A stretch of 64,000 nt of DNA from Escherichia phage AV116. Location of the stretch: sequence record OR352946.1; one strand, written 5' to 3'. The notes beneath the pieces were generated by a model, which saw only the letters and a list, made by a program, of their open reading frames with translations, did not search any database and was not told the DNA's origin. A program made the position numbers and the translations under genes. Each line of letters begins with the position of its first letter. Position 1 is the first letter of the stretch. Positions 1 through 64,000 of this stretch are shown in pieces.

Positions 1-478
1 GCCTTCAGTTCTTTAAGGACTATTGGCAACTTGTTATTTTTTTCAAGGAGCCGCTTATACTCGGTAGCATCATTCATGTTGATTGTGTAATGTTTCATCA
101 ACAGTTTGATAACTAGTAACTCTGAAGTGTCTTCAACTAGTTTAGCCCATTTAGAGAATCGACGACCACGCGGAATTGCAGCCATCATATAGTTGAAGTG
201 CGCTTCATCACTTAATTCAGAACCGACTAAGTTCATCATGTAAACAGCTGGCATACATTCCGGGAACTGGGATAATGAGTTCTCAACCATAAATTTTGAG
301 TAGTCGACCTGAGCAATTGACGTAGATTTCTTTTCATTAATAGCATTAATGATTTTAAAGAATTCATTCTCAGGTTTTTCTTTAAACATGTCAGCACATT
401 TTTGAATCGCATCAGCGTCGTTAGACTTCCATGCAATTTGGTGCTCGTTAAGTTGGACGTCATCATCAAATAAGTTCA
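1..478 (-). CDS. 62: clamp loader small subunit gp62 (partial, C-terminus runs off window start)
   Basis: ATG at 478 overlaps the gp44 stop (ATGA junction); my hand translation begins [19 protein letters not shown]...FPECMPAVY, matching remembered T4 gp62; not in ORF track because it is truncated by the window edge. Confidence 0.8.
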
Positions 479-480
479 TA

Positions 481-1443
481 TTATTTCCAAGTCAGTTCGC
501 AGGTCAGTTGAAGAAGCATATACATAACATGTAATTCAATATTACTTGCTAATCCATGAAACTTATTGTTTTCGCCTGCAATTTCATAAAGCGAAATAAT
601 ACTTTTACCAGGTGCAACTTGGTCATAACATTCTGAAACTAATTTATCGATGAACCATGAATAATCTGCGGCATATTTTGGAGCTAATGCACGAAGTTGT
701 TTGATATCTTTATTTTTCATTGCTTCTATGACATCATCTACCGTGCCACGGTCATTAGTTACGATAGACAAAATACCCGCATCAAGAACACCTTTAGACG
801 AGTACTGGTCTAATTGACCAATTGTACGACGAAAGTCCGGGAAGTTCTTTTTAACCAGAGCTGCAACAACTTTCATATCAGCGATTTCGATATTTTCGTT
901 CTTACAGATTTCAACCATACGATGAATCATTTTCTTCATCATCGAGATTTTATCTTCTTCGGTTGGACGTCCGAATTCGATAACTCGACAACGACTACGT
1001 AACGGTTCGATAATTCCATCGATGTTGTTAGCAGTAATAATAATAGAACAGTTACTAGAGAATTCTTCCATAAACGTACGAAGGTGACGTTGTGATTCGG
1101 CGAGGCCACTACGGTCAAATTCATCGATAACGATAACTTTCGGCTTGCCTTCCATTGAGACTGAACGAGCGAATGCAGTTAATGGACCACGCACAAAATC
1201 AATCTTACAATCAGAACCGTTGACGAACATCATTTCGGCATTAATATCATTACATAATGCTTTTGCTACGGTTGTTTTACCTGTACCAGGAGAAGGAGAG
1301 TGTAAAATAATATGAGGAAGTTTTCCTTTAGATACTAAAGACTTGAATGTTTCATGGTCATACGCAGGCAGAATACATTCGTCAATGGAAGAAGGACGAT
1401 ATTTCTGTTCTAGAATGTGTTCTTTGGAATTGATAGTAATCAT
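481..1443 (-). CDS. 44: clamp loader ATPase subunit gp44
   Basis: 320 aa; Walker [11 protein letters not shown], Walker [12 protein letters not shown] motif; close to remembered T4 gp44. Confidence 0.95.
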
Positions 1444-1518
1444 GTAATTTTCCTCATTATCATTAAACTGGAGGATTTCTCCTCCATAATCGTATCACAA
1501 TAAACGTAAAGCTTTGAC

Positions 1519-2205
1519 TTAGAAGTCGTGAGTAGAATCGGCTTCCATCGCAATAACATAACTTACTTGAGAGCTTTCAAACTTGGCTGCAACTTTATCA
1601 CCAGCTCCCCACAACATTACTTTATAGTTACCTGGCTGGATTTTCATATTAGCCATATTGATTACGAAGTTAAAGTTGTTAGAACCATCATAATCGGTAA
1701 GAGTCAAAGAATACTTAGGACGAGTTAGTCCTGAATCTTCAACTTTATTATAGCCATTGATAACAATTTTACCATCTTTATTTGTAATAGCAATTGTATC
1801 AATCTGAAGACCACGTGAAACTCGAAGCAATTGTTGAAGGTCTTCAGCTTTAATTTCAGTAATCACAGAAGCTACTGGGAATTGAATTGGCTTATTAGGA
1901 AAAACAATTGTGCTCTTGTCAGCGGCAGGCCAATAAACTGTGGAACGTGTATCTGCAATTTTAATATTGCCATCAGTGTGCATTGAAATTTCAGCATCAT
2001 CAGACACTAGACTCAAAATGCTTAAGAAGCTATTCAAATCATAAAGTGCTACGTCAAAATCAATTTCATCAGAGATATTTGCTTCCGCATAAGTGGTGCC
2101 ATTAACTGCACGAGTCATAATAAATTTACCTTGACTCAGCAGAATGCCAGAGTTAATAGAAGCGAAGTTTTTCAGAATATTTACGGTTTCACGGCTAAGT
2201 TTCAT
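1519..2205 (-). CDS. 45: sliding clamp gp45
   Basis: 228 aa, same length as T4 gp45; synteny 45-44-62. Confidence 0.9.
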   Translation of the reverse strand: MKLSRETVNILKNFASINSGILLSQGKFIMTRAVNGTTYAEANISDEIDFDVALYDLNSFLSILSLVSDDAEISMHTDGNIKIADTRSTVYWPAADKSTIVFPNKPIQFPVASVITEIKAEDLQQLLRVSRGLQIDTIAITNKDGKIVINGYNKVEDSGLTRPKYSLTLTDYDGSNNFNFVINMANMKIQPGNYKVMLWGAGDKVAAKFESSQVSYVIAMEADSTHDF

Positions 2206-3101
2206 TTAGGTTTCCTATTAGCATAATAATTTGTCCAAGTCCGGATAGCACCTTGGTATGATTCATCATTAAAACCATGCTGAATTGCATGTTTTCTAAA
2301 TGTAATATAACTTGGTTTTCCTAAAGCAATCCACAATTCCTTTAATTTTTGTTCATGAAATATCCATGTACCTCTAGCTTTAGATTTTCTGAATTTATCC
2401 TTAAATTCTTTGGTTGCATTTCTTTTCGAAGCTGCGATAGAGGCCTTTGCTCTATTTTCAGGTTTAGACCAATACAATGTTTTAGATATTTTTATTTTAT
2501 CTTTAACATTAGGAGAATTCATTATATCTTTAAATTTTAAAGCAAAATCTCTATCGTTAAACATTTTTTTAGAACGAATAGAAACTTTCTCTCTTCGTTC
2601 TTTGGTCCAATATGTTTTTTGAAATTCTCTAATTGCGTTTAAATGATTCTCCGACAATTTGCAATTTTTTCTAACACCGACGTAATCTTCGTTTATTTCG
2701 TTTTTAGAAAGTTTTACTATTTTGCCTGTTTTTAAATTTTTATACGGTGCATATCCTTTAGCTGATATTCTAGACTTCTCGTTAGCATAAGCCTTATTAA
2801 AATATTTTTCATTTGAAACGGCTTTAACATTGAGTTGGAATAGTCTTTCTATTCTTCTAGGGTCTAATGTGGTTTCGCCTAAAATTTTTACAGAATATTC
2901 GCCTTGGTCTATTAATCTGTTATATAAAGGAGAATACGAGGAATTAACACTACCGGTATATATTTTACCGGTAGAATCTTCAATAATATCCTTTCCATTA
3001 AAATGACACGAAACTTTAGAACCTATATAATAACACGGGTATTCATTTTTAATCTCACGATTATAAAAGGTTATAAGATATATTAAATTCATAATTATCA
3101 A
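2202..3101 (-). CDS. GIY-YIG-like homing endonuclease with NUMOD3-like DNA-binding repeats (Seg-like), paralog 1
   Basis: N-terminal LIYLITFYNR...YYIGSK (degenerate GIY..YIG); lysine-rich C-terminal half with repeated K-x-K-I-S-type motifs; paralogous to 6954..7757 and 14083..14904; inserted between 45 and rpbA. Confidence 0.55.
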   Translation of the reverse strand: MIIMNLIYLITFYNREIKNEYPCYYIGSKVSCHFNGKDIIEDSTGKIYTGSVNSSYSPLYNRLIDQGEYSVKILGETTLDPRRIERLFQLNVKAVSNEKYFNKAYANEKSRISAKGYAPYKNLKTGKIVKLSKNEINEDYVGVRKNCKLSENHLNAIREFQKTYWTKERREKVSIRSKKMFNDRDFALKFKDIMNSPNVKDKIKISKTLYWSKPENRAKASIAASKRNATKEFKDKFRKSKARGTWIFHEQKLKELWIALGKPSYITFRKHAIQHGFNDESYQGAIRTWTNYYANRKPK

Positions 3102-3514
3102 GCAACAACCATCTGCTTTTTAATAGCTTCAGGCAGTGATTCAATATATTCTGGAATTTTAGAAGCAACAATTTCGCCAGCTGCAATTAGTTGTTCGTCG
3201 GCATCAACACAGTAAAAATCTTCAAGGCGTTCAGAACCGTCTTTATCAAGAACGATTTTAGCACCTGCTTCGATAGAATCTTTATAGTGCTTACGCATCA
3301 AATGAATCCACATATCAGACACATCGTTATCAATAAAACCATAAATCATAAAACGAGTTTCTTGTGGCAAAGATTGGAGTTTTTTAGCACTTGCGTCATC
3401 ACAATGCAGGACCCATGCTTTACGAACACGATTATGGTTATGTGGGTTAGCGTCAGTACGGATAGAAGTAACTTTCAGATCAGCAGCAGTGAAACCTTTA
3501 GCAGTAGTAAACAT
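3098..3514 (-). CDS. rpbA: RNA polymerase-binding protein RpbA homolog (by position)
   Basis: 138 aa ORF directly downstream of gene 45 as in T4; sequence identity not verifiable from memory. Confidence 0.5.
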   Translation of the reverse strand: MFTTAKGFTAADLKVTSIRTDANPHNHNRVRKAWVLHCDDASAKKLQSLPQETRFMIYGFIDNDVSDMWIHLMRKHYKDSIEAGAKIVLDKDGSERLEDFYCVDADEQLIAAGEIVASKIPEYIESLPEAIKKQMVVA

Positions 3515-3526
3515 ATTATTTCTCTC

Positions 3527-3715
3527 TTATTCGTAGAAGTCGGTAACTGTCCATGCGGAATTGCGATTAGACATTATTTTATTATACTCATCTTTAAAAG
3601 CAGATTTGAGCATTTGTTCAGTAACAATATGTTCTTCACCTGAAAACGTATTGGTCAAAACATATTTTTTAATTTCAGGGACAACGAGAAGATGTTGTCC
3701 AGTTGAATACTCCAT
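3527..3715 (-). CDS. 45.2: hypothetical protein, 45.2-like
   Basis: 62 aa from internal ATG at 3715 (MEYSTGQ...); position between 46 and rpbA. Confidence 0.5.
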   Translation of the reverse strand: MEYSTGQHLLVVPEIKKYVLTNTFSGEEHIVTEQMLKSAFKDEYNKIMSNRNSAWTVTDFYE

Positions 3716-3730
3716 GTTGTTCTCCATTTA

Positions 3731-3761
3731 ACACGATGTGGTCATTATAACCACATCGTGT
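3731..3761 (-). promoter_or_regulatory. perfect 12-bp stem hairpin between gene 46 and 45.2
   Basis: ACACGATGTGGT-cattata-ACCACATCGTGT inverted repeat in the intergenic spacer. Confidence 0.5.
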
Positions 3762-3769
3762 TAAAGCGT

Positions 3770-5458
3770 TTATGAAACAGTCATTACCGTAAATCGTCCA
3801 ACTTTGCTCATTTGAAGATGTTGTCCATAAGCTTGTGGGTCATGGTCTCTGTGACTAATTATAAACACGTTTGCATCGGTTAGAGAGTTAAGAATTGTTG
3901 AAATAGCTTTAATACCTTCAGAATCAGTCGCGGAATCCATGACTTCGTCCATAATTAATGTATTGATTCTAACACCAGAGACCTTTTCAGCAATATCTCG
4001 CCATGTAAACAACAACGCGATATCGATACGTGCTTTTTCACCTTGACTAAATGAAGCATAACTGAACTCTTCACGACCACGTGATTTTATAGATTCATTG
4101 AATTCTTCGTCAATAGAAAACACGTAATCAGCTTCCATGATTTTAAGATAATGGTTAATCTGCTTGTTGAACAGAGGCACATATTTTTTAATGATAGCAC
4201 CTTTAATACCAGAATCTTTTAACATATCTGTGATAATACCACGATGGTATTTTTCAAGAACGATATCCGATTTTGTTTTAATGATTTTATCAAGTTCTTT
4301 TTGAAGCAAAGCTATCTCATCGGCATGGTCGATAAATTCCGCTGAGGCTTGTTCTATTGCAGCTTTAACTTTCTTAGCTTTATCAATAGTGGCAATCATT
4401 GCTTGTTTCTTGGTACGAATATCAGATGCAAGGTCCTGTTTAGTCTTAACATTAGCTCTATATTCGTCCACTAGGACACTCAGATTATCTCTGTGGCAGG
4501 TAAGTTGCTCGAATGAGTGATTACATTCATGAAGCTTATCGGTAATCTTAGAGACAATAGGATCACCCTGGTGCAACTGTGATGCGCAAGTAGGACATGT
4601 ACCGCCATCATGATACATCTTAATAACTTTGTTGTATGAGTCAATTTTAGATTTAATCAAGAATGCTTCTTGTCCTATCTTGTTGAATGCCTCAGTAGGG
4701 TCTTCATCAAGAACGATATTAAGTAGTCGCTCATTAGCTTCTTCGATTTCTGCTTTTAATGAACGAGCTTCTTTAGCTAGGTCGTCATACATATTCTGTA
4801 GACGCGCTACATTATCACCAGATAATTTCTTTTGACGTTCGATATTCTCGTTATAAATCTTAATTTGTTGGATAACACCATCTTTCTTGGCATCGAGAAC
4901 TTGTCCCTGGGAATTAAGTTCTCGAACTTGAGACTTATTGATTTTATCCATTTCAGCGAGTGTGCCGACTTCTAAAAGGTCTTCGACAAGTTTTCTACGA
5001 GCAGGGGTGCTAAGAGCCATGAAAGGGGTATACCCTGCCGTCCCAAGCACAACGATCTGTTTAAAAGACGCGTATGACATTCCGATGCTACGTTCAAATT
5101 CTTCTTGGAAGTCACGACTGCTGGCAGATTCATCAAGACGAACACCGTCAACGGAGATTTCGAAAATATTGGGCTTTTGGCCACGTTTAATGAAGTATTT
5201 TTTATCATCGAATTCCATCCAAAGCTCAACTAAGAGCTCTTTCTTGTTCGTGCTATTAATGATTTGTCCTTTCTTAACATCACGAAATGGTTTACCGAAA
5301 AGTCCGAAAGTAATGGCTTCTAACATCGTAGATTTACCACCGCCATTTTTACCAGTGATTAATGTCTTTTGAACTTTATCTAATTGGATATCAATAGGAT
5401 TCCCACCTACCGACATGATGTTTTGATAACGAACACGATTTAATTTAAATGATTTCAT
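3770..5458 (-). CDS. 46: recombination endonuclease subunit gp46 (SbcC/Rad50-like ATPase)
   Basis: 562 aa; Walker A GKNGGGKST near N-terminus, CxxC zinc hook (CPTCAS), C-terminal D-loop; length matches T4 gp46. Confidence 0.9.
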   Translation of the reverse strand: MKSFKLNRVRYQNIMSVGGNPIDIQLDKVQKTLITGKNGGGKSTMLEAITFGLFGKPFRDVKKGQIINSTNKKELLVELWMEFDDKKYFIKRGQKPNIFEISVDGVRLDESASSRDFQEEFERSIGMSYASFKQIVVLGTAGYTPFMALSTPARRKLVEDLLEVGTLAEMDKINKSQVRELNSQGQVLDAKKDGVIQQIKIYNENIERQKKLSGDNVARLQNMYDDLAKEARSLKAEIEEANERLLNIVLDEDPTEAFNKIGQEAFLIKSKIDSYNKVIKMYHDGGTCPTCASQLHQGDPIVSKITDKLHECNHSFEQLTCHRDNLSVLVDEYRANVKTKQDLASDIRTKKQAMIATIDKAKKVKAAIEQASAEFIDHADEIALLQKELDKIIKTKSDIVLEKYHRGIITDMLKDSGIKGAIIKKYVPLFNKQINHYLKIMEADYVFSIDEEFNESIKSRGREEFSYASFSQGEKARIDIALLFTWRDIAEKVSGVRINTLIMDEVMDSATDSEGIKAISTILNSLTDANVFIISHRDHDPQAYGQHLQMSKVGRFTVMTVS

Positions 5459-5703
5459 ATGTATTCTCTTCGAATGAAGTCCTCTACATATTTTAACATG
5501 TCATCCCTATCAGCAAAATATTCATCTAGTTCTGCATACATAACAACACCTGGTGCATACTCACAGGTAACATACATTGTTCCAAAGAAACGAGGAGTTG
5601 ATTCCTCGTAATTCTCAGTCCATTCAACGATACCAATATAACCGTCACCAATACTAAATTCATGACGATGGATTTCATAATCAGTCTTCGTCATTATACG
5701 CAT
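5455..5703 (-). CDS. hypothetical protein (46.1-like)
   Basis: ATGA overlap with gp46 start; ATG at 5703 (track start at 5709 is TTG). Confidence 0.45.
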   Translation of the reverse strand: MRIMTKTDYEIHRHEFSIGDGYIGIVEWTENYEESTPRFFGTMYVTCEYAPGVVMYAELDEYFADRDDMLKYVEDFIRREYI

Positions 5704-5938
5704 CCTCAATACACGCTTCAGCCATTTTAAGAATAGAGCCAGGAGTATCGTTGTCCATTATATTAAAGCTAAATTCAATAGCCCAGTCGGTGCAGACATG
5801 AACTGCTTTAACTTCATTGCCTTCAACGCGTAATGGCTCAATCCAATACTTGATAGTGTTCTCGAATCCATCGTCATCTTTAACGTCCATTTCAACTTCA
5901 AGCCTGAGTCCAGCATTGTTAAATTCATCTAAAGTCAT
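5681..5938 (-). CDS. hypothetical acidic protein (46.2-like)
   Basis: 85 aa; ATGA overlap with gp47 stop. Confidence 0.45.
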   Translation of the reverse strand: MTLDEFNNAGLRLEVEMDVKDDDGFENTIKYWIEPLRVEGNEVKAVHVCTDWAIEFSFNIMDNDTPGSILKMAEACIEDAYNDED

Positions 5939-6954
5939 TGTGTTGCCTCAATATAAAGTTCGTTGGAATATTTGACCAGCGCTTCTCTGTCTTCATCTGA
6001 GATATCTGGAATCGCGTCAATATATTCTTTAATGATATCTTGAAGTGATTTAATCTCGATTTCCTGGTCGTCATCAGATTCAACACTGTTATCAACTTTA
6101 GAAACCATACGAAGAGAGTGAACTACTTTTTCAAGTTCAGATTCAAACTTAGTCAACTCTGAATCAATTTCTGATACTATAACACGTACGGCTAGATTAG
6201 TATAATCAGAATAATTGATTTTGCCTTTAAATGGATAAGTGATTCGTCGATGCCATGTTGTTTCATTAGGAATAAATTCCATACGTTCAACATCAGTGTC
6301 AAATACCCAGAATCCGCGCGGGTCGTTCTCATCACCTGCAGTAAGGGTCCATGGTGTCCCAATATATTTGACGTTAGCAGCTTCAGAGATTGTGTGGAAG
6401 TGGCCGGACCAGACTTGTTTATAGGTCTTTAAGAAATCAGGTTCAAGCCCATGAGACTTCATTCCTTTATAGAAATAGAAGCCATTTAATTCCCAGTGCC
6501 CAACACAATACGCTGCAGAAGAAGTCTTGATGTGCTCTAAGATTTCACCTGTATTTTCTTCACACATCCATGGAATCAAATCAATCAAGCACCCATCAAA
6601 ATCTACTGTAGTTGGCTTATCATAAATTATTACGTTTTTACGATGGCTCAATAATTCTTGAACAGTGTTAGGATATAAGGTTGTTTTATAAAAGAGATCA
6701 TGATTCCCAAGTATTGTATGGACTGTTATACCAGCGGCTTCCACCAAATCAAACATTTCACGCGTGAATTCCATACAACGTTGTGTGGTGTGGGCTCTGA
6801 CATCAAATGTATCACCATATTGAATCCATGTTGTTATTCCATTTGCGACGGAATAGTCGATCATTTGTCTGAAACCGTCACGTTGTATAGCTTGAATCCA
6901 ATCGTCGTCTTTTTTGACGCCTAGATGCAAATCGCCTATATTAAGTATTTTCAT
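5935..6954 (-). CDS. 47: recombination endonuclease subunit gp47 (Mre11/SbcD-like phosphoesterase)
   Basis: 339 aa from ATG at 6954; phosphoesterase motifs GDLHLG, GNHD, GHxH. Confidence 0.9.
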   Translation of the reverse strand: MKILNIGDLHLGVKKDDDWIQAIQRDGFRQMIDYSVANGITTWIQYGDTFDVRAHTTQRCMEFTREMFDLVEAAGITVHTILGNHDLFYKTTLYPNTVQELLSHRKNVIIYDKPTTVDFDGCLIDLIPWMCEENTGEILEHIKTSSAAYCVGHWELNGFYFYKGMKSHGLEPDFLKTYKQVWSGHFHTISEAANVKYIGTPWTLTAGDENDPRGFWVFDTDVERMEFIPNETTWHRRITYPFKGKINYSDYTNLAVRVIVSEIDSELTKFESELEKVVHSLRMVSKVDNSVESDDDQEIEIKSLQDIIKEYIDAIPDISDEDREALVKYSNELYIEATQ

Positions 6955-7757
6955 CACATACCTTTAAATTTGGAGTAAATTATATTGTGGTACGATATAT
7001 CAGGAAACCCTTTATCGACCGCAATTTTTCTAAACTTATTAGGACTTATTTTACCACACTCCATCCATAATGCAAACAACTCGTCAAAATGCTCATATGC
7101 TGGACCTCGACGAGCTTTTGACACAGCAGCACTTATGCGAGCCTTTTTCTCAGAATCAAGGTTTTTAAGAGAATTACTTATTTTATTTTTTTGCTCTTCT
7201 GAATTGAAGGTGCCTTTTTCCCAGCCTAAAGGTTGGCTTCCTTCATGGAACATTTTTCTTGAAGTTCCATTGGTATACCATATTTTACCTTTATTGTGCC
7301 CTGATGCTTTATATTTTGGTGAGCGTCCTTTTATAAATCCTTCAGGTATAGTAGGAGCAAATGTTTGTTCAAGGGTTTCTGGGTTATACGAATGTATGTT
7401 ATTTTTGGCGTTATGAGACCCATATAATGGGTGATTTTTACCAGAAACATCACGCCCAAAGAAACCAGTTGGTGATGCCAAAGACATATTCATATACAAA
7501 GGATTTTTATGAGCTTGAACTCTAATTTGATAGTCCTTTTCCACCTTTAAAGCTTCTTCTCGTGTTGGATGTTCGCTCAAAATACAAGAATCAAACAACG
7601 TAGGATTTTCTAAAAGTTCTTTGTTATAAATTTTACGATAGGCTTTAGATAGAATAGTACCATGATACCCGTTTAAATGTTTTTCTAAGCTAGTCGAACC
7701 TATGTAAAAAGGTGGTAGCTTATCTCCAGAATAAATTGTCAAATAGACTATAAACAT
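6954..7757 (-). CDS. GIY-YIG homing endonuclease-like protein with NUMOD3-like repeats, paralog 2
   Basis: Start at ATG 7757 with AAGGAG SD; FIVYLTIY...FYIGST, conserved Glu/Asn region (SCILSEHPTREEALKVEKDY...HKNPLYMN) resembling I-TevI catalytic domain; GKNHPLYGSHNAKN and K-x-K-I-S repeats. Confidence 0.6.
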   Translation of the reverse strand: MFIVYLTIYSGDKLPPFYIGSTSLEKHLNGYHGTILSKAYRKIYNKELLENPTLFDSCILSEHPTREEALKVEKDYQIRVQAHKNPLYMNMSLASPTGFFGRDVSGKNHPLYGSHNAKNNIHSYNPETLEQTFAPTIPEGFIKGRSPKYKASGHNKGKIWYTNGTSRKMFHEGSQPLGWEKGTFNSEEQKNKISNSLKNLDSEKKARISAAVSKARRGPAYEHFDELFALWMECGKISPNKFRKIAVDKGFPDISYHNIIYSKFKGM

Positions 7758-7781
7758 ATATTTCTCCTTTGATTTAAGGAG

Positions 7782-7811
7782 ATTATAACACGCCTTTAAT
7801 GAAGCGTAAAC
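7782..7811 (-). promoter_or_regulatory. T4-type early promoter-like element (GTTTAC-N18-TATAAT) upstream of GIY-YIG gene
   Basis: minus-strand reading TTGTTTACGCTTCATTAAAGGCGTGTTATAAT. Confidence 0.45.
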
Positions 7812-7835
7812 AAAAAAAGGAAGCACTAGGCTTCC
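7811..7835 (-). terminator. rho-independent terminator-like hairpin
   Basis: GGAAGC-loop-GCTTCC stem followed by U-run on minus-strand RNA. Confidence 0.5.
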
Positions 7836-7902
7836 TTTTGATATCGCCTAAGGCTTATAGGTCCTTAGAAATCTGGATGTTCATCTTCAACAAAGCTAGT
7901 AT

Positions 7903-8118
7903 TCATCGCTGCCACCATTTTTTAAGTTGATGTGAATCTACCCATACCTTCGCTACAGGCTCAATATTAAAAATACCATCGGACGTACGTCCAATCATTT
8001 TGTATTCGGTTTCAGATTGCTTGATACAAATATCACCATAAGAGCGAAGTCTAAAAGCGGCTCCTACTAGAAGCCGTTTAAACTTTGTTTGAACTAGCGC
8101 CATTAATGATGTCCTCAA
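7903..8118 (-). CDS. hypothetical protein
   Basis: 71 aa ORF, co-oriented; start uncertain. Confidence 0.35.
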   Translation of the reverse strand: MRTSLMALVQTKFKRLLVGAAFRLRSYGDICIKQSETEYKMIGRTSDGIFNIEPVAKVWVDSHQLKKWWQR

Positions 8119-8401
8119 TAGCCTGACGAGTAGTAACCCACTGGATTTTAATTAACTTGTCATTATATGGTTGTCTTAGAATATCCCGAGATTTCTTAAT
8201 AGCATATTCGTAAGCTTCGAAGTTGTTTTGAATTGCTGCTTCTTGAGCATGAGCATAAAGACGGTTTAGTTCAAAACGATTCTTTTTAAGAATCTTTTCG
8301 GATTTTTTACGTGCTTCAGCTTCATTTTTCTTTTGGATTTCTTGTAGCATTTTAGCTACTGCATCTTCTGCTTCTTTATTTTCAATAATCTCGGTAGTCA
8401 T
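8078..8401 (-). CDS. hypothetical protein
   Basis: 107 aa co-oriented ORF. Confidence 0.45.
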   Translation of the reverse strand: MTTEIIENKEAEDAVAKMLQEIQKKNEAEARKKSEKILKKNRFELNRLYAHAQEAAIQNNFEAYEYAIKKSRDILRQPYNDKLIKIQWVTTRQAIEDIINGASSNKV

Positions 8402-8402
8402 A

Positions 8403-8612
8403 TTATCTCATTAAATTAAAATAAAAACGTCCGTCCTCTTCAATACAGAACTCATACTCAACCGGAGTCCCATTTATCGAAAATAACACGTCATGTGGGT
8501 TCAAAGGGTCGATGTCAAAATTAATTTTAAATTCACGACCCAACAGTTTTACCAAATAAGGGATTGCTTCGTCAAAAGGTTCTTCTAAGTAGTTAGAGAT
8601 GTCAATTGTCAT
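8403..8612 (-). CDS. hypothetical protein
   Basis: ORF downstream of gene 55; ATG at 8612 or 8618 overlapping the gp55 stop. Confidence 0.4.
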
Positions 8613-9177
8613 CCTCATATAAAAAATCCAAACTAGGCGAATCGCTAACAACTTCCTTCTTTTCAGCCCCAGGAGCTTTATAAGCGGATTCTTCATAATG
8701 CGTCATTTTATCGTAGATGTCTTGAATAAACGTTTCATCTACCAACGCTACCATATCATCGTCATGACTGTCGTAGACATTATGAACGAAGTAACTATAT
8801 TTCTTTGCAACTTCCTTACGTTCTTTTTTGATACGTTGGACAAAAGCATTAAAACAAGCTCGAGTTATGTATGCATGTGGGTTATTGTACTTAGTTTCGT
8901 CGAAATTATGAAGTCCCTTAATAGAGGCTTCAATCCCATCTGCAATCATCTCCTGCTTCCAAGACTGGGTATATCCTGAAAAGTTGAAACGTTTGGACAG
9001 GCCTTCGGCGATAAGCATAATTGCTAAACCGATGGTATCATTCTGACGAATAATTTTGTTTGGGTCTTTATTATTTAAGAGCTCCTTTTTCCACTCGATT
9101 ATAGCGGCGAGAAGCTCTTTATTATTCACATAGTTATTTTTAGGTTTTTGTTCAGTCATAAGTACCTCTTGGCTCAA
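8602..9177 (-). CDS. 55: late-transcription sigma factor gp55
   Basis: 191 aa; near-identical over long stretches to remembered T4 gp55 ([52 protein letters not shown]). Confidence 0.95.
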
Positions 9178-9314
9178 TTCATAGGTCTATTATATCATAA
9201 TATTTAGAGACCTATCTTAAAGCACGAGATACTATAAAAGATACATAACTTTTATAAAGTTGTCGACTTAAAATTCACCAATCTTTTCTTCAGTTATACT
9301 GATTCGAGTTAATT

Positions 9315-9542
9315 TCATTCTAGTTCCTTTGCTGCTTCAAGAGCAGCATCCAGCGAATCAAATTGGTCAACGAAATCAATATTTAACGCATCGTCAACCG
9401 TAGCATATAACCACCATTGTTTGAATTCGTATTCAAGAATAAATCCAGGACCTTCAATCTGAGGAAGACCTAGGCTATTTGTACCAACTTCGTAACCAGC
9501 TAGACGCAGGTCATTAATCAAAGTTTCTGTTAATACGCTCAT
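9315..9542 (-). CDS. hypothetical acidic protein
   Basis: 75 aa co-oriented ORF. Confidence 0.45.
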   Translation of the reverse strand: MSVLTETLINDLRLAGYEVGTNSLGLPQIEGPGFILEYEFKQWWLYATVDDALNIDFVDQFDSLDAALEAAKELE

Positions 9543-9871
9543 TTTACCGCCTTAACAATTTTCAGGTCAACGAATTTTTTCTTACGTTGATTTTTCATAC
9601 GACGGATAGTCTTTTCAGAGATTTCATGTTTCTGATAAGCTTTAGATTCGACACCAAATGCAGCAACGTCAAATTCAGAAAGAATGTATTGCACTAGAAT
9701 TTCACGAATAGAGTTACGTCCAATTTTCTGCTCATGTTTTTGCATGATTTCATAGAGACGATATTCCCAGGCGTCAAGAACTTGAGGAGTAACAATATTG
9801 CCGGATTCCAGAAGAGCAACAACTTTATCGAAAGCGAAAGAATTAACTACGTTTTTGATTTTAGTAGACAT
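9539..9871 (-). CDS. hypothetical protein
   Basis: ATG at 9871 (MSTKIKN...) with GAGGAAA SD; early promoter module immediately upstream. Confidence 0.5.
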   Translation of the reverse strand: MSTKIKNVVNSFAFDKVVALLESGNIVTPQVLDAWEYRLYEIMQKHEQKIGRNSIREILVQYILSEFDVAAFGVESKAYQKHEISEKTIRRMKNQRKKKFVDLKIVKAVK

Positions 9872-9890
9872 ATTATTTTCCTCGGTTATT

Positions 9891-9938
9891 TTATTATCCA
9901 ATGAGAGCATTATACTCTGCTCTCAAGAGTTTGTAAAT
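9891..9938 (-). repeat. 48-nt exact repeat copy A (early promoter module)
   Basis: ttattatccaatgagagcattatactctgctctcaagagtttgtaaat; identical copy at 37698..37745; contains TTTACA-N17-TATAAT on minus strand. Confidence 0.85.
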
Positions 9939-9940
9939 CG

Positions 9941-10153
9941 TTATCCGAACTTTTTAGCGCCTTTCCAGCCTTCGTACATAACTGCACAAGTCAGTAGCAC
10001 AGCGTGTTGGCATTCTTTGTATTTGTAAATCCAGAACCAGCGTAAAAAGTCTTCATCCTCAACACCGTTGAGTTTCATGTTGGCGAAGAATTCAGCTCGT
10101 TCTTCGCGAAGTTTTTGAGATAACATAGATTCAGGATTCATTTTGTGTTCCAC
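9941..10153 (-). CDS. hypothetical protein
   Basis: 70 aa co-oriented ORF. Confidence 0.4.
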   Translation of the reverse strand: MEHKMNPESMLSQKLREERAEFFANMKLNGVEDEDFLRWFWIYKYKECQHAVLLTCAVMYEGWKGAKKFG

Positions 10154-10272
10154 GCCCCGTTTTCATCGATGAACTTAATCCAGTCATTTACAGACCATTT
10201 AGTTGTATCACCCTTTGGATTAACATTTAAAGTATATAATCCCTGCTTAAAAAGCATTCGTTTGATATTCAT
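10138..10272 (-). CDS. hypothetical small protein
   Basis: ATG at 10272 with GAGGAAA SD; track ORF 10138..10365 shortened to avoid overlap. Confidence 0.35.
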   Translation of the reverse strand: MNIKRMLFKQGLYTLNVNPKGDTTKWSVNDWIKFIDENGAWNTK

Positions 10273-10279
10273 AATTTCC

Positions 10280-10573
10280 TCAACTGTAACGATAACATTC
10301 GTTAGCTTTACGTTTGGCTTCAGTATGAGAAGTATTATAATCATACTCTTCTTTACTGTAAACATCTTTTTTCAACTTACGAACTTCTTTGCGGAGTTGT
10401 CGATTCATTTCGTTCTTGACTTCAGAATCAACGCCTTTCATACGTTTCCATTTATCTGAGCGGAAGATGTTTTCAACCATGTCTTTGTGGCTAACACCGT
10501 CAGGAGCTTTACGTTTACCAAAATAGTCGTAATCACGAACTTTCAAATCTTTACGACGATACGTTTTACCCAT
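10280..10573 (-). CDS. hypothetical basic protein
   Basis: ATG at 10573 (MGKTYRRKD...), lysine/arginine rich. Confidence 0.4.
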   Translation of the reverse strand: MGKTYRRKDLKVRDYDYFGKRKAPDGVSHKDMVENIFRSDKWKRMKGVDSEVKNEMNRQLRKEVRKLKKDVYSKEEYDYNTSHTEAKRKANECYRYS

Positions 10574-10580
10574 AAGTACC

Positions 10581-10829
10581 TCAGAGGTTGATTGATACAA
10601 TGCGTTTGATAAAATTCACTTCACTTACTGAAAGGTCTTTAAGACCGATTGATTCTAAACGCTGAATAAAAGTCAACATTGGGATATAGTCCCATTGTGT
10701 TTTAGTCGTTTGATAAGTACGGACGCCATTAGCAATTTCAACATGCAAATCGGAAATGGTAATGAATACCGGTCGCTCGTCATTAACTTTAAGGGTTAGA
10801 ACAACTTTCTTTGAATCTAAACTAATCAC
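10581..10829 (-). CDS. hypothetical protein
   Basis: 82 aa ORF. Confidence 0.4.
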   Translation of the reverse strand: MISLDSKKVVLTLKVNDERPVFITISDLHVEIANGVRTYQTTKTQWDYIPMLTFIQRLESIGLKDLSVSEVNFIKRIVSINL

Positions 10830-11008
10830 GGCTTAATTTCCTTCGCAATTGAACAGAAGATACCACGGTCACAAAGCATTTCACCAATTTCTGGATATTT
10901 GATTGAACGGTACCAAACATCCAGGCTTGAAACTCTGGTTATCCGTACTGCATTACCGTTGACAGAATAGTACTGGTCAACCTTAATTTCTTTATCTTCA
11001 ATTGTCAT
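10826..11008 (-). CDS. hypothetical small protein
   Basis: ATG at 11008 (MTIEDKEIK...) with GAGGAAA SD. Confidence 0.4.
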   Translation of the reverse strand: MTIEDKEIKVDQYYSVNGNAVRITRVSSLDVWYRSIKYPEIGEMLCDRGIFCSIAKEIKP

Positions 11009-11173
11009 TTTATTTTCCTCTATAGTAGATGGTTTAATCTTAACACATCTATCGAGGATGTAAACTGTTTTATGAAAATATTTTTGATTTGAGAGGGGCA
11101 CAAGGAGATAGTGAAGTGAAGATTCCAATGGATTATATTAGAAATGAGATAAAGAAGACCAGGCGGCACCTGG

Positions 11174-11482
11174 TCAATCTTCTATGATATCAGAGTCGTA
11201 TCCTAATGAAATCAAGGACTTTTTAAACTCTGCAATATTCTTTTGTTTCTTATCATTTAAAAATATGACAGGATAACGAATATTAAGTGAAGTGAATCCT
11301 GCACGTTTAGCAAGAGATACGATTAAAGGACGGTCATATTCAATCTTACCATTATTAGTGAGGACTTTATAAAATGTATAAGGAGCATTGAGCTCCTTTA
11401 AAAGTTTTGTAACAGTATAACATCCTGGACAACGTCCAACTTCTTCAGGGATGCCATAAATTTCAATCTTGTTGTGTTCCAC
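11174..11482 (-). CDS. nrdH: glutaredoxin-like protein NrdH
   Basis: 102 aa; CPGC redox motif; synteny with nrdG/nrdD. Confidence 0.8.
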   Translation of the reverse strand: MEHNKIEIYGIPEEVGRCPGCYTVTKLLKELNAPYTFYKVLTNNGKIEYDRPLIVSLAKRAGFTSLNIRYPVIFLNDKKQKNIAEFKKSLISLGYDSDIIED

Positions 11483-11484
11483 AA

Positions 11485-11697
11485 TTATTCCTTGCCAAGA
11501 ACAGAATTCAGTTTATTAGTAATTTTGTCCAAACGTTCATTGAATTCGCTGGAGGATAAACCCTTTTCCGGAGAAATTAAACTAATCACGAAAAATACAC
11601 CAGTAAAAGGAATAAGAAAAATAGCTCCAACTGCCATAAACAAAAAGAACGTTACAGTTGTAAGAAAATCAGCTAAACCTTTACGAAATTTGTACAT
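11485..11697 (-). CDS. small membrane protein
   Basis: 70 aa, two hydrophobic segments. Confidence 0.45.
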   Translation of the reverse strand: MYKFRKGLADFLTTVTFFLFMAVGAIFLIPFTGVFFVISLISPEKGLSSSEFNERLDKITNKLNSVLGKE

Positions 11698-11807
11698 ATT
11701 TACCCTTAATTAACTAAGAATTGATAATCATTAAACTATATTGCGAATAAAATTCTGGACCAAAACGAAAAATCATATCATTTATAGTATCCATAATGTA
11801 ATTCAAT

Positions 11808-12278
11808 TTAATCATGTTTCCACACCCCATCGGTATTTGACCAAAGTCGCTGATTATCTGATCCTCGCCACAGTTTTTTGGTCGGAAGATTTTTCTCATA
11901 CTTCCCATCAATAATAACATCAACATATTTAAGCATTTCTAGTTGTTTAATATCTTCAAACTTATATCCTGTCCACAACCAAATGCTTTTATTGGGATAA
12001 AGATTTTTTACTGTTTGAACAATGCAATGAATAACATCTCGGTTATCAGGATAGAGAGGGTCACCTCCGGTTATAGTTAATCCTTCTATATAATCATTAT
12101 TCAAACATTCAATTAATTGTTCTAGTGTTTCACCAGTGAATGGAATACCATTTCTAGCATTCCATGTTGATTTATTATAACACCCTTCGCATTTATGCAA
12201 ACAACCTGTAACGAAAAGAACGACCCTACAACCAGGGCCATTCACAAAATCGCAAGGATAAAATCTATCATAATTCAT
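11808..12278 (-). CDS. nrdG: anaerobic ribonucleotide reductase activating protein NrdG (radical SAM)
   Basis: 156 aa; cysteine cluster GCLHKCEGCYN; immediately upstream of nrdD. Confidence 0.9.
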   Translation of the reverse strand: MNYDRFYPCDFVNGPGCRVVLFVTGCLHKCEGCYNKSTWNARNGIPFTGETLEQLIECLNNDYIEGLTITGGDPLYPDNRDVIHCIVQTVKNLYPNKSIWLWTGYKFEDIKQLEMLKYVDVIIDGKYEKNLPTKKLWRGSDNQRLWSNTDGVWKHD

Positions 12279-14092
12279 TGGTGTTTAACCCTATGCATGA
12301 TTTCTTTATTTTTACCGAGATTAAATCCGCGTTCGTTCGGATTTCCCAAATAGCCGCATGTTCTTCTTATGGTGTTCATCTTTTTAGGATCAGTTTCTCC
12401 GCAAACTGAACAAACAAATCCATTTTCGGTAGGAGTCATTTCATGAGTACTTCCACATGTAAAACATTTATCTACTGGCATATTAACACCAAAATAATCT
12501 AAATGTTGTGCAGCATAATCCCAGACAGCCTCAAGTCCTTTTAAGTTATTTTTCATATCAGGAAGTTCAACATAAGAAATGTGACCACCTGTCGCAATGA
12601 AATGATACGGCGCTTCACGAGAAATCTTTTCAAACGGAGTAGTATTTTCTTCTACTGAAACGTGGAAACTGTTAGTGTACCAGCCTTTATCGGTAACATC
12701 TTTTACACTTCCATATTTTTCTGTATCAAGTTTACAGAAGCGATAACAAAGGTTTTCAGCAGGAGTAGAATACAAACTAAAAGCAAAACCAGTTCTTTCA
12801 GTCCACTGTTTAAGATGAGCATTCATTTTAGTTAAAATTTCTTGTCCAATATCACGACCGACAAGAATATTCAATTCATGAATACCGATGTATCCTAAAG
12901 ACACTGAACTTCTACCGTTTTTAAATAGCTCAATTATATCGTCATCAGGTTTAAGACGAACCCCGAATGCACCTTCTTGGTAAAGAATAGGAGCAACAGT
13001 CGCTTTAACTCCTTTTAAGGAACTAATTCTACACATCAAAGCTTCAAAACACAGGTCCATTCGTTCATTGAATAATTCAACAAATTTCTGTTCATTGAAC
13101 TGTGTTCCAATATAAGAATCTAATGCGATACGAGGAAGATTCAGTGTTACAACGCCGAGATTATTACGACCGTCAAGAATTTCATTTCCAGTTGAATCTT
13201 TCCATACGCTCAAGAAACTACGGCAACCCATCGGAGAAACTGGAACTGAAGAACCGGTAATAGCTTTATTATTCTTAACTGAAATAATGTCAGGATACAT
13301 TCTTTTGCTTGCACATTCTAACGCAAGTTGTTTAATATCATAGTTTGGATCATCTTTATAAAGATTAACACCTTCTTCAAAAAACATAACAAGCTTAGGG
13401 AAAATAGGAGTTATTCCATCACGTCCAAGGCCTTTAATGCGGTTTTTAAGAATTGCCTTCTGAATCATTCGTTCAGTCCAGTCAGTTCCCGTACCAAATG
13501 TAATTGTCACAAAAGGCGTTTGTCCGTTTGAACTAAAGAGAGTGTTTACTTCATATTCATAAGCTTGGAATGCATCGTATACGTCTTTTTCTGTTTTAGA
13601 TTGAGCATAATTCAGAATGTCTGGTATTTGCCATTTTTCTGCATCTTCAACATGTTTAGCGTATGTGCGTTTAACATAAGGAGAAAGAACTTTATCGACA
13701 TTCGCAAATGTAGTTCCGCCATACTGGTGTGAAGCAACTTGTGCAGTAATTTGTGCCATAATTGCAGTAGCAACGCCAATAGATTTAGGCGTTTCAATTT
13801 GAGCATTGCCTAATTTAAATCCATTCTCAAGCATTCCTTTTAAATCTACTAAACAGCAATTAGTAAAAGGCAATGATATACTATAATCTAAATCGTGAAA
13901 ATGAATTAATCCGACATTATGAGCATTTACAATATGGCTCGGAAGAATACTACAAGCGATATGTTTAGAAACAATACCGGCCATTAAATCTCTTTTTGTT
14001 GGAAAGACACGAGAATCTTTGTTGGCATTTTCGGTATTTAATTCTTTATCTTTATTTGAAATAAAATTTAAAACATCTTTCTCTAAAGACAT
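12275..14092 (-). CDS. nrdD: anaerobic ribonucleoside-triphosphate reductase NrdD
   Basis: 605 aa; C-terminal glycyl-radical motif RTCGYLG and zinc ribbon CFTCG...CSVCG; uninterrupted ORF (no intron apparent). Confidence 0.95.
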   Translation of the reverse strand: MSLEKDVLNFISNKDKELNTENANKDSRVFPTKRDLMAGIVSKHIACSILPSHIVNAHNVGLIHFHDLDYSISLPFTNCCLVDLKGMLENGFKLGNAQIETPKSIGVATAIMAQITAQVASHQYGGTTFANVDKVLSPYVKRTYAKHVEDAEKWQIPDILNYAQSKTEKDVYDAFQAYEYEVNTLFSSNGQTPFVTITFGTGTDWTERMIQKAILKNRIKGLGRDGITPIFPKLVMFFEEGVNLYKDDPNYDIKQLALECASKRMYPDIISVKNNKAITGSSVPVSPMGCRSFLSVWKDSTGNEILDGRNNLGVVTLNLPRIALDSYIGTQFNEQKFVELFNERMDLCFEALMCRISSLKGVKATVAPILYQEGAFGVRLKPDDDIIELFKNGRSSVSLGYIGIHELNILVGRDIGQEILTKMNAHLKQWTERTGFAFSLYSTPAENLCYRFCKLDTEKYGSVKDVTDKGWYTNSFHVSVEENTTPFEKISREAPYHFIATGGHISYVELPDMKNNLKGLEAVWDYAAQHLDYFGVNMPVDKCFTCGSTHEMTPTENGFVCSVCGETDPKKMNTIRRTCGYLGNPNERGFNLGKNKEIMHRVKHQ

Positions 14093-14904
14093 AATTCTAA
14101 TTTATCCTTTTGAAATTCTTCGTCTAAATATGGGTTCCAACCCATTTTAAACCTTTTGATGAAATTATCAATTCTAAATTTCGGTAAATTTAACTCCGCA
14201 AAAATAGATGATTTACTTTTAAAATCTGGACCTAAATAATCATATAAAATTTCTGCGTATTTTAACCATAATATATAAGTACCAGATTTAATTGCGTTCG
14301 GAGTTTTCCAAGGTTTTACACCATACATCGGATTTCCACTTCCTTTATGCCTGATAGAAGATGAAATTCCAATTTTAATTTTAGCTTCCTTTGTATGCGA
14401 AAATCCACGATGCGGATTTTCTTTCCAGTATTTTTTAGCAGCTTCTGATATTTTCTTTCTGGCTAAATTAGTATGATGCTTTCCATAAAATCCATGATTT
14501 TTGCCTTTATTACGATTTCTTTTAATCATGGTTATTGATTGCTTTTCTCTAGTTTCTTTAGAAGGAGAAATACCATATGTCGTAAATTTGCCATCAGCAT
14601 ATGCTAAATTAAAATACTCTTTATTCCATACATCTTTTTCTATATTCTTTTGAAATTCAGCTTCAATGCTAGTTATTTGTTCATCTCCGACTAATTGAAA
14701 ATATAATATTTCAACTTTCGGCGTTTCTTTCAATAAGGCTTTTTGAAATTCGGAAGATGACGAAGACGAATAATAAAATTTACCATTTTTATCAATAATA
14801 TTCGTTCCATCAAAAGTGCAATTGGTTTTACTTCCAATGTAATAATATGGTGGGGTTTTAGCATTAATTCTATTAATAAATGATAGTTTATATACTACAT
14901 TCAT
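14083..14904 (-). CDS. GIY-YIG-like homing endonuclease with NUMOD3-like repeat, paralog 3
   Basis: VVYKLSFINR...YYYIGSK; GKNHGFYGKHHTNLARKKISEA; free-standing between nrdD and 49. Confidence 0.55.
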   Translation of the reverse strand: MNVVYKLSFINRINAKTPPYYYIGSKTNCTFDGTNIIDKNGKFYYSSSSSSEFQKALLKETPKVEILYFQLVGDEQITSIEAEFQKNIEKDVWNKEYFNLAYADGKFTTYGISPSKETREKQSITMIKRNRNKGKNHGFYGKHHTNLARKKISEAAKKYWKENPHRGFSHTKEAKIKIGISSSIRHKGSGNPMYGVKPWKTPNAIKSGTYILWLKYAEILYDYLGPDFKSKSSIFAELNLPKFRIDNFIKRFKMGWNPYLDEEFQKDKLELCL

Positions 14905-15374
14905 TTTAAACTCTTTCTAAGCTGCTTTTTGAATGAAGCTATTAATTGTGTTTTAGTATCAGATTCAGTATATTCAAATCCTCTTTGAAGCATCTCAGCC
15001 ATCATTTCCTCTTTACCTAGTCTTGAGAACTCTTTAGTTTTGTCTGGAACAAAATTAGGATGGATATTATTATCAGAATAATCTTGTTTCAAATAAGCAA
15101 GAAGAGCTTCAAGCCATTCTAAGTAGTCAACGTTTTGACCTTTCAAACCGGAACGGTTGAACTTATGCTTCATTTGACCTTCTGCTGCGTTGCACAGATT
15201 ACAGAGTAATCCACGAACTCTACCGGCTTTTGGCCCGTTTAATTCATGGTCGTGGTCAAGATGGTTACCTTGAACATCAGGGTCTAATTCACGGTGGCAA
15301 ATAGGACACTTACCGTTCTGTGCATCATAAAATTTTTGTTTTTCTTCTTTATATTTTGCGCCTGATAATAACAT
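14901..15374 (-). CDS. 49: endonuclease VII (Holliday junction resolvase) gp49
   Basis: 157 aa; Zn-binding CPIC...CNLC and HLDHDHE motif; same length as T4 gp49. Confidence 0.9.
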   Translation of the reverse strand: MLLSGAKYKEEKQKFYDAQNGKCPICHRELDPDVQGNHLDHDHELNGPKAGRVRGLLCNLCNAAEGQMKHKFNRSGLKGQNVDYLEWLEALLAYLKQDYSDNNIHPNFVPDKTKEFSRLGKEEMMAEMLQRGFEYTESDTKTQLIASFKKQLRKSLK

Positions 15375-15403
15375 GATAAACCCTTACCTTAAATAGATAA
15401 GGG

Positions 15404-15411
15404 TATTTATA
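15404..15411 (-). promoter_or_regulatory. late promoter TATAAATA upstream of gene 49
   Basis: exact TATAAATA on minus strand about 30 nt upstream of the ATG at 15374. Confidence 0.5.
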
Positions 15412-15413
15412 AT

Positions 15414-15584
15414 TTAGTAAACGTTATAAAAGTTACGATGAGAACGTTTAGCTTTGCGAAGCTGACGTTTAGTTGGTCGAACCGTAAATGGTCGTCCGGA
15501 GAAAAAATTCGGATCGGTTTTAATAAGCAAATACCAATCATGCTTGCCATTTTTTAATAAACGGTACAATAATTTAACTTGCAT
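15414..15584 (-). CDS. hypothetical small basic protein
   Basis: ORF with internal ATG start. Confidence 0.35.
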   Translation of the reverse strand: MQVKLLYRLLKNGKHDWYLLIKTDPNFFSGRPFTVRPTKRQLRKAKRSHRNFYNVY

Positions 15585-15712
15585 AATAATCTCTTCCCAT
15601 TTCCAAATCAATCATATCGTTTACTGTAGGTTCATCATAACACGTTTCTTCGTCGTTGTAAACTGTTTCGACGTCTGGCTCGACAGTTTCCCATCGAGCC
15701 GAATACCATGGT

Positions 15713-16048
15713 TTAACCCCGGAGTTTATTGAGCTCTTCATAATCAATCCAGGATTCTAGCCCTGACGGCAGGTCACATTCAATGTTCCACAGAAGCTCT
15801 TCAATGGCTTGCAGGCGATTATATTCTTCAACGGTAATGGTAACCATTGGTTTTGGCTTTTTAACCATCATGTCATTCATCAGAACGTACAGGTCTTCAC
15901 AAACAGCCGGGTCGTCCCATGTCCATACTTCAGCATCTCGAACCAATGAAGTCGGAATCGAATTTAAAACTTCAAGCTTAGTAGGAGCATCAGGGCCGAG
16001 AAGAGTTGCTACAAATTTATATGCTTTGGCGAAATCAATATCGTTCAT
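15713..16048 (-). CDS. hypothetical acidic protein
   Basis: 111 aa ORF between 49 and nrdC. Confidence 0.45.
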   Translation of the reverse strand: MNDIDFAKAYKFVATLLGPDAPTKLEVLNSIPTSLVRDAEVWTWDDPAVCEDLYVLMNDMMVKKPKPMVTITVEEYNRLQAIEELLWNIECDLPSGLESWIDYEELNKLRG

Positions 16049-16308
16049 TTAAAATATTCTCGCAGTTGGTCAAATCCACCAATGTGACTTCCGTCAGGAG
16101 CAAACACTTGAGGCATAGTCAATCCAACTTGTGATTCGCGTCCAAGCTTAACAAGAAGCTCAGTAATTTTCTCATCGTCGAACACACCTTTTTCTGGCAT
16201 AACATTAATGAATTCGAACGGCTGTTTCTTAACAGTCAGCAATCGTTTCGCATTATCACAATAAATGCATTTATGAATAGTAGAGTCATACCCGTACACT
16301 TTAAACAT
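16045..16308 (-). CDS. nrdC: thioredoxin/glutaredoxin NrdC
   Basis: 87 aa from MFKVYGYD; CIYC redox motif; nearly identical to remembered T4 NrdC. Confidence 0.9.
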   Translation of the reverse strand: MFKVYGYDSTIHKCIYCDNAKRLLTVKKQPFEFINVMPEKGVFDDEKITELLVKLGRESQVGLTMPQVFAPDGSHIGGFDQLREYFK

Positions 16309-16714
16309 TATTTTTCCTTTCATCGATTAAATATGCAACGCCAAATACAATACATGTAATAAAACCTGTGATACAGATAGAAACCAACAACACCGTACCA
16401 AAGAACCAAATCAAGTTATCTTTAGTAGTTTGTTTGATATCCATCTCACGAATTTCTATAGCTATCGTATCACCTTTATTCAGAAGCGTATAAAACGAAG
16501 GTGATACATGCCTGTCAAAAACTCGTCCTTGCTCATCTTTATAGACTGCAATAAATTCTAATTTAGAATATTTTCCTGTAGATTGACCTGAAATTAATTC
16601 CACTACCTCCACAGGAATTACTTTAGTTTCCATGTAAGTATTCTGGCTGTTCCAAATGAATGGAATGATGGCAAAAACTAAAGCTGCGATAAAACAACGA
16701 AGGCTATATCTCAT
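16301..16714 (-). CDS. membrane protein
   Basis: 137 aa with N- and C-terminal hydrophobic segments. Confidence 0.45.
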   Translation of the reverse strand: MRYSLRCFIAALVFAIIPFIWNSQNTYMETKVIPVEVVELISGQSTGKYSKLEFIAVYKDEQGRVFDRHVSPSFYTLLNKGDTIAIEIREMDIKQTTKDNLIWFFGTVLLVSICITGFITCIVFGVAYLIDERKNNV

Positions 16715-17019
16715 TATAATGTTCTCTCAAATTTGTGGAAGCATTTACGGCATTTCAATTTCAAGTTATCGGTGGTCCAGTTAACCAGTTGGACTTGGAT
16801 AGTTCCACATTCCGGGCATGGATGTTTTGCTGCCGATTTGGCAGCATTTTCACGTCGTTCAACCATTTTCATGATTTCGTTCCATGCCGGAGGAACGAAC
16901 TCTTCTTCACCGTGGATTTTATCTTGCTGAACAAATTCAATATTTGAACTATCGTCAATAAACTTAACCAAGCGGTGATTAGTGTTCATATCAATATCCT
17001 CTAAAAGACGTAGTTTCAT
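16714..17019 (-). CDS. zinc-ribbon protein
   Basis: CPECG...CRKC four-cysteine motif near C-terminus. Confidence 0.45.
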   Translation of the reverse strand: MKLRLLEDIDMNTNHRLVKFIDDSSNIEFVQQDKIHGEEEFVPPAWNEIMKMVERRENAAKSAAKHPCPECGTIQVQLVNWTTDNLKLKCRKCFHKFERTL

Positions 17020-17969
17020 TATAAAACCTCAATGGCATTTCGTAAACCATCCGCTTTCGCATTCAGAGCTTTTAACGATTTAGTTTGTTCTGCAATCTGG
17101 GCTTCGACTTCTTTAAGACGAGATTTGAGATATTCGCGTTCTTCTCTTAAGTTATCAACTTTTTCTGCTTTAGGTTCTTTAATAGTCTTAAGTTTATACC
17201 CGTTAGGGGACTTCAGCTTAATTCGGGTACGAGAACTGTATAACATTGAACCGTTATCTTCGGATTCGTCGAACGTTTCAACAACATCCATAGTCTCTAA
17301 CAATGTAATAAGTTTATAAGACAACGAACGAACGGTTTTGTTATGCTTATTAATTTCTTCGGCTTTCATGGTACCGAGATTACGTGAGTAGTAATAAGGA
17401 ACCTGGATATCAATTGACAATGATGCGTTACCATTACCAGTTGGTTTGAATACTGCAGTAACCCAATCTTTAACATGAACTTTATTTGTACGACCATCAC
17501 CGCCTGTGAATAATTTACGAGAATGTTTAAAAAGCATATTCACTTGGTTATTGAATTCACAAGCAAATTTATCAGCAAATTTAGTTTCAGGAATGGTAGA
17601 TAACCAATCAGCTAAATGAGTCTTTTTAACATCGTTAATAATAGTAAATTCAACCAAATCGGTTTTAGATGTCACAGATTTAATAAAGCTCGGCTTCATA
17701 AAGTTTTTAATGTTATCGCGAGCTACAGTAGAAGATAATAAACGAGAACGTTTGAACCATTGAAGCAGTGTCCCTAATGATTGAGAATACGCATTCTGAG
17801 TATCTTTACAGATATGATTTTCTTGGCCTGTGTATGTACCAAAATCGCGAAGAATACCACTTACTACATCTCGGTGTGGAACATCAAATCCTAGTGCACC
17901 AGAAGCGCGCTGAGCATGAATGTTAGCGATAAGACCGGCAAAGTATTCAATGTAATGTGAACGTGTCAT
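17019..17969 (-). CDS. hypothetical protein with C-terminal coiled coil
   Basis: 316 aa; early promoter module upstream. Confidence 0.5.
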   Translation of the reverse strand: MTRSHYIEYFAGLIANIHAQRASGALGFDVPHRDVVSGILRDFGTYTGQENHICKDTQNAYSQSLGTLLQWFKRSRLLSSTVARDNIKNFMKPSFIKSVTSKTDLVEFTIINDVKKTHLADWLSTIPETKFADKFACEFNNQVNMLFKHSRKLFTGGDGRTNKVHVKDWVTAVFKPTGNGNASLSIDIQVPYYYSRNLGTMKAEEINKHNKTVRSLSYKLITLLETMDVVETFDESEDNGSMLYSSRTRIKLKSPNGYKLKTIKEPKAEKVDNLREEREYLKSRLKEVEAQIAEQTKSLKALNAKADGLRNAIEVL

Positions 17970-17997
17970 AATATTTTCCTCTCGTTAAGATAGAAAG

Positions 17998-18026
17998 ATT
18001 ATACTCCAACCATCCTTGGTTGTACA
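17998..18026 (-). promoter_or_regulatory. T4-type early promoter-like element
   Basis: minus strand TGTACA-N17-TATAAT. Confidence 0.45.
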
Positions 18027-19022
18027 TCATTCCTTAAGAAGTTTTACTACCTGAATAAGATTAGCTCGTTCTGTTTTATTTTTACCGTTTAAGCCTGCTA
18101 ATCGTGAGATTTCATCGTCAGTCTGTTGAATAGTTACATTAAGTTCGTTAATCAAAGCTTCAAAGTATTTGATTTGCTCAGCATGTTTTGATTCAAATTT
18201 CTGAACCGGATTAACGTATTGATTCAGTTCATCAATAAGGTCTTTAAGAGCATCTTCTTGGTTGATATCATATTCAACTTCTTTTATTTCTTCAACAAGC
18301 TCGTCTTTATATCTAACGTCTTTTAGTCCTAGTGCTGGTCCTGAAATCTCTTCTTTAAGAGTACAAACATATCCAATACGGTATCCAATGCCGTCTCGCT
18401 TGATATCAACTTCGTCGATAAATCCACAATGTTTAAGACCAGAGCCGATTAGGTTAAAATATCCTTGACGTCTTCCTTCAAACGTTACACGAACTACTAA
18501 GACGGTTTTGCCACCGACCTTTTGAAGCTCACATTTATAAAAGTCAGTTGAACCTGAATAACGTGGATGAGTTTTAAAGTTCATCTGACGATCTAGACCC
18601 ATTTGTAAGCGTGCTGATACGGCCAGAAAACGTGTTTGGTTCTCGTTAAGATGAGCAACAATCCATTTCAAAGGCATTTTACCCTGTTCACGACCGAACA
18701 AATCAGTACGTCCTAAATTACGCAGGATATTGTTAGAGTTAATCATCGACAGAACGTTAAGTTTATTCAGCGCGCTGAAGATTCCATCGGCCATTGATTT
18801 TCCGTAACCTTTACACGCTTTAATAAGCGCTCGCGGTAGATTAGTATAGATTTCAGATGGCATATGAAAATCAAATTTACTAGTCAGTAATTGATGAACT
18901 TGGATAGCAATTTGCTCATAATTAAGTGCTCTGCGATCGTTATGGTCTTTAAACCACACTTTAATCTGTGAAGCACATAAACCGTTAATTTCATGTTTTA
19001 CCGCATCAGATGTAATGCTCAT
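18027..19022 (-). CDS. hypothetical protein with C-terminal coiled coil
   Basis: 331 aa ORF. Confidence 0.5.
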   Translation of the reverse strand: MSITSDAVKHEINGLCASQIKVWFKDHNDRRALNYEQIAIQVHQLLTSKFDFHMPSEIYTNLPRALIKACKGYGKSMADGIFSALNKLNVLSMINSNNILRNLGRTDLFGREQGKMPLKWIVAHLNENQTRFLAVSARLQMGLDRQMNFKTHPRYSGSTDFYKCELQKVGGKTVLVVRVTFEGRRQGYFNLIGSGLKHCGFIDEVDIKRDGIGYRIGYVCTLKEEISGPALGLKDVRYKDELVEEIKEVEYDINQEDALKDLIDELNQYVNPVQKFESKHAEQIKYFEALINELNVTIQQTDDEISRLAGLNGKNKTERANLIQVVKLLKE

Positions 19023-19084
19023 AACTATTTCCTCAGATTGAATTGGAACTCAAAACCATTATAACCCGTCCTTGGGTAAAGCGT

Positions 19085-19612
19085 TTATGCGTGAACCGTC
19101 TTTAAACGTTCTTCAAATTTCCGAAGAGTACTAATACGTTCTGCTTTCTGTTTTGTATAGTTTGCAATACGTTCTGAAGTGAGAGCGTATCGTTCGTTTA
19201 CTGTTTCTTTCATGAAGTCAGGGATTTCACGAGAAGCTTTAATTTCATCAAACTTATCGAGTACTGCCTGGTCTTCAGCAATTAAATTTTCGTACATCTC
19301 GATATCTTTCTTGATGAAGTCGATATCTTCCTGGGTTACTTTGGATAAACGAGATGCTTTATCCTTTTTGTACTGCTCGTTAGTTTCACGAGACCAGAAT
19401 AATGTACGTTTTTTGTTAGTGTTTTTGTAGACTTCCACAATTCCAACTGAATCGATGATAACAATCCAATTCCAGCGAGATTTGAAAATCTGACCTCCGT
19501 CCACGGTAATCTCGTTACCATAAGCAATGTCATTAAAGAACTTGCTTTGTGCTTCAGATTTAAATTTACCGTCGTTATAATTTACCAGGTTGAAAATATC
19601 TTTAGCGTTCAT
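19085..19612 (-). CDS. hypothetical protein
   Basis: 175 aa ORF; promoter module directly upstream. Confidence 0.5.
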   Translation of the reverse strand: MNAKDIFNLVNYNDGKFKSEAQSKFFNDIAYGNEITVDGGQIFKSRWNWIVIIDSVGIVEVYKNTNKKRTLFWSRETNEQYKKDKASRLSKVTQEDIDFIKKDIEMYENLIAEDQAVLDKFDEIKASREIPDFMKETVNERYALTSERIANYTKQKAERISTLRKFEERLKTVHA

Positions 19613-19639
19613 GTTTTACCTCCAGTAGTTGATAGGTCT

Positions 19640-19668
19640 ATAATAACATAACCATAGACCTTGTAAAC
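19640..19668 (-). promoter_or_regulatory. T4-type early promoter-like element
   Basis: minus strand GTTTAC-N17-TATTAT followed by AGACCTATC. Confidence 0.5.
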
Positions 19669-19670
19669 AA

Positions 19671-19958
19671 CTAAAAGAAACTTTTTTCGGTATTTTTTCC
19701 ACTGAACCAAACCGACTTCGGGATTTTTTGTAATTTTTCAGATTTAAGTTTCTCTTCCTGCTCTTTCTTATATACACCCTTGTCGTACTGGAGCATCTCT
19801 ATGGCATTCTTTTGCAAACAATCTAAGGTAATTAAGGCTTTAGTTTTTCCTTTCAAGGAAGAGTCCTGGCGAACCTCCTCGCTATATTGCATCGTAGAAC
19901 TAACCATACGATGAGCATAGAGTTCGACTGCTGCTTTAATTTTTTGCATAAAATCCAT
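19671..19958 (-). CDS. hypothetical protein
   Basis: 95 aa; AAGAGGA SD upstream of ATG at 19958. Confidence 0.4.
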   Translation of the reverse strand: MDFMQKIKAAVELYAHRMVSSTMQYSEEVRQDSSLKGKTKALITLDCLQKNAIEMLQYDKGVYKKEQEEKLKSEKLQKIPKSVWFSGKNTEKSFF

Positions 19959-20096
19959 AACATATCCTCTTTGATTTGTACATCATTATTTTTAAATATT
20001 TCTATGCCCTCAGTAGGTTCCTGGTGTCCTTCTTTGAGGTAAGCCATATGATTATTCATCTTTATGGCTTTTGTTACCTCAGAACTTCCTATAAGC

Positions 20097-21077
20097 TTAT
20101 TTCAGTAAAGTTACTTCGGAGATTTCTTCCCAACCATCTTTATCAGTTGAAATAAAATCTGCTACATAAAGAGCCGTACGTAATGATACATTGCGAAGAC
20201 GAGATACGTTAGCCTTCATCCAGGACAATGCTTTATACGTTTCTGCATCCGTCAGACCACGTTTCTGCATCATGTCAGTAGATAATATTACATCTTCAAC
20301 TCGAACCATAATCTCTTCATTAGAGTGTACTCCAAGGTCGAGATACACTGAACGAGATACTAAAGCTTGAAGGTGTGGAGCAAGTTTCGAACCGCGTTCT
20401 AACTCTTTATCGATATCAACGTTTGTAATGAAAACGATAGTACCTTCAAACTCAAATTCTTTATCAATACCCTTATCATCGAGATAAGATGACGCAGTGC
20501 TCCAACAAACTTTGCGTTTATCTCCGGTATCTAATGCTGCTTTAAGAAGATTCAAGATGTCCATATCTGAGAATACGTCAACGTCGTCGATTAAGAGAAC
20601 GCTGTCTGCATCACGGTTGAGCCAAAGTTGTTCGTAAAGGCCAATACCAGAGATTTTACCATTAATACTTTTGTATTTGATGAAACCATTATCATTAGCA
20701 TTATTAAGTGCTTTATCCAGAGAATACGTCTTACCAATACCTGCTGCACCTGAAATAATGAGTGAACGAATTTTGCCATCAATAATGCCATTCGTCATCA
20801 TGTTCATTACTTTAAAGCGTTTGTTGATACGAGTTTTCATATCTTCAGTGCTTTCAGCAACTGCAACTGGTGATGTCTCAACTCCTTCCATTACGATGTC
20901 TGATTTGAAGACCCATACTCCACGTTCAGAACCATCAATCATAACGAAAATTTTACCATCACCTAAGTGGGAACATTCAGGATTAAGCTTTGCCGGGAAC
21001 CAGGTCTTTGTGGCAACATAAGAACCAGAGATTTCGTTATTACGATAGATACCTTTTTTGATTTGAACGTTGAACAT
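20097..21077 (-). CDS. P-loop ATPase (AAA-like) with N-terminal extra domain
   Basis: Walker A GAAGIGKT, Walker B LLIDDVD; ATG at 21077 with GGAGAA SD. Confidence 0.6.
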   Translation of the reverse strand: MFNVQIKKGIYRNNEISGSYVATKTWFPAKLNPECSHLGDGKIFVMIDGSERGVWVFKSDIVMEGVETSPVAVAESTEDMKTRINKRFKVMNMMTNGIIDGKIRSLIISGAAGIGKTYSLDKALNNANDNGFIKYKSINGKISGIGLYEQLWLNRDADSVLLIDDVDVFSDMDILNLLKAALDTGDKRKVCWSTASSYLDDKGIDKEFEFEGTIVFITNVDIDKELERGSKLAPHLQALVSRSVYLDLGVHSNEEIMVRVEDVILSTDMMQKRGLTDAETYKALSWMKANVSRLRNVSLRTALYVADFISTDKDGWEEISEVTLLK

Positions 21078-21116
21078 TTTATTCTCCAAATTTACTCATT
21101 TCGTTTCGATAGGTCT

Positions 21117-21145
21117 ATAATAACATGTTTAAAGCAAAAGTAAAC
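21117..21145 (-). promoter_or_regulatory. T4-type early promoter-like element
   Basis: minus strand GTTTAC-N17-TATTAT. Confidence 0.5.
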
Positions 21146-21147
21146 AA

Positions 21148-21366
21148 TTATTTGCGACGAGTTTTTTTGGTAAGAGGTTGAAAGAACACTGCTTTACCAG
21201 CAGGAGTCAAAGTGACTCGTAATGCATTACCGATTCCCAAGGATGCTTTAACCAGACCTTTAGATTTCAGTTCACCGAATGCTTGACGTTGGTCTGCATC
21301 ACGAGTGTTAACCATAAGACCTTTATCACCAGCTTCACGAATCATTTCTAACATTTTGGTTTTCAT
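21148..21366 (-). CDS. hypothetical small protein
   Basis: 72 aa from ATG at 21366 (MKTKMLEM...) with GAGGAG SD. Confidence 0.45.
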   Translation of the reverse strand: MKTKMLEMIREAGDKGLMVNTRDADQRQAFGELKSKGLVKASLGIGNALRVTLTPAGKAVFFQPLTKKTRRK

Positions 21367-21452
21367 TTTGTTCTCCTCTTGTTTTGATAGGTCTATAATA
21401 ACATATCCTAAAAGCATGTACACTACTTTTTAAAAATATTTGACCCCCTAAA

Positions 21453-21466
21453 GGGCCCGAAGGCCC
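21453..21466 (-). terminator. GC hairpin GGGCC-ttcg-GGCCC downstream of the nucleotidyltransferase gene
   Basis: perfect 5-bp GC stem with tetraloop immediately after the stop codon; weak U-run. Confidence 0.4.
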
Positions 21467-21469
21467 TTA

Positions 21470-22459
21470 TCATTTATAGTATGAATTGTGGTTTTCTAAG
21501 TAGACTTGCTCAAGAAAGTCATCCCAGAAACTCATATCTACTTTTTGTTGCATACCGTTCTTAGCGGCTTGTTCCGATGCTTGTTCAACTTGGTCAACGA
21601 TATCTTCTAGGAATTCTTGTACAGTTTTAAACGTATGTTTACCAAGCTTAACATCGAGAATAAATGGAGCATCCTGAAGTGGGTAAACCAGGTCGCCGGT
21701 TTTGTAAATTTCCAATAATTGAAGTCCACCACGACATGCATGACTCAATGCTTTCCAATCAATACCTTCATTGGCTTCAGCCTTACGAGCACGTTCACCA
21801 TAGTTCTCTTCCAGTTTAACCAGGATGGCATTGAACTCTTTGTTAGTTAACGTATCTTGGAATTTACGGTCCAACAGACTATAAAATGTTTGCTTACCTG
21901 TTTTCTCGTTTTCGGTTTCAACCCATGAAGCAAATTCACCTACAGGCAGAACATTCTTCATATGTGATAAACGAATTACTGCACCATTATCAAAGTATTG
22001 TCCCCATTCATTAGAACGTTTAAGGGCTTGACGAAGAACAGCCAGTCGAGAACCCTTGACACCGTATTTAGAAGCTTGCTTACGGACATACCCTAAATAA
22101 GATTTCATGTTAGTAGTATAGAAACGAGACCTGTTATCTTGAATATACTTCCATACATCAGGCAAATCAGATTTAACTACTAGACTTTGTGGAGTGTGAA
22201 GCATATCTAATGCGACGGTTTCACCATCCGCAGCTAGTTTAAAGAAATATTTGAGACTGTACAACTCATGGTCCACGTCGTCTTTTGTGTTCTTAGAAGA
22301 TGTGTTATTCGTGTTCTTGCTCATGTGTTCTTTAACGTTACCGGTCAAAATATCACGAGCATGAGGGACATAAATTTCTTTAAAATCGATGTCAGATTCA
22401 GGAGTAGACGTTCCATAAAGGTGGCTGCCAAAGTAGCCTTTCATAATTGTTTTCATCAT
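21470..22459 (-). CDS. Pol-beta superfamily nucleotidyltransferase-like protein
   Basis: N-terminal YFGSHLYGTSTPESDIDF fits the GS-x9-DxD nucleotidyltransferase signature; 329 aa. Confidence 0.55.
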   Translation of the reverse strand: MMKTIMKGYFGSHLYGTSTPESDIDFKEIYVPHARDILTGNVKEHMSKNTNNTSSKNTKDDVDHELYSLKYFFKLAADGETVALDMLHTPQSLVVKSDLPDVWKYIQDNRSRFYTTNMKSYLGYVRKQASKYGVKGSRLAVLRQALKRSNEWGQYFDNGAVIRLSHMKNVLPVGEFASWVETENEKTGKQTFYSLLDRKFQDTLTNKEFNAILVKLEENYGERARKAEANEGIDWKALSHACRGGLQLLEIYKTGDLVYPLQDAPFILDVKLGKHTFKTVQEFLEDIVDQVEQASEQAAKNGMQQKVDMSFWDDFLEQVYLENHNSYYK

Positions 22460-22929
22460 TTAGCCTTATATTCAAGAGTAGGACAGACTTTTTCTTTACG
22501 AGCTTTAAGGTATTCGCCTATTAATGATTTCTTACGTTCAATAGGCTCAAGTCCATTTTTAATTCGTTCTTGGTTTTGTGCAATGAGCTCAATTTCTTTA
22601 TAATATTTTCTGTCGTTATATTTGTCTAACAACCAAGACGGACCAATTACCAACCCGGTAGCAATAAAAGCCATGACTGCCACCATTAAAATGCCTACAC
22701 CAATTGAAGCTGGAACTAATGTCCATAGACTGCTAAAAACAAAGAATTTAGTTAAAATTTCCTGGCCAATGATTGTGACTGCTGCTAAAATAGCAAATCC
22801 AATAATTGAAACGGCCAATACCGGGATTAACGTTTTCCAAAAATAAGCACACAACGTTTTCGGCCGATTCCATGTACTATTGAACGCGGCATAAATTTTA
22901 AAATGCCAAGAGTTTTCATTGATAATCAT
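22456..22929 (-). CDS. membrane protein
   Basis: 157 aa with 3-4 hydrophobic helices. Confidence 0.5.
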   Translation of the reverse strand: MIINENSWHFKIYAAFNSTWNRPKTLCAYFWKTLIPVLAVSIIGFAILAAVTIIGQEILTKFFVFSSLWTLVPASIGVGILMVAVMAFIATGLVIGPSWLLDKYNDRKYYKEIELIAQNQERIKNGLEPIERKKSLIGEYLKARKEKVCPTLEYKAK

Positions 22930-22938
22930 AATAATTCC

Positions 22939-23469
22939 TTATTTCAAAGTCGGGATAATGGAATCAAGATAAGCTTTAAGAGCAACTGCTTCATCTTTGT
23001 CTAATGTAATGATATGTTGACGAAGGTCATCAATTTGACGAATAACTACGACATCACCGTCTTCATAAGAAGGATTAACGCCTAGGACTGTTGTATAGTC
23101 AGGGCGGTCCTGATTTGTAATAAAAGCATTACGGCATTTAGCCCATTGAAGTTTGGCCTTTTTGGCTGTTTCAGATTCAATGAATTCTTTCACCTTAGCG
23201 ACAAATGTTTTCCAATTATTAATAGAAAAACATTCATCTTCGGTTTCGATATTAACCCCACTATAAAGTCCGTGATAAAAACGAACTTGAAGGTCTTCAT
23301 CAATGTTAATTACAGATGCATGACCAGGTGGATTGAGTTTCAAAATCTTGTCTAGTTCCATAGGAAGAATAGTAACAACATCATCTTCTTGCGTCAGAAC
23401 ATACGCATAACCACGTTTTTCGATACATAAATCGCCAAACAACTCGGTTGTTTCAATTACAGTTTTCAT
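22939..23469 (-). CDS. hypothetical protein
   Basis: ATG at 23469 (MKTVIETT...). Confidence 0.45.
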   Translation of the reverse strand: MKTVIETTELFGDLCIEKRGYAYVLTQEDDVVTILPMELDKILKLNPPGHASVINIDEDLQVRFYHGLYSGVNIETEDECFSINNWKTFVAKVKEFIESETAKKAKLQWAKCRNAFITNQDRPDYTTVLGVNPSYEDGDVVVIRQIDDLRQHIITLDKDEAVALKAYLDSIIPTLK

Positions 23470-23481
23470 ATTATTCACCAA

Positions 23482-23646
23482 TTAAAGTTTCAACAAAATT
23501 CACCAAAGCATCCTGGCAAGCATCAACCTGATTTTCATAAAAGTCTCCGTTATCATTTACCGCGTGATAAGCTACAACATTCAAATCTGAATCGGCTTCA
23601 CGTAGGTCACGGATAAGGTCCATCAATTTATTAGCTTGTTCACGGG
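23482..23646 (-). CDS. small ORF (54 aa), hand-translated, not in ORF track
   Basis: MTREQANKLMDLIRDLREADSDLNVVAYHAVNDNGDFYENQVDACQDALVNFVETLIGE; ATGA-coupled to upstream small ORF. Confidence 0.3.
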
Positions 23647-23769
23647 TCATTTTACCATACTCGTTTCAATAAGATTCACTATGCCGTTTACCATGTTATA
23701 AGTAAACATCGGATAATTGTATTGTATCACAACGTATACGATAAGCAAAAGTTTCATTTTGTTCTCCAT
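23647..23769 (-). CDS. small hydrophobic ORF (40 aa), hand-translated, not in ORF track
   Basis: MENKMKLLLIVYVVIQYNYPMFTYNMVNGIVNLIETSMVK; GGAGAAC SD; directly downstream of a promoter module. Confidence 0.3.
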   Translation of the reverse strand: MENKMKLLLIVYVVIQYNYPMFTYNMVNGIVNLIETSMVK

Positions 23770-23786
23770 TTGTTTTGATAGGACTA

Positions 23787-23815
23787 CTATAACATAGTCC
23801 TATCAAGATGTAAAC
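23787..23815 (-). promoter_or_regulatory. T4-type early promoter-like element inside hairpin GATAGGACTA..TAGTCCTATC
   Basis: minus strand GTTTAC-N17-TTATAG; -10 flanked by 10-bp inverted repeat. Confidence 0.5.
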
Positions 23816-24048
23816 TACCGATTATGTTTTAAATGTTGATAAAGTTCTTCAACTTGTTTAGGGTCCAAAACAATTAGGTCATTTTCTTGGCGAAGATAAA
23901 TCCATCCCTTATCTCCAGGACCATTTTTACAAAACATCACCACCATATCATCATCTTCAGCGCTTTCAGGTAAAAGTTCAAGTACACCGTCTTCAGATTT
24001 TCCAGTATAATCGTAAAGCATAATATCCTCACATAATCTCGTTAACAT
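23815..24048 (-). CDS. hypothetical acidic protein
   Basis: 77 aa ORF. Confidence 0.4.
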   Translation of the reverse strand: MLTRLCEDIMLYDYTGKSEDGVLELLPESAEDDDMVVMFCKNGPGDKGWIYLRQENDLIVLDPKQVEELYQHLKHNR

Positions 24049-24208
24049 ACATTTGCAATTCGGTGTGGGCGTCAGCCATCTTTTTCATAGCTCTGTTAAT
24101 GTCGATGTCTCCATCTTCGCAACCATGAGCATTTTCCCAATCAGATACCGCATTAGCGTACTCTTCAATCAAAAACATTAACTTAGAAATTTTTTCTTTA
24201 CGTGACAT
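24029..24208 (-). CDS. hypothetical small protein
   Basis: ATG at 24208 (MSRKEKISK...) with GAGGAGAAC SD. Confidence 0.4.
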   Translation of the reverse strand: MSRKEKISKLMFLIEEYANAVSDWENAHGCEDGDIDINRAMKKMADAHTELQMYVNEIM

Positions 24209-24235
24209 AACGTTCTCCTCTAGTAAGTAAGGTTT

Positions 24236-24264
24236 ACTATAACACAACCTGAGGAGAAGTAAAC
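24236..24264 (-). promoter_or_regulatory. T4-type early promoter-like element
   Basis: minus strand GTTTAC-N17-TATAGT. Confidence 0.5.
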
Positions 24265-24273
24265 TGATAGATG

Positions 24274-24303
24274 CCAAAAAGCCCCGACCTTTCGGAAGGG
24301 GCT
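24274..24303 (-). terminator. rho-independent terminator-like hairpin after rI
   Basis: AGCCCC..GGGGCT hairpin followed by UUUUU on minus-strand RNA. Confidence 0.55.
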
Positions 24304-24309
24304 AGTAAA

Positions 24310-24612
24310 TTAGATAGATGTAGGCTCTAATTTTATTTTCATGAACTCGGCAAATTGTCTGGCAGTTTTTATGCCTTGTTCATGACATTCAAATGCATCA
24401 TCACAGGGACTATTTTTGTAATGCTTTGCCATATACTTATAGAATTTTTCAGAATTCTCGACATTTTGAATTTCAAACAAAGTATATACGTTTTTAATCC
24501 CTGATTCCATAAAGTTATCAAAATATGGGTCGATATATGCAGTACCAACGATAGGAGTTGTTGCTGCAAAAAACCCCAGCATCGCCATGACAGCTATCGC
24601 TCTTAAGGCCAT
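24310..24612 (-). CDS. rI: lysis inhibition regulator RI (antiholin)
   Basis: 100 aa; N-terminal signal-anchor MALRAIAVMAMLGFFAA; resembles remembered T4 RI; position upstream of tk. Confidence 0.75.
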   Translation of the reverse strand: MALRAIAVMAMLGFFAATTPIVGTAYIDPYFDNFMESGIKNVYTLFEIQNVENSEKFYKYMAKHYKNSPCDDAFECHEQGIKTARQFAEFMKIKLEPTSI

Positions 24613-24624
24613 ATAGGCCTCCTG

Positions 24625-24837
24625 TTAATTTTGGCCAGTATTTATTTTTCGCCTTTGGACGGCCTTAACATCTGTGAGGTATTTTTCCAGCTTGCGCTTG
24701 CGTGTATAATCAGCTTTAGAACCAGTTTGACGGATATCCTCGTTTAAATGAGAAATAGAATGTCCTAATTCTCTTCGGATTTCATCCAATTGGGTTACAG
24801 TAAGATTACGAAGTTGTCTTTCGTTTAATTGCTGCAT
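24625..24837 (-). CDS. hypothetical protein (rI.1-position)
   Basis: 70 aa ORF. Confidence 0.4.
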
Positions 24838-24864
24838 ATATACCTCTTGGTTAGATATTAGTAT

Positions 24865-25446
24865 TTATAACAACCCTGTCAAATCGTTCCAATGCTTCCG
24901 GCATAATGACACATATCTATCGGTATCACCAATTTCAATTTGACTGCCATCTGTAATTGGAAGTCCGTCTTCCGTGACTCTAGCTACCATTGTGGCCTTT
25001 TTACCACAATGACAAACACCTTTAAGTTCAACAAGTTTATCGGCAATAGCCATTAATGCTTGAGAACCTTCAAATAGATTACCTTTAAAATCTGTTCGTA
25101 GTCCATATGCCATTACCGGCACATTGTACACGTCAACAATACGACTAAGTTGATACACCTTTTCAGTAGTTAAGAACTGAGCTTCGTCAACAAATACACA
25201 ATGAATATCCTTTTGTGCTGCAGCCCATTTATAAAATTCAAAGATATCCATGTCTTTTGTAATTATATTGGCATCCTGACGAATACCAATACGAGAGACT
25301 ATTTCACCTTTTGAATCACGAGTATCAATAGCCGGTTTAAGAACTAATACACCCATGCCACGTTCTTTATAGTTATGTGCGGCAGTAAGTAATGAAGCAG
25401 ACTTACCAGCGTTCATAGCGGCATAGGTAAAAATTAAACTAGCCAT
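24865..25446 (-). CDS. tk: thymidine kinase
   Basis: 193 aa; P-loop AAMNAGKSASLL; C-terminal zinc ribbon CHCG...LCRKH. Confidence 0.95.
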   Translation of the reverse strand: MASLIFTYAAMNAGKSASLLTAAHNYKERGMGVLVLKPAIDTRDSKGEIVSRIGIRQDANIITKDMDIFEFYKWAAAQKDIHCVFVDEAQFLTTEKVYQLSRIVDVYNVPVMAYGLRTDFKGNLFEGSQALMAIADKLVELKGVCHCGKKATMVARVTEDGLPITDGSQIEIGDTDRYVSLCRKHWNDLTGLL

Positions 25447-25455
25447 AAGAGTCCC

Positions 25456-25638
25456 TTATAGTGAATTCACGTAGTCAATGAGTTCTTGTTCTTTCCTGTC
25501 AAATGATTCCAACAATGCTTGATATTCTTCGTCCGTCAAAGGAGCATATTCATCATACGCATTGGTGGCTGCTTGCTCATCCAATAGGTCATGGATAAGT
25601 TCAAACAGTTTAGTTTTCTCTTCTTTAGTCAATTTCAT
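25456..25638 (-). CDS. hypothetical acidic protein
   Basis: 60 aa ORF. Confidence 0.4.
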   Translation of the reverse strand: MKLTKEEKTKLFELIHDLLDEQAATNAYDEYAPLTDEEYQALLESFDRKEQELIDYVNSL

Positions 25639-26099
25639 TTAGGTTCCCAATCAACAATCACAATTTCTAGTTTAGTGGAATACGTATCTAAAATCTCTTC
25701 GATGACATCCCAGTTTCCACCACCAATACCTGCACCAATTCTTGGCATATAAATTACAGGCTTTGTTATCTTATTCTTTCCGAATTCATTTAATTCTATT
25801 ATACAATTCATTAAAGCAGAGTACTCAAAATTAGGTCCCGGCTCAAACTGTGTATAAAGATTAAAGCAATAAGCTTTATGGGTCTTAAAATATTTTTCAT
25901 AAACCGAATAAGTCCCGAGTTTAGACTTGTCTCCGAATTCGGTTTGAAGTTTATCGGCTTCCAGAATTTTTGGATAAGCCTTTGCTAATTGTCCTGCCAC
26001 ACCAGCGCCCATTGTATGAAAACAATTACACCCGTGAGCAATATTATTACCTTTAGAAAACAGGGCGACAATATCGCCCTTGATATAGTTTTTAATCAC
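25635..26099 (-). CDS. macro domain protein, TARG1/OARD1/DarG-like (putative ADP-ribosyl hydrolase)
   Basis: YIKGDIVALF...IAHGCNCFHTMGAGVAGQ and C-terminal YMPRIGAGIGGGNWDVIEEI align with remembered TARG1 motifs (YVKGDLF, LAHCIS..MGAGIA, MPRIGCGLD); probable GTG start at 26099 overlapping upstream stop (track start 26129 is TTG). Confidence 0.6.
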   Translation of the reverse strand: MIKNYIKGDIVALFSKGNNIAHGCNCFHTMGAGVAGQLAKAYPKILEADKLQTEFGDKSKLGTYSVYEKYFKTHKAYCFNLYTQFEPGPNFEYSALMNCIIELNEFGKNKITKPVIYMPRIGAGIGGGNWDVIEEILDTYSTKLEIVIVDWEPK

Positions 26100-26439
26100 T
26101 TGCTGCAAGTCCTCTAGTATAAGAGTCAACTAGACGGTCCACCATAGAATTGCATGCCGCCTTATCTTTAGGTTCCGCCACCGAGCATTCTAATATTTGC
26201 CATTTTTTATAGTATCTTTTAATTAAGGTAGACGCCTTGAACCTACTAGACGCCCCATCTTTTTCTCCGTCTTTATACGCATATAACAATTTTTGTGAAA
26301 AATCTACTTTACACTCTTGACTTTTACCACAATAATCAGACGCCGTTCTGTTTGTATACTCCGTTACATCAGTATATGTAGTATTAGCAAGAGCGTTAAA
26401 TGAAACCAAGCCAACTATTAAAGCCAACATTTTGGTCAT
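26092..26439 (-). CDS. secreted/periplasmic protein (positional equivalent of T4 vs)
   Basis: 115 aa; N-terminal signal peptide-like MTKMLALIVGLVSFNALA. Confidence 0.45.
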   Translation of the reverse strand: MTKMLALIVGLVSFNALANTTYTDVTEYTNRTASDYCGKSQECKVDFSQKLLYAYKDGEKDGASSRFKASTLIKRYYKKWQILECSVAEPKDKAACNSMVDRLVDSYTRGLAASD

Positions 26440-26978
26440 TCTTTTATTTCCAGTAGTTTATTTGATTTAAGGTAATTAGCCTTTTCTAGGACTTCAGAAG
26501 CATATTTACTTCCAGCACTTGTCTTCCATCCCGCATTATATGAGGATATGGCTTTCCTTATATCCCCGTTATGTATATTTAACCAATAAGAAAATTCGAT
26601 ATAAGCCCATCTGGCTGAATTAGACCGCTTAGATAGCATTTTCTTAATTTGGGCATCAGTCATATTATAACCAAGCTGGTTAATTCTTGCCCTCATTGTT
26701 GGTAGATAGTTTTGGAACATTCCATACGCATGGTGACCTTTCTTATCTTTAAGATTAATACCGGCAGATGATTCCTGCCATAGTATTGCGGCCATTATGT
26801 ATCCAAGTCCTTTCTTATGCATATTTTCATGCGTTTTAAATTTTCCGTCCTTAGAAAACTGTTCCCCAAACTGATAAGCATAATTCAAGTTATCGAGTTG
26901 GACATTACTAAAAGTATGCTCGGAGCTATGTGCTGATAACGAAAGAGCAAATAGACCAGCGAGTAGTGCTTTTCTCAT
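26436..26978 (-). CDS. secreted protein with lytic transglycosylase-like motif (vs.1-position)
   Basis: signal peptide MRKALLAGLFALSLSAHS; LWQESS motif reminiscent of SLT catalytic Glu-Ser. Confidence 0.45.
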   Translation of the reverse strand: MRKALLAGLFALSLSAHSSEHTFSNVQLDNLNYAYQFGEQFSKDGKFKTHENMHKKGLGYIMAAILWQESSAGINLKDKKGHHAYGMFQNYLPTMRARINQLGYNMTDAQIKKMLSKRSNSARWAYIEFSYWLNIHNGDIRKAISSYNAGWKTSAGSKYASEVLEKANYLKSNKLLEIKE

Positions 26979-26986
26979 GTTTACCT

Positions 26987-27445
26987 CTAGATTTTAATCA
27001 CTGCTTTAGAAGCTTTTCCTGGTAGTCGTTTACTGTTAATAATAGCCATTCTACATTGAAGAGTCTTCATTTTGAATGCCGGATTTTCGCGACAAACTGT
27101 AAGTCCTAACCAAAGATTTCCGTCAGTTATTTCTAAACGGCCTGGGCGATATTCGACACCTTCGACAAAATCTTCATCAACATCCGGACGTGCCGGCATT
27201 GATAAAAATTCTGCAACTTCTTTAACGTGATTTTTTACTTTATGAAATAATTCAAAAACGTAATTCTCATCTATTTCTCTCTGGATGGCACGATCTAAGA
27301 GATGTTGAGAATACTTGATATGAAAGCCTGGTAGTCCAAGAGACTTTGCAGCATCTTTTATACCGGCATTTATTTTGCGGAACTCCGTTTCAAAGATTCG
27401 ACGGAGTTTATTACGGCGGATAAAAACATCCGAATTGATAGTCAT
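26987..27445 (-). CDS. regB: site-specific RNA endonuclease RegB
   Basis: 152 aa; matches remembered T4 RegB (SQHLLDRAIQREID, EYRPGRLEITDGNLWLG). Confidence 0.75.
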   Translation of the reverse strand: MTINSDVFIRRNKLRRIFETEFRKINAGIKDAAKSLGLPGFHIKYSQHLLDRAIQREIDENYVFELFHKVKNHVKEVAEFLSMPARPDVDEDFVEGVEYRPGRLEITDGNLWLGLTVCRENPAFKMKTLQCRMAIINSKRLPGKASKAVIKI

Positions 27446-27473
27446 TTTGATTTCTCCTCTAGTTGACAGGTCT

Positions 27474-27502
27474 ATAGTAACACAACTAGAGGAGAAGTAA
27501 AC
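27474..27502 (-). promoter_or_regulatory. T4-type early promoter-like element upstream of regB
   Basis: minus strand GTTTAC-N17-TACTAT. Confidence 0.5.
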
Positions 27503-27506
27503 TACT

Positions 27507-27722
27507 TTATTGATAAAATGGAGTTAAAGCCCAGGATTCTTTAGATACTATATTGGCGAAATGCCTCATCTCTTCGATTTGGCGACGACGCTGGTCAGCA
27601 TAGTCTTCTTCGCCTTCTTCCTTACAGTCTTCAAGGTCTTCTTCAAGATACTTTAAGTATTCACTACAAATTTTGTTGACCTTTTCTTGGAAGTCCAATA
27701 ACCCAGTAATAGTAGAAGCCAT
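27507..27722 (-). CDS. hypothetical acidic protein (vs.3-position)
   Basis: 71 aa ORF. Confidence 0.45.
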   Translation of the reverse strand: MASTITGLLDFQEKVNKICSEYLKYLEEDLEDCKEEGEEDYADQRRRQIEEMRHFANIVSKESWALTPFYQ

Positions 27723-27988
27723 TAGTATTTTTCCTCAGGTCGAAATACCGCACGACATGCCCACATGCTGGCTTCTTTTAGATGTTGCTTAGCATACTTA
27801 AGAGCCTGCACTGCATCCATATCTTCTTTGGTTTGTTGCTCTGTTTCATTTTCTTTCAAGATATATGCTTCTTCAATCAGAGCATCAAACATCAATCCAA
27901 GACGGACTTCGGCATCTTTAATAGCGTTCACTTTACTGATTTTATCATCGGTATGCGGCTTGTAGCCTTTGATGTCTTCAATCGACAT
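27722..27988 (-). CDS. candidate anti-CBASS cyclic-oligonucleotide sponge Acb2 (vs.4-position)
   Basis: 89 aa from ATG at 27988 with AGGAAA SD; second ORF after regB, matching the T4 vs.4 slot and size class; sequence not verifiable from memory. Confidence 0.45.
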   Translation of the reverse strand: MSIEDIKGYKPHTDDKISKVNAIKDAEVRLGLMFDALIEEAYILKENETEQQTKEDMDAVQALKYAKQHLKEASMWACRAVFRPEEKY

Positions 27989-28202
27989 AAGGAATTTCCT
28001 CATCAGTGGCAAGGTCATATTCGACCAATTGGATAGGCTCATTAATACCATATCCACGTACAGTGATATCGGTTGACGGATAGTTTCCAGTAATATCACC
28101 CATTCTAAATGCTTCAATGAATGATTGCTCGCCTGAGCAACTAAACCAGGCGGCAAAACATTTTAAAACATCTTCAGACCCTTCTATAATCAATTTAGCC
28201 AT
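27978..28202 (-). CDS. hypothetical acidic protein (vs.5-position)
   Basis: 74 aa ORF. Confidence 0.4.
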   Translation of the reverse strand: MAKLIIEGSEDVLKCFAAWFSCSGEQSFIEAFRMGDITGNYPSTDITVRGYGINEPIQLVEYDLATDEEIPYVD

Positions 28203-28564
28203 TATAGACTCTCAGTAAAGGTACGAGCGATAACGTCGCGCTGCTGTTCCGGAGTCAGAGAGTTAAAGCGAACTGCATAACCGGATACACGGATGGTCAG
28301 CTGCGGATATTTTTCTGGATGCTTAACTGCATCTTCTAGAGTTTCACGACGCAGAACGTTAACGTTCAGATGTTGACCACCTTCAATTTTAACTTTAGGT
28401 TGATGTTCAATTTCAATTTCACGGGCATGCAAACCGTAGAAAATTTCCGGGTCTACAATAGTGTCTTCTTTAAAAGTCTTAGAGACAATAATCCGGGCTT
28501 GAGTACCATCTTCAAAATAAATAGTGCCTTTATGTGCACCTTCAAGAATTTGATATGCTTTCAT
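28202..28564 (-). CDS. autonomous glycyl radical cofactor GrcA/YfiD-like (T4 Y06I-like)
   Basis: C-terminal approx 60 aa ([60 protein letters not shown]) match E. coli GrcA as I remember it, including the RVSGY glycyl-radical motif. Confidence 0.85.
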
Positions 28565-28570
28565 ATAACC

Positions 28571-28879
28571 TCAATTAGAAAATAAATTTATCCAAGTTTT
28601 TTCTTTAATCAAAAATGGGTCGGAATTAAACGCCATTAAACTTTGAGTGATTAATCCCTTAAATGGCCCATCAATAAATTCCATTTTGAAATGCGGAATA
28701 CTAGTCATCAACCGTGCATTAGGAGCAGTACAAAGAACCTGCTGCCCTGCGAACGGACCTTTAGTCAAACGATATCGTTTAGGTTTAAAATGGTAAATCT
28801 CGTAATTTTCTACAAGAGCCCTTTTATTGCATACTGGGCTGTTATAACAATACTCAAAAACTTCAATAGTGGTCATCAT
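28571..28879 (-). CDS. hypothetical cysteine-containing protein (vs.7-position)
   Basis: ATG at 28879 in ATGA overlap with upstream stop. Confidence 0.4.
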   Translation of the reverse strand: MMTTIEVFEYCYNSPVCNKRALVENYEIYHFKPKRYRLTKGPFAGQQVLCTAPNARLMTSIPHFKMEFIDGPFKGLITQSLMAFNSDPFLIKEKTWINLFSN

Positions 28880-29415
28880 TGCATTCCAATCACAAAAAAT
28901 TGAGGACGAGCAATACCGCCGATGCAATATTTGCTTTTGCAACAGTGTTGGACTGTTTTAATATGGACATTGTAAATCTTATCCATATCAGGAGCTTTAA
29001 TAGGCTCGTCAATTATGTACAGAATACGAGAAAGCGTTAATCCACGGAATTTAGAACCTTCATTGCCAATAAAACTACGAACAGAATCAGTAAATAAACG
29101 GAATCGAATATCGTCGCTAGAATAACGAGAAAATTCTTTTTTAATGTTGCCGGCAGAAATTTTAGCATAAGCTGAAGTATTAGAAAGAACAATAACTGTT
29201 CCACCATCATACAGCCAATTAACAGCAAAATTAGTTACTGCGGTCGATTTACCTGATTGTCTGCCGCCGTCTAAACGAAGTGTACAGTACTGCTTGAGTA
29301 CGTCTTCAAATGGTGGGACATAACCGTTCTTACAAATTTCTTCTACTCTAGCATCAGAATGGTGTGTAAAAGCATTCATCAGGGATAGATAAGGACCAGT
29401 TAAAAATGTTCTCAT
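28876..29415 (-). CDS. small P-loop NTPase (vs.8-position)
   Basis: Walker A GGRQSGKST; Walker B-like ILYIIDEP. Confidence 0.5.
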   Translation of the reverse strand: MRTFLTGPYLSLMNAFTHHSDARVEEICKNGYVPPFEDVLKQYCTLRLDGGRQSGKSTAVTNFAVNWLYDGGTVIVLSNTSAYAKISAGNIKKEFSRYSSDDIRFRLFTDSVRSFIGNEGSKFRGLTLSRILYIIDEPIKAPDMDKIYNVHIKTVQHCCKSKYCIGGIARPQFFVIGMQ

Positions 29416-29496
29416 TTAGTTTCTCTTTTAGGTTGGGCCATTCCGTGGCGCATGAATTGTCCATTTCTGTATTTACCCCTCCAAGTAATTATGAAT

Positions 29497-29526
29497 ATAC
29501 TATCACAATTCTAGGAGAAAGTAAAC
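29497..29526 (-). promoter_or_regulatory. T4-type early promoter-like element
   Basis: minus strand GTTTAC-N18-TAGTAT. Confidence 0.45.
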
Positions 29527-29528
29527 TG

Positions 29529-29831
29529 TTATTTACCTTTAATTACTTTAGCTGCTTCGATAGCCGCTTGCTGAAGGTCATCCATAGACATACCAAATTT
29601 AGAAGCAAAGTTATCAATTTTCTTTTCGACAGCATTCAAAGGCTTGGCCTGTTTACCTTCATTAGCGCCAGGAAGAGCGAGAATACGCTCTTTGTCAATA
29701 TAAAGGCTTACAAGTTTCTTACGGTCTTTATCGGACAAATCATGAAATGAATGGGCCTTTTTATTTATAGCGGCTTCTAATTTACCTGCACTCACTCGCG
29801 CTTCAGTAATAAATTCTTGATATGTTTTCAT
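29529..29831 (-). CDS. internal protein with capsid-targeting sequence (IPII/IPIII-like)
   Basis: N-terminus MKTYQEFITEARV is the T4 internal-protein capsid-targeting sequence with L-x-E prohead protease site. Confidence 0.65.
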   Translation of the reverse strand: MKTYQEFITEARVSAGKLEAAINKKAHSFHDLSDKDRKKLVSLYIDKERILALPGANEGKQAKPLNAVEKKIDNFASKFGMSMDDLQQAAIEAAKVIKGK

Positions 29832-29861
29832 TTTTGTTTCCTTGTTTGTTTTGATAGAGTA

Positions 29862-29891
29862 ATTATACCATATTAATACTTAAGCGTAAAC
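29862..29891 (-). promoter_or_regulatory. T4-type early promoter-like element
   Basis: minus strand GTTTAC-N18-TATAAT. Confidence 0.5.
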
Positions 29892-29894
29892 AAT

Positions 29895-30155
29895 TTAAGC
29901 TTTACCGCCAGAAATAATTCCGAAGTTGTTAAAATCGTATCCAATATCGTCAACATCTACTTTAGGACTTACTACAACATAAGCAATTTCACTACGTTTT
30001 GCATAGGTGTTGATTTCTTTACCATCGCCACCTAAGAAAGAATACCCATTACGTTTTAATGAGCCAAAGTCTTCGGCATCACCAATGAAAGCTTTAACTT
30101 TAAATTTAGGACCTTTGGCATCTGCTTCAGCGATAAATTCTTGATACATTTTCAT
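29895..30155 (-). CDS. internal protein-like (capsid-targeting sequence), glycine-rich
   Basis: N-terminus MKMYQEFIAEA. Confidence 0.55.
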   Translation of the reverse strand: MKMYQEFIAEADAKGPKFKVKAFIGDAEDFGSLKRNGYSFLGGDGKEINTYAKRSEIAYVVVSPKVDVDDIGYDFNNFGIISGGKA

Positions 30156-30161
30156 TTTTCC

Positions 30162-30575
30162 TTAGTAAATTGATTTACCATAGTATTTGTACCAAGTCGG
30201 ACGTTGAGCAATTTTTTCATCTAAGCGTGCTTGACTTATCGCAATGGACGCTTCAGACGGGACGTAATTATTACGAAATTCTATAGGAATGTCGGAAATA
30301 TCCTGGACAGTCGTGTCCTTGATTTTGAAACCACGTTTCAAACATTCGGCTATTAGCTCGATTTGACGTAAACGTAAAAATTCGAGTTTGTCGTAAAAGA
30401 ATGTTACGTGACCTGTGCCTAAGATAAATGTTGGAGAGATTTTAAAATCCTTTACACGTTTACCGTTTTGAACATGTTTACGGACTGCACCAAATACGCG
30501 TGGTAATTCACGATACTCAGCCATAAGATGTTGGTCGGTCAGTTCAGAAACAAGTGTTAAATTGATACGGGTCAT
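30162..30575 (-). CDS. denV: endonuclease V (pyrimidine dimer DNA glycosylase) DenV
   Basis: from [12 protein letters not shown]; near-identical to remembered T4 endo V. Confidence 0.9.
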
Positions 30576-30603
30576 AATTTCCTCCAAGTAGTTGATGAAT
30601 GTA

Positions 30604-30632
30604 TAGTATCAAAGTCCTTGGAGGAAGTAAAC
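30604..30632 (-). promoter_or_regulatory. T4-type early promoter-like element upstream of denV
   Basis: minus strand GTTTAC-N17-TACTAT. Confidence 0.45.
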
Positions 30633-30633
30633 A

Positions 30634-30915
30634 CTATTTTTCTGAAGCGCCTGAAATATATTTTTCAAGACGCTGTTTCATCAACGAGCCGTTCTTAGCG
30701 ATTTCTTCCGGTTTATCGCACATACGCAACAATGCTTCAAGCTTAGCGATATCGCTGGTACGTTCAAATTTGCGAGTATCTATCTTACTAGCAAGTTCAG
30801 AAATACGTGCTAATAGACTTTCAGCTTCAACCAAAGCTGCACCTAGCTTAGTTGCAAATGTGTCAGTAGCTTCGTTAAGAATAGATTCTGATAAAAATTC
30901 ACTATATGTTTTCAT
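30634..30915 (-). CDS. internal protein-like (capsid-targeting sequence)
   Basis: ATG at 30915 gives [11 protein letters not shown]; ATGA overlap with lysozyme stop. Confidence 0.5.
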
Positions 30916-31400
30916 ATATACGCTTTCCAAGTTCCTGTTTTAAATGTTGAGATTACGCGTTTCGCGCGATTAGGTGTCTGACGATACCATTTAGATTGGG
31001 CTAGATTTACTGCCGCTTCATCCCAACGTTTCTGTTGAAGCATACGAAGAGAATTAGTAAAACCGGCGACTCCTGCTACACCCATTTGGAAGACCATATT
31101 GACCAATGCACACCGACGAACTGCATCTAAAGAATCATATACCGGTTTAAGTTTAGCATTACCCAAGATTCCGCGGACGGCTTTATCAACGTCTTCATTA
31201 AATAGCTTTTCAGCCTCATCAAGGGTAATTGTACCGTTGCATTTACGACCGATCATTCTGTCAAGTTCAGCTTTAGCTATGGCTAAAGACGGGTTCTTTG
31301 TTACTAAATGGCCTATGCCAATTGTCCAAAAGCCTTCAGTGTCTTTGTATAAAGTCAGTCTAAGACCTTCGTCATTACGAAGCATTTCAAATATATTCAT
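30912..31400 (-). CDS. e: endolysin (T4 lysozyme e)
   Basis: from [31 protein letters not shown]; GGGAGG SD. Confidence 0.95.
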
Positions 31401-31434
31401 AATACCTCCCACGTTTATAGGAGGTATTTATTAC

Positions 31435-31893
31435 TTATAGGAGGGTAGTGAGCACCTTATATAATGATTTGCCCATTACATATTCCCATTGAGAAGGTTT
31501 AATTAAAGCGAATGCATCAAATTCAGGAATCTGTCGTCCGTCTGGGAATGTATGATAGGAATTACAAACACTGTTTCTGAATTGCTCGTGCTCTACAGGG
31601 ATGGTATATAGGAACAGATGAATATTCTTATTGTCTGAGTAATGATGTTCACCTAGGTCTTTCAGGAAGGCAGGGTCATATTGTGTAAACCCAGTTTCTT
31701 CTTCGCATTCGCGAATAGCGGCTTCAATAGGAGATTCGCCAGGTTCGACACGGCCTTTAGGAATATCCCACCGATGAGCTAAAGAACCTTTAGGACGAGA
31801 ACCAGTTACACGCCCCATGAATAATTCTTTATCTTCGGTAAGGAAAATAATACCGGCTGATAGTTCTTTCACTTTATTTTTCTTACTCATCAT
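31435..31893 (-). CDS. nudE: Nudix hydrolase NudE
   Basis: Nudix box GRVEPGESPIEAAIRECEEETG. Confidence 0.85.
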   Translation of the reverse strand: MMSKKNKVKELSAGIIFLTEDKELFMGRVTGSRPKGSLAHRWDIPKGRVEPGESPIEAAIRECEEETGFTQYDPAFLKDLGEHHYSDNKNIHLFLYTIPVEHEQFRNSVCNSYHTFPDGRQIPEFDAFALIKPSQWEYVMGKSLYKVLTTLL

Positions 31894-32119
31894 CTCGGTC
31901 CCATGATTTGGCCATTAATTCGGACATAAATTCTTCAATGCGCGTTTCTTTAGATGGACTTTCACTATTAGAGACCGCAAGTTTGTAATCTGCAATAGGA
32001 CAGAACATATCAAGGTCCATATTAAGGTCGTCTTTGATTTTTTCTTCTGACACATCTTTATCGTATGTGTACAGATAACTATCACATGATTCTGATTTAA
32101 TGTAAATTGCTATACTCAT
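31883..32119 (-). CDS. hypothetical acidic protein
   Basis: ATG at 32119 in ATGA overlap. Confidence 0.4.
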   Translation of the reverse strand: MSIAIYIKSESCDSYLYTYDKDVSEEKIKDDLNMDLDMFCPIADYKLAVSNSESPSKETRIEEFMSELMAKSWDRDDE

Positions 32120-32340
32120 CTCAAATTCCTGCATTCGGTAATAAAACGTTCAACTTCATTATTCTTGTCTTTATGTTCTTGTAAACTACTTTTAATAAGA
32201 TTAATAATGATAGCGACAGTGCCGCCGCCAATGATGCCACCAATAATACTTACGATAGTAGATGTTAATAAGATAGCAATAATATCAACAAAACCGAAAG
32301 AACTCACCTTAGTACTAAAAAAACCATATAGACGGTACAA
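32116..32340 (-). CDS. small membrane protein with C-terminal F-I-T-E-C-R tail
   Basis: hydrophobic core IIAILLTSTIVSIIGGIIGGG; tail ERFITECRNLR. Confidence 0.45.
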   Translation of the reverse strand: MYRLYGFFSTKVSSFGFVDIIAILLTSTIVSIIGGIIGGGTVAIIINLIKSSLQEHKDKNNEVERFITECRNLR

Positions 32341-32584
32341 ATATAATCCATCCTGTTATCCATTGGCACTTATTGAAAAACTTTTCAAGCTCAGCTTGAG
32401 TTGTTCGTATTACTTCATCGATAGGTTGATATCCGTTAATGTATCTGTTCACGATAATACCTGCTGACTGGTCGATTTTAAATTCTTGGCAAATATGTTT
32501 CACTAAGTATGATGGACATCCTGTCCAATCTACTGAATAGTATGAAATACCTTCATTGCCGTCGTCTATATTATTGTTAATCAT
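32315..32584 (-). CDS. hypothetical protein
   Basis: 89 aa ORF; C-terminal hydrophobic segment. Confidence 0.35.
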   Translation of the reverse strand: MINNNIDDGNEGISYYSVDWTGCPSYLVKHICQEFKIDQSAGIIVNRYINGYQPIDEVIRTTQAELEKFFNKCQWITGWIIFVPSIWFF

Positions 32585-33270
32585 TACCAGCCTTCCATAG
32601 GGAATTCCAGATAAACTTGAGCATTGACACGAATTTCATTGGTAATCTTTTTAACTCGGTCTGTATTACGAGATACACGTCCGAACCAACGCCATCCGTT
32701 ACTAATTGCACGAGAACCAGTGTGCCATGTTTGCCAATCAAACTGAAGAAGAGTACGATCTGGAGCTTCCCATTTCTCTAGTTCGCCTTTTTCGATTTTT
32801 TCGAGGACTTCTTTGTGCCACTGGCGATAGATAAGTTCGCCATCAGGAATCTGACTGAACTCTGCAGTTCCTGTTGCAAAATGAGTAGGACACACATCAG
32901 CGTTAACAAGACCAAGAATATGTTCAGACAAATAGCGAGGATTGTCATAGTCAGGTTGTCCTGCAGTAATAAAATGTTGACCAACCGGAATATCCGGGCG
33001 TGGTACGTCATCATGGTGATAACCAGGAATAGCAGGATACCAAACAGGCATCAGCATGTGGACTCGTGAATCAAATACTACATCCGAGTCTTTCCAATCG
33101 TCAGGGAGATTTTGGATAAAGCTACGAGTAATTGGACCGCCATTATCAAAAGCAAAATTCAAATCGCAATTAAAGAACATAGGCTCGTTTTTAATCTGGT
33201 CATTTTTAATCGCATGAGCAAAACCACCTACTGCACGAGCTTGACTATTAAACACTTTAGAACTATTCAT
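32584..33270 (-). CDS. hypothetical protein, 228 aa
   Basis: ATG at 33270 with GAGGAAA SD; Trp/His-rich. Confidence 0.5.
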   Translation of the reverse strand: MNSSKVFNSQARAVGGFAHAIKNDQIKNEPMFFNCDLNFAFDNGGPITRSFIQNLPDDWKDSDVVFDSRVHMLMPVWYPAIPGYHHDDVPRPDIPVGQHFITAGQPDYDNPRYLSEHILGLVNADVCPTHFATGTAEFSQIPDGELIYRQWHKEVLEKIEKGELEKWEAPDRTLLQFDWQTWHTGSRAISNGWRWFGRVSRNTDRVKKITNEIRVNAQVYLEFPMEGW

Positions 33271-33271
33271 A

Positions 33272-33577
33272 TTATTTTCCTCGGCATTCTTTAATGAAAT
33301 TTTCTAGATTGGTAGATTCAATAGCTTTTTTACGAGCTTCTGCATGTTCTTCTTCGGACAATTTACATTTATAATTGACCCAGACATTATGGTCGAAACT
33401 AGTCGTGGCATATAATAACAATGCTCCAGCGAATAGCAAAAACGGTGATAAGAATACAAAACCAGGAACACCATCCATACTGTAAGCCTTTTGTAATACT
33501 GCAACAGAAAGAGCTGCGTAAAAAGGTGATGCAAATATTGTTAAAAGACCAATTCGGTTGGTTTCGCCTAATTTCAT
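33272..33577 (-). CDS. small membrane protein with C-terminal ENFIKECR tail
   Basis: two TM segments; tail NLENFIKECRGK. Confidence 0.5.
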   Translation of the reverse strand: MKLGETNRIGLLTIFASPFYAALSVAVLQKAYSMDGVPGFVFLSPFLLFAGALLLYATTSFDHNVWVNYKCKLSEEEHAEARKKAIESTNLENFIKECRGK

Positions 33578-33606
33578 AATATTCTCCTCATGTTTTAATA
33601 GGACTA

Positions 33607-33635
33607 CTATAACATAATCCTATAATTATGTAAAC
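33607..33635 (-). promoter_or_regulatory. T4-type early promoter-like element in hairpin
   Basis: minus strand GTTTAC-N17-TTATAG. Confidence 0.5.
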
Positions 33636-33647
33636 AGTTTTGCGAAA

Positions 33648-34604
33648 TTATTTGAAAGGTTTTACCATATGAAAATTTTCTTTAAACCGTTTGATGTAAT
33701 CATTTTTGCCGAGCTTATGATACATAGCCACTACTTCATAATAGTTCTCGTATGCGTACTCACGGAACCAACCGGAGGTGATGCTTGTGCAGACTTTTTC
33801 TAATGCCATCATGAAACTGGCTTCAGGGTTAATTTTAAAGTCATTAGGAATCTGAGAACGTTCTAACGCTAGTACACATGATTCTTCGTATACGCCGGCC
33901 AATTTGACCATTTCCGGTAATGATTCGAACTTCTCGCGTGAGGTCATGACTTCAGAACCATCTTTCATATAAAATGTATACGCTGGACGGTCTGTTAGTG
34001 CAATGGCTTCATGAATAGTATCATGGTCATATGTATAGATGTCATCTTTAAAGAACGCACTTTTAGAAGTGTCAAGAACTGGGTGAGCATAATTCAAGGT
34101 TTCTTTCTGGCGTTTCAGCATAATTTCAGTAAGTTCATCGTTCAGTGTAACACCTTTACCACGAAGATACTGAATATGGTTCATAGTCTTTAAAAAGAAT
34201 GGATTATTTTTCTTGAAACGATGAGACATCTTAATTGCAAGACATATCTCAGGAGTTGCCCAGTAAAACCCGTTCAAACGGTCTTTAGTCAAATTTTTCT
34301 TGGCGTATTTTAAAAGGTCATAAGAAGACGTGAAATCTTCAGGAGTGAGTTCACCGACTAATTCACGGACATTAGTGATTGCCGGAACAATATATGCTTC
34401 AAAATGAGTTTCGCGTCCATTATGGAAGCATTTGAAAACTTGGACATCAGGGTTATCTTGGTGAACATATACACCCATCATTTGATTTTTGAATGCGTTC
34501 CAAGAACCTTGGTCCGCAATAAAGTCCCAATCACTATTTTTAATAGCGCTAGAATCAATAAGACCGTGATAGTGAAGTGCACGAGAACCAATAACTAACA
34601 TCAT
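33648..34604 (-). CDS. hypothetical protein, 318 aa
   Basis: long co-oriented ORF. Confidence 0.5.
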   Translation of the reverse strand: MMLVIGSRALHYHGLIDSSAIKNSDWDFIADQGSWNAFKNQMMGVYVHQDNPDVQVFKCFHNGRETHFEAYIVPAITNVRELVGELTPEDFTSSYDLLKYAKKNLTKDRLNGFYWATPEICLAIKMSHRFKKNNPFFLKTMNHIQYLRGKGVTLNDELTEIMLKRQKETLNYAHPVLDTSKSAFFKDDIYTYDHDTIHEAIALTDRPAYTFYMKDGSEVMTSREKFESLPEMVKLAGVYEESCVLALERSQIPNDFKINPEASFMMALEKVCTSITSGWFREYAYENYYEVVAMYHKLGKNDYIKRFKENFHMVKPFK

Positions 34605-34632
34605 AATATTTTCCTCGGATTAATTCATTAAC

Positions 34633-34884
34633 TTAAATTTCACGACATGCGATATTATATTCATCCCAGAGGTCATCATGTGAAGCTTCTACCAATGGAA
34701 CGATTGTACCGTTTATGTCTTCATTATAAGGGCAAATTGTACAGTGCGCATCTTCGAATCGGATGCCTTTGTGTTCAGATTTTTTATAACGCATATCGAA
34801 TATCTTTGCAAACTTTTCACGAGTAATAGTTTTAGCAACCACTTTGGTTCCAATACTTTCGTAATAAATCATTGTGGACTCCAT
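34633..34884 (-). CDS. hypothetical protein with C-terminal N-I-A-C-R tail
   Basis: 83 aa; CTICPY and C-terminal EYNIACREI. Confidence 0.45.
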   Translation of the reverse strand: MESTMIYYESIGTKVVAKTITREKFAKIFDMRYKKSEHKGIRFEDAHCTICPYNEDINGTIVPLVEASHDDLWDEYNIACREI

Positions 34885-34901
34885 TTAATTTGATAGGACT
34901 A

Positions 34902-34930
34902 CTATAACATAGCCCTATCTTGTTGTAAAC
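34902..34930 (-). promoter_or_regulatory. T4-type early promoter-like element
   Basis: minus strand GTTTAC-N17-TTATAG. Confidence 0.5.
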
Positions 34931-34934
34931 TGTT

Positions 34935-35132
34935 TTAGCAAGAATAACTAGATGATACCCAGCCTTGAACAGTGATACTATTGTGGGATAATGAGATCGC
35001 GTCCTGGAGATTCAGACCTGCGTTATCTTCAATCCATAATGTAACTTCTTCACGTTCTTCTGTTGCAATTTGGAACAGGTTTTCCAGGGCAGCTACTGCC
35101 GTACGTACAGCACAATCTAATTCACGAGACAT
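34935..35132 (-). CDS. small protein, C-terminal GWVSSSYSC family member
   Basis: 65 aa ending QGWVSSSYSC. Confidence 0.45.
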   Translation of the reverse strand: MSRELDCAVRTAVAALENLFQIATEEREEVTLWIEDNAGLNLQDAISLSHNSITVQGWVSSSYSC

Positions 35133-35141
35133 ATTGTTTCC

Positions 35142-35414
35142 TTAGCAAGTGTGAGAAGATGCGACCCAACCACCAGTTTCGAGGCTCAGGTTGTAGTCGT
35201 ATTGGTAAACGTCGGCCCATTCAGCATAGCCGTTTTTTGTACAACGTTCAAGATCAGCTTTAAGATGTCCGGGTGAATGATAGGTTCCGCCCATACCATA
35301 AGCCGGATACAAATTAAACGTGGTGTTTTGTTTATCAGCAATTTCTTTGGCAGCCTCAATAGCTGCATAGATTTTTGCTACAGCTTCAGCCAGTTCGGTT
35401 TGTTCTTTAGACAT
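35142..35414 (-). CDS. small protein, C-terminal GWVASSHTC family member
   Basis: 90 aa ending GGWVASSHTC; paralog of 35424..35729. Confidence 0.45.
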   Translation of the reverse strand: MSKEQTELAEAVAKIYAAIEAAKEIADKQNTTFNLYPAYGMGGTYHSPGHLKADLERCTKNGYAEWADVYQYDYNLSLETGGWVASSHTC

Positions 35415-35423
35415 AATGATTCC

Positions 35424-35729
35424 TTAGCACAACGCAGAAGACGAAACCCAAGCACCTTCAGTAATAACGTAACCATTACCTTCACGCTTAACATCGCCAC
35501 CATTATTTTCAATTTCATTTTTCATCCACTGGGATACGATTTCACCCTTAGGATAATAAGTACGACCGCTACCATAATCACCTACAGAAAATGATACGGC
35601 ATATTGGTCTGCGATCTTTGTTGCTTCTTCTTCGATACGTTCAGCTTGATTCAGAAGTTTATAAATTGCATCTGAAGCGGATTTGGCATCATTAAACTCT
35701 GGTACTTTAATTTCAATAATCTTACTCAT
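35424..35729 (-). CDS. small protein, C-terminal GAWVSSSALC family member
   Basis: 101 aa ending GAWVSSSALC. Confidence 0.45.
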   Translation of the reverse strand: MSKIIEIKVPEFNDAKSASDAIYKLLNQAERIEEEATKIADQYAVSFSVGDYGSGRTYYPKGEIVSQWMKNEIENNGGDVKREGNGYVITEGAWVSSSALC

Positions 35730-36085
35730 TTTCTACATTCCTTAATAAAGTTTTCGATTGTTTCATTTTCACGTTTAGCTAGAAGTTCATTATAACTAAT
35801 CATTTGAGAAGCGTAAATCTTTTTATTTTTCTTGTTATGGTTTATAAAATCGTAGTAAAAATAGACTACAGTACAAAATGATGCGATGGATGCAAAGGCT
35901 TGGGTATACCGTAAGTCCTGCCATTGGTCTGTGAATCCACCAGTGTTCCCTATAAATCCTAACACAACGCCGTCAATAAGAAATCCAACTAATCCAAAGG
36001 CAAATCCCATGCCAATACTCATAATAAAAATTAGAATGTTCTCACCAAGAGAAGGCCATATGGTTAAGAGTTGAGGCTTTTGCAT
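35726..36085 (-). CDS. membrane protein with C-terminal ENFIKECR tail
   Basis: two TM segments; tail IENFIKECRK. Confidence 0.5.
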   Translation of the reverse strand: MQKPQLLTIWPSLGENILIFIMSIGMGFAFGLVGFLIDGVVLGFIGNTGGFTDQWQDLRYTQAFASIASFCTVVYFYYDFINHNKKNKKIYASQMISYNELLAKRENETIENFIKECRK

Positions 36086-36459
36086 CTTATTTCCTTAACG
36101 AATTCCATAGCTTCTTCATATTCATACTTTTTAACAGCTTCATCATACTGAGCTTGGGCTTTTGCGCACTGAACTTTCCATTCTCTTAATCGGGCTCTGT
36201 GATGACGGCCTTGGTGCCAATATCCTACCCAATTAATAGGCATTAATAAAAACGGTACAATAAGTGGTGCGACGAACATTAATGAAAATGCTGCATCAGA
36301 CGATATAACTTCACTAGAATCTAAAACAGCTCCTATAATCATAAAGATTAAAAATGCTAAAGCTAAAATAGGGCCAAATAATACTTCATTTGGGATTAAT
36401 TTACGCTTGTATTCATACGCCCAGGGCTTACTTGGCATGTATAGGGTTGGCTTTGACAT
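36064..36459 (-). CDS. membrane protein with C-terminal K-E-I-R-C tail
   Basis: two TM segments; probable ATG at 36459 (track start 36489 is TTG). Confidence 0.4.
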   Translation of the reverse strand: MSKPTLYMPSKPWAYEYKRKLIPNEVLFGPILALAFLIFMIIGAVLDSSEVISSDAAFSLMFVAPLIVPFLLMPINWVGYWHQGRHHRARLREWKVQCAKAQAQYDEAVKKYEYEEAMEFVKEIRCKSLNS

Positions 36460-37030
36460 ATTCTCTACATTCCATAATAAATTGCTCAAGGATTAAATTG
36501 TTAGTGAAATTAGGACTAACAACCATAGTTTCATAAAGCGCATCAATAGCACTTAAAGCATCAACTCTTTTAAGCAAAGGCTTGCCTTCATACATAGTTT
36601 CAGAATCGATGATTAACGTAAAGTAATATTTTTTATTATCGACTAGAACTTCTGTATCGATATAAAACATATTAGACCTCAGAAGCTTATCTCTAAAGCC
36701 ATAATAATCTTCAGAGCGTTCGCTGATATATTCCCATTCAGTGTTTAAACAACAAACAGACCACGTAGGAGCAACGAAATCAGTGAATCTAATATCATGG
36801 TCTGCAACTAGTTTAGCAATAGCTCCGATATCATGAATCATAATACCTGGGGCTAATAAAGATTTTCTGCTATGGCTAGCCGTTTTCTCGGTGGTCTCAT
36901 AAGAAGACGACCAGTACCATTTACGTCCAGTTGCAACATATCGTAATGAATCAACTAAAGACGTAGGTGGATTTACCTTATCTCGGAACTCTTCGAACAT
37001 TGAGTCAATATCATTATTTTGGTTTCGCAT
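36428..37030 (-). CDS. hypothetical protein with C-proximal F-I-M-E-C-R motif
   Basis: ATG at 37030 (MRNQNND...); ..EQFIMECREYVKANPIHAK. Confidence 0.45.
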   Translation of the reverse strand: MRNQNNDIDSMFEEFRDKVNPPTSLVDSLRYVATGRKWYWSSSYETTEKTASHSRKSLLAPGIMIHDIGAIAKLVADHDIRFTDFVAPTWSVCCLNTEWEYISERSEDYYGFRDKLLRSNMFYIDTEVLVDNKKYYFTLIIDSETMYEGKPLLKRVDALSAIDALYETMVVSPNFTNNLILEQFIMECREYVKANPIHAK

Positions 37031-37079
37031 GTTAACTCCTTTATTATCCAAAAGGAGGACCGGAGTCCTCCGTATTATT

Positions 37080-37673
37080 TTATTTCAAAGAGTTAATATA
37101 TTCTTGTACATCAGCAGAAGTGGTTTCGACACCAGCTGGAGTGCCATTGAACGTTTCAACACGAGTCAGAGTGTCTTCGATATCAACCTTAGTCAGTGCA
37201 GCGATTTCAATTACATCATCAGCCGTAGAGATACCAAGGGCATTAGCTGCTCGAGTTTCACGAATGTATTCGAGTTTGATTGCCAGATTCTGACGAGCAT
37301 CATCAAGTTCAACCACCTTACGAGCAATTTCAATTCGCATAGCGGCATACCCGTCAGCTTTTGTATTAAGTTGTTCGGCAGTTCGACGATACAGAAGACC
37401 AAGCTTAGCATGCATGGTAACATCTTGTCCTTCAGCCAAGAGCTTACGAATTTCACGTTCCTTAGAAGCGGCTTGCTTGTTCTTTTCATTAACAAGTTCG
37501 CGAATACGTTTTTCTTCATTAATAGATTTAACAGAAGCCGTTTTTAGTTCTTTGATTTGGGTAATCAACTTATCTGCAGCTGCGTTATACTGTTCTTCGA
37601 CAGTCAGATTTTTAGCCATAGCAGTACCCAGTTTAGTGCGGATGAATTCAACAAGTTTTTTCAGTGTGTTCAT
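37080..37673 (-). CDS. coiled-coil protein
   Basis: ATG at 37673 ([10 protein letters not shown]...); heptad-rich; promoter repeat copy B upstream. Confidence 0.5.
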
Positions 37674-37697
37674 ATTATTACCTTTCAATTGGTGGTT

Positions 37698-37745
37698 TAT
37701 TATCCAATGAGAGCATTATACTCTGCTCTCAAGAGTTTGTAAATT
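37698..37745 (-). repeat. 48-nt exact repeat copy B (early promoter module)
   Basis: identical to 9891..9938. Confidence 0.85.
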
Positions 37746-37971
37746 ATTTTTTAATCAAATTGACATAAAACTCGGCGTCTTCCGGGTGCATGCCTTCACA
37801 GTATTCTTCAACCATGAACTTCTTAACGGCTTCATAAGGACCACTCAGATTAAGCTCAGTTGTCCAGAACTTGGAATCTTGGGCTGAATCGATATGAACT
37901 TCAGGGTGACGGTTGCGAATAACTTCTTCTGTGTATTCATAATCAACGACATCAATACTAACTTTAGCCAT
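37744..37971 (-). CDS. hypothetical acidic protein
   Basis: 75 aa ORF. Confidence 0.45.
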   Translation of the reverse strand: MAKVSIDVVDYEYTEEVIRNRHPEVHIDSAQDSKFWTTELNLSGPYEAVKKFMVEEYCEGMHPEDAEFYVNLIKK

Positions 37972-38003
37972 TTTATTTTCCTCTCATTTGATTTGATAGG
38001 TCT

Positions 38004-38032
38004 ATAGTAACACCGTCCTTGGTGTTTGTACA
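38004..38032 (-). promoter_or_regulatory. T4-type early promoter-like element
   Basis: minus strand TGTACA-N17-TACTAT. Confidence 0.45.
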
Positions 38033-38536
38033 TCATTTATTTTTAATTTTGCAAATTTTTCCAGCTTCAATGCACGCAGCATAGATGATGCTCTGGGCAA
38101 TTTTATTGCTAGTGGACCTTGCAATCACACTAAGAACAATTTCTTTTTCTTCACCACCACATCCCCAGCTATTTTGCCCATGTGTACCTTTAACTACGGC
38201 TGAAACTTCAACAGAACGTCCACCATCAGAAGTCTTAACATCCACAACCCAATCACCGTCTTTCTCATTAACCTGTGGTTTATCCCAAGAAATACTAATA
38301 TATGATTCGCCGTCAATAGAAGTCGCCGGGTTTTTCTCTACAGTAAGACCTTCGCTTTCTAACCATTCAATAGTATTTGAGCATAAATCTGTAGAACATC
38401 TCATCGGAAAGCGGCATGATTTTTCACCTTTAGATGCAGCGTCATACATCTTTTCCAAAATACGCTTTTGTACATTTTTAAAAACAACGTCACGCGATTC
38501 TTCAGATTTTTTATTCAGTTCAGTATAAAGACTCAT
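38033..38536 (-). CDS. hypothetical protein, 167 aa
   Basis: co-oriented ORF. Confidence 0.5.
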   Translation of the reverse strand: MSLYTELNKKSEESRDVVFKNVQKRILEKMYDAASKGEKSCRFPMRCSTDLCSNTIEWLESEGLTVEKNPATSIDGESYISISWDKPQVNEKDGDWVVDVKTSDGGRSVEVSAVVKGTHGQNSWGCGGEEKEIVLSVIARSTSNKIAQSIIYAACIEAGKICKIKNK

Positions 38537-38566
38537 AATGTTTTCCTCATTTGTTTTGATAGGTCT

Positions 38567-38595
38567 ATAGTATCATACCTCAAGGAGAAGTAAAC
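38567..38595 (-). promoter_or_regulatory. T4-type early promoter-like element
   Basis: minus strand GTTTAC-N17-TACTAT. Confidence 0.5.
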
Positions 38596-38673
38596 AACTT
38601 TGTGAAAAATTTATCTGCCCTAGATGCCCGAAAGCCCCAACCATAGGAAGGGGCTTAAGTGATTGTAACTTAA

Positions 38674-39300
38674 TTATTTACGGGTTTTTGCATACTGAGC
38701 AGCGTCAGCAGCCAAACGACCTGCCTGACGAAGTTTTTCTTTAATCTCATCGTGAAGTGGTTGAGTGTACTTCAAACCTTCAATAGTCAAATAAAGACGA
38801 TAAAGGTCTGGGGTATCAAGGTTGTTGATATGTTGGCCATTACGAAGACTGTTGAATTCACGAACGAGTGAAGATGTATCGGATTCAATATCACGAACAA
38901 GCGAAGATAGTTGTTTATATTTTTTTTCCAGGCTAGAAGTATCAAACTTAAGAGCAGGAGCTTTAGGAGTTGCTTTTACTTCCGGCTTAGGCTCAGGTTT
39001 TGCTACTGCTTTAGGGGTCGCAGGTTTAGGAGTGGTAGGAGCAGGTTTTACTTTAGGCGAACCAGATTTAGCAGAAACACCACCACTAACAATATCTTTG
39101 AATGCTTTAGAAGCTCTGTAATATTCTTTTTGGCTGGAAGTGTCGATACCGTACATGGCTTGAACGTTTTTGAAAAACTCTGTACTAGTTTTTGTACCAG
39201 AAATAGCATCGTAAGCAGCTTGCCACTTCTCTTTTGTCATACGTACACCGGCTTCGGTGATTACTTCCGTTTCGGCTAAAAATTCATTAAAAGTATACAT
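38674..39300 (-). CDS. internal protein-like basic protein with Pro/Lys/Thr-rich linker
   Basis: N-terminus MYTFNEFLAETEV resembles capsid-targeting sequence; PKVKPAPTTPKPATPKAVAKPEPKPEVKATPKAP low-complexity segment. Confidence 0.5.
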   Translation of the reverse strand: MYTFNEFLAETEVITEAGVRMTKEKWQAAYDAISGTKTSTEFFKNVQAMYGIDTSSQKEYYRASKAFKDIVSGGVSAKSGSPKVKPAPTTPKPATPKAVAKPEPKPEVKATPKAPALKFDTSSLEKKYKQLSSLVRDIESDTSSLVREFNSLRNGQHINNLDTPDLYRLYLTIEGLKYTQPLHDEIKEKLRQAGRLAADAAQYAKTRK

Positions 39301-39341
39301 TGATGGTCCTTAGAAAGTAGGTTTATTATTTACTATATTTA

Positions 39342-39373
39342 TACAAAAAAGCCCCAACCTTTCGGAAGGGGCT
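39342..39373 (-). terminator. rho-independent terminator-like hairpin
   Basis: AGCCCC..GGGGCT hairpin followed by UUUUUU on minus-strand RNA; same architecture as 24274..24303. Confidence 0.55.
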
Positions 39374-39383
39374 ATATACCTTG

Positions 39384-39680
39384 TCGGGGTTTCCACCTAC
39401 TAGATAAGTGTTTGTACGAAACGCCGGGATTCGAACCCGGTTATTAAGTAGTTGACGCTACTCAATATTTTTAAAAAGGCCATATCTCGACCGTATCCGA
39501 ACGTTCCGTCAAAAACGCTACTCGGCTTACGGCAAAGATATTTCCTCGAATCGATAATTCTGTGCGCCGTTTCTGCTGTGATGTAAGGGGATATTAACAA
39601 ATCGTAAAGATTTATTAAGACCAGTCCTTACTCAGGGAACATCAGTCCGACGACTTGCCGGTAGCGACCCGGCTTCTTGT
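39384..39680 (-). ncRNA. putative stable small RNA / tRNA-like region (positional analog of T4 RNA species 1/2)
   Basis: non-coding stretch next to tRNA-Arg containing canonical T-arm CCGGG-TTCGAAT-CCCGG (rc of 39427..39441) and GC hairpins; no complete cloverleaf could be folded by eye. Confidence 0.3.
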
Positions 39681-39681
39681 T

Positions 39682-39758
<77 letters not shown>

Positions 39759-39761
39759 TAA

Positions 39762-40427
39762 TTAAAATTTCATTTTTCGACCTTTAAACCATCCTTCTGG
39801 AATTGGGTCAGTTTTCTTAATACGTTTAGAAACTTTTTCATCTAATGAATGAATCCACATCATACCAAATTGGGAATTCTTTTCGCCCTGTTGATGTTTA
39901 TTTCTGGCGTGAGATTCTTTCATTTTATTAATAGTTTCAAGAGTATGGGTCTTACCCAAGAAAGATTTAGTATTTAAAAATTTCTCTCTATACTTAGGAT
40001 TATCCCAAAGCTGTTTAAACCTTTCTGAACCCATTTTACGATATTTTTCTTTAAGGTCTGGGTCGTTCTCAAATCTGGTTTTAAAAGCAGCAGCCCCTTT
40101 TAAGGAAGCTTCTTTCTTTTTATCCAAATATTCTTTAGTGTTTAAATGGTCCCAACCACCTTCACCACCTAATTTCAAATTATAAACATCAGGGCGCTTT
40201 AAAAACTCTTCAGTCACAATATTCTTTTCTGACTCAAACATAGAGGTTTTATCGTCAAAGAACTCTAATATTTCTTTAGAGAAATTTTCTATACCATACT
40301 TGTCTTGGGCTCTTTTTAATAATTTACCAGAACCCATATATCCATCATCTAAATTTTCGGTAGAATGGGCGCCTATATAGATTTTATTATTAATTTTATT
40401 TGTTATTTTATAAGTGTAATGGAACAT
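39762..40427 (-). CDS. segB: GIY-YIG homing endonuclease SegB-like
   Basis: canonical N-terminal GIY-YIG (HYTYKITNKINNKIYIGAH...GYMGSG); embedded between two tRNA genes as T4 segB. Confidence 0.75.
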   Translation of the reverse strand: MFHYTYKITNKINNKIYIGAHSTENLDDGYMGSGKLLKRAQDKYGIENFSKEILEFFDDKTSMFESEKNIVTEEFLKRPDVYNLKLGGEGGWDHLNTKEYLDKKKEASLKGAAAFKTRFENDPDLKEKYRKMGSERFKQLWDNPKYREKFLNTKSFLGKTHTLETINKMKESHARNKHQQGEKNSQFGMMWIHSLDEKVSKRIKKTDPIPEGWFKGRKMKF

Positions 40428-40468
40428 AAATATCTCCTATTTCTAAGAGTATTTATGTTCCCAAAATA

Positions 40469-40540
40469 TGGCCCTGGCTGGTTTCGATCCAGCTACCTAT
40501 CAGTTATGAGCTGACAGCTCTCCCATTGAGCTACAGGGCC
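40469..40540 (-). tRNA. tRNA with CAT anticodon (Ile-lysidine type or Met)
   Basis: hand-folded: acceptor GGCCCTG/CAGGGCC, D-arm GCTC-AATGGGA-GAGC, anticodon loop CTCATAA, T-arm GCTGG-ATCGAAA-CCAGC; CCA not encoded. Confidence 0.8.
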
Positions 40541-40636
40541 TAAATAACTTTCTATTATGAAAGGCACTTGAGGGAGCACCTTTGGTAATAGAGGGTAGAT
40601 TAATAATAACACATAATTCTTAAAGCAAATTACGTT

Positions 40637-40927
40637 TTACCGTACCATATTAATGTAGTTATATTCAATGCAACGTAATTTCAAAGGGTTCTTGAAAATA
40701 TCATATTCAAGAGGGCCTTTTTCTGTTTCAATAAAGAAATCAAAGTTAACTGTGTTAAATTTAACGTCTTCACAGAGTAATTTAACTTGTGAAGATGAAC
40801 GGTCGATATAAACCTTTTCAACCTCAAAGATAGTCAGAATACCGTAGTCATTAACCAGTGCTTTAGCTGCACGTTGGTCGCTTTCATATCCGTTCTCAAT
40901 GGACGATACTTTAGCATAAAGAATCAT
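40637..40927 (-). CDS. hypothetical protein
   Basis: 96 aa ORF. Confidence 0.45.
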   Translation of the reverse strand: MILYAKVSSIENGYESDQRAAKALVNDYGILTIFEVEKVYIDRSSSQVKLLCEDVKFNTVNFDFFIETEKGPLEYDIFKNPLKLRCIEYNYINMVR

Positions 40928-41286
40928 GAATGTTCCACCATTTCAAAGGTATGAGCATCAACAATATGATACCAGTCAAAATTTTCTTCCGCGTTTTTAT
41001 AAATTTCGCGAAGAGCTTCAACAGTTTTTCCTGTAGCAACAAGATCGTCAATACCACCAAGAGGATAACAGTAATAACCAGCAAACAGAAGGAAATTAAT
41101 AGTTTCTGTAGGTTCTGGATGCAGAACACCGTTATCATCTACCACTTCAAAGAAAGTGTAAGAAGGAGTACAAGTTTTAATCCAAGCCCATGCTTGGGCT
41201 GCTGAATCAAATGGTCTGCGTATCAAACGACAATCAGGGTCTTTAGAAGGATTTGCGTCAAAATCTGCATATACATGATATTTCAT
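40924..41286 (-). CDS. hypothetical protein
   Basis: 120 aa ORF. Confidence 0.45.
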   Translation of the reverse strand: MKYHVYADFDANPSKDPDCRLIRRPFDSAAQAWAWIKTCTPSYTFFEVVDDNGVLHPEPTETINFLLFAGYYCYPLGGIDDLVATGKTVEALREIYKNAEENFDWYHIVDAHTFEMVEHS

Positions 41287-41472
41287 TTACTCACCTTTTG
41301 CAATTTTATCCATAACGATAGCGATTAAGCCGATTAGAAATGCTACTACCAATGAGATAGAATTTTCTGTTGTTGTCAGTAGTCCACAAATGAATCCTAC
41401 AAACATCGAAAAACTAAAAGCCATTGAAGCAATTACTACAGCAACATTACGAATCAGTTCAGCGCGTTTCAT
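41287..41472 (-). CDS. small membrane protein
   Basis: ATG at 41472 (MKRAELIRNV...), two hydrophobic segments. Confidence 0.4.
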   Translation of the reverse strand: MKRAELIRNVAVVIASMAFSFSMFVGFICGLLTTTENSISLVVAFLIGLIAIVMDKIAKGE

Positions 41473-41520
41473 TTTATTTCTCCATTTACTCATTTGTTTT
41501 GATAGGACTACTATAACATA

Positions 41521-41549
41521 TCCCTATAGGCTTGTATACCTTTATTTCA
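41521..41549 (-). promoter_or_regulatory. T4-type early promoter-like element in hairpin
   Basis: minus strand GTATAC-N17-TTATAG. Confidence 0.45.
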
Positions 41550-41805
41550 AATATATTGCGTATTTTTTATAGCCACCAGGCTCGTGTCGAAGACCTTTAT
41601 CATTCGCAAAACGTTGAATGTTATTGAACTGATTTTCATCAAGTTCGGATGTGTCAAATACGAAAAAGTTTCGTTTGTTACCAAGCGTGATATGCGGAGT
41701 TAAGTCAATATTATACAAATTAAGAATATCAGCAATAACCTGATTGACCGCTTTGTTAATTTTCACACCAGATGATTCTGAGATGAATTCGTTGAAAGTT
41801 TTCAT
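41542..41805 (-). CDS. internal protein-like (capsid-targeting sequence)
   Basis: ATG at 41805 gives MKTFNEFISES. Confidence 0.5.
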   Translation of the reverse strand: MKTFNEFISESSGVKINKAVNQVIADILNLYNIDLTPHITLGNKRNFFVFDTSELDENQFNNIQRFANDKGLRHEPGGYKKYAIYLK

Positions 41806-41838
41806 TTTAGGTTCCATTTGGTTGTTTTGATAGGACTA

Positions 41839-41866
41839 CTATAACATAGTCCTATCGTGTTGTAAA
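41839..41866 (-). promoter_or_regulatory. T4-type early promoter-like element in hairpin
   Basis: minus strand TTTACA-N16-TTATAG flanked by GATAGGACTA/TAGTCCTATC. Confidence 0.45.
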
Positions 41867-42178
41867 TTATTTTATGCCTTTAGAAGAAATGGTATTTTGG
41901 CGTTTAACCCCTGTTTGTGAAAAATCGTGGTTATCGATTTGGTCGACTCGCATAACACCAAATGCAGATTTAATTTTAGCCTTTGAACCTTTTTTGATAC
42001 TAATTATCATATAAGTATCATTTTTCTTATATTCGAAATTTGTTACTTCAACGCCTTGATTAGAAATTGACTTAATAATAGCATTAGCGTATTCATCATC
42101 TAACGGACCGGTGGTGTTAATAATAAAATTTTTATCGGCTTTAGTAGCTTCAGCGATAAACTCTTGATAAGTTTTCAT
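41867..42178 (-). CDS. ipI: internal protein I-like (capsid-targeting sequence)
   Basis: N-terminus MKTYQEFIAEA; adjacent to 57B as T4 ipI. Confidence 0.6.
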   Translation of the reverse strand: MKTYQEFIAEATKADKNFIINTTGPLDDEYANAIIKSISNQGVEVTNFEYKKNDTYMIISIKKGSKAKIKSAFGVMRVDQIDNHDFSQTGVKRQNTISSKGIK

Positions 42179-42214
42179 TTGTTTTTTCCGTTTGGTTTGT
42201 GATTTGATATGATG

Positions 42215-42244
42215 ATAGTATCACACCATCATCCTTATGTAAAC
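42215..42244 (-). promoter_or_regulatory. T4-type early promoter-like element upstream of ipI
   Basis: minus strand GTTTAC-N18-TACTAT. Confidence 0.45.
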
Positions 42245-42257
42245 TGTTTTGTGAAAA

Positions 42258-42943
<686 letters not shown>

Positions 42944-42947
42944 TTTA

Positions 42948-43682
42948 TTACCTTAAGATTGTTTCAATTTTAGAATAAAGCTCTTCTAAAGAGCCGTCGT
43001 TTGTAATAACTAAATCGCCTTCTTCAATAGGCAACCCAGCTTCTGTAATATGTTTATCAGTGGATTCCGTACCAGAGCGAACCACATGAATAACTGTAGC
43101 ACCCATCGCTCTAGCGGTTTCCATTTCATGGACTTGACGTGTATCGGTTACAACATAGTAATCGAAATCACTTCCAATATAATCCATATAGTTTAATGCA
43201 AAAAGCTTAACCCAATACATACGGTCAAATAAATTAACGACAACATCCGTACCGAGGGCTTGCATAAGACGGCGGATTGACCATGTGTCGTTGATATTAT
43301 TTATAGCTTCACGCAGGGCTTCATATGGTTTAATATCTAGATACGAATATCCACCTTCTAACGATGATAATACTTTAACATTATTAATTGGTAAATATTG
43401 ACTTTGCAAATAAATTAGCGCTTCTTCCAATAATTCAATAACATCCAACTTATTGATATTTAATGGCGTTTCACGGTCATATCCGATACCTTCAAAGTAT
43501 TCGTATTTCAACTCTGTGAATACATCAGGATTTTCAGCATGCCTACGTCCCCAGGCTATTGCTAGAGAGTCTTTAATTGGATATGCTAATTGGTATTTTA
43601 CGGATTTAAAGTTTGAATTGATGTAATCAGCAGTAGTGTCTTTACCACTACGTTTGATGCCACTTAAAAAGATTAGCTCCAT
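42948..43682 (-). CDS. 1: deoxynucleoside monophosphate kinase gp1
   Basis: P-loop LSGIKRSGKDT; close match to remembered T4 gp1. Confidence 0.95.
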   Translation of the reverse strand: MELIFLSGIKRSGKDTTADYINSNFKSVKYQLAYPIKDSLAIAWGRRHAENPDVFTELKYEYFEGIGYDRETPLNINKLDVIELLEEALIYLQSQYLPINNVKVLSSLEGGYSYLDIKPYEALREAINNINDTWSIRRLMQALGTDVVVNLFDRMYWVKLFALNYMDYIGSDFDYYVVTDTRQVHEMETARAMGATVIHVVRSGTESTDKHITEAGLPIEEGDLVITNDGSLEELYSKIETILR

Positions 43683-43735
43683 AGGTTTTCCTCATATAAT
43701 TTATGAGTGATTATAACATACGGAGCTAGAAGCGA

Positions 43736-44320
43736 TTAACGCAAGGAAGGGTGTCTAGAAATGGATTTAGATTCGACCGCTTGACGTGGTTGTTGAGATA
43801 CAATGACTTCACCATCCTTTTCTATCGTCATATACGCATAGTGAATAGTTGCTACGCACGTAACGGCAGGGTCAGAATCTTCAGTGTAACTAAATTCAAT
43901 TTCACTCAAATCAGAAATCCATGGTTTATAGAAATTTGCCGTCAAAACTACTTCTGTCTTATTGTTATTTAAAATGTGCAAAGTAACAAACTCAGGACCA
44001 TCGGAGTGGGCCGTATTATGTCCGGTTATATAGTTATTAGTGCTGAGCATCCATTTATACATGTTCATCCAGGACGTCATGTCTTCATCAACTATAAATC
44101 GTACAACAAAAGGGTCATATTCAAATGTGGTGCCTGCACGCATTGCACGTCCTAACCCCATCGTGCCTGTCACAGTTTCAACAACAGGAATTCTCACACC
44201 TGGCAACGGTGCCGTTTGGGCATTGAGCACAAAACCTGAAGTTCGTGTACTATCTGGGATATCCACAACAAAGTTTGTTATATTTGTTTGGTTAAAAATC
44301 TGTCTCGTTGGACGAGTCAT
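43736..44320 (-). CDS. 3: tail completion / sheath stabiliser gp3
   Basis: ATG at 44320 (MTRPTRQIFNQTNITNF...) with GAGGTG SD; resembles T4 gp3. Confidence 0.85.
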   Translation of the reverse strand: MTRPTRQIFNQTNITNFVVDIPDSTRTSGFVLNAQTAPLPGVRIPVVETVTGTMGLGRAMRAGTTFEYDPFVVRFIVDEDMTSWMNMYKWMLSTNNYITGHNTAHSDGPEFVTLHILNNNKTEVVLTANFYKPWISDLSEIEFSYTEDSDPAVTCVATIHYAYMTIEKDGEVIVSQQPRQAVESKSISRHPSLR

Positions 44321-44422
44321 AAGCACCTCAAAAACGCTTTAATAAAAATGCAGTATAATGGTTTTAGGTCTCTTCCATTAATCTGGTTCAACAGAATATC
44401 AGAAGAACGGAAGAGAATAGAA

Positions 44423-45244
44423 TTAAGATTTCCAAACAGTATTCGCAGAGAAACGTTTTCCTTTTGACATAAACTGCTGAGTAGGTAACATGATTATGTT
44501 AGCCCAGTCTTTAGGAGCTATTTCTGTTATTGTTCCTCTAATGTGGCCTGGCAGGTATGCTTTAATCATTTTGTCAGCACCTTGAAATCCTTTCACCTTG
44601 CTCCAGTCTATCTTCAACTTTGTGTTATTAGTAATAGTAGTTGTGCTAGCATATTGCTTCAGCAATTCTTCAAGAAACTGTTGTCGTGCTTTAGGTGGGA
44701 TATAGTGCAAGTTTAACCCATACATCAAATTATGTTTACCTAATCCTAAATAAATAATCAAAGGATAACGGTCCCAGTATGGCAGAGTATCTTTATGTTT
44801 AGCATCATACACGTAAGTATAAATTTTGCCTGGCGTAGGCTTGACTACTTTATGACCTTTTACACTTTTCTTAATTGTTTCAACAAACCACTTAGATGAT
44901 TTGTTGTTTACTGCTGCGCCTTCATTTCTAATCTTTTCTCGTATTGAACTGCGAAACGAGTTTATCATCAGAAGTTGACGTTCTTGCTTATTGAGTTTAT
45001 TTTTAGGTTTAGATTCAAGCGTTTCAATTTTCTGTGCAGTCTTAATAGATGATGCATATCTAGACATTGCAGATGTAAACGACGAGTATTTTATTCCTTT
45101 TGATTCTGCAAATGCTTTTGCAGTGATTCCTTTCTCTTTAGCTTTCTTGTATTCTAATCCTATCTCAATCCATTTTCTTTCATTCATAGACTGAGCAATC
45201 TTAGGGGCTTGTGCGCCTTCAGATATAATTTGGAATATGCTCAT
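44423..45244 (-). CDS. 2: DNA end protector gp2
   Basis: 273 aa basic protein; synteny 3-2-4. Confidence 0.85.
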
Positions 45245-45246
45245 AA

Positions 45247-45696
45247 TTACCCCTTGTATCCGAGTTTTCTAAGTCCGTCTTCGGTTAGAACTCGAAATTT
45301 TATATTTCTCTTTTCAGCAACAGCTGAGGCAGCTTTCCATTTGTCACAGTTCACAGACCAGGTATATATTTCATTCATATAACGTTTCTTTGCTGCGGTC
45401 GTAAGATTTGCGGGCTTAATAGGTGGCTGAGTTTCTTTCTTTGGTTTTATTTCTACAAAAAACTCTTGACCTGATGCATCTTTCATCCATATGTCCATAT
45501 AGTATCGACGTTTCTTACCTTCAGCATTACAAAAATATGGAATTACTGCTGTTTCACTACCCCATGCAATAATTTCTGGATTTTTATCCAACCATTCGAA
45601 AAAGAATTTTTCCCAGTTTGAACGATACGTTATTTTGGTATGGTCTCCACGGTATTTTTTTAAATTTTTTGGGACCCATTTACCAGAGTAGGCCAT
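45247..45696 (-). CDS. 4: head completion protein gp4
   Basis: 150 aa from ATG at 45696 ([12 protein letters not shown]...) with GGAGGA SD; track ORF is N-terminally over-extended. Confidence 0.85.
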
Positions 45697-45707
45697 GTTG
45701 TCCTCCT

Positions 45708-45730
45708 TATAAATAGTATTATTATTTATA
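45708..45730. promoter_or_regulatory. divergent pair of late promoters (TATAAATA) for gene 53 (+) and gene 4 (-)
   Basis: TATAAATA at 45708..45715 on plus strand and at 45723..45730 on minus strand. Confidence 0.6.
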
Positions 45731-45757
45731 CCAATTTCATATTGGAAGGAGACTATC

Positions 45758-46333
45758 TTGTTATTTACATTCTTCGACCCAATAGGATATAGTGCTAAAA
45801 CAGTTAATAAGAATGCACCTACTATTCCTATGACAGACATATTTCGTAACTATAAAGAGTACTTTAAGCGTGTGGCTGCCAATTATAGATTACGTTCTTA
45901 TTACATTAAAGGCTCTCCACGTCCTGAAGAACTAGCGAATATCATTTATGGCAACCCGCAATTATACTGGGTTCTTTTGATGTGCAACGATAACTACGAC
46001 CCGTATTATGGTTGGATTACATCTCAGGAAGCAGCGTATCAAGCTTCTATTCAGAAATATGCTAATGCAGGCGGCGACCAAATTCTTTACCATATTAATG
46101 AGAACCGTGAGAAATTTTACAATTTAGTTTCATATCCAGACGAGCCTTTAGTGTGGTATGATAAAGGTGATGAAGCTCGTAAGTATCCGCAATATAAAGG
46201 ACCTTTAGCTGCAGTAGATACTTATGAAGCGGCAGTATTAGATAATGAAAAACTTCGTAAAATAAAAATTGTTGCAAAAGAAGATATAAACTCGTTTATC
46301 ACAGATTTGATTCGTGAGATGGAGATTGCATAA
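45758..46333 (+). CDS. 53: baseplate wedge protein gp53
   Basis: 191 aa; near-identical to remembered T4 gp53 over most of its length. Confidence 0.95.
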   Translation: MLFTFFDPIGYSAKTVNKNAPTIPMTDIFRNYKEYFKRVAANYRLRSYYIKGSPRPEELANIIYGNPQLYWVLLMCNDNYDPYYGWITSQEAAYQASIQKYANAGGDQILYHINENREKFYNLVSYPDEPLVWYDKGDEARKYPQYKGPLAAVDTYEAAVLDNEKLRKIKIVAKEDINSFITDLIREMEIA

Positions 46334-48066
46334 TGGAAATGATTAGCAGTAGCCTTAATTGGTTCGTGGGTGTTGTCGAGGACAGAATGGACCCATTAAA
46401 ACAAGGGCGAGTTCGAGTTCGAGTCGTTGGTCTTCATCCGGCACAGAGAGCACAAGGTGATGTACAAGGTATTCCTACAGAAAAACTTCCATGGATGACT
46501 GTTATTCAACCTATTACGTCTGCATCAATGTCAGGTATTGGTGGTTCTGTTACAGGTCCTGTTGAAGGAACTCGAGTATATGGTCATTTCTTAGACAAAT
46601 GGAAAACAAACGGGATTGTACTTGGTACGTATGGCGGAATTGTACGTGAAAAGCCTAATAAACTTGAAGGTTTTTCAGACCCGACAGGCCAGTATCCGCG
46701 ACGTTTAGGTAATGATACGAACGTATTAAACCAAGGTGGTGAAGCTGGTTATTATTCGAACTCTAACGTAATTCAAGATAACAACTTGGATTATGGTATA
46801 AACCCAGACGATACAGATTTAGCAAATATTCCAGAAGATGATGACCCTAATTTTACAATAACAGAAATGTTACGTCGTGACGAAGGTCTTCGTGATAAAG
46901 TGTATTGGGACCATCTCGGATATCCTACCGTAGGTATTGGTCACCTTATCGTAATGGAAAAGACCCGAGATATGTCTCGAATTAATAAATTGTTATCTGA
47001 TCAAGTAGGGCGTGAAGTAACAGGAAATCCCGGAACTATTACATTAGAAGAAGCAACAGCGTTATTTGAGAAAGACCTTGCTAAGATGCAGAAAGACATT
47101 CGTTCTAATTCTAAAGTAGGTCCTGTTTATGCTAAAATGAACAGGTCTCGTCAAATGGCATTAGAAAACATGTGTTTCCAAATGGGCGTTGGTGGTGTAG
47201 CAAAATTCAATACTATGCTTAAAGCAATGGCCACAGGTGATTGGAAAACCGCATACAAATCTGGTCGCGATTCGTTATGGTTCCAACAGACTAAAGGGCG
47301 TGCTTCACGTGTAACAACAATTATTTTAACTGGTAACATGGAATCATATGGCGTTCCTGTTAAAACACCACCTTCGCCAGGAGTTGGTGCTGATTTAGTT
47401 ACTAGAAATACCGATCCAGAAGACCCAGCCGGTCCTCCTGTTCCATTAGATTCACGCATCCTTTTTAAAGAACCGGAATCAAGTTATCGTGGTGAGTACC
47501 CATATGTTCATGCTATGGAAACAGAAAGTGGTCATATCCAAGAATTTGACGATACTCCAGGTAATGAACGTTATCGCTTAGTTCATCCAACAGGGTCATA
47601 TGAGGAAGTTTCTCCGTCTGGGCGTCGTACTCGTAAAACTGTAGAAGACCTTTTTGACATCACTAATGGTGATGGGAACTTCTTGATTTCTGGCGATAAG
47701 CTTGTTAACGTTGGTGCTAATGAAATATATTATAACATGGCAGACCGCCTCCATCAAATAGACGGCAATGACACAATCTTTATTCGTGGTAACCAATCTA
47801 AAACTGTTGAAGGCGATGGAACTCTTTACGTTAAGGGTAATATCAAAATAGTTGTTGACGGAAATGCAGATATTCTTGTTAAAGGTGATGCTAAAACTCA
47901 GGTCGAAGGGAATCATGATTACACCGTCAACGGAAACGTTAAATGGACTGTTAATGGTAATGTTGATATGACTGTTGCCGGGGATTGGGCAGAAACAATG
48001 TCTACAATGAGCTCAGTAGCTTCAGGACAATACACTGTTGACGGATCTCGTATTGATATTGGGTAA
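46333..48066 (+). CDS. 5: baseplate hub / tail lysozyme gp5
   Basis: 577 aa; OB-fold N-terminus, lysozyme domain (LRRDEGLRDKVYWDHLGYPTVGIGH), C-terminal beta-helix VxGxxxx repeats. Confidence 0.95.
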   Translation: MEMISSSLNWFVGVVEDRMDPLKQGRVRVRVVGLHPAQRAQGDVQGIPTEKLPWMTVIQPITSASMSGIGGSVTGPVEGTRVYGHFLDKWKTNGIVLGTYGGIVREKPNKLEGFSDPTGQYPRRLGNDTNVLNQGGEAGYYSNSNVIQDNNLDYGINPDDTDLANIPEDDDPNFTITEMLRRDEGLRDKVYWDHLGYPTVGIGHLIVMEKTRDMSRINKLLSDQVGREVTGNPGTITLEEATALFEKDLAKMQKDIRSNSKVGPVYAKMNRSRQMALENMCFQMGVGGVAKFNTMLKAMATGDWKTAYKSGRDSLWFQQTKGRASRVTTIILTGNMESYGVPVKTPPSPGVGADLVTRNTDPEDPAGPPVPLDSRILFKEPESSYRGEYPYVHAMETESGHIQEFDDTPGNERYRLVHPTGSYEEVSPSGRRTRKTVEDLFDITNGDGNFLISGDKLVNVGANEIYYNMADRLHQIDGNDTIFIRGNQSKTVEGDGTLYVKGNIKIVVDGNADILVKGDAKTQVEGNHDYTVNGNVKWTVNGNVDMTVAGDWAETMSTMSSVASGQYTVDGSRIDIG

Positions 48067-48069
48067 TAT

Positions 48070-48585
48070 ATGGCACAAATACTTCCTTTAAATACCGACT
48101 TAGGAGAAGACATGGAAGGGGCGTCTATTGACGTCCTTTTTACTCCGCAGTTAGAAACAACCGAAACTTTAGTGTCAATAAATATAACAGATTATGAACC
48201 GACACAAGGCATTACGGTAGATGGTAATCGTTTATATGGAACATATGAAAGTGTGTTTAGCTTTTCTTCGGACGCATTGAAATACCGATTAAATGATGAT
48301 TTTGAAACCGCATCTTCATGGGATGATTTACCAAAAGATGAGTCCACACAGTTATATTTGTGGAGAGCTCCTCAGAATCTTCGTAAAGTGTTTAGTTATA
48401 CGGTTGAAATGATTTATAACTACCAAGAAGAAAGTTCATCAGGCGGTTCTAGAAGCGACTCTGGTACAGAACCTCCACCGGCTCCAGTACAAAAAACTCT
48501 TACTAAGGTTTATACAAAAACTATAGTAGGAAATTGGAGCAAATGGGCTCATCAATTACGAAACTATGTTTATGAGAGGCCGTGA
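48070..48585 (+). CDS. 5.1: hypothetical protein 5.1-like
   Basis: 171 aa ORF between gene 5 and 5.4. Confidence 0.55.
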
Positions 48586-48881
48586 AAATGTCTGGCTTAA
48601 GTTACGACAAGTGCGTTACAACAGGTCATGAAGCATGGCCTCCTACTGTAATAAATGCTTCCCAATCTAAAGTGTTCACCGGCGGTATTCCTGTTCTTGT
48701 GGCAGGAGACCAAATAACACCTCATACAGAAATTAAAAAACCATACGAGACTCATGGAGGTGTTACTGAACCTCGTACATCTAAAGTATACGTCACCGGT
48801 AAAAAGGCCGTTCAAATGGCTGACCCAATTTCATGCGGGGATACTGTTTCTCAGGCCTCGTCAAAAGTCTTTATAAAATAG
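48582..48881 (+). CDS. 5.4: PAAR-repeat tail spike tip protein gp5.4
   Basis: 99 aa; PAAR-like repeats, position after gene 5. Confidence 0.8.
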
Positions 48882-48889
48882 GAATTAAA

Positions 48890-50863
48890 ATGGCAAACAC
48901 TCCTGTAAATTATCAATTAACCCGAACAGCGAATGCTATTCCCGAGATTTTTATCGGGGGCACATTTGCCGAAATCAAACAGAACATTATCGAATGGCTT
49001 AATGGGCAGAATGAATTTCTTGATTATGATTTTGAAGGTTCACGCTTAAACGTATTGTGCGACCTTTTAGCATATAACACTCTTTACATCCAACAGTTCA
49101 GTAATAGTGCAGTGTATGAAAGTTTTATGCGTACTGCAAACTTGCGTAGTTCTGTTGTACAAGCGGCTCAAGATAATGGATATCTGCCTTCATCTAAATC
49201 AGCAGCACAAACAGAAATTATGCTAACATGTACAGATGCATTAAATAGAAACTATATCACCATTCCACGTGGCACTCGTTTCTTAGCATACGCTAAAGAT
49301 ACTTCTGTTAACCCGTATAACTTTGTTTCTACTGAAGATGTCATTGTAGTTAAAGACAAAAATAACCAATATTTTCCACGTCTTCGATTAGCTCAAGGAC
49401 GTATTGTTCGCACTGAATTAACATTTGATAGATTAAAACCTATCATTATTCGTGATAAGAATATTGACCGTAATTTGGTTAAGTTGTATGTTGACGGAGC
49501 AGAATGGATTAACTGGACTCGTAAGTCGATGGTTCACGCTGGTTCTACGTCAACAATCTATTATATGCGTGAAACAGTTGATGGGAACACCGAATTTTAT
49601 TTTGGTGAAGGCGAAATCTCTATTAACACGTCAGAAGGTGCGTTAACATCTAACTATATTGGTGGCCTTAAACCTGTTCAGGGTTCTAAAATCGTAATTG
49701 AGTATATTTCTACTAATGGCGCAGATGCTAACGGTGCTGTAGGATTTTCTTATGCTGATACATTAGCTAATATCACGGTAATCGATATTAATGAGAACCC
49801 TAGCAATAACCCAGACTTTGTTGGGGCCGACGGCGGTGGTGACCCTGAAGATATTGAACGTATCCGCGAATTAGGCACAATTAAACGCGAAACTCAACAA
49901 CGTTGTGTAACCGCTTCCGACTATGACACATTCGTTTCTGAGCGGTTTGGTTCTATTATTCAAGCGGTTCAAACATTCACAGATTCATCTAAACCAGGGT
50001 ACGCCTATATTGCTGCTAAGCCTAAATCTGGATTGTATTTGACTTCTGTCCAACGTGATGATATCAAAAACTATTTGAATGATTATAACTTAGGGACTAT
50101 TACACCTGTTGTTATTTCGCCTGATTATTTGTTTATCAAAATGAATATCAAAGTTACATATGCGTTGAATAAACTCCAAGAATCAGAACAATATCTTGAA
50201 GGGCAAATTATTAATAAAATTGACCGATATTATATTGAAGATGTAGAAATTTTTAACTCATCGTTTGCAAAATCTAAAATGCTAACTTATGTCGATGATG
50301 CAGATATTTCTATTATTGGTTCTTCAGCTACTATTCAAATGGTTCGCGAAGTACAAAACTTCTATAAAACGCCTGAGGCCGGTATTAAATACAATAATCA
50401 GATTAAAGATAGATCGATGGAATCTAATATATTCTCGTTTGATTCGCACAGACCTAATCCGGAAAATGCAAACGAAACTATTAAATACGGTGTTCGCATA
50501 GTATCTTCTGACCGTAATGACCGTGGCATAGGTCAAGTTATTATTGGTCCATTTGCAGATGGTGATGTTGTTGAAAACGAAAATATACAACCTTATACAG
50601 GTAATGATTTTAATAAACTTACTGTTACTGACGGACGAAACAAATACTATTCAATTGGTGAAGTGAATTATCCTGCCGATTCGATTTATTGGAACATTGC
50701 TAAAATTGACCTCACTTCAGACCGTTTTGAAGTTCAAACAATTGAACTTTATTCCGACCCTGCAGATGATATTATTTTTACAAAGGATGGTTCTTTAATC
50801 GTATTCGAAAATGACTTACGTCCTCAGTACTTAACTATAGATTTGGAGCCTATTTCACAATGA
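48890..50863 (+). CDS. 6: baseplate wedge protein gp6
   Basis: from MANTPVNYQLTRT; about 657 aa; synteny. Confidence 0.9.
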   Translation: MANTPVNYQLTRTANAIPEIFIGGTFAEIKQNIIEWLNGQNEFLDYDFEGSRLNVLCDLLAYNTLYIQQFSNSAVYESFMRTANLRSSVVQAAQDNGYLPSSKSAAQTEIMLTCTDALNRNYITIPRGTRFLAYAKDTSVNPYNFVSTEDVIVVKDKNNQYFPRLRLAQGRIVRTELTFDRLKPIIIRDKNIDRNLVKLYVDGAEWINWTRKSMVHAGSTSTIYYMRETVDGNTEFYFGEGEISINTSEGALTSNYIGGLKPVQGSKIVIEYISTNGADANGAVGFSYADTLANITVIDINENPSNNPDFVGADGGGDPEDIERIRELGTIKRETQQRCVTASDYDTFVSERFGSIIQAVQTFTDSSKPGYAYIAAKPKSGLYLTSVQRDDIKNYLNDYNLGTITPVVISPDYLFIKMNIKVTYALNKLQESEQYLEGQIINKIDRYYIEDVEIFNSSFAKSKMLTYVDDADISIIGSSATIQMVREVQNFYKTPEAGIKYNNQIKDRSMESNIFSFDSHRPNPENANETIKYGVRIVSSDRNDRGIGQVIIGPFADGDVVENENIQPYTGNDFNKLTVTDGRNKYYSIGEVNYPADSIYWNIAKIDLTSDRFEVQTIELYSDPADDIIFTKDGSLIVFENDLRPQYLTIDLEPISQ

Positions 50864-53800
50864 CAGTAAAAGCGCCAGCAGTCACAAGTCTCAGAATATC
50901 CAAGTTGTCCGCTAACCAAGTTCAAATACGCTGGGATGACGTTGGTGCTAATTTCTACTATTTCGTAGAAATCGCTGAGACTAAAACGGCAGACGGGGGA
51001 ATAATTCCCACTGCCAGCTACAGATGGATAAATTTAGGATATACTCCTAATAGCAACTGGTTCGAAAGTAGCTTAGACCCATTAACTTCTTATATTATTC
51101 GTGTATCAACTGCCGCCGAAGGCTTCGAGAGATCTGATTGGGTATATACCGAAATATTTGAATCATTTCAGACTAACGCGTATACATTTCAACATATGAT
51201 TGAAATGCAATTGGCTAACACTTTTATTAGAGAAAAATTTACAAATAACAACATGTCTTATGTCGATTTTAATAACGACACTATAATGGCAGCTCTAATG
51301 AATGAATCGTTCCAATTTAGCCCTGCTTATGCGGATATTTCATCTATTAAAAATTTCATTATTGGCGAAAATGAGTATCATGAAATTCAAGGTTCGATTC
51401 AACAGGTGTGTCATGATATAAACCGTGTTTATTTGATGGAATCCGAAGGAATTCTTTATTTGTTTGAACGGTATCAGCCTGTGGTTAAAGTCTCTAATGA
51501 TAAGGGACAAACCTGGAAATCGGTTAAATTGTTTAATGACCGTGTAGGGTACCCTGTATCAAGAACAGTGTATTACCAGACAGGTTATACCACGTATGTT
51601 CTTGGGTATGATAAATTATTTTACGGCCGTAAATCAACTGACGTTCGTTGGTCTGCTGATGATGTGAGATTTAGTTCTCAAGATATAACATTTGCTAAAA
51701 TTGGTGACCAGTTAAATTTAGGATTTGATGTAGAAATATTTGGTAACTACGCATCATTACCTGCTAACGTATCACGTATTGCAGAAGCTATCGTTTGCAA
51801 TGACGATTATGTATACGTTGCTGCTCGAGATAAAGTTCGTTTTATTAAAACTAGTAATGCCCCTATTGATTCAGACCCGTTATCTCCGACATATTCCGAA
51901 CGTTTGTTTGAACAAGAAACATTTAACATCACAGGTAACCCTAAGGCCGTTTGCTATAAAATGGATTCTGTCGGTGGTAAAATATTTGCACTGATTATCG
52001 GTGAAGTTGTTAATCTTAACGATGACCCGAGGACTACTCCTATTGTTGATTCTGCTGATAAGGGTATTTACGTTCTAGACCATGACGCTGGCACATTTAA
52101 ACGTGTGTTTGGTAATACTGAAGAAGAACGTCGCCGTATTGAACCAGGGTACACCAGTATGTCTACTGATGGTGTTGAGTTATCTATTTCATCTAGTAAT
52201 TTTAAATTTCTAGAATCGGACATTGTTGATGACCCAAAAACACAAGTCAAGTACGGTTTAATCGGTGCTGTTAAATATGAGTATCCTCGTGAATGGCTGG
52301 CTGATAAACATTATCATATGATGGCATTTATTTCAACTGAAGACTCTCAATGGGAATCGTTCACTCCTCAACCAATGGAATACTACGCTGAGCCATTCTT
52401 TAGTTATTCTAGAAAGTCTGGTACTCGTTGTTGGATTAATAACTCAGACAAGGCCGTTGTAATTTATTCTGATTTACTTTACACTAAGGTTATTGAGAAT
52501 CATCCACTTAGTTCTTCAGACCGTGAAGTTCATGAATATTGGAAGGACGGTGACTGTACAATAGTGATGCCTAACGTAGATTTCACCGGATTTAAAAAAT
52601 ATGCATCCGGCATGATTTTCTATAAATCATCAGGTGAGATTATTTCTTATTATGATTTTAGTTATCGTGTTAGAGATAATGTTTCTATAATTTGGAAGCC
52701 TACTAATATATTCTTAACAGCATCGTTACAAAACCAAGAAAAAGATACCACATGGACTCCTGTAGAAGAGAACGGCATTGCAGACCCAGATTTACGACCA
52801 TTGCTCACTACAATGATGCCGGAGTCTTATCTTTTAGATAATACAAACTTCGAAGCATTCTGCGAGGCTTATATTCAGTATCTTTCTGACGGTTATGGGA
52901 CCCATTATAACAACCTTTTGAATCTTATTAAAAATCAATATCCGCGCGAAGAACATGCGTGGGAATACTTATGGTCTGAGATTTATAAACGAAACATTTA
53001 CTTAAACGCCGAAAAACGCGATTTAGTGTCTCGTTTCTTTGAATCAAGAAGTTATGACTTCTATTCAACTAAAGGAACTGAAGCATCATATAAATTCTTG
53101 TTTAAAGTGCTTTATAACGAAGATGTTGAAATTGAAATTGAATCTAGTTCCGGGACTGAATATGATATCATCATTGAATCTGATTCGTTGACAGAAGATT
53201 TGGTCGGACAAACCATATACACCGCGACAGGGCGTTGTAATGTGACGTATATCGAGAGAAGTTACTCTAAAGGTAAATTACAATGGACAGTAACAATTCA
53301 CAACCTCTTAGGTCGTTTAATCCAAGGACAGGAAGTTAAAGCTGAAAGACTCCCTGGTTTTGAAGGTGAAATTGTTCGTGGTATTAAAGGTAAAGAGCTT
53401 TCTCAGAACAACATTGATTACATAAATCGTGGTAGAGCATACTACGTAATGAAGATTAAATCTAAACTTCCATCATCTCGTTGGAAATCAGACGTATTAC
53501 GTTTTGTTCATCCGGTTGGATTTGGATTTATCGCAATTACACTTCTCACAATGTTTATTAACACTGGATTAACACTTAAACATGTTGAAACCATTATTAA
53601 TAAATACAAAAACTATAAGTGGGATTCTGGATTACCGACTAAATATGCAGACCGAGTGGCTAAATTAGACCCACAAGGAAATTTTGAGTTTGACCCTATT
53701 ACAGGTAAAGCGATATATGAAATAGGCCCTATGGCTGGTCAAGATTATCCATTGCCTGAAGATTATAACGCTGAAAACAATAACTCCATATTTCAAGGTC

Positions 53801-53958
53801 AACTTCCATCGGAACGACGTAAACTGATGAGCCCGTTATTTGATGCTTCCGGAACAACATTCTCTAGATTTAGAGATTTGGTTGAACAACGGTTAATCGA
53901 TAATGTGGGAAATCCAAGAGACCCCGTGAATCCACCACAGGTTAAATTAGATGAATGA
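50860..53958 (+). CDS. 7: baseplate wedge protein gp7
   Basis: 1032 aa, same length as T4 gp7; synteny. Confidence 0.9.
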   Translation: MTVKAPAVTSLRISKLSANQVQIRWDDVGANFYYFVEIAETKTADGGIIPTASYRWINLGYTPNSNWFESSLDPLTSYIIRVSTAAEGFERSDWVYTEIFESFQTNAYTFQHMIEMQLANTFIREKFTNNNMSYVDFNNDTIMAALMNESFQFSPAYADISSIKNFIIGENEYHEIQGSIQQVCHDINRVYLMESEGILYLFERYQPVVKVSNDKGQTWKSVKLFNDRVGYPVSRTVYYQTGYTTYVLGYDKLFYGRKSTDVRWSADDVRFSSQDITFAKIGDQLNLGFDVEIFGNYASLPANVSRIAEAIVCNDDYVYVAARDKVRFIKTSNAPIDSDPLSPTYSERLFEQETFNITGNPKAVCYKMDSVGGKIFALIIGEVVNLNDDPRTTPIVDSADKGIYVLDHDAGTFKRVFGNTEEERRRIEPGYTSMSTDGVELSISSSNFKFLESDIVDDPKTQVKYGLIGAVKYEYPREWLADKHYHMMAFISTEDSQWESFTPQPMEYYAEPFFSYSRKSGTRCWINNSDKAVVIYSDLLYTKVIENHPLSSSDREVHEYWKDGDCTIVMPNVDFTGFKKYASGMIFYKSSGEIISYYDFSYRVRDNVSIIWKPTNIFLTASLQNQEKDTTWTPVEENGIADPDLRPLLTTMMPESYLLDNTNFEAFCEAYIQYLSDGYGTHYNNLLNLIKNQYPREEHAWEYLWSEIYKRNIYLNAEKRDLVSRFFESRSYDFYSTKGTEASYKFLFKVLYNEDVEIEIESSSGTEYDIIIESDSLTEDLVGQTIYTATGRCNVTYIERSYSKGKLQWTVTIHNLLGRLIQGQEVKAERLPGFEGEIVRGIKGKELSQNNIDYINRGRAYYVMKIKSKLPSSRWKSDVLRFVHPVGFGFIAITLLTMFINTGLTLKHVETIINKYKNYKWDSGLPTKYADRVAKLDPQGNFEFDPITGKAIYEIGPMAGQDYPLPEDYNAENNNSIFQGQLPSERRKLMSPLFDASGTTFSRFRDLVEQRLIDNVGNPRDPVNPPQVKLDE

Positions 53959-54955
53959 TTCAAGTGTTATCTATCGTGCAATAGTTACATCAAAATTTAG
54001 AACAGAGAAAATGCTGAATTTTTATAATTCAGTTGGGGATGGAGATGATAAGAACTCCATTTATATTACGTTTGGACGTTCAGAGCCTTGGGCGTCAAAT
54101 GAAAATGAGGTGGGCTTCGCCCCACCTTATCCTACAGATTCTGTTCTTGGTGTTACTGATATGTGGACCCATATGATGGGCACCGTTAAAGTTTTACCTT
54201 CAATGTTAGATTCTGTTATTCCTAGACGTGATTGGGGAGATGTGCGATATCCAGACCCTTACACGTTTAGAATTAACGATATAGTCGCATGTAATACTGC
54301 TCCGTACAACGCGACAGAAGTTGGAGCCGGTTGGTTAATTTACCGTTGTTTAGATGTCCCTGACGTAGGGCTCTGTTCAATAGAATCTTTAGATAATAAA
54401 GATGAATGTCTTAAATTGGGTGGTAAATGGACTCCGTCTGTTCGTTCTATGTCTCCTCCTGAAGGCAGAGGCGATGCTAATGGGGTTATCGAAACCGGTG
54501 ATGGATATATTTGGGAATATCTTTATGAGATTCCTGCCGATGTGTCAATTAACCGTTGCACTAATGAATATCTTGTAGTTCCATGGCCGGAAGAAATTAA
54601 AGAAGACCCCACCCGTTGGGGATATGAAAATAACTTAACTTGGCAACAAGATGACTACGGTTTGATTTACCGTGTTAAAGCTAATACGATGCGGTTTAAA
54701 GCATATTTTGATTCTGTTTATTTCCCTGAGGCAGCTTTGCCTGGTAACAAGGGTTTTAGACAGATATCAATTATCGCAAACCCGTTAGAAGCTAAGAAAA
54801 ATCCAAATGACCCTAATGTTAAAGCAGAAAAGGATTATTACGACCCTAGAGACCTGCAACGTCATTCTGGTGAAATGATTTATATGGAAAACCGACCACC
54901 TGTTATTATGGCAATGGACCAAACAGAAGAAATTAACATTTTGTTTATGTTTTAA
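53951..54955 (+). CDS. 8: baseplate wedge protein gp8
   Basis: 334 aa, same as T4 gp8. Confidence 0.9.
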   Translation: MNDSSVIYRAIVTSKFRTEKMLNFYNSVGDGDDKNSIYITFGRSEPWASNENEVGFAPPYPTDSVLGVTDMWTHMMGTVKVLPSMLDSVIPRRDWGDVRYPDPYTFRINDIVACNTAPYNATEVGAGWLIYRCLDVPDVGLCSIESLDNKDECLKLGGKWTPSVRSMSPPEGRGDANGVIETGDGYIWEYLYEIPADVSINRCTNEYLVVPWPEEIKEDPTRWGYENNLTWQQDDYGLIYRVKANTMRFKAYFDSVYFPEAALPGNKGFRQISIIANPLEAKKNPNDPNVKAEKDYYDPRDLQRHSGEMIYMENRPPVIMAMDQTEEINILFMF

Positions 54956-54959
54956 TTAG

Positions 54960-54986
54960 GGAGCCTTCGGGCTCCCATTTTTGTAT
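54960..54986 (+). terminator. rho-independent terminator after gene 8
   Basis: GGGAGCC-ttcg-GGCTCCC hairpin followed by ATTTTTG. Confidence 0.7.
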
Positions 54987-54987
54987 C

Positions 54988-54995
54988 TATAAATA
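54988..54995 (+). promoter_or_regulatory. late promoter TATAAATA upstream of gene 9
   Basis: exact TATAAATA about 33 nt upstream of ATG at 55028. Confidence 0.6.
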
Positions 54996-55027
54996 GAATA
55001 TAATATCGGACAACAAAAGGCAGAATT

Positions 55028-55900
55028 ATGGCATTTTTTAAGCAAACTCCTAAACAATTAATCGATACCGGCGAAATTGGTAATGCCTCAACAGGTGATA
55101 TCTTATTCGACGGTGGTAATAAAATAAATGACGATATCAACGCTATTTACAATGCATTTGGCGATCAACGTAAAATGGCCGTAGCAGATGGAACCGGACC
55201 TACAGGTCAAACTATTCATGCCACAGGCTATTATCAAAAAGGAAAGGCGGTCGATTATCAAACTCCTATTAAACCAGGCACTATGCATGATATTGATGCT
55301 TCTGATGGCGGTGTGATTGTTATTATTGACCGTCCTGAATTAGGTGACTCTGTAGAATTCATAAACTCTAATGGGTCTATTTCTGTTAACAATCCTTTAA
55401 GTATCCAAGTAACCGATGGTTCGATTAAAGGTGTTCTTAATAATCTTGTTATTTCAACCCCTTATACCCATGTTGTTCTTCGTTGTGTTGAACTTAATGG
55501 GCCAACTTCAGTATGGAATTATTCTACTGATAGCATGTTTGGGCAGAAAGAATCTCCTGTCGATGGGACTTGGAGTCTTACAGGAAACACAGTTTCTATT
55601 CCTCTGTTTTATCGCACTGATTATAACATGGCCAAATTGCTTGTTACATGCCAATCCGCCGACGGTAGAAAAATAAAAACATGCGAAATAAATATTCTAA
55701 TAGATACAATTAACTCAGAAGTTCTTTCTACCGAATTTGCAGTAATGCGAGTTGGTAATGTAGATGAAACCGACGAGATTGCTAATATTAGCTTTAGTAT
55801 TATTAACAACTTTGCTACTATGACGATTACATCCGATATTATTGGATTACGTTCGGCAGTTAAAATTATCTCAACTCAGAAAATTGGGGTCGCTCAATAA
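55028..55900 (+). CDS. 9: baseplate protein gp9 (long tail fiber socket)
   Basis: 290 aa; synteny. Confidence 0.9.
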   Translation: MAFFKQTPKQLIDTGEIGNASTGDILFDGGNKINDDINAIYNAFGDQRKMAVADGTGPTGQTIHATGYYQKGKAVDYQTPIKPGTMHDIDASDGGVIVIIDRPELGDSVEFINSNGSISVNNPLSIQVTDGSIKGVLNNLVISTPYTHVVLRCVELNGPTSVWNYSTDSMFGQKESPVDGTWSLTGNTVSIPLFYRTDYNMAKLLVTCQSADGRKIKTCEINILIDTINSEVLSTEFAVMRVGNVDETDEIANISFSIINNFATMTITSDIIGLRSAVKIISTQKIGVAQ

Positions 55901-57705
55901 TGAAACAAAATATTAAAATTGGTAACGTCGTTGATGACGGACAAGGCGATTACCTTCGTCGAGGTGGTGAAAAAATAAATGAGAACTTTGACGAAATCTA
56001 TTATGAATTAGGTGATGGTGAAGTTCCTTATGCCGCTGGCGCATGGAAGACTTATGATGCGGCTGATGGTCTTAATCTTAAGGCTGCTTGGGGTAAATCT
56101 TATGCAATTAATACTACTTCTGGGCGAGTTTCGGTAAATCTTCCTAAAGGGACAATTGCAGACTATAATAAAGTTATTCGTGCTCGTGACGTATTTGCAA
56201 CTTGGAACATTAACCCTGTTACTTTAATTCCGGCAAACGGAGACACGATTAAAGGTTCTTCATCTCCGGTAGAAATTAACGTTCAGTTCTCTGATTTAGA
56301 ATTAGTTTATTGTGCTCCTGGACGTTGGGAATACATCAAGAACAAACAAATTGATAAAATAGTTAGCTCCGACATTAGTAATGTTGCTCGTAGAGAATAT
56401 CTGGTTGAAACCCAAGGTCAGACCGATTTCATGGATGTTTTTAACGGGACCTCTTATAACGTTAACAACATTCGCGTAAAACATCGTGGCAACGAATTGT
56501 ATTATGGTGATGTATTCAGTGATAATAGTGATTTTGGTTCTCCAGGCGCTAATCCTGGTGAACTGGTTGCACTTGATGGATTTAATATTAGATTACGCCA
56601 ACCATGTAATGTTGGCGACACCGTACAAATTGAGACATTCCTAGATGGTGTTTCTCAGTGGCGTAGTTCATATACTCGTCGCCAAGTTCGCATTTTAGAT
56701 AGTAAATTGACTGCTAAAACGTCTATTGACGGAAGTATTTACGTCACTGATTTGAGTACGTTCCGGTCTATTCCATTTACAGCATTTGGTATTAATCCTA
56801 CAGAACCACCTAACCCGAATTCATTAGAAGTTCGCTTCAATGGTATTCTCCAAGAATTAGCTGGTACTGTTGGAACTCCTATTTTCCGTTGTGAAGGTGT
56901 GGATGCTGATTCTGAAGAGTCATGCGCTAATCTCGGTGGGACATGGACTCAATCGTATACAGATTATGCGATTGAATATACTGATAATATCCCTAGCGCA
57001 ATTCTGTTTGACCGTCAATTTGAAGACCAAGACATTATTACCATCACATGGTTTAATAACGATTTAGGAACTCTTCTTGAAATGGAAGAAATCCTTGATG
57101 TCGCTGATGAGAAATATGTTTCTCAAGGGTCTAACATTGAAATTACTGGTGACGTTGCATTAACCGATTTCGATAAAATTGGATGGCCTAATGTAGAACC
57201 TGTTCCTAAGTATGAACGTGAATTCTCTACTATCTCAGCAATATTTGATACAATTTATCCTGTCGGGACTATTTACGAAAATGCGGTTAACCCTAATAAT
57301 CCGGCCACTTATTTAGGTTTTGGTTCGTGGAAAATTTGGGGACAAGGCAAAGTATTAGCAGGTTGGAATGATGACGCGTCGGATCCTAATTTTGCATTAA
57401 ATAATAATGACCTTGACGTCAATGGTAACCCTACTCATACCGCAGGTGGTACCGTTGGTGTAACAACCATCACATTAGAAAATGCTGATTTACCAGCTAC
57501 ACAAACCGATGAAAAGGTTCTTATTTCTGATGATAATGGTACAGTAATTATAGGCGGTTGCCAATACGACCCGGATGAAGAAGGTCCTATTTACACTAAA
57601 TATCGTGAAGACCATGCAAAGACTAATGAATCTCATGTTCCAGCGCGTTCTATAACTAATATTCAGCCATCTATAACTGTATACCGTTGGGTAAGGATTG
57701 CATAA
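55900..57705 (+). CDS. 10: baseplate wedge protein gp10
   Basis: 601 aa; synteny. Confidence 0.9.
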
Positions 57706-58364
57706 TGACTGTACTTAATACAAAGGCGGGAGTTATTTCCCGTCATGCTGATTTTTTGAATTACAGAAAAAATCCAGCTCAAATTGATGTTTTAAACAAC
57801 CAAGCTGTAGGTTCCGTGACTATTTCTCAGTTAGCTCGCGGTTTTTATGATGCTAACGTAGAATCTGCAATAAATGATGTCCATAATATGGCACGAGCTG
57901 ATATTGGTACTGTTGTCACAAACACTTCAGGCGTATCGCCTGAAGGTACAGCACAAGTTGATTATTGGACTTTTTCTGGTGATGTTCTCGACGATACTTT
58001 GGCCCCTGGAACGCCGGTCGTTATTAACGTATTTGGACTTGCTGTTAAAGCAACAATCGGTATGACTGATAACGAATTAACGGCACAAGTTCGTATAGCT
58101 TTACAAGAAGCCATTGCTAATCAAATCGCTATTTCTTCTTATAAAGACCATCCGTCTGAAGGTAATAAACTTCAGGTGACATATTTAGATAACCAACGTC
58201 ATGTGTTGCCAACATATGCTTCGTTTGGTGTAACAATTTCGCAAGAAATTTTGTCTGAAGCAAAATCCGGATACGGAACATGGAATTTATTGGGTGCCCA
58301 AACGGTTACTCTTGATAACCATGATACTCCTACCGTTTTCTACCACTTTGTGAGAGCCTCATGA
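57705..58364 (+). CDS. 11: baseplate protein gp11 (short tail fiber socket)
   Basis: 219 aa from ATG at 57705 (TAATG overlap with gene 10). Confidence 0.9.
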
Positions 58365-59944
58365 GTAATAACAATACATACCAACACGTTTCAAATGAAT
58401 CTATTTACGTTGAATTCGACCCTACGGGGTCGAATTTTCCAGACACAGTCACTAATGTCCAAGCCGCATTAGCTGCCATTTCTCCTTCAGGTGTTAATGG
58501 CGTACCGGAAGCAACAACTACTACACCTGGAATTATTCAAATAGCTACTCCACAAGAAGTTATTGATGGATTAGATAATAGTAAAGCTGTTACTCCGGCA
58601 ACACTGAATGCTCGTCTACAATATCCTAATGCAACCGAAACTCAATATGGCTTAACTCGTTATGCTACTGAAGATGAAGCAGTAACCGGAACTATTGACG
58701 ATGCATCAATTACTCCGCTTAAATTGAATCAAAAAATAGACAATGTATTTCAGACAAAAGTGTCAACAGAAGCAACAAATGGTGTAATTAAAATTTCAAC
58801 TTCTGCTGCGGCATTAGCTGGTTCTGACGATACAACGGCAATGACGCCGTTAAAAACACAACAATTAGCAATTAAACTTATTTCACAAATTGCTCCAAAT
58901 AATAGTGACGCCACCGAATCTATTACCGGTGTTGTTCGTTTGGCTACAGTTGCTCAAGCACAACAAGGCACCCTGCGTGAAGGCTATGCAATTTCACCTT
59001 ATACCTTTATGAATTCAGTAGCATCAGAAACTAATAAAGGTGTCGTTAAACTAGGGACACAGACTGAAGTAAATAGTAACAACTCTTCAGTTGTAGTGAC
59101 CGGCGCAACATTAAACGGGCGCGGTGCTACAACTTCTTTACGTGGAGTTGTTCGTTTAACTACACAAGCGGGTAACCAATCAGGTGGTGATGGTTCTTCC
59201 GCCCTTGCTTGGAATGCTGATGTTATCCACCAACGAGGCGGTCAAACTATTAATGGCACGCTTCGCATTAATAATACGTTGACGGTTGGTTCTGGTGGTG
59301 CTAATATAACGGGTAATGTCAATATGACCGGTGGCTATATTCAAGGCAATCGTATTGTGACTCAAAATGAATTAGACCGAATTCTTCCAGTTGGCGCTAT
59401 TACAATGTGGGCTGCAGATAGTTTACCGAGTTCTGATTGGCGCTTCTGCCACGGTGGGACCGTTTCTGCTTCAGAATGTCCGGTATATGCTTCCAGAATT
59501 GGGACACGATATGGTGGTAGCTCTTCTAACCCAGGCTTGCCTGATATGCGTGGATTATTTGTTCGCGGCTCAGGTCGTGGTATCCATTTAACTAACCCTA
59601 ATGTTAATGGTAATGACCAATTCGGTAAGCCTCGTCTGGCGGTAGGTTGTACCGGTGGATATGTCGGTGAAGTGCAAAGACAACAGATGTCGTATCATAA
59701 GCATGCTGGTGGTTTTGGCGAACATGACGATTCCGGTGCATTTGGTAATACTCGTCGTTCAAACTTTGTTGGTACTCGTAAAGGACTTGACTGGGATAAC
59801 CGTTCATATTTTACTAACGAAGGATATGAAATTGATCCAGCGTCTCAGCGTAACTCTAAATATACCATGAATCGTCCAGAATTAATTGGAAATGAAACTC
59901 GCCCGTGGAATATTTCTTTAAACTATATCATTAAGGTAAAATAA
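58361..59944 (+). CDS. 12: short tail fiber gp12
   Basis: 527 aa, same as T4 gp12. Confidence 0.9.
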
Positions 59945-61392
59945 TGGCTGATATATCTCTGGTAGATTTACCATATGTTGACGGCCCGCCAGACGCGGGT
60001 CAGAGTCGTATTGAATGGATTAAAAACGATGAAGAAATAACAGGTGCTGACACAAAATACGGTTCTGAAGGTGTAATGAACCGTCCTATTGTTGAAGTTC
60101 AACGTAACGTAGAAGCGTTAGATGTTAATATTAAAACTATAGCATCTTCTTTGAATACGGCCAATGAAGATATCAAAGTTATTCAAGGTATTTTAGATGT
60201 TTCTGGGGATGTTGATGCTCTTGCACAGATAGGCCAGAACACCCAAGATATTGATGTCATTAAAGTCACAGTTCAAACCCATGCTAGTGAATTGAATGAT
60301 TTGAATGAACATATTGATGCGAATACTGATGATATTGGTGTTTATAATCAGGAAACAGATTCAGTTTATAGAACGGTTCGTAATGACCTGCTTTGGATTA
60401 AAAATGAATTAGGACAATATACTGGTCAAGATATTAATGGGGTTCCTACTCCAGGAAATGATAGCACTGGTATGAAACGCCGTATTATGACTAATAGCTC
60501 TGTAATTGTTGACCACGGTGTTCGATTAACTGATTTAGAAACTAAATTTGCTGATTCTGATGTTGGCTCTTTAACTCTTGAAGTTGAACACTTGCGCGAA
60601 GAAATGGGGCCTCGTACTTCTTTCACTACTCCAGTGTTTAGTCGTCTTTCCGGTATTGATTTAACTTTGTCGCGTCAAAATGCTGACTTGGATGGCATTA
60701 AACAGTCTATTGGGTATCCTAATACGACTTCTATTATTACTACAACTAATGCGAATAGTTCAGCAATAAACGACATTAATCTTGAGCTCAATCAATCCGG
60801 TGGTATTAAACCTCGTTTGACTACGGTAGAAACTGCCATTGGCGCTGATGATTTGCCTACTACAATCCAAGGACGTATTAAACTCAATACCGATGCTATC
60901 GGAGCATTGAACACTGTTGTCGGCTCTGATTCTTCGTCAGGATTGCGTTTTAATGTGTCATGGTTAAATAACGTAGTCGGTGTTGACGCTTCAGGTGGGA
61001 AACCGGAACCAGACGGCTCTTTGCTTTATCGTACTCGAGAGCTTGAAGGAACTATTAGTTGGATGAGTAATGACATTCAGAACATTCAAACTGATGTTGG
61101 GACTAATTCCACAGGAATTAAGGGTTCTGTAAACACATTAAATACTCTTATAAATGGCACCAACCCAAATGGTTCGACTGTTGAAGAACGCGGTATATTG
61201 CCTACAGTTAAAAGTCATGATATGACAATTAATGGTTTAACTTCTAGAATTGCTACTCTTGAAACTGATTTGGCCGCTGCAGAAGCTGAAATCCAAACTC
61301 TTAAGGACGCTGGATATATTGAAGATGCTCCTTCAGACGGTAAATTCTATGTTCGCAAAGATGGTGCATGGGTTGAACTTCCTACAGCTTAA
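59944..61392 (+). CDS. wac: fibritin (whisker) wac
   Basis: 482 aa coiled-coil protein; C-terminal foldon-like GYIEDAPSDGKFYVRKDGAWVELPTA. Confidence 0.85.
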   Translation: MADISLVDLPYVDGPPDAGQSRIEWIKNDEEITGADTKYGSEGVMNRPIVEVQRNVEALDVNIKTIASSLNTANEDIKVIQGILDVSGDVDALAQIGQNTQDIDVIKVTVQTHASELNDLNEHIDANTDDIGVYNQETDSVYRTVRNDLLWIKNELGQYTGQDINGVPTPGNDSTGMKRRIMTNSSVIVDHGVRLTDLETKFADSDVGSLTLEVEHLREEMGPRTSFTTPVFSRLSGIDLTLSRQNADLDGIKQSIGYPNTTSIITTTNANSSAINDINLELNQSGGIKPRLTTVETAIGADDLPTTIQGRIKLNTDAIGALNTVVGSDSSSGLRFNVSWLNNVVGVDASGGKPEPDGSLLYRTRELEGTISWMSNDIQNIQTDVGTNSTGIKGSVNTLNTLINGTNPNGSTVEERGILPTVKSHDMTINGLTSRIATLETDLAAAEAEIQTLKDAGYIEDAPSDGKFYVRKDGAWVELPTA

Positions 61393-61398
61393 TGAAAA

Positions 61399-61412
61399 GG
61401 GCCTTCGGGCCC
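61399..61412 (+). terminator. GC hairpin GGGCC-ttcg-GGCCC after wac
   Basis: perfect stem-tetraloop; weak U-run. Confidence 0.45.
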
Positions 61413-61424
61413 TAAAGGATTTAT

Positions 61425-62351
61425 ATGTCAGGTTATAATGCACAAAACCCTAAAGAATTAAAGGACGTAATATTACGTCGTTTAGGCGCTCCTATTGTAA
61501 ATGTTGAATTAACTACAGACCAAATTTATGATTGTATTTCACGAGCGTTAGAACTTTATGGCGAATACCATTTTGACGGGTTGAATAAAGGTTTCCATGT
61601 ATTTTTTGTTGATGACGAAGAAAAATACCGTCACGGCGTATTTGATATGCGTGGTTCTAACGTATTTGCTGTAACAAGAATTATAAGAACAAATGTTGGC
61701 TCTATTACTTCAATGGATGGTAATGCAACTTATCCATGGTTCACTGATTTCCTTTTAGGAATGGCTGGTGTTTCAGGTGGTATGGGTAGTAATTGTGGTA
61801 AATTCTACGGACCGAACGCTTTTGGCGCTGACCTCGGGTATTATTCTCAATTAGTATCTTATATGGGTATGCTTCAAGATATGATTGCTCCTCTTCCAGA
61901 TTTTTGGTTTAACTCTGCAAACGAGCAATTAAAAGTAATGGGTAACTTTAGACAGAAAGATGTCATTATCGTTGAATCGTATGTTCGCTCTTATATCGAG
62001 ACCCATAAGATGGTAGGAAATACAGTAGGGTACGGTCAGGTTGGTCCTCGTGATTCATGGTCTATTTCTGAACGTTATGATAATCCAGACCATAATTTGG
62101 TCGGGCGTCGAGTTGGTGAAGATCCTGCAACTAAACAAGGCGCATATAACAACCGCTGGGTTAAAGATTATGCAACTGCATTAGCTAAAGAGCTTAATGG
62201 ACAAATTCTTGCTAAACATCAAGGTATGATGTTACCGGGTGGCGTCACTGTTGATGGTGTTCGATTAATTGAAGAAGCTCGTTTAGAGAAAGAAGCTTTA
62301 CGAGAAGAGTTATATTTACTGGACCCTCCTGCAGGTATTTTGGTAGGTTAA
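61425..62351 (+). CDS. 13: neck protein gp13
   Basis: 308 aa; synteny. Confidence 0.85.
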
Positions 62352-62352
62352 T

Positions 62353-63117
62353 ATGGCAACTTATGATAAAAATCTTTTCGCCAAGCTAGAAAATCGTGGT
62401 GGGTATTCTCAGACAAATGAGACCGAAATCCTCAATCCATTTATCAATTTTAATAATTATGAGAATAGTCAGACATTAGCCGATGTTCTAGTGGCAGAAA
62501 GCATACAGATGCGCGGTATTGAATGTTTTTATGTTCCACGTGAATATGTTGCCGTGGACCTTATCTTTGGTGAGGACCTTAAAAATAAATTTACTAAAGC
62601 ATGGAAATTTGCTGCATATCTGAACTCTTTTGAAGGTTATGAAGGAGCGAAATCGTTCTTCAGCAACTTCGGAATGCAAGTTCAAGACGAAGTTACATTA
62701 TCTATTAACCCGGGTCTTTTCAAACACCAGGTCAACAATCAGGAGCCCAAGGAAGGTGATTTAATATACTTCCCAATGGACAACAGTTTGTTTGAGATTA
62801 ACTGGGTTGAACCATATGACCCATTCTATCAAGTAGGTAAAAATGCGATTCGTAAAATTACTGCAGGCAAGTTTATTTACTCTGGCGAAGAAATCAATCC
62901 GGTGCTTCAGAAAAATGAAGGTATCAATATACCTGAATTTAGTGACTTGGAACTTAACCCTGTTAGAAATCTTGACGGTATCCATGACATTAATATCGAT
63001 GAATATTCTGAAGTTGAGCAAATCAATTCAGAGGCAAGCGAATACGTTGAGCCGTATGTAGTAGTTAACAACCGTGGTAGACAAAATTCACCATTTGACG
63101 ATGGGTTTATGAATTAA
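62353..63117 (+). CDS. 14: neck protein gp14
   Basis: 254 aa; synteny. Confidence 0.85.
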
Positions 63118-63166
63118 TAAATAGATAAGATAAAGCAAACACCGGTCGAAAGGCCGGTTAGGAGAA

Positions 63167-63991
63167 ATGATGTTTGGCTATTTTTACAACTCGTCGTTCA
63201 GGCGATATATCACAATGATGGGCGATTTGTTTTCAAATATCCAAGTTAACCGTCAATTGTCTACAGGCAATAAATTAATTAGAGTTCCTATTACGTATGC
63301 ATCTAAAGAGCACTTTATGATGAAACTTAATAAATGGACCTCTATAAACTCACAAGAAGATGTGGCTAAAGTCGAAACTATTCTACCACGTATAAATCTC
63401 CAAATGGTAGATTTCGTTTATAACCCAACGTTTAAAACGAATATATTGAATAACTCTCTTTTGAGTAAATCGACTAAGGATATTGTAGACCAATACAACC
63501 CATCACCAATTAAAATGATTTTTGAACTGAGCATCTTTACTCGTTATGAAGATGATATGTTCCAAATCGTTGAGCAAATTATTCCATATTTTCAGCCGCA
63601 TTTTAATACGACTATGATTGAGCAATATGGGCAGGATATTCCATTTGAAAGGGATATTAAAGTCGTATGGATGGCAGCAGCAATGGATGAACAAATAGAC
63701 GGTGATAATTTATCTCGTCGACGTTTAGAGTGGTCATTAACATTTGAAGTAAATGGATGGATGTATCCTCCGGTAGGCGCAGCTGAAGGCCTTATTAAAA
63801 CGACTTATCTTGATTTTCATGCTAATGAACGAGACCTTCAAACAGCCGCCAGTGTTTTTGAATCAGTTGATACAGAAATTAAACCGAGAGACGTTGAAGC
63901 ACAAGATTGGAATGGTAAAGTTGAACAAACTTATACTCATGATATTCCAATCCCGACTCCACCAACCCCTCCTGGTCCTAGAAAACAATAA
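63167..63991 (+). CDS. 15: tail sheath stabiliser / tail terminator gp15
   Basis: 274 aa; synteny. Confidence 0.85.
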   Translation: MMFGYFYNSSFRRYITMMGDLFSNIQVNRQLSTGNKLIRVPITYASKEHFMMKLNKWTSINSQEDVAKVETILPRINLQMVDFVYNPTFKTNILNNSLLSKSTKDIVDQYNPSPIKMIFELSIFTRYEDDMFQIVEQIIPYFQPHFNTTMIEQYGQDIPFERDIKVVWMAAAMDEQIDGDNLSRRRLEWSLTFEVNGWMYPPVGAAEGLIKTTYLDFHANERDLQTAASVFESVDTEIKPRDVEAQDWNGKVEQTYTHDIPIPTPPTPPGPRKQ

Positions 63992-64000
63992 GAGGTAAAT

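Follow-up and report, generated by a model that had tools for sequence, protein, structure and literature searches.

The region between nudE (31435..31893) and the tRNAs at 39682 and 40469 of Escherichia phage AV116, a Mosigvirus (RB69-like), contains two genes annotated across phages almost only as "hypothetical protein". The question raised by this locus is what these genes encode and whether their products act together with the small proteins encoded around them. In the window (i.e., the whole stretch of 64,000 nucleotides that was analysed), the ORF listing returned both minus-strand, ATG-started ORFs exactly where an earlier note on this DNA had placed them: orfA, 228 aa, at 32584..33270 (PHROG 1843) and orfB, 318 aa, at 33648..34604. 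Both are conserved coding genes, with 1283 (228 aa) and 2131 (318 aa) homologous 90%-identity clusters at E<=1e-3, and close Mosigvirus relatives annotate both as CDS (e.g., APCEc01_172 and _169). In a collection of 50,000 phage records, labels other than "hypothetical protein" are rare for either gene ("putative nucleotidyltransferase", "oxidoreductase" or a mislabel), and literature searches on DUF7275, the RB69 ORF names, phage nucleotidyltransferases and phage 2-oxoglutarate oxygenases returned nothing about either family.

The description of the two as the only enzyme-sized ORFs of the nudE-tRNA block is slightly generous: they are the two largest, but the block also encodes an e.5-like protein of 207 aa, an e.6-like protein of 202 aa, a 167-aa ORF and an internal-protein-like ORF of 208 aa. 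They are interleaved, as had been noticed, with F-I-x-E-C-R small proteins, one of 74 aa (...FITECRNLR) and one predicted membrane protein of 101 aa (33272..33577, minus strand, PHROG 9798, ...ENFIKECRGK), which separates the two enzyme genes. The latter ORF is variable, and in some relatives the enzyme genes are just 5 bp apart. Upstream of orfB, an 83-aa ORF (34633..34884, minus strand, PHROG 3723) ending in ...YNIACREI was found only in the T-even group, other genes or none occupying that position elsewhere, and hence it is not counted as part of the conserved module described below.

Homology to T4 e.x genes, named beforehand in the earlier note as the result that would speak against its proposal, was searched for over the whole T4 genome. 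Neither enzyme has a match there, by tblastn (none at E<=1) or by profile search (none below E about 0.2). Flanking genes of the window map to T4 e.2, e.3, e.4, e.5 and e.6, and the two enzyme genes are located between the e.2-like and the e.3-like gene, in a block without counterpart in T4. The T4 gene nrdC.11, although annotated "nucleotidyltransferase", is unrelated to the 318-aa protein. Both families also occur in phages that presumably do not carry the arabosyl-5-hydroxycytosine modification of RB69 DNA. The genes of this pathway are RB69 gp3, 28, 45-55 and 159 (PMC13326640), and a role of the two proteins in it was rejected, the published gene table containing neither these gene types nor this genome region (PMC13326640).

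Two predicted enzymes

The earlier note had recognised no motif in either protein. Alignments of homologues reveal G-S...D-x-D...E and two Pfam DUFs in the 318-aa protein, and H-x-D...H...R in the 228-aa protein.

The 318-aa protein is predicted to be an active pol-beta-fold nucleotidyltransferase whose active site would be completed by its C-terminal domain. Its AF2 model (pLDDT 92) has the alpha-beta core of nucleotidyltransferases, and Pfam detects two domains and nothing else: DUF7277 (aa 2-101, nt 34302..34601, minus strand), the pol-beta-type core, and DUF7275 (aa 120-305, nt 33690..34247, minus strand), a conserved helical domain. G6, S7, D25, D27 and E69 are invariant among 62 homologues, with identity down to 44%. 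G6-S7 and D25-W-D27 conform to the pattern h-G-[GS] followed on the next strand by [DE]-h-[DE]-h, while the third catalytic carboxylate, E69, invariant in the long forms, is located on the predicted strand 64-73. Short forms lack E69 together with the strand that bears it. Since truncated actinophage and Vibrio forms, including the shortest homologues, retain both the G-S...D-x-D hairpin and DUF7275, the alignments argue for one composite active site and not for two independent enzymes. An apparent stand-alone DUF7275 enzyme in Vibrio phages proved to be an annotation artefact, the true upstream start restoring the hairpin. DUF7275 has its own invariant set (K/H/HD/H/EE/ER), and K125, H128 and K139 on its first helices are invariant.

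The best structural match of the model is MenT1, with MenT3 and MenT4 within the top four, and about 145 residues superpose overall on MenT1. Sequence membership of DUF1814/AbiEii/MenT was found neither in Pfam nor in PADLOC, which we expect to include AbiE models, and PDB profile searches returned no MenT chains at E<=10. The DUF7277-DUF7275 family is phage-restricted, and bacterial genomes hardly contain it (10 loci in 185,579 species, most of them on MAG contigs).

The 228-aa protein belongs to a family absent from Pfam and is predicted to be an Fe(II)/2-oxoglutarate oxygenase, its H-x-D...H facial triad being complete and followed by an Arg that would bind 2-oxoglutarate. It has the double-stranded beta-helix fold. 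In 108 diverse sequences (31-54% identity), conservation is complete for H85 and at least 90% for D87 and H183, which gives the H-x-[DE]...H iron-binding triad. R194, located 11 residues past H183 and followed by R198-V-S200, is invariant in the same sequences and would be the basic residue that binds the C5 carboxylate of 2-oxoglutarate. In the sole PDB sequence match, which is non-significant, H183 and R194 are paired with the distal His and the Arg of the halogenase BesD. No link to a named family was found in Pfam, NCBIfam, PADLOC or PDB sequence-level searches. Membership of the PhyH family (PF05721) was rejected, since no more than one of the 108 members matches its profile even at E = 0.068 and the protein of the window does not match it; the label "Phytanoyl-CoA dioxygenase family" given to one homologue in UniRef holds at the level of the fold only.

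Acidic mini-proteins beside the nucleotidyltransferase

The suggestion that the two proteins are the catalytic components of the block holds in that both are predicted enzymes with intact catalytic motifs, but a partnership with the F-I-x-E-C-R membrane proteins is unsupported. T4 carries the F-x-x-E-C-R proteins e.3, e.4 and e.5 without either enzyme and, outside T-even phages, such proteins were found with the 318-aa gene in just 3 of the 23 lineage groups and with the 228-aa gene in 1 of 44. The tail-motif partner of the 318-aa enzyme is instead a W-x-S-S-S-x-x-C family, which the earlier note did not single out.

The window carries three copies of this mini-protein family upstream of orfB, on the same strand (34935..35729), all included in the family alignment. 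Copy 1 (35424..35729, minus strand, 101 aa, pI 4.7) ends in ...GAWVSSSALC-stop and belongs to PHROG 899 (E = 2e-22; family profile E = 2e-21). Copy 2 (35142..35414, minus strand, 90 aa, pI 5.0), also in PHROG 899 (E = 5e-19; family profile E = 1e-22), contains a central F..YGMGGTY motif and ends in ...GGWVASSHTC-stop. Copy 3 (34935..35132, minus strand, 65 aa, pI 4.2; PHROG 4882, E = 8e-37) is a shortened version without the YG.G motif, whose translation ends in ...QGWVSSSYSC-stop. In RB69, the family profile recovered RB69ORF139c (P0430, 71 aa) as a member.

Across the family (PHROG 899/4882), mini-proteins are about 90 aa long (range 60-100 aa) and share a conserved helix and a YG.G.TY motif, from which they are probably folded. 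Their bodies vary, while the last ten residues are nearly fixed as G-x-W-x-[SA]-S-S-x-x-C-stop, with C at -1 in all of 56 sequences, S at -5 in 54, and W at -8 and S at -4 in 52 each. They are uniformly acidic, with a median pI of 4.4 versus 6.4 for other small neighbours. Searches of Pfam, NCBIfam, PADLOC and the PDB gave no match beyond generic designed helices.

Nucleotidyltransferase loci were dereplicated by flanking sequence into 23 lineage groups and compared with 44 control groups. A mini-protein profile match within 2.5 kb upstream on the same strand was present in 16 of the 23 groups and in 0 of the 44 controls (Fisher p = 2e-10), rising to 22 of 23 against 0 of 44 with a relaxed regular expression for the tail, in both cases against an imperfect background of mostly smaller phages. 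This imperfection is partly compensated by three further observations. Firstly, T4 lacks the mini-proteins as well as the nucleotidyltransferase (profile search). Secondly, in the reverse direction, genomic-context look-ups seeded on mini-protein homologues found DUF7275 adjacent in 6 of 6, from four distinct contexts. Thirdly, the short-form enzymes, which lack the full beta-sheet, have mini-proteins at 0 of 7 loci. The arrays comprise one to seven tandem copies, some reaching five to seven, and the nucleotidyltransferase-bearing lineages with mini-proteins share no other flanking genes. A calcineurin-like phosphoesterase was considered as a third component and rejected (3 of 23 groups versus 1 of 44; none in the window). 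The nucleotidyltransferase and the mini-protein array thus form a phage-restricted two-part module, of which we found no description in the literature. It is worth noting that this association demonstrates a partnership rather than a substrate relationship, and a role of the mini-proteins as inhibitors, adaptors or co-effectors would fit it equally well.

A consensus scan detected two T4-early-type promoter-like sites (TTTACA, 17-nt spacer, TG-extended TATAGT), which are pattern matches only. One (34901..34929, minus strand, 10 of 12 positions with TG extension) is located in a 51-nt gap ahead of the 83-aa ORF and, beyond it, the nucleotidyltransferase gene; the other (33606..33634, minus strand) is located in a 71-nt gap ahead of the 101-aa ORF and, likewise, the oxygenase gene. 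A pattern scan for the late-promoter TATAAATA found none between 29769 and 39336. From these patterns, we infer early expression of both enzyme genes.

Proposed tail modification and alternative readings

The reading that we favour, tentatively and at somewhat less than an even chance, is that the pol-beta-type nucleotidyltransferase, together with DUF7275, modifies the tail of the acidic mini-proteins, the 2-oxoglutarate oxygenase being separate and autonomous. Early in infection, the nucleotidyltransferase would bind the mini-protein tail, the His/Asp/Glu cluster of DUF7275 would hold the terminal Cys or carboxylate, and a nucleotidyl group would be transferred from an NTP onto a tail serine hydroxyl. 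The acceptor would again be a hydroxyl, as it is for the enzymes closest in structure: the 3'-OH of tRNA for MenT, and antibiotic hydroxyls for ANT(2'') and LnuA. Once modified, the acidic mini-proteins would serve as effectors, probably of host takeover or counter-defence. To our knowledge, serine O-nucleotidylation by a pol-beta-type nucleotidyltransferase has little precedent, and the known protein targets of the fold (those of GlnE, GlnD and MntA) are tyrosines.

A toxin-antitoxin-like logic, in which the upstream mini-proteins inhibit or regulate the nucleotidyltransferase as the small upstream-encoded MenA1 regulates MenT1, would fit the prominence of MenT toxins among the structural matches, but we consider it unlikely. 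In described MenAT loci, the toxin gene is located downstream of the antitoxin gene, that of MenT1 encoding 68 aa (PMC7450476), and the order of small gene then enzyme is identical here. Moreover, the nucleotidyltransferase gene is 5 kb from the phage tRNA genes in the window, and a few other lineages have it at 0.6-1.4 kb from a tRNA cluster. Linkage to tRNA clusters was tested because the MenT-like fold and the contexts in Gordonia and Streptomyces phages prompted it; however, such proximity is no commoner than for the oxygenase control (5 of 20 versus 2 of 8 lineage clusters), and no specific link is apparent. Up to seven diversified copies with an invariant terminal Cys are also unlike antitoxins, and a toxin-antitoxin role sits poorly with the missing DUF1814/AbiEii membership and the near absence of the family from bacteria. 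In addition, a general tRNA poison would be harmful to the phage too.

It is improbable that the two enzymes form a RiPP-like tailoring pair on the same mini-proteins, with the oxygenase hydroxylating a residue and the nucleotidyltransferase decorating the tail or the new hydroxyl. Tandem diversified small proteins beside tailoring enzymes do resemble RiPP loci, and the order nucleotidyltransferase then oxygenase is found throughout T-even-type phages with gaps of 5-797 bp, and in 230-kb Aeromonas phages with gaps of 1-2 kb. In the otherwise unrelated contig L175, a distant oxygenase paralogue is located directly 3' of the nucleotidyltransferase gene, hence the oxygenase may be less independent of the module than stated here. 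Nevertheless, the oxygenase was found near the nucleotidyltransferase in 1 of 23 groups and is absent beside it in the other 22. In the opposite direction, 44 of 45 oxygenase groups have loci without a nucleotidyltransferase within 10 kb, from which the mini-proteins are absent, and a nucleotidyltransferase is nearby at 23 of 80 oxygenase loci, every one on large contigs. The enzyme genes of Aeromonas phage 31 are located far from each other (ORF062c and ORF247c). Between the same phage groups, oxygenase identity is 70-80% against about 45% for the nucleotidyltransferase, and this far stronger conservation suggests a different constraint. The oxygenase is thus an autonomous, horizontally mobile gene that mostly travels alone; it follows the nucleotidyltransferase gene in T-even-type phages and a few others but is usually found without it.

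NAMPT is central to phage counter-measures against NAD-depleting immunity and is the sole recurrent neighbour in oxygenase-only loci (7 of 44 groups). These neighbours are genuine (E = 1e-154 to solved NAMPTs) and, in four of the groups, the NAMPT stop codon lies within a 4-nt overlap with the start of the oxygenase gene. In the window, the oxygenase gene is 0.7 kb from nudE, which the T4 record annotates as active on ADP-ribose and NADH. One reading, which has, like the tailoring pair, a slim chance of being right, is that the oxygenase takes part in NAD-related metabolism, or in counter-defence, next to the NAD+ salvage of the phage; its substrate would be nicotinamide, a ribosyl-nucleotide or an immune signal derived from NAD. 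NAMPT is also within 4 kb of the nucleotidyltransferase in 4 of 23 groups, which leaves no locus-level enrichment (p = 1), and it is absent from the window. A larger NAD operon around the NAMPT-oxygenase pair was rejected, since the gene that follows the pair either encodes a serine recombinase or matches nothing; in L123, it is an unrelated recombinase. Two published descriptions of NAD+ reconstitution make no mention of any oxygenase, and we know of no chemical precedent for an oxygenase in such a role.

Finally, the 318-aa protein might be a small-molecule O-nucleotidyltransferase that, like ANT(2'') and LnuA, switches a metabolite or antibiotic-like compound off or on, the mini-proteins being merely co-regulated early genes with a role of their own. 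This is very improbable, as it leaves unexplained both why enzyme and tail-motif proteins are almost always found together across lineages, whichever of the two is searched from, and the restriction of these proteins to long-form enzymes.

With tail modification as the preferred reading, a broader proposal is possible but doubtful: DUF7277-DUF7275 would nucleotidylate the W-x-S-S-S-x-x-C tag of diversified mini-proteins in a phage-specific system that activates, times or targets swappable early effectors (anti-defence, host takeover), to which the oxygenase would add a second modification in some lineages. If true, the ten-residue tail would be a portable tag, and the system would belong to a new class of post-translational tagging in viruses. 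A modification tag of this kind would both reveal new viral post-translational chemistry and offer one shared point of access to small acidic early proteins, a large and varied group of the type that often proves to act in anti-defence. What was an isolated gene of unknown function is, with this analysis, part of a defined two-component module that can be tested and that is present in many lineages of large phages, including Mosigvirus phages of the kind developed for therapy. The oxygenase family is a separate lead, being unusually conserved, horizontally mobile and translationally coupled to NAMPT in some phages.

Comparison with known systems

Like RiPP precursor arrays, the locus combines tandem diversified small ORFs sharing one short conserved motif with one or two modifying enzymes alongside. 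Unlike RiPP precursors, the mini-proteins are 60-100 aa long and probably folded, and their conserved element is at the extreme C-terminus and not in a leader; furthermore, no protease, exporter or RiPP recognition element was found for the module, which is located in early regions of lytic phages. The 228-aa protein has the double-stranded beta-helix and the H-x-D...H triad in common with Fe(II)/2-oxoglutarate oxygenases of the PhyH/EctD/EasH and prolyl-hydroxylase types, and its Arg follows the distal His by 11 residues, as in human PhyH.

For the 318-aa protein, covalent modification of a specific partner protein by a pol-beta-fold nucleotidyltransferase is known from GlnD (PII), GlnE (glutamine synthetase) and MntA (HepT), and GlnD also combines its nucleotidyltransferase domain with a metal-dependent helical domain. 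However, these enzymes modify tyrosines in folded partners and none is known to do so via a C-terminal linear motif, as is proposed here. None of the three is among the top fold matches of the model, and the likeness can be taken as a functional analogy only.

The closest comparison is with the MenT/AbiEii (DUF1814) toxins and the minimal nucleotidyltransferases ANT(2'')-Ia and LnuA, which share with the 318-aa protein the pol-beta-type core, the G-[GS]...D-x-D...[DE] signature and, following these, a helical C-terminal region, which in the 318-aa protein would likewise contribute to the active site. In MenT, motifs I and II are joined in the catalytic site by motifs III and IV of the C-terminal part (PMC7450476). 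All of these enzymes move a nucleotide to a hydroxyl acceptor, as the 318-aa protein is proposed to do, and MenAT1 likewise has a gene for a small protein upstream. In contrast, the 318-aa protein has no detectable sequence relationship to them (Pfam, PADLOC and PDB profiles), and its much larger C-terminal domain (about 200 aa) constitutes a separate Pfam family, DUF7275, with its own invariant residues. Unlike the MenT/AbiEii toxins, the family is restricted to phages, and its partner is an array of acidic W-x-S-S-S-x-x-C proteins in place of a MenA or AbiEi antitoxin.

Gene order and relation to T4

The window is a segment of a Mosigvirus (RB69-like T-even) genome, and Escherichia phage AV114 is 98% identical to it over 32000-35000. 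The two ORFs singled out in the earlier note are both present exactly where it placed them, on the minus strand: orfA at 32584..33270 (228 aa) and orfB at 33648..34604 (318 aa). Their families are large and conserved, with 1283 clusters at 90% identity for orfA and 2131 for orfB, and in related phages the two genes are annotated as 'hypothetical protein'. The genes are densely packed on a single strand: orfA starts (33270) one base from the stop of a 101-aa gene (33272), and its own stop overlaps the start of the next gene (32584).

In T4, the nudE-to-tRNA interval holds e.2 to e.8. Mapped on T4, the window reads nudE, an 83-aa ORF, an e.2-like gene, orfA, a 101-aa ORF (...FIKECRGK), orfB and another 83-aa ORF, followed by three small ORFs and then e.3-, e.4-, e.5- and e.6-like genes; hence orfA and orfB lie in a block absent from T4. 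A search of the complete T4 genome, by tblastn and with the profile of each family, found no homologue of either (no tblastn match at E<=1, no profile match below E ~0.2). By these searches and the gene map, neither is a T4 e.x gene, an identity that the earlier note held to be incompatible with its proposal. T4 may possess a nucleotidyltransferase (NTase) unrelated to orfB, namely nrdC.11 (T4 locus L008:5435..6445), which RefSeq names 'nucleotidyltransferase' but which neither tblastn nor profile searches relate to the 318-aa protein.

The e.2-like membrane gene (PHROG 2203; 32116..32584, minus strand) consists of two overlapping ORFs, 32315..32584 (89 aa) and 32116..32340 (74 aa), where APCEc01 has one 163-aa CDS. 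Alignment with APCEc01 revealed one extra T (+1 frameshift) and two in-frame 12-nt deletions, so that the gene is either truly broken (a pseudogene or split gene) or only appears so through a homopolymer sequencing error.

T4-early-type promoter matches (TTTACA, 17-nt spacer, TG-extended TATAGT), which are consensus matches only, occur in two intergenic gaps, one preceding the 83-aa/orfB pair and the other preceding the 101-aa/orfA pair. A consensus scan for the T4 late-promoter motif TATAAATA gave no match between 29769 and 39336. The flanking matches, both on the minus strand, are located at 29762..29769, within an ipII-like ORF (29529..29831), and at 39336..39343, shortly before a 208-aa internal-protein-like gene (38674..39300) whose product begins MYTFNEFLAE. 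Both genes start with an internal-protein leader-like sequence, and the position of the second motif is consistent with a head internal protein being expressed late.

The predicted oxygenase and its neighbours

The earlier note had suggested that both ORFs, in which it recognised no motif, may be catalytic components acting beside F-I-x-E-C-R membrane proteins. The enzymatic part of this proposal is borne out by prediction, orfA encoding a predicted Fe/2OG oxygenase and orfB a predicted NTase. The partnership is not. To compare neighbourhoods, 80 viral loci were fetched per family and grouped by flanking DNA into 23 orfB and 45 orfA groups, the control set being the 44 groups of orfA loci without orfB. 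F-I-x-E-C-R tails were found nearby in only 3/23 orfB and 1/44 orfA groups. In the window, the ORFs listed for a C-terminal F-[IV]-x-E-C-R motif, all on the minus strand, are 32116..32340, 33272..33577, 34633..34884, 35726..36085, 36064..36489 and 36428..37051. Of these, the 83-aa ORF that precedes the NTase gene ends ...YNIACREI, possibly a degenerate copy; outside T-even phages it has no link to either enzyme. Tails of this type also occur in T4 e.3 (...EFVIDCRKIK), e.4 (...KFVKESRCKSQS) and e.5 (...KFVKECREYVK...), and are therefore old and shared among the e.3-e.5 genes.

The 228-aa protein has no match in Pfam or NCBIfam. An exhaustive profile search of 1.84 billion representatives placed its family at 738 clusters at 50% identity, with members in Mycobacterium, Gordonia and Bacillus phages. 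Across 108 of these (31-54% identity), H85 and R194 never vary, and conservation is at least 90% for D87, H183 and R198, a pattern corresponding to an H-x-D...H triad and an Arg 11 residues past the distal His. Coliphage and Aeromonas-phage copies of orfA are unusually conserved (70-80% identity, versus ~45% for orfB). Its participation in the RB69 arabinosyl-5-hydroxycytosine pathway was rejected, as it is absent from the published pathway genes (PMC13326640).

In T-even-type phages orfA is found downstream of orfB throughout, separated from it by 5-797 bp. Counted by group, the two occur together in just 1/23 orfB groups; the oxygenase is a mobile, free-standing gene. On an unrelated contig (L175), the NTase gene is followed by a distant orfA paralogue (profile E = 3e-8) that has H-V-D and H...R-x-F-x-R-x-S motifs of its own; the two enzymes may therefore be functionally linked on occasion.

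The sole recurrent neighbour in oxygenase-only loci is a genuine NAMPT gene (7/44 groups). At four loci (L123, L133, L155 and L162, about 8560..10700 each), its 3' end overlaps the start of the oxygenase-family gene by 4 nt, an arrangement that indicates translational coupling and is seen in four independent viral lineages; in three further lineages NAMPT lies within 3 kb. NAMPT is also found near orfB (4/23 groups), and the window has none. The papers on NAD+ reconstitution that were consulted mention neither an oxygenase nor its pairing with NAMPT.

The nucleotidyltransferase core

In Pfam, the 318-aa protein comprises DUF7277 (aa 2-101) and DUF7275 (aa 120-305), both of unknown function. 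Its N-terminus reads VIGSRAL...SDWDFIA, and all 62 homologues compared, down to 44% identity, keep G6, S7, D25, D27 and E69. It superposes on MenT1 over ~145 residues only, and a fold search gave no confident structural relative for the rest of DUF7275. Sequence-profile searches reach no solved structure (PDB), and AbiEii/MenT membership by sequence was ruled out, with no family match in Pfam or PADLOC. The family is practically confined to phages: 185,579 species genomes yielded just 10 loci, mostly on MAG contigs.

Short homologues in Streptomyces and Gordonia phages retain just the G-S...D-x-D hairpin fused to DUF7275. In Vibrio phage phi-ST2 (KT919973.1, phiST2_0282), the gene model starts too late: the ATG at L006:2657, overlapping the upstream stop (TAATG), adds ~49 codons and the extended ORF regains the hairpin (MRIVVGSTALHH...KDLDVF). 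A 'DUF7275-only' architecture was accordingly rejected as start-codon mis-annotation. The short homologues and the corrected start thus define the universal NTase core as hairpin plus DUF7275, in which K125, H128, K139, H194, D195, H198, E240, E241, E248 and R249 are invariant. From this conservation, the two are read as a single putative composite active site, for which DUF1814 enzymes, whose C-terminal motifs III and IV complete the catalytic site, offer a precedent (PMC7450476).

Mini-proteins and the proposed reaction

Together with mini-proteins that end in W-x-S-S-S-x-x-C, the NTase forms a module. The standout neighbours of orfB are small ORFs just upstream on the same strand, ending ...G-x-W-x-[SA]-S-S-x-x-C-stop. 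Their profile matched within 2.5 kb upstream in 16/23 orfB groups and in none of the 44 controls, which come mostly from smaller phages than the NTase-bearing loci do (Fisher p = 2e-10); the relaxed tail pattern was found in 22/23 and 0/44, respectively, with 1-6 copies on average per group. Conversely, a search of the protein database with the mini-protein alignment gave 52 matches, and in all six diverse matches inspected, from four distinct contexts, a DUF7275 gene lay 0-1.4 kb away. Mini-proteins were found neither at seven short-form NTase loci nor, by family profile, in T4. A literature search found no description of the module.

The window carries three copies on the minus strand, 35424..35729 (101 aa, ...GAWVSSSALC), 35142..35414 (90 aa, ...GGWVASSHTC) and 34935..35132 (65 aa, ...QGWVSSSYSC), assigned to PHROG 899 and 4882. 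The biggest arrays around one NTase gene comprise seven tandem copies (L175:4001..5650) and five (L178:1887..4261), all with W-x-S-S-x-x-C tails; in the latter, one of the ORFs lies on the downstream side, where it overlaps the NTase stop codon by 4 nt. Family members, which have no relatives in Pfam, NCBIfam, PADLOC or PDB, share an amphipathic helix at the N-terminus and an F..YG.G.TY motif in the middle, and end in the tail, in which W -8 (52/56 seed sequences), S -5 (54/56), S -4 (52/56) and C -1 (56/56) are conserved. The proteins are uniformly acidic (median 92 aa, pI 4.4, net charge -9; other small neighbours, pI 6.4), and the terminal Cys is the sole cysteine in half of them.

A calcineurin-like metallophosphoesterase (Pfam Metallophos) lies 0.3-7 kb from the module in three groups and two further contexts (L171/L176, 1182..1923; L173/L177, about 6130..7150; L046, L059 and L073), a weak association (3/23 vs 1/44 groups); the window has no such gene. 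SIR2, ADP-ribosylglycohydrolase and Pnkp genes are likewise recurrent nearby.

The tail, a short serine-rich peptide that stays invariant at the end of proteins whose remainder varies, looks like an enzyme recognition and modification site. We propose that the NTase would O-nucleotidylate a serine of this tail, that the DUF7275 His/Asp/Glu cluster would grip its terminal Cys or carboxylate, and that the acidic mini-proteins may be effectors. The main rival, in which the NTase acts on tRNA as MenT does and the mini-proteins are inhibitors, is less likely: it poorly matches multi-copy, diversified arrays, and the NTase shows no linkage to tRNA genes (5/20 lineage clusters vs 2/8 for the orfA control). 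O-nucleotidylation of a tail serine is favoured by the serine-rich invariant tail together with the chemistry of the closest folds, MenT, ANT(2'') and LnuA, all of which transfer a nucleotide to a hydroxyl: MenT uses the tRNA 3'-OH, and ANT(2'') and LnuA use hydroxyls of sugars or lincosamides.

Follow-up and report, generated by a model that had tools for sequence, protein, structure and literature searches.

A widespread phage cassette pairing small cysteine-tailed proteins with a nucleotidyltransferase-fold enzyme

Nucleotidyltransferases and their small partner proteins

Among described systems, the type VII toxin–antitoxin (TA) pair HepT/MntA (HEPN/MNT) is, by analogy, the closest precedent for a nucleotidyltransferase (NTase) that modifies its neighbor. 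In this system, the gene for a minimal Pol-beta-type NTase (G-S...D-x-D) lies beside a small partner gene, and the enzyme covalently (oligo)AMPylates the partner at a conserved side-chain hydroxyl (PMC7641770; PMC11586414). MntA, which carries a GSX10DXD motif, transfers three AMPs to a tyrosine of HepT (PMC7641770). The cassette described here, from Escherichia phage AV116, likewise places small genes beside one for a Pol-beta-type NTase. Unlike HepT, however, its small proteins are not HEPN RNases: they lack the R-x4-6-H motif, and Y, G, G, Y, W, S, S, and C are their only invariant residues. In place of a tyrosine, a C-terminal W-x-x-S-S-x-x-C tail is the proposed acceptor; each enzyme is accompanied by one to six partners of different families; the enzyme, at 318 aa, possesses a large conserved extra domain (DUF7275); and no occurrence of the cassette outside phages or phage-like contigs was found.

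MenA/MenT and AbiEi/AbiEii (DUF1814) resemble the cassette in having small partner genes upstream of the enzyme gene on the same strand. MenT enzymes act on the acceptor ends of tRNA (PMC7450476; PMC10435456). The MenA partners are single and lack a Cys tail, unlike the small proteins here, and the phage enzyme, unlike MenT, is not basic; furthermore, it gives only the Pfam matches DUF7275 and DUF7277 and nothing in PADLOC. ANT(2'') and LnuA nucleotidylylate hydroxyl groups, a transfer of NMP similar to that proposed here for a Ser of the tail. However, their substrates are small-molecule antibiotics, and they have neither partner proteins nor a DUF7275 domain.

Tandem small genes with a short conserved Ser/Cys segment beside an enzyme gene also recall RiPPs, in particular lanthipeptides with their Ser/Thr and Cys cores, and some members of the present families repeat the motif in the manner of multi-core RiPP precursors. 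Conversely, the conserved part here is a C-terminal tag on folded proteins of 60–170 aa, as opposed to a leader followed by a variable core. In the precomputed Pfam families and annotations of the neighborhoods examined (a non-exhaustive set), no lanthipeptide dehydratase or cyclase (LanB/C/M/KC/L), YcaO, radical-SAM enzyme, protease, or exporter was found. As the defining tailoring and export genes were missing from these neighborhoods, a lanthipeptide reading was rejected. To our knowledge, tailoring of such a RiPP-like motif by an NTase-fold enzyme has no described example.

A functional extreme C-terminus combined with a nucleotide-transferring enzyme encoded alongside is also characteristic of the ThiS/MoaD/ubiquitin-like proteins with their E1 enzymes and of microcin C (MccA/MccB). 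These systems rely on E1-like adenylyltransferases and on proteins ending in Gly-Gly or, for MccA, in Asn, whereas a Cys end is combined here with a Pol-beta NTase fold; a ubiquitin-like or sulfur-carrier reading was set aside on these grounds. Prenylation of the CaaX or Rab type was likewise discarded, since it needs Cys at position −4 or a CC/CXC ending and is eukaryotic, whereas the tails have a single, last Cys and belong to phages of Gram-negative bacteria.

Three cysteine-tailed genes of phage AV116

The window, i.e., the whole 64,000-nucleotide stretch of phage AV116 (OR352946.1) that was analyzed, derives from a Mosigvirus (RB69-like T4-type phage). A first-pass annotation had pointed to three small ORFs ending in a terminal Cys, and all three are present as described; as a correction to that annotation, all three genes lie on the minus strand. 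ORF3 (35424..35729, minus strand; 101 aa; equivalent of RB69ORF139c) is a Cys-tail protein of the YG(M/S)GG family ending in TEGAWVSSSALC (GAWVSSSALC). Its paralog ORF2 (35142..35414, minus strand; 90 aa; equivalent of RB69ORF137c) ends in ETGGWVASSHTC (GGWVASSHTC), and ORF1 (34935..35132, minus strand; 65 aa; equivalent of RB69ORF136c), a Cys-tail protein of a different family (phrog_4882), ends in TVQGWVSSSYSC (QGWVSSSYSC). The tails themselves occupy minus-strand positions 35427..35450 in ORF3 (W-V-S-S-S-A-L-C, stop codon 35424-35426), 35145..35168 in ORF2 (W-V-A-S-S-H-T-C, stop codon 35142-35144), and 34938..34961 in ORF1 (W-V-S-S-S-Y-S-C, stop codon 34935-34937), the stop codon being TAA in each case. 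Only these three of the 525 ORFs of at least 30 aa in the window carry the tail pattern. A codon-by-codon listing agrees with the synonymous variation reported earlier: TGG GTT TCG TCT TCT GCG TTG TGC in ORF3, TGG GTC GCA TCT TCT CAC ACT TGC in ORF2, and TGG GTA TCA TCT AGT TAT TCT TGC in ORF1.

The three genes are tightly packed. The ATG of ORF3 overlaps the stop codon of the upstream gene e.3 (ATGA), and 9-nt spacers separate ORF3 from ORF2 (35415..35423, minus strand; TAA GGAATCATT ATG) and ORF2 from ORF1 (35133..35141, minus strand; TAA GGAAACAAT ATG). In both spacers, a Shine-Dalgarno site (AAGGA) spans the stop codon, an arrangement consistent with translational coupling.

The earlier description of the ORFs as three tandem paralogs holds for two of them. 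ORF2 and ORF3 are paralogs (BLASTP E=3e-6), and both match the profile phrog_899. The Gly-rich block noted in two of the ORFs is real and corresponds to the core motif of their family (consensus AYGMGGTYYP), which reads Y-G-M-G-G-T-Y in ORF2 (35280..35300, minus strand) and Y-G-S-G-R-T-Y-Y-P in ORF3 (35550..35576, minus strand); in the family alignment of 148 sequences, Y39, G40, G42, and Y45 are nearly invariant. ORF1 lacks the YGMGG block and matches phrog_4882 instead, function being unknown for both profiles (E-values for the three ORFs, 5e-19, 1.8e-22 (ORF3), and 7.7e-37). With the tails trimmed, hhalign gives a probability of 2.4% for the ORF1 family against the ORF2/3 family, and the two have nothing in common besides the tail and a similar helix-then-strand layout. 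Since no homology between them is detectable without the tails, the tail is a portable module and not just a paralog signature. The small proteins matched no Pfam, NCBIfam, or PADLOC family and showed no sequence similarity to any carrier-protein family. In an AlphaFold2 model of ORF2 (pLDDT 95.4), a long N-terminal helix and a small beta-sheet are predicted, with the Trp on the last strand and S-S-H-T-C in a terminal turn. The tail is ordered in this model (pLDDT 87), forming a strand (W-V-A) and a turn (S-S-H-T), and its role may in part be structural, as opposed to that of a free peptide.

Beyond the window, two database searches yielded 184 small homologs, 176 of which end in W-x-[SAP]-S-S-x-x-Cys-COOH; seven have one extra residue. 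Across approximately 170 divergent proteins with 20–40% overall identity, W(-7), S(-4), S(-3), and C(0) show essentially no variation, and the motif is kept at the protein level. This conservation bears out the claim of peptide-level selection, and on such sequence grounds selection on the tail is strong. Clustering at 50% identity divides the tail proteins into well over 140 groups, and a BLASTP comparison of 180 tail ORFs without their tails sorted them into 11 clusters. Among loci, the spacing between S-S and Cys varies from 0 to 2 residues; in about ten members, extra internal W-[DE]-[SD]-S-G-C units are found in disordered acidic linkers. The first-pass annotation had made recurrence in related phages a test of its proposal, and the tail does recur across several phage groups, including T4-like phages, ~100-kb Pseudomonas phages, Phapecoctavirus, Stenotrophomonas phages, and ~360-kb jumbo phages.

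The partner enzyme and its linkage to the tail

Downstream of the array lies the gene for the partner enzyme (33648..34604, minus strand; 318 aa; equivalent of RB69ORF134c), which consists of DUF7277 (residues 2-101) and DUF7275 (residues 120-305), with Pfam scores of 97.3 and 260.6 bits, respectively, at a gathering cut-off of 27. Its fold is that of a Pol-beta-type nucleotidyltransferase with the alpha/beta NTase core. The superfamily motif, hG[GS] followed by [DE]h[DE]h and a third carboxylate, is present with a spacing of 17 residues rather than the usual 9–13. Residues G6-S7, D25-x-D27, and E69 are invariant in 57 sequences, and even the most distant homologs retain G-S and D-x-D. The catalytic motif and fold are intact, and judged by these features the enzyme looks active. 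The C-terminal domain is helical and very conserved (invariant K125, H128, K139, H194-D195, H198, E240-E241, and E248-R249); this His/Asp/Glu-rich DUF7275 domain could be a second active site. The closest structural relatives are MenT1, TglT, and MenT4, with ANT(2'') and LnuA also among the fold matches. In searches bearing on membership in DUF1814/AbiEii/MenT, the enzyme gave no other Pfam match at E≤1, no PADLOC model, and no NCBIfam model. It is near-neutral (median pI 6.2), and its small partners are acidic (median pI 4.4).

The tail genes and the enzyme are almost obligately syntenic and co-oriented. In 80 viral loci selected by the 318-aa enzyme alone, many of them from related T4-like phages and hence not independent, one to six tail ORFs were present in 74 (75 counting a variant tail), and 206 of the 207 tail ORFs lay upstream of the enzyme on the same strand. 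Expressed per ORF, the pattern occurred in 206/1417 same-strand upstream, 1/1248 same-strand downstream, and 0/2806 opposite-strand ORFs of these loci. A reciprocal test started from ORFs chosen by their internal motif through a degenerate DNA pattern for YGMGGTYY. The 22 complete ORFs that it recovered all possessed the tail, and the enzyme was found downstream wherever the sequence reached far enough. The linkage spans T4-like, Otagovirus, Phapecoctavirus, Menderavirus, and ~360-kb jumbo phages. One lineage of four loci has no tail genes near the enzyme, nor do any lie near the distant enzyme homologs of Streptomyces, Vibrio, and Bacillus phages.

Within the 80 loci, the gap between tail array and enzyme gene is often 300–1600 nt, with other genes between. 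In the Mosigvirus studied here, the array and the enzyme gene are separated by an unrelated gene of 83 aa, a promoter-like site, and a terminator, which is annotated 3' of ORF1 in a near-identical phage; they are thus not strictly one operon. The 83-aa ORF was considered as a third component and rejected as not core, being present in only 12 of the 80 loci. A linkage to RNA repair (Rnl1, PNKP) was also rejected, as only the jumbo-phage clade and two Aeromonas loci show it.

Of 50,697 deposited phage genomes, 702 encode a member of the enzyme family, which comprises >2000 protein clusters. Bacterial (non-phage) homes were likewise dismissed: 185,579 species genomes contained five loci, all on MAG contigs, and tail ORFs accompany these where the sequence reaches far enough. 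The cassette sits in hyperplastic accessory regions, where distant phages additionally carry genes of counter-defence type (Nampt/Prs, Dcm, Sir2-like, and Mom-like). No biosynthetic, protease, or export genes were conserved beside it in the neighborhoods examined. A search of the literature on DUF7275, DUF7277, the RB69 ORFs, the PHROGs, C-terminal-cysteine phage proteins, and phage nucleotidyltransferases found no relevant paper. The cassette is therefore widespread among phages and, as far as the literature was searched, previously undescribed.

A possible tagging function and its alternatives

We tentatively favor, without great confidence, a two-component phage cassette in which one nucleotidyltransferase recognizes or modifies the tails of one to six small acidic proteins ending in (G-x-)W-x-[SAP]-S-S-(x0-2)-Cys-COOH. 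The tail would be a common handle for recognition of the small proteins by the enzyme, which, most plausibly, would modify it covalently by transferring NMP (AMP or other, possibly several) from an NTP to the hydroxyl of one of the two invariant Ser residues. The Trp would anchor the last beta-strand of the small proteins, while the thiol or carboxylate of the terminal Cys may aid docking or chemistry, e.g., as a metal ligand or by supplying a second nucleophile in the C-terminal domain rich in His, Asp, and Glu. Effector roles in host take-over or counter-defence would then fall to the variable N-terminal domains, and modification would switch these on or off or stabilize them. One to six tail genes per locus, together with the internal repeats, fit a scheme of one enzyme with many substrates or sites. 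Known protein-modifying NTases use Tyr or Thr as acceptor, unlike the Ser-Ser-x-x-Cys tail, and the assignment of Ser as the acceptor residue is a guess. The selection and recurrence proposed in the first-pass annotation have held; its suggestion of a modification site or recognition tag has strong circumstantial support, which comes from the portability of the tail, its internal repeats, and its linkage to the adjacent NTase-fold enzyme. With somewhat more reserve, we consider it possible that the cassette is a virus-specific protein-tagging system, placing a nucleotide or oligonucleotide mark on the portable C-terminal tag of interchangeable small acidic effectors early in infection, presumably for host take-over or counter-defence, with DUF7275 possibly serving as a second catalytic or eraser site.

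Genes in the hyperplastic regions of therapeutic T4-like coliphages, so far labeled "hypothetical," thereby become a two-component system that is open to testing and has a sharply defined motif of 8 residues. Modification of the tail by the enzyme would represent new viral post-translational chemistry and offer a compact, genetically encodable tag-and-enzyme pair; the tagging reading, if true, would mean that many large lytic phages possess a kind of post-translational modification module, or of RiPP-like system, that is new as a class. Should the tail instead inhibit the enzyme, the cassette would provide the first case of a MenT-like toxin that is carried by phages and has polymorphic regulators. 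Both outcomes are relevant to the means by which large lytic phages disarm their hosts or take them over.

Inhibition of this kind appears rather unlikely. The NTase would be the effector, for instance a MenT-like enzyme extending or blocking the 3' ends of host tRNA or modifying another host molecule, and would be regulated, in the manner of antitoxins, by the small acidic proteins; the tail would dock in the active site, with Trp as a base mimic and Ser, Cys, and the carboxylate at the metal/phosphate site, or would induce the enzyme to inactivate itself. Small MenA partners encoded upstream do control MenT toxins (PMC10435456; PMC11375011); the order of genes, in which one or more small ones precede that of the NTase on the same strand, is TA-like; and the partners are acidic, as is often the case for nucleic-acid mimics. 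However, it is not TA-like for one enzyme to have as many as six different partners whose families are unrelated except for the tail, and the internal repeats resemble multiple sites rather than a single plug. The frequent gaps with other genes and the terminator after ORF1 also speak against such a pairing, as do the lack of the basic character toward which tRNA-binding toxins tend and of any sequence-level membership in DUF1814/AbiEii or a PADLOC model. For its part, modification of the tail has to contend with the fact that MenT1, TglT, and MenT4 act on tRNA and are regulated by small upstream partners.

A structural or host-directed role, in which the tail completes the fold or is read by a host protease, chaperone, or target, and the enzyme linkage reflects a shared pathway or an accessory-gene island instead of contact between enzyme and tail, seems improbable. 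The good confidence with which W-V-A is modeled as a strand and S-S-H-T as a terminal turn in ORF2 favors it, and the location in hyperplastic regions with counter-defence-type genes in distant phages suits an island; yet a purely structural role leaves unexplained the invariant Cys as the very last residue, the variable S-S-to-Cys spacing, the repeats in disordered acidic linkers, and the near-obligate co-oriented adjacency to one enzyme family across unrelated phage groups. Quite improbable, in our estimation, is a carrier or scaffold in which the terminal Cys is a thiol arm or a sacrificial residue that carries or becomes a small molecule, with the NTase loading or activating the tail as in acyl- or sulfur-carrier proteins or released scaffold peptides. 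CitX and MdcG, holo-ACP synthases of the EC 2.7.7 class, modify small acidic carriers at a Ser with a prosthetic group derived from a nucleotide. This parallel, the small size, acidity, and invariant terminal Cys and Ser of the proteins, and the potential second active site in the enzyme's conserved His/Asp/Glu-rich domain would suit a carrier, whereas the many diverse N-terminal domains would be superfluous for one, no carrier-protein family was matched, and biosynthetic, protease, and export genes are not conserved nearby. That the tail arose by chance or at the DNA level, from repeated DNA or the need for an embedded ribosome-binding site (TGC TAA GGA), is refuted. Two of the three stop regions do read TGCTAAGGAA (TGC TAA GGA A) and provide the following gene with its Shine-Dalgarno site, but ORF1 keeps Cys-TAA although AACAG follows and no downstream gene is coupled to it; the Cys is hence no Shine-Dalgarno by-product. 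Synonymous differences among the tail codons, conservation of the motif in ~170 proteins of low overall identity, and its absence from the 2806 opposite-strand control ORFs rule out such an artefact as well.

Other observations concern the genes upstream of the array. The "sulfurtransferase" annotation in some records belongs to an e.4-like membrane protein two genes upstream and not to these ORFs; for that protein, a sulfurtransferase identity was unsupported by the libraries searched (Pfam not among them). Inside e.3, upstream of ORF3, lies a sigma-70-like promoter-like site identified by consensus match only (35789..35817, minus strand; TTTACG-17-TATAAT), and phage SA79RD has an annotated T4-type middle promoter at the corresponding position.

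A conserved C-terminal tail on diverse small proteins

Phage AV116 belongs to the Mosigviruses, RB69-like coliphages of the T4 type, and shares 98–99% identity with vB_EcoM_G53, mar005P1 and similar phages. Three small ORFs lie on the minus strand of its hyperplastic region, between e.3 and the remaining e.x genes: ORF3 (35729..35424; 101 aa, RB69ORF139c equivalent), ORF2 (35414..35142; 90 aa, RB69ORF137c equivalent) and ORF1 (35132..34935; 65 aa, RB69ORF136c equivalent). They end in GAWVSSSALC, GGWVASSHTC and QGWVSSSYSC, respectively, each followed directly by TAA. The first-pass annotation had located these ORFs and endings correctly, including the synonymous codon differences among the three tails; the strand is corrected here to minus. 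Of the 525 ORFs of ≥30 aa in the 64-kb window, only these three have the tail. The ATG of ORF3 overlaps the e.3 stop codon. Neighbouring ORFs are spaced 9 nt apart, and TAAGGAA there forms the Shine-Dalgarno site for the next gene. Because ORF1 retains Cys-TAA without a coupled downstream gene, the ribosome-binding site does not account for the cysteine.

The three ORFs were aligned with their first matches; a word-indexed search with this alignment returned 53 proteins, and exhaustive HMMER screening of 1.84 billion cluster representatives yielded 148 matches at E ≤ 1e-3. The ending W-x-[SAP]-S-S-x-x-C was found in 176 of the 184 small proteins pooled from both searches (with one extra residue in 7 of the 176), a proportion subject to some ascertainment bias because the search profile contained the tail; the non-tail members are truncated or frameshifted. 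The tail is also present where the best-scoring stretch covers only the N-terminal two thirds of the protein. Overall identity is only 20–40%, yet little or no variation is seen at W(-7), S(-4), S(-3) and C(0), which upholds the earlier proposal of selection on the tail peptide; the tail also recurs in other phages. The family layout starts with an N-terminal helix that closes on ...IADE(H/Y)G, followed by a short strand (x-F-x-F) and the core motif AYGMGGTYYP (previously noticed as a Gly-rich block), then a variable and mostly acidic linker, and finally the tail. Units of W-[DE]-[SD]-S-G-C are repeated within the linker of about 10 members, and the proteins are acidic (median pI 4.4, 90% below 5). 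Five long proteins (P0056, P0068, P0076, P0109 and P0146; 313–1641 aa) gave many short repeated matches to the Gly/Tyr-rich core region of the profile and are probably unrelated low-complexity repeat matches.

Natural tail-less variants were also encountered. In the RB69 reference, ORF139c is truncated to 71 aa and ends in ...QWYEK, and the ORF2 ortholog of mar005P1 is frameshifted to 75 aa (counterparts of window 35424-35729 and 35142-35414; proteins P0002, P0008 and P0040). Members of an array, i.e., the tail ORFs of one locus, can thus be lost individually, consistent with redundancy inside the array.

The ORFs had also been described as three tandem paralogs. This holds for ORF2 and ORF3 (BLASTP E=3e-6, both phrog_899) but not for ORF1 (phrog_4882); after trimming of the last 10 residues, the ORF1-ortholog profile did not match the ORF2/3-family profile (hhalign probability 2.4%). 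Tail-less BLASTP of 180 distinct tail-bearing ORFs from other phages yielded 11 clusters, among them proteins of 139–155 aa ending in ...AWCSSSMSC, a 144-aa cluster ending in ...GWISSSICW, and a 74-aa family with the short version D-G-x-I-W-x-P-S-S-C. The constant portion of the tail is W-x-x-S-S, with the Cys 0–2 residues later (157 long, 42 short, few intermediate). Given their shared helix-then-strand architecture, the families may have a very distant common ancestry; in practice, however, the tail acts as a module fixed to different domains.

Linkage of the tail array to a nucleotidyltransferase

Downstream of the array lies a 318-aa ORF (34604..33648, minus strand), the window's DUF7277/DUF7275 protein, hereafter the enzyme; array and enzyme together are termed the cassette. 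Two remote family members, on contigs of 39.6 kb and 370 kb (the latter from a jumbo phage), show the same arrangement: two tandem tail genes followed by a ~300-aa DUF7277/DUF7275 protein on the same strand. Linkage was examined with loci selected without the tail. Six-frame scanning of 80 IMG/VR loci fetched by the enzyme alone revealed 1–6 tail ORFs in 74 (75 with the W-V-Q-S-S-C variant), counts that are not independent events because many loci come from related T4-like phages. Among ORFs of 40–199 aa in these loci, 1417 lay upstream of the enzyme gene on its strand, and 206 of them had the tail pattern; downstream on that strand it was 1 of 1248, and on the opposite strand 0 of 2806. The gap from array to enzyme gene had a median of 356 nt (range 2–1622). 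Reciprocally, a degenerate DNA pattern encoding the internal motif YGMGGTYY retrieved 24 loci. Each of the 22 complete ORFs ended in the tail, and the enzyme followed downstream on the same strand in 16/24 loci; the other 8 end short on that side, 6 of them lying on contigs where the enzyme had already been recorded.

The range of phage groups involved argues more strongly for linkage than these counts do. Linkage was found in Pseudomonas Otagovirus VCM (3 tails), an E. coli Phapecoctavirus (3), an Acinetobacter T4-like phage (1) and a Stenotrophomonas phage (3, here downstream of the enzyme). The most divergent enzymes, those of Streptomyces phage Limpid, Vibrio phage K406 and Bacillus phage G, had no tails within 5 kb. 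The enzyme family occurs in 702 phage records versus 5 of 185,579 species genomes; all five are MAG contigs, with tail ORFs again present where the sequence extends far enough. An 83-aa ORF between array and enzyme gene (34633-34884, minus; phrog_3723), containing C-T-I-C and ending in ...ACREI, was ruled out as a core part, being present in only 12/80 enzyme-selected loci, all close T4-like relatives.

In the enzyme, G6-S7, D25-x-D27 and E69 are invariant in 57 homologs and constitute hG[GS]...[DE]h[DE]h...h[DE]h, the signature of Pol-beta-type nucleotidyltransferases; in the structural model (pLDDT 92.9) they map to strand 1/helix 1, strand 2 and a later strand. At the sequence level, the enzyme matched neither DUF1814/AbiEii nor any defence model. 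Conservation is highest in the helical C-terminal domain (DUF7275), where K125, H128, K139, H194-D195, H198, E240-E241 and E248-R249 are invariant even in the most distant homologs. This domain gave no distinct structural match and might be a second, HD-like active site. Cys272 (motif KVCTSITSGW) is kept in all tail-linked enzymes examined and is Ile in Limpid and K406 (L091, L097), distant homologs without nearby tail genes; Bacillus phage G keeps it without nearby tails. The pattern might hint at a thiol-thiol or shared-metal interaction, only as a lead, because the sample is small and the locus-fetching seed patterns contained this Cys.

Proposed mechanism and alternatives

The tail is a strongly selected, portable C-terminal module carried by several proteins per phage, and these proteins show near-obligate, co-oriented adjacency to one nucleotidyltransferase with an intact catalytic motif. 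The tail would be a shared handle by which the enzyme acts on its small partners. In the favoured reading, which we hold tentatively and somewhat below an even chance, the enzyme would covalently nucleotidylylate a Ser hydroxyl of the tail. The main rival resembles MenA/MenT systems (PMC10435456, PMC11375011): the tail would plug or re-set the active site, and the true target would be tRNA or another host molecule. We consider this unlikely, and still less likely a carrier or scaffold role of the small proteins or a purely structural or host-directed role of the tail. One enzyme with many diverse tagged partners, together with the internal motif repeats, fits a substrate relation and favours tail nucleotidylylation. 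Two further points favour it: the enzyme is not basic, whereas tRNA-binding toxins tend to be, and hydroxyls are the NMP acceptors of ANT(2'') and LnuA, its relatives by fold. So does the precedent of MntA, a minimal nucleotidyltransferase that oligo-AMPylates its neighbour HepT (PMC7641770). The terminal Cys might, speculatively, help in docking, ligate a metal or act as a second nucleophile.

Literature searches turned up no account of the tail, of DUF7275/DUF7277 or of the small-protein families. The enzyme fold and the idea of a nucleotidyltransferase paired with small partners are already known; not previously known are the tag, the array of several partners and the cassette specific to phages. 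The chance that the cassette represents a new type of viral protein-modification system is substantial, though less than even.

Genomic neighbourhood and annotation

A role in early host take-over or counter-defence is weakly hinted at by the accessory early-gene location, by a sigma-70-like promoter-like site upstream of the cassette (a near-identical phage has a T4-type middle promoter annotated in the corresponding position), and by Nampt/Prs, Dcm, Sir2-like and Mom-like neighbours in distant phages. In one Vibrio and one Stenotrophomonas phage (L097 1216-4169; L096 1-1675), the enzyme gene is closely preceded by NAD-salvage-type genes (nicotinamide phosphoribosyltransferase, ribose-phosphate pyrophosphokinase, Nudix hydrolase), which suggests that the cassette sits in counter-defence-type islands. 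In 19 loci, a Metallophos (Ser/Thr-phosphatase-like) gene occurs no more than 5 kb from the cassette; these loci represent at least three lineages, namely jumbo phages, Phapecoctavirus and an uncultured lineage (L004 8647-9426; L094 1540-2283; L048, L051, L052, L053). Although not part of the core, the gene could encode a remover of the proposed mark. RNA-repair/tRNA genes (Rnl1, PNKP, RNA ligase, tRNA nucleotidyltransferase) are close to the cassette in some distant phages (L004 689-3478; L037; L041; L091 3064-3723; L092 869-1762), a lineage-restricted association. The window's tRNA-Arg(TCT) (39682-39758) and tRNA-Met(CAT) (40469-40540), both minus, lie ~4–5 kb upstream of the cassette, as T4-type synteny predicts.

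Public records label the cassette genes 'hypothetical', and some carry evidently automatic, inconsistent labels (MK962756, OP870146, MT150133, MK295203, OM386655). Tail ORFs appear as 'tail completion protein' or 'helicase' and the nucleotidyltransferase as 'prohead assembly scaffold protein', labels contradicted by the present findings; the 'sulfurtransferase' label of an e.4-like membrane protein found no support in any library searched. Four ORFs around the cassette (36428-37051, 36064-36489, 35726-36085 and 33272-33577, all minus), three of which resemble small membrane proteins (e.3/e.4-like), have a different near-C-terminal motif in common (...ENFIKECRK, ...NLENFIKECRGK, ...EFVKEIRCKS..., ...EQFIMECREY...) and may form a second family, whose conserved C-terminal segment contains Cys.
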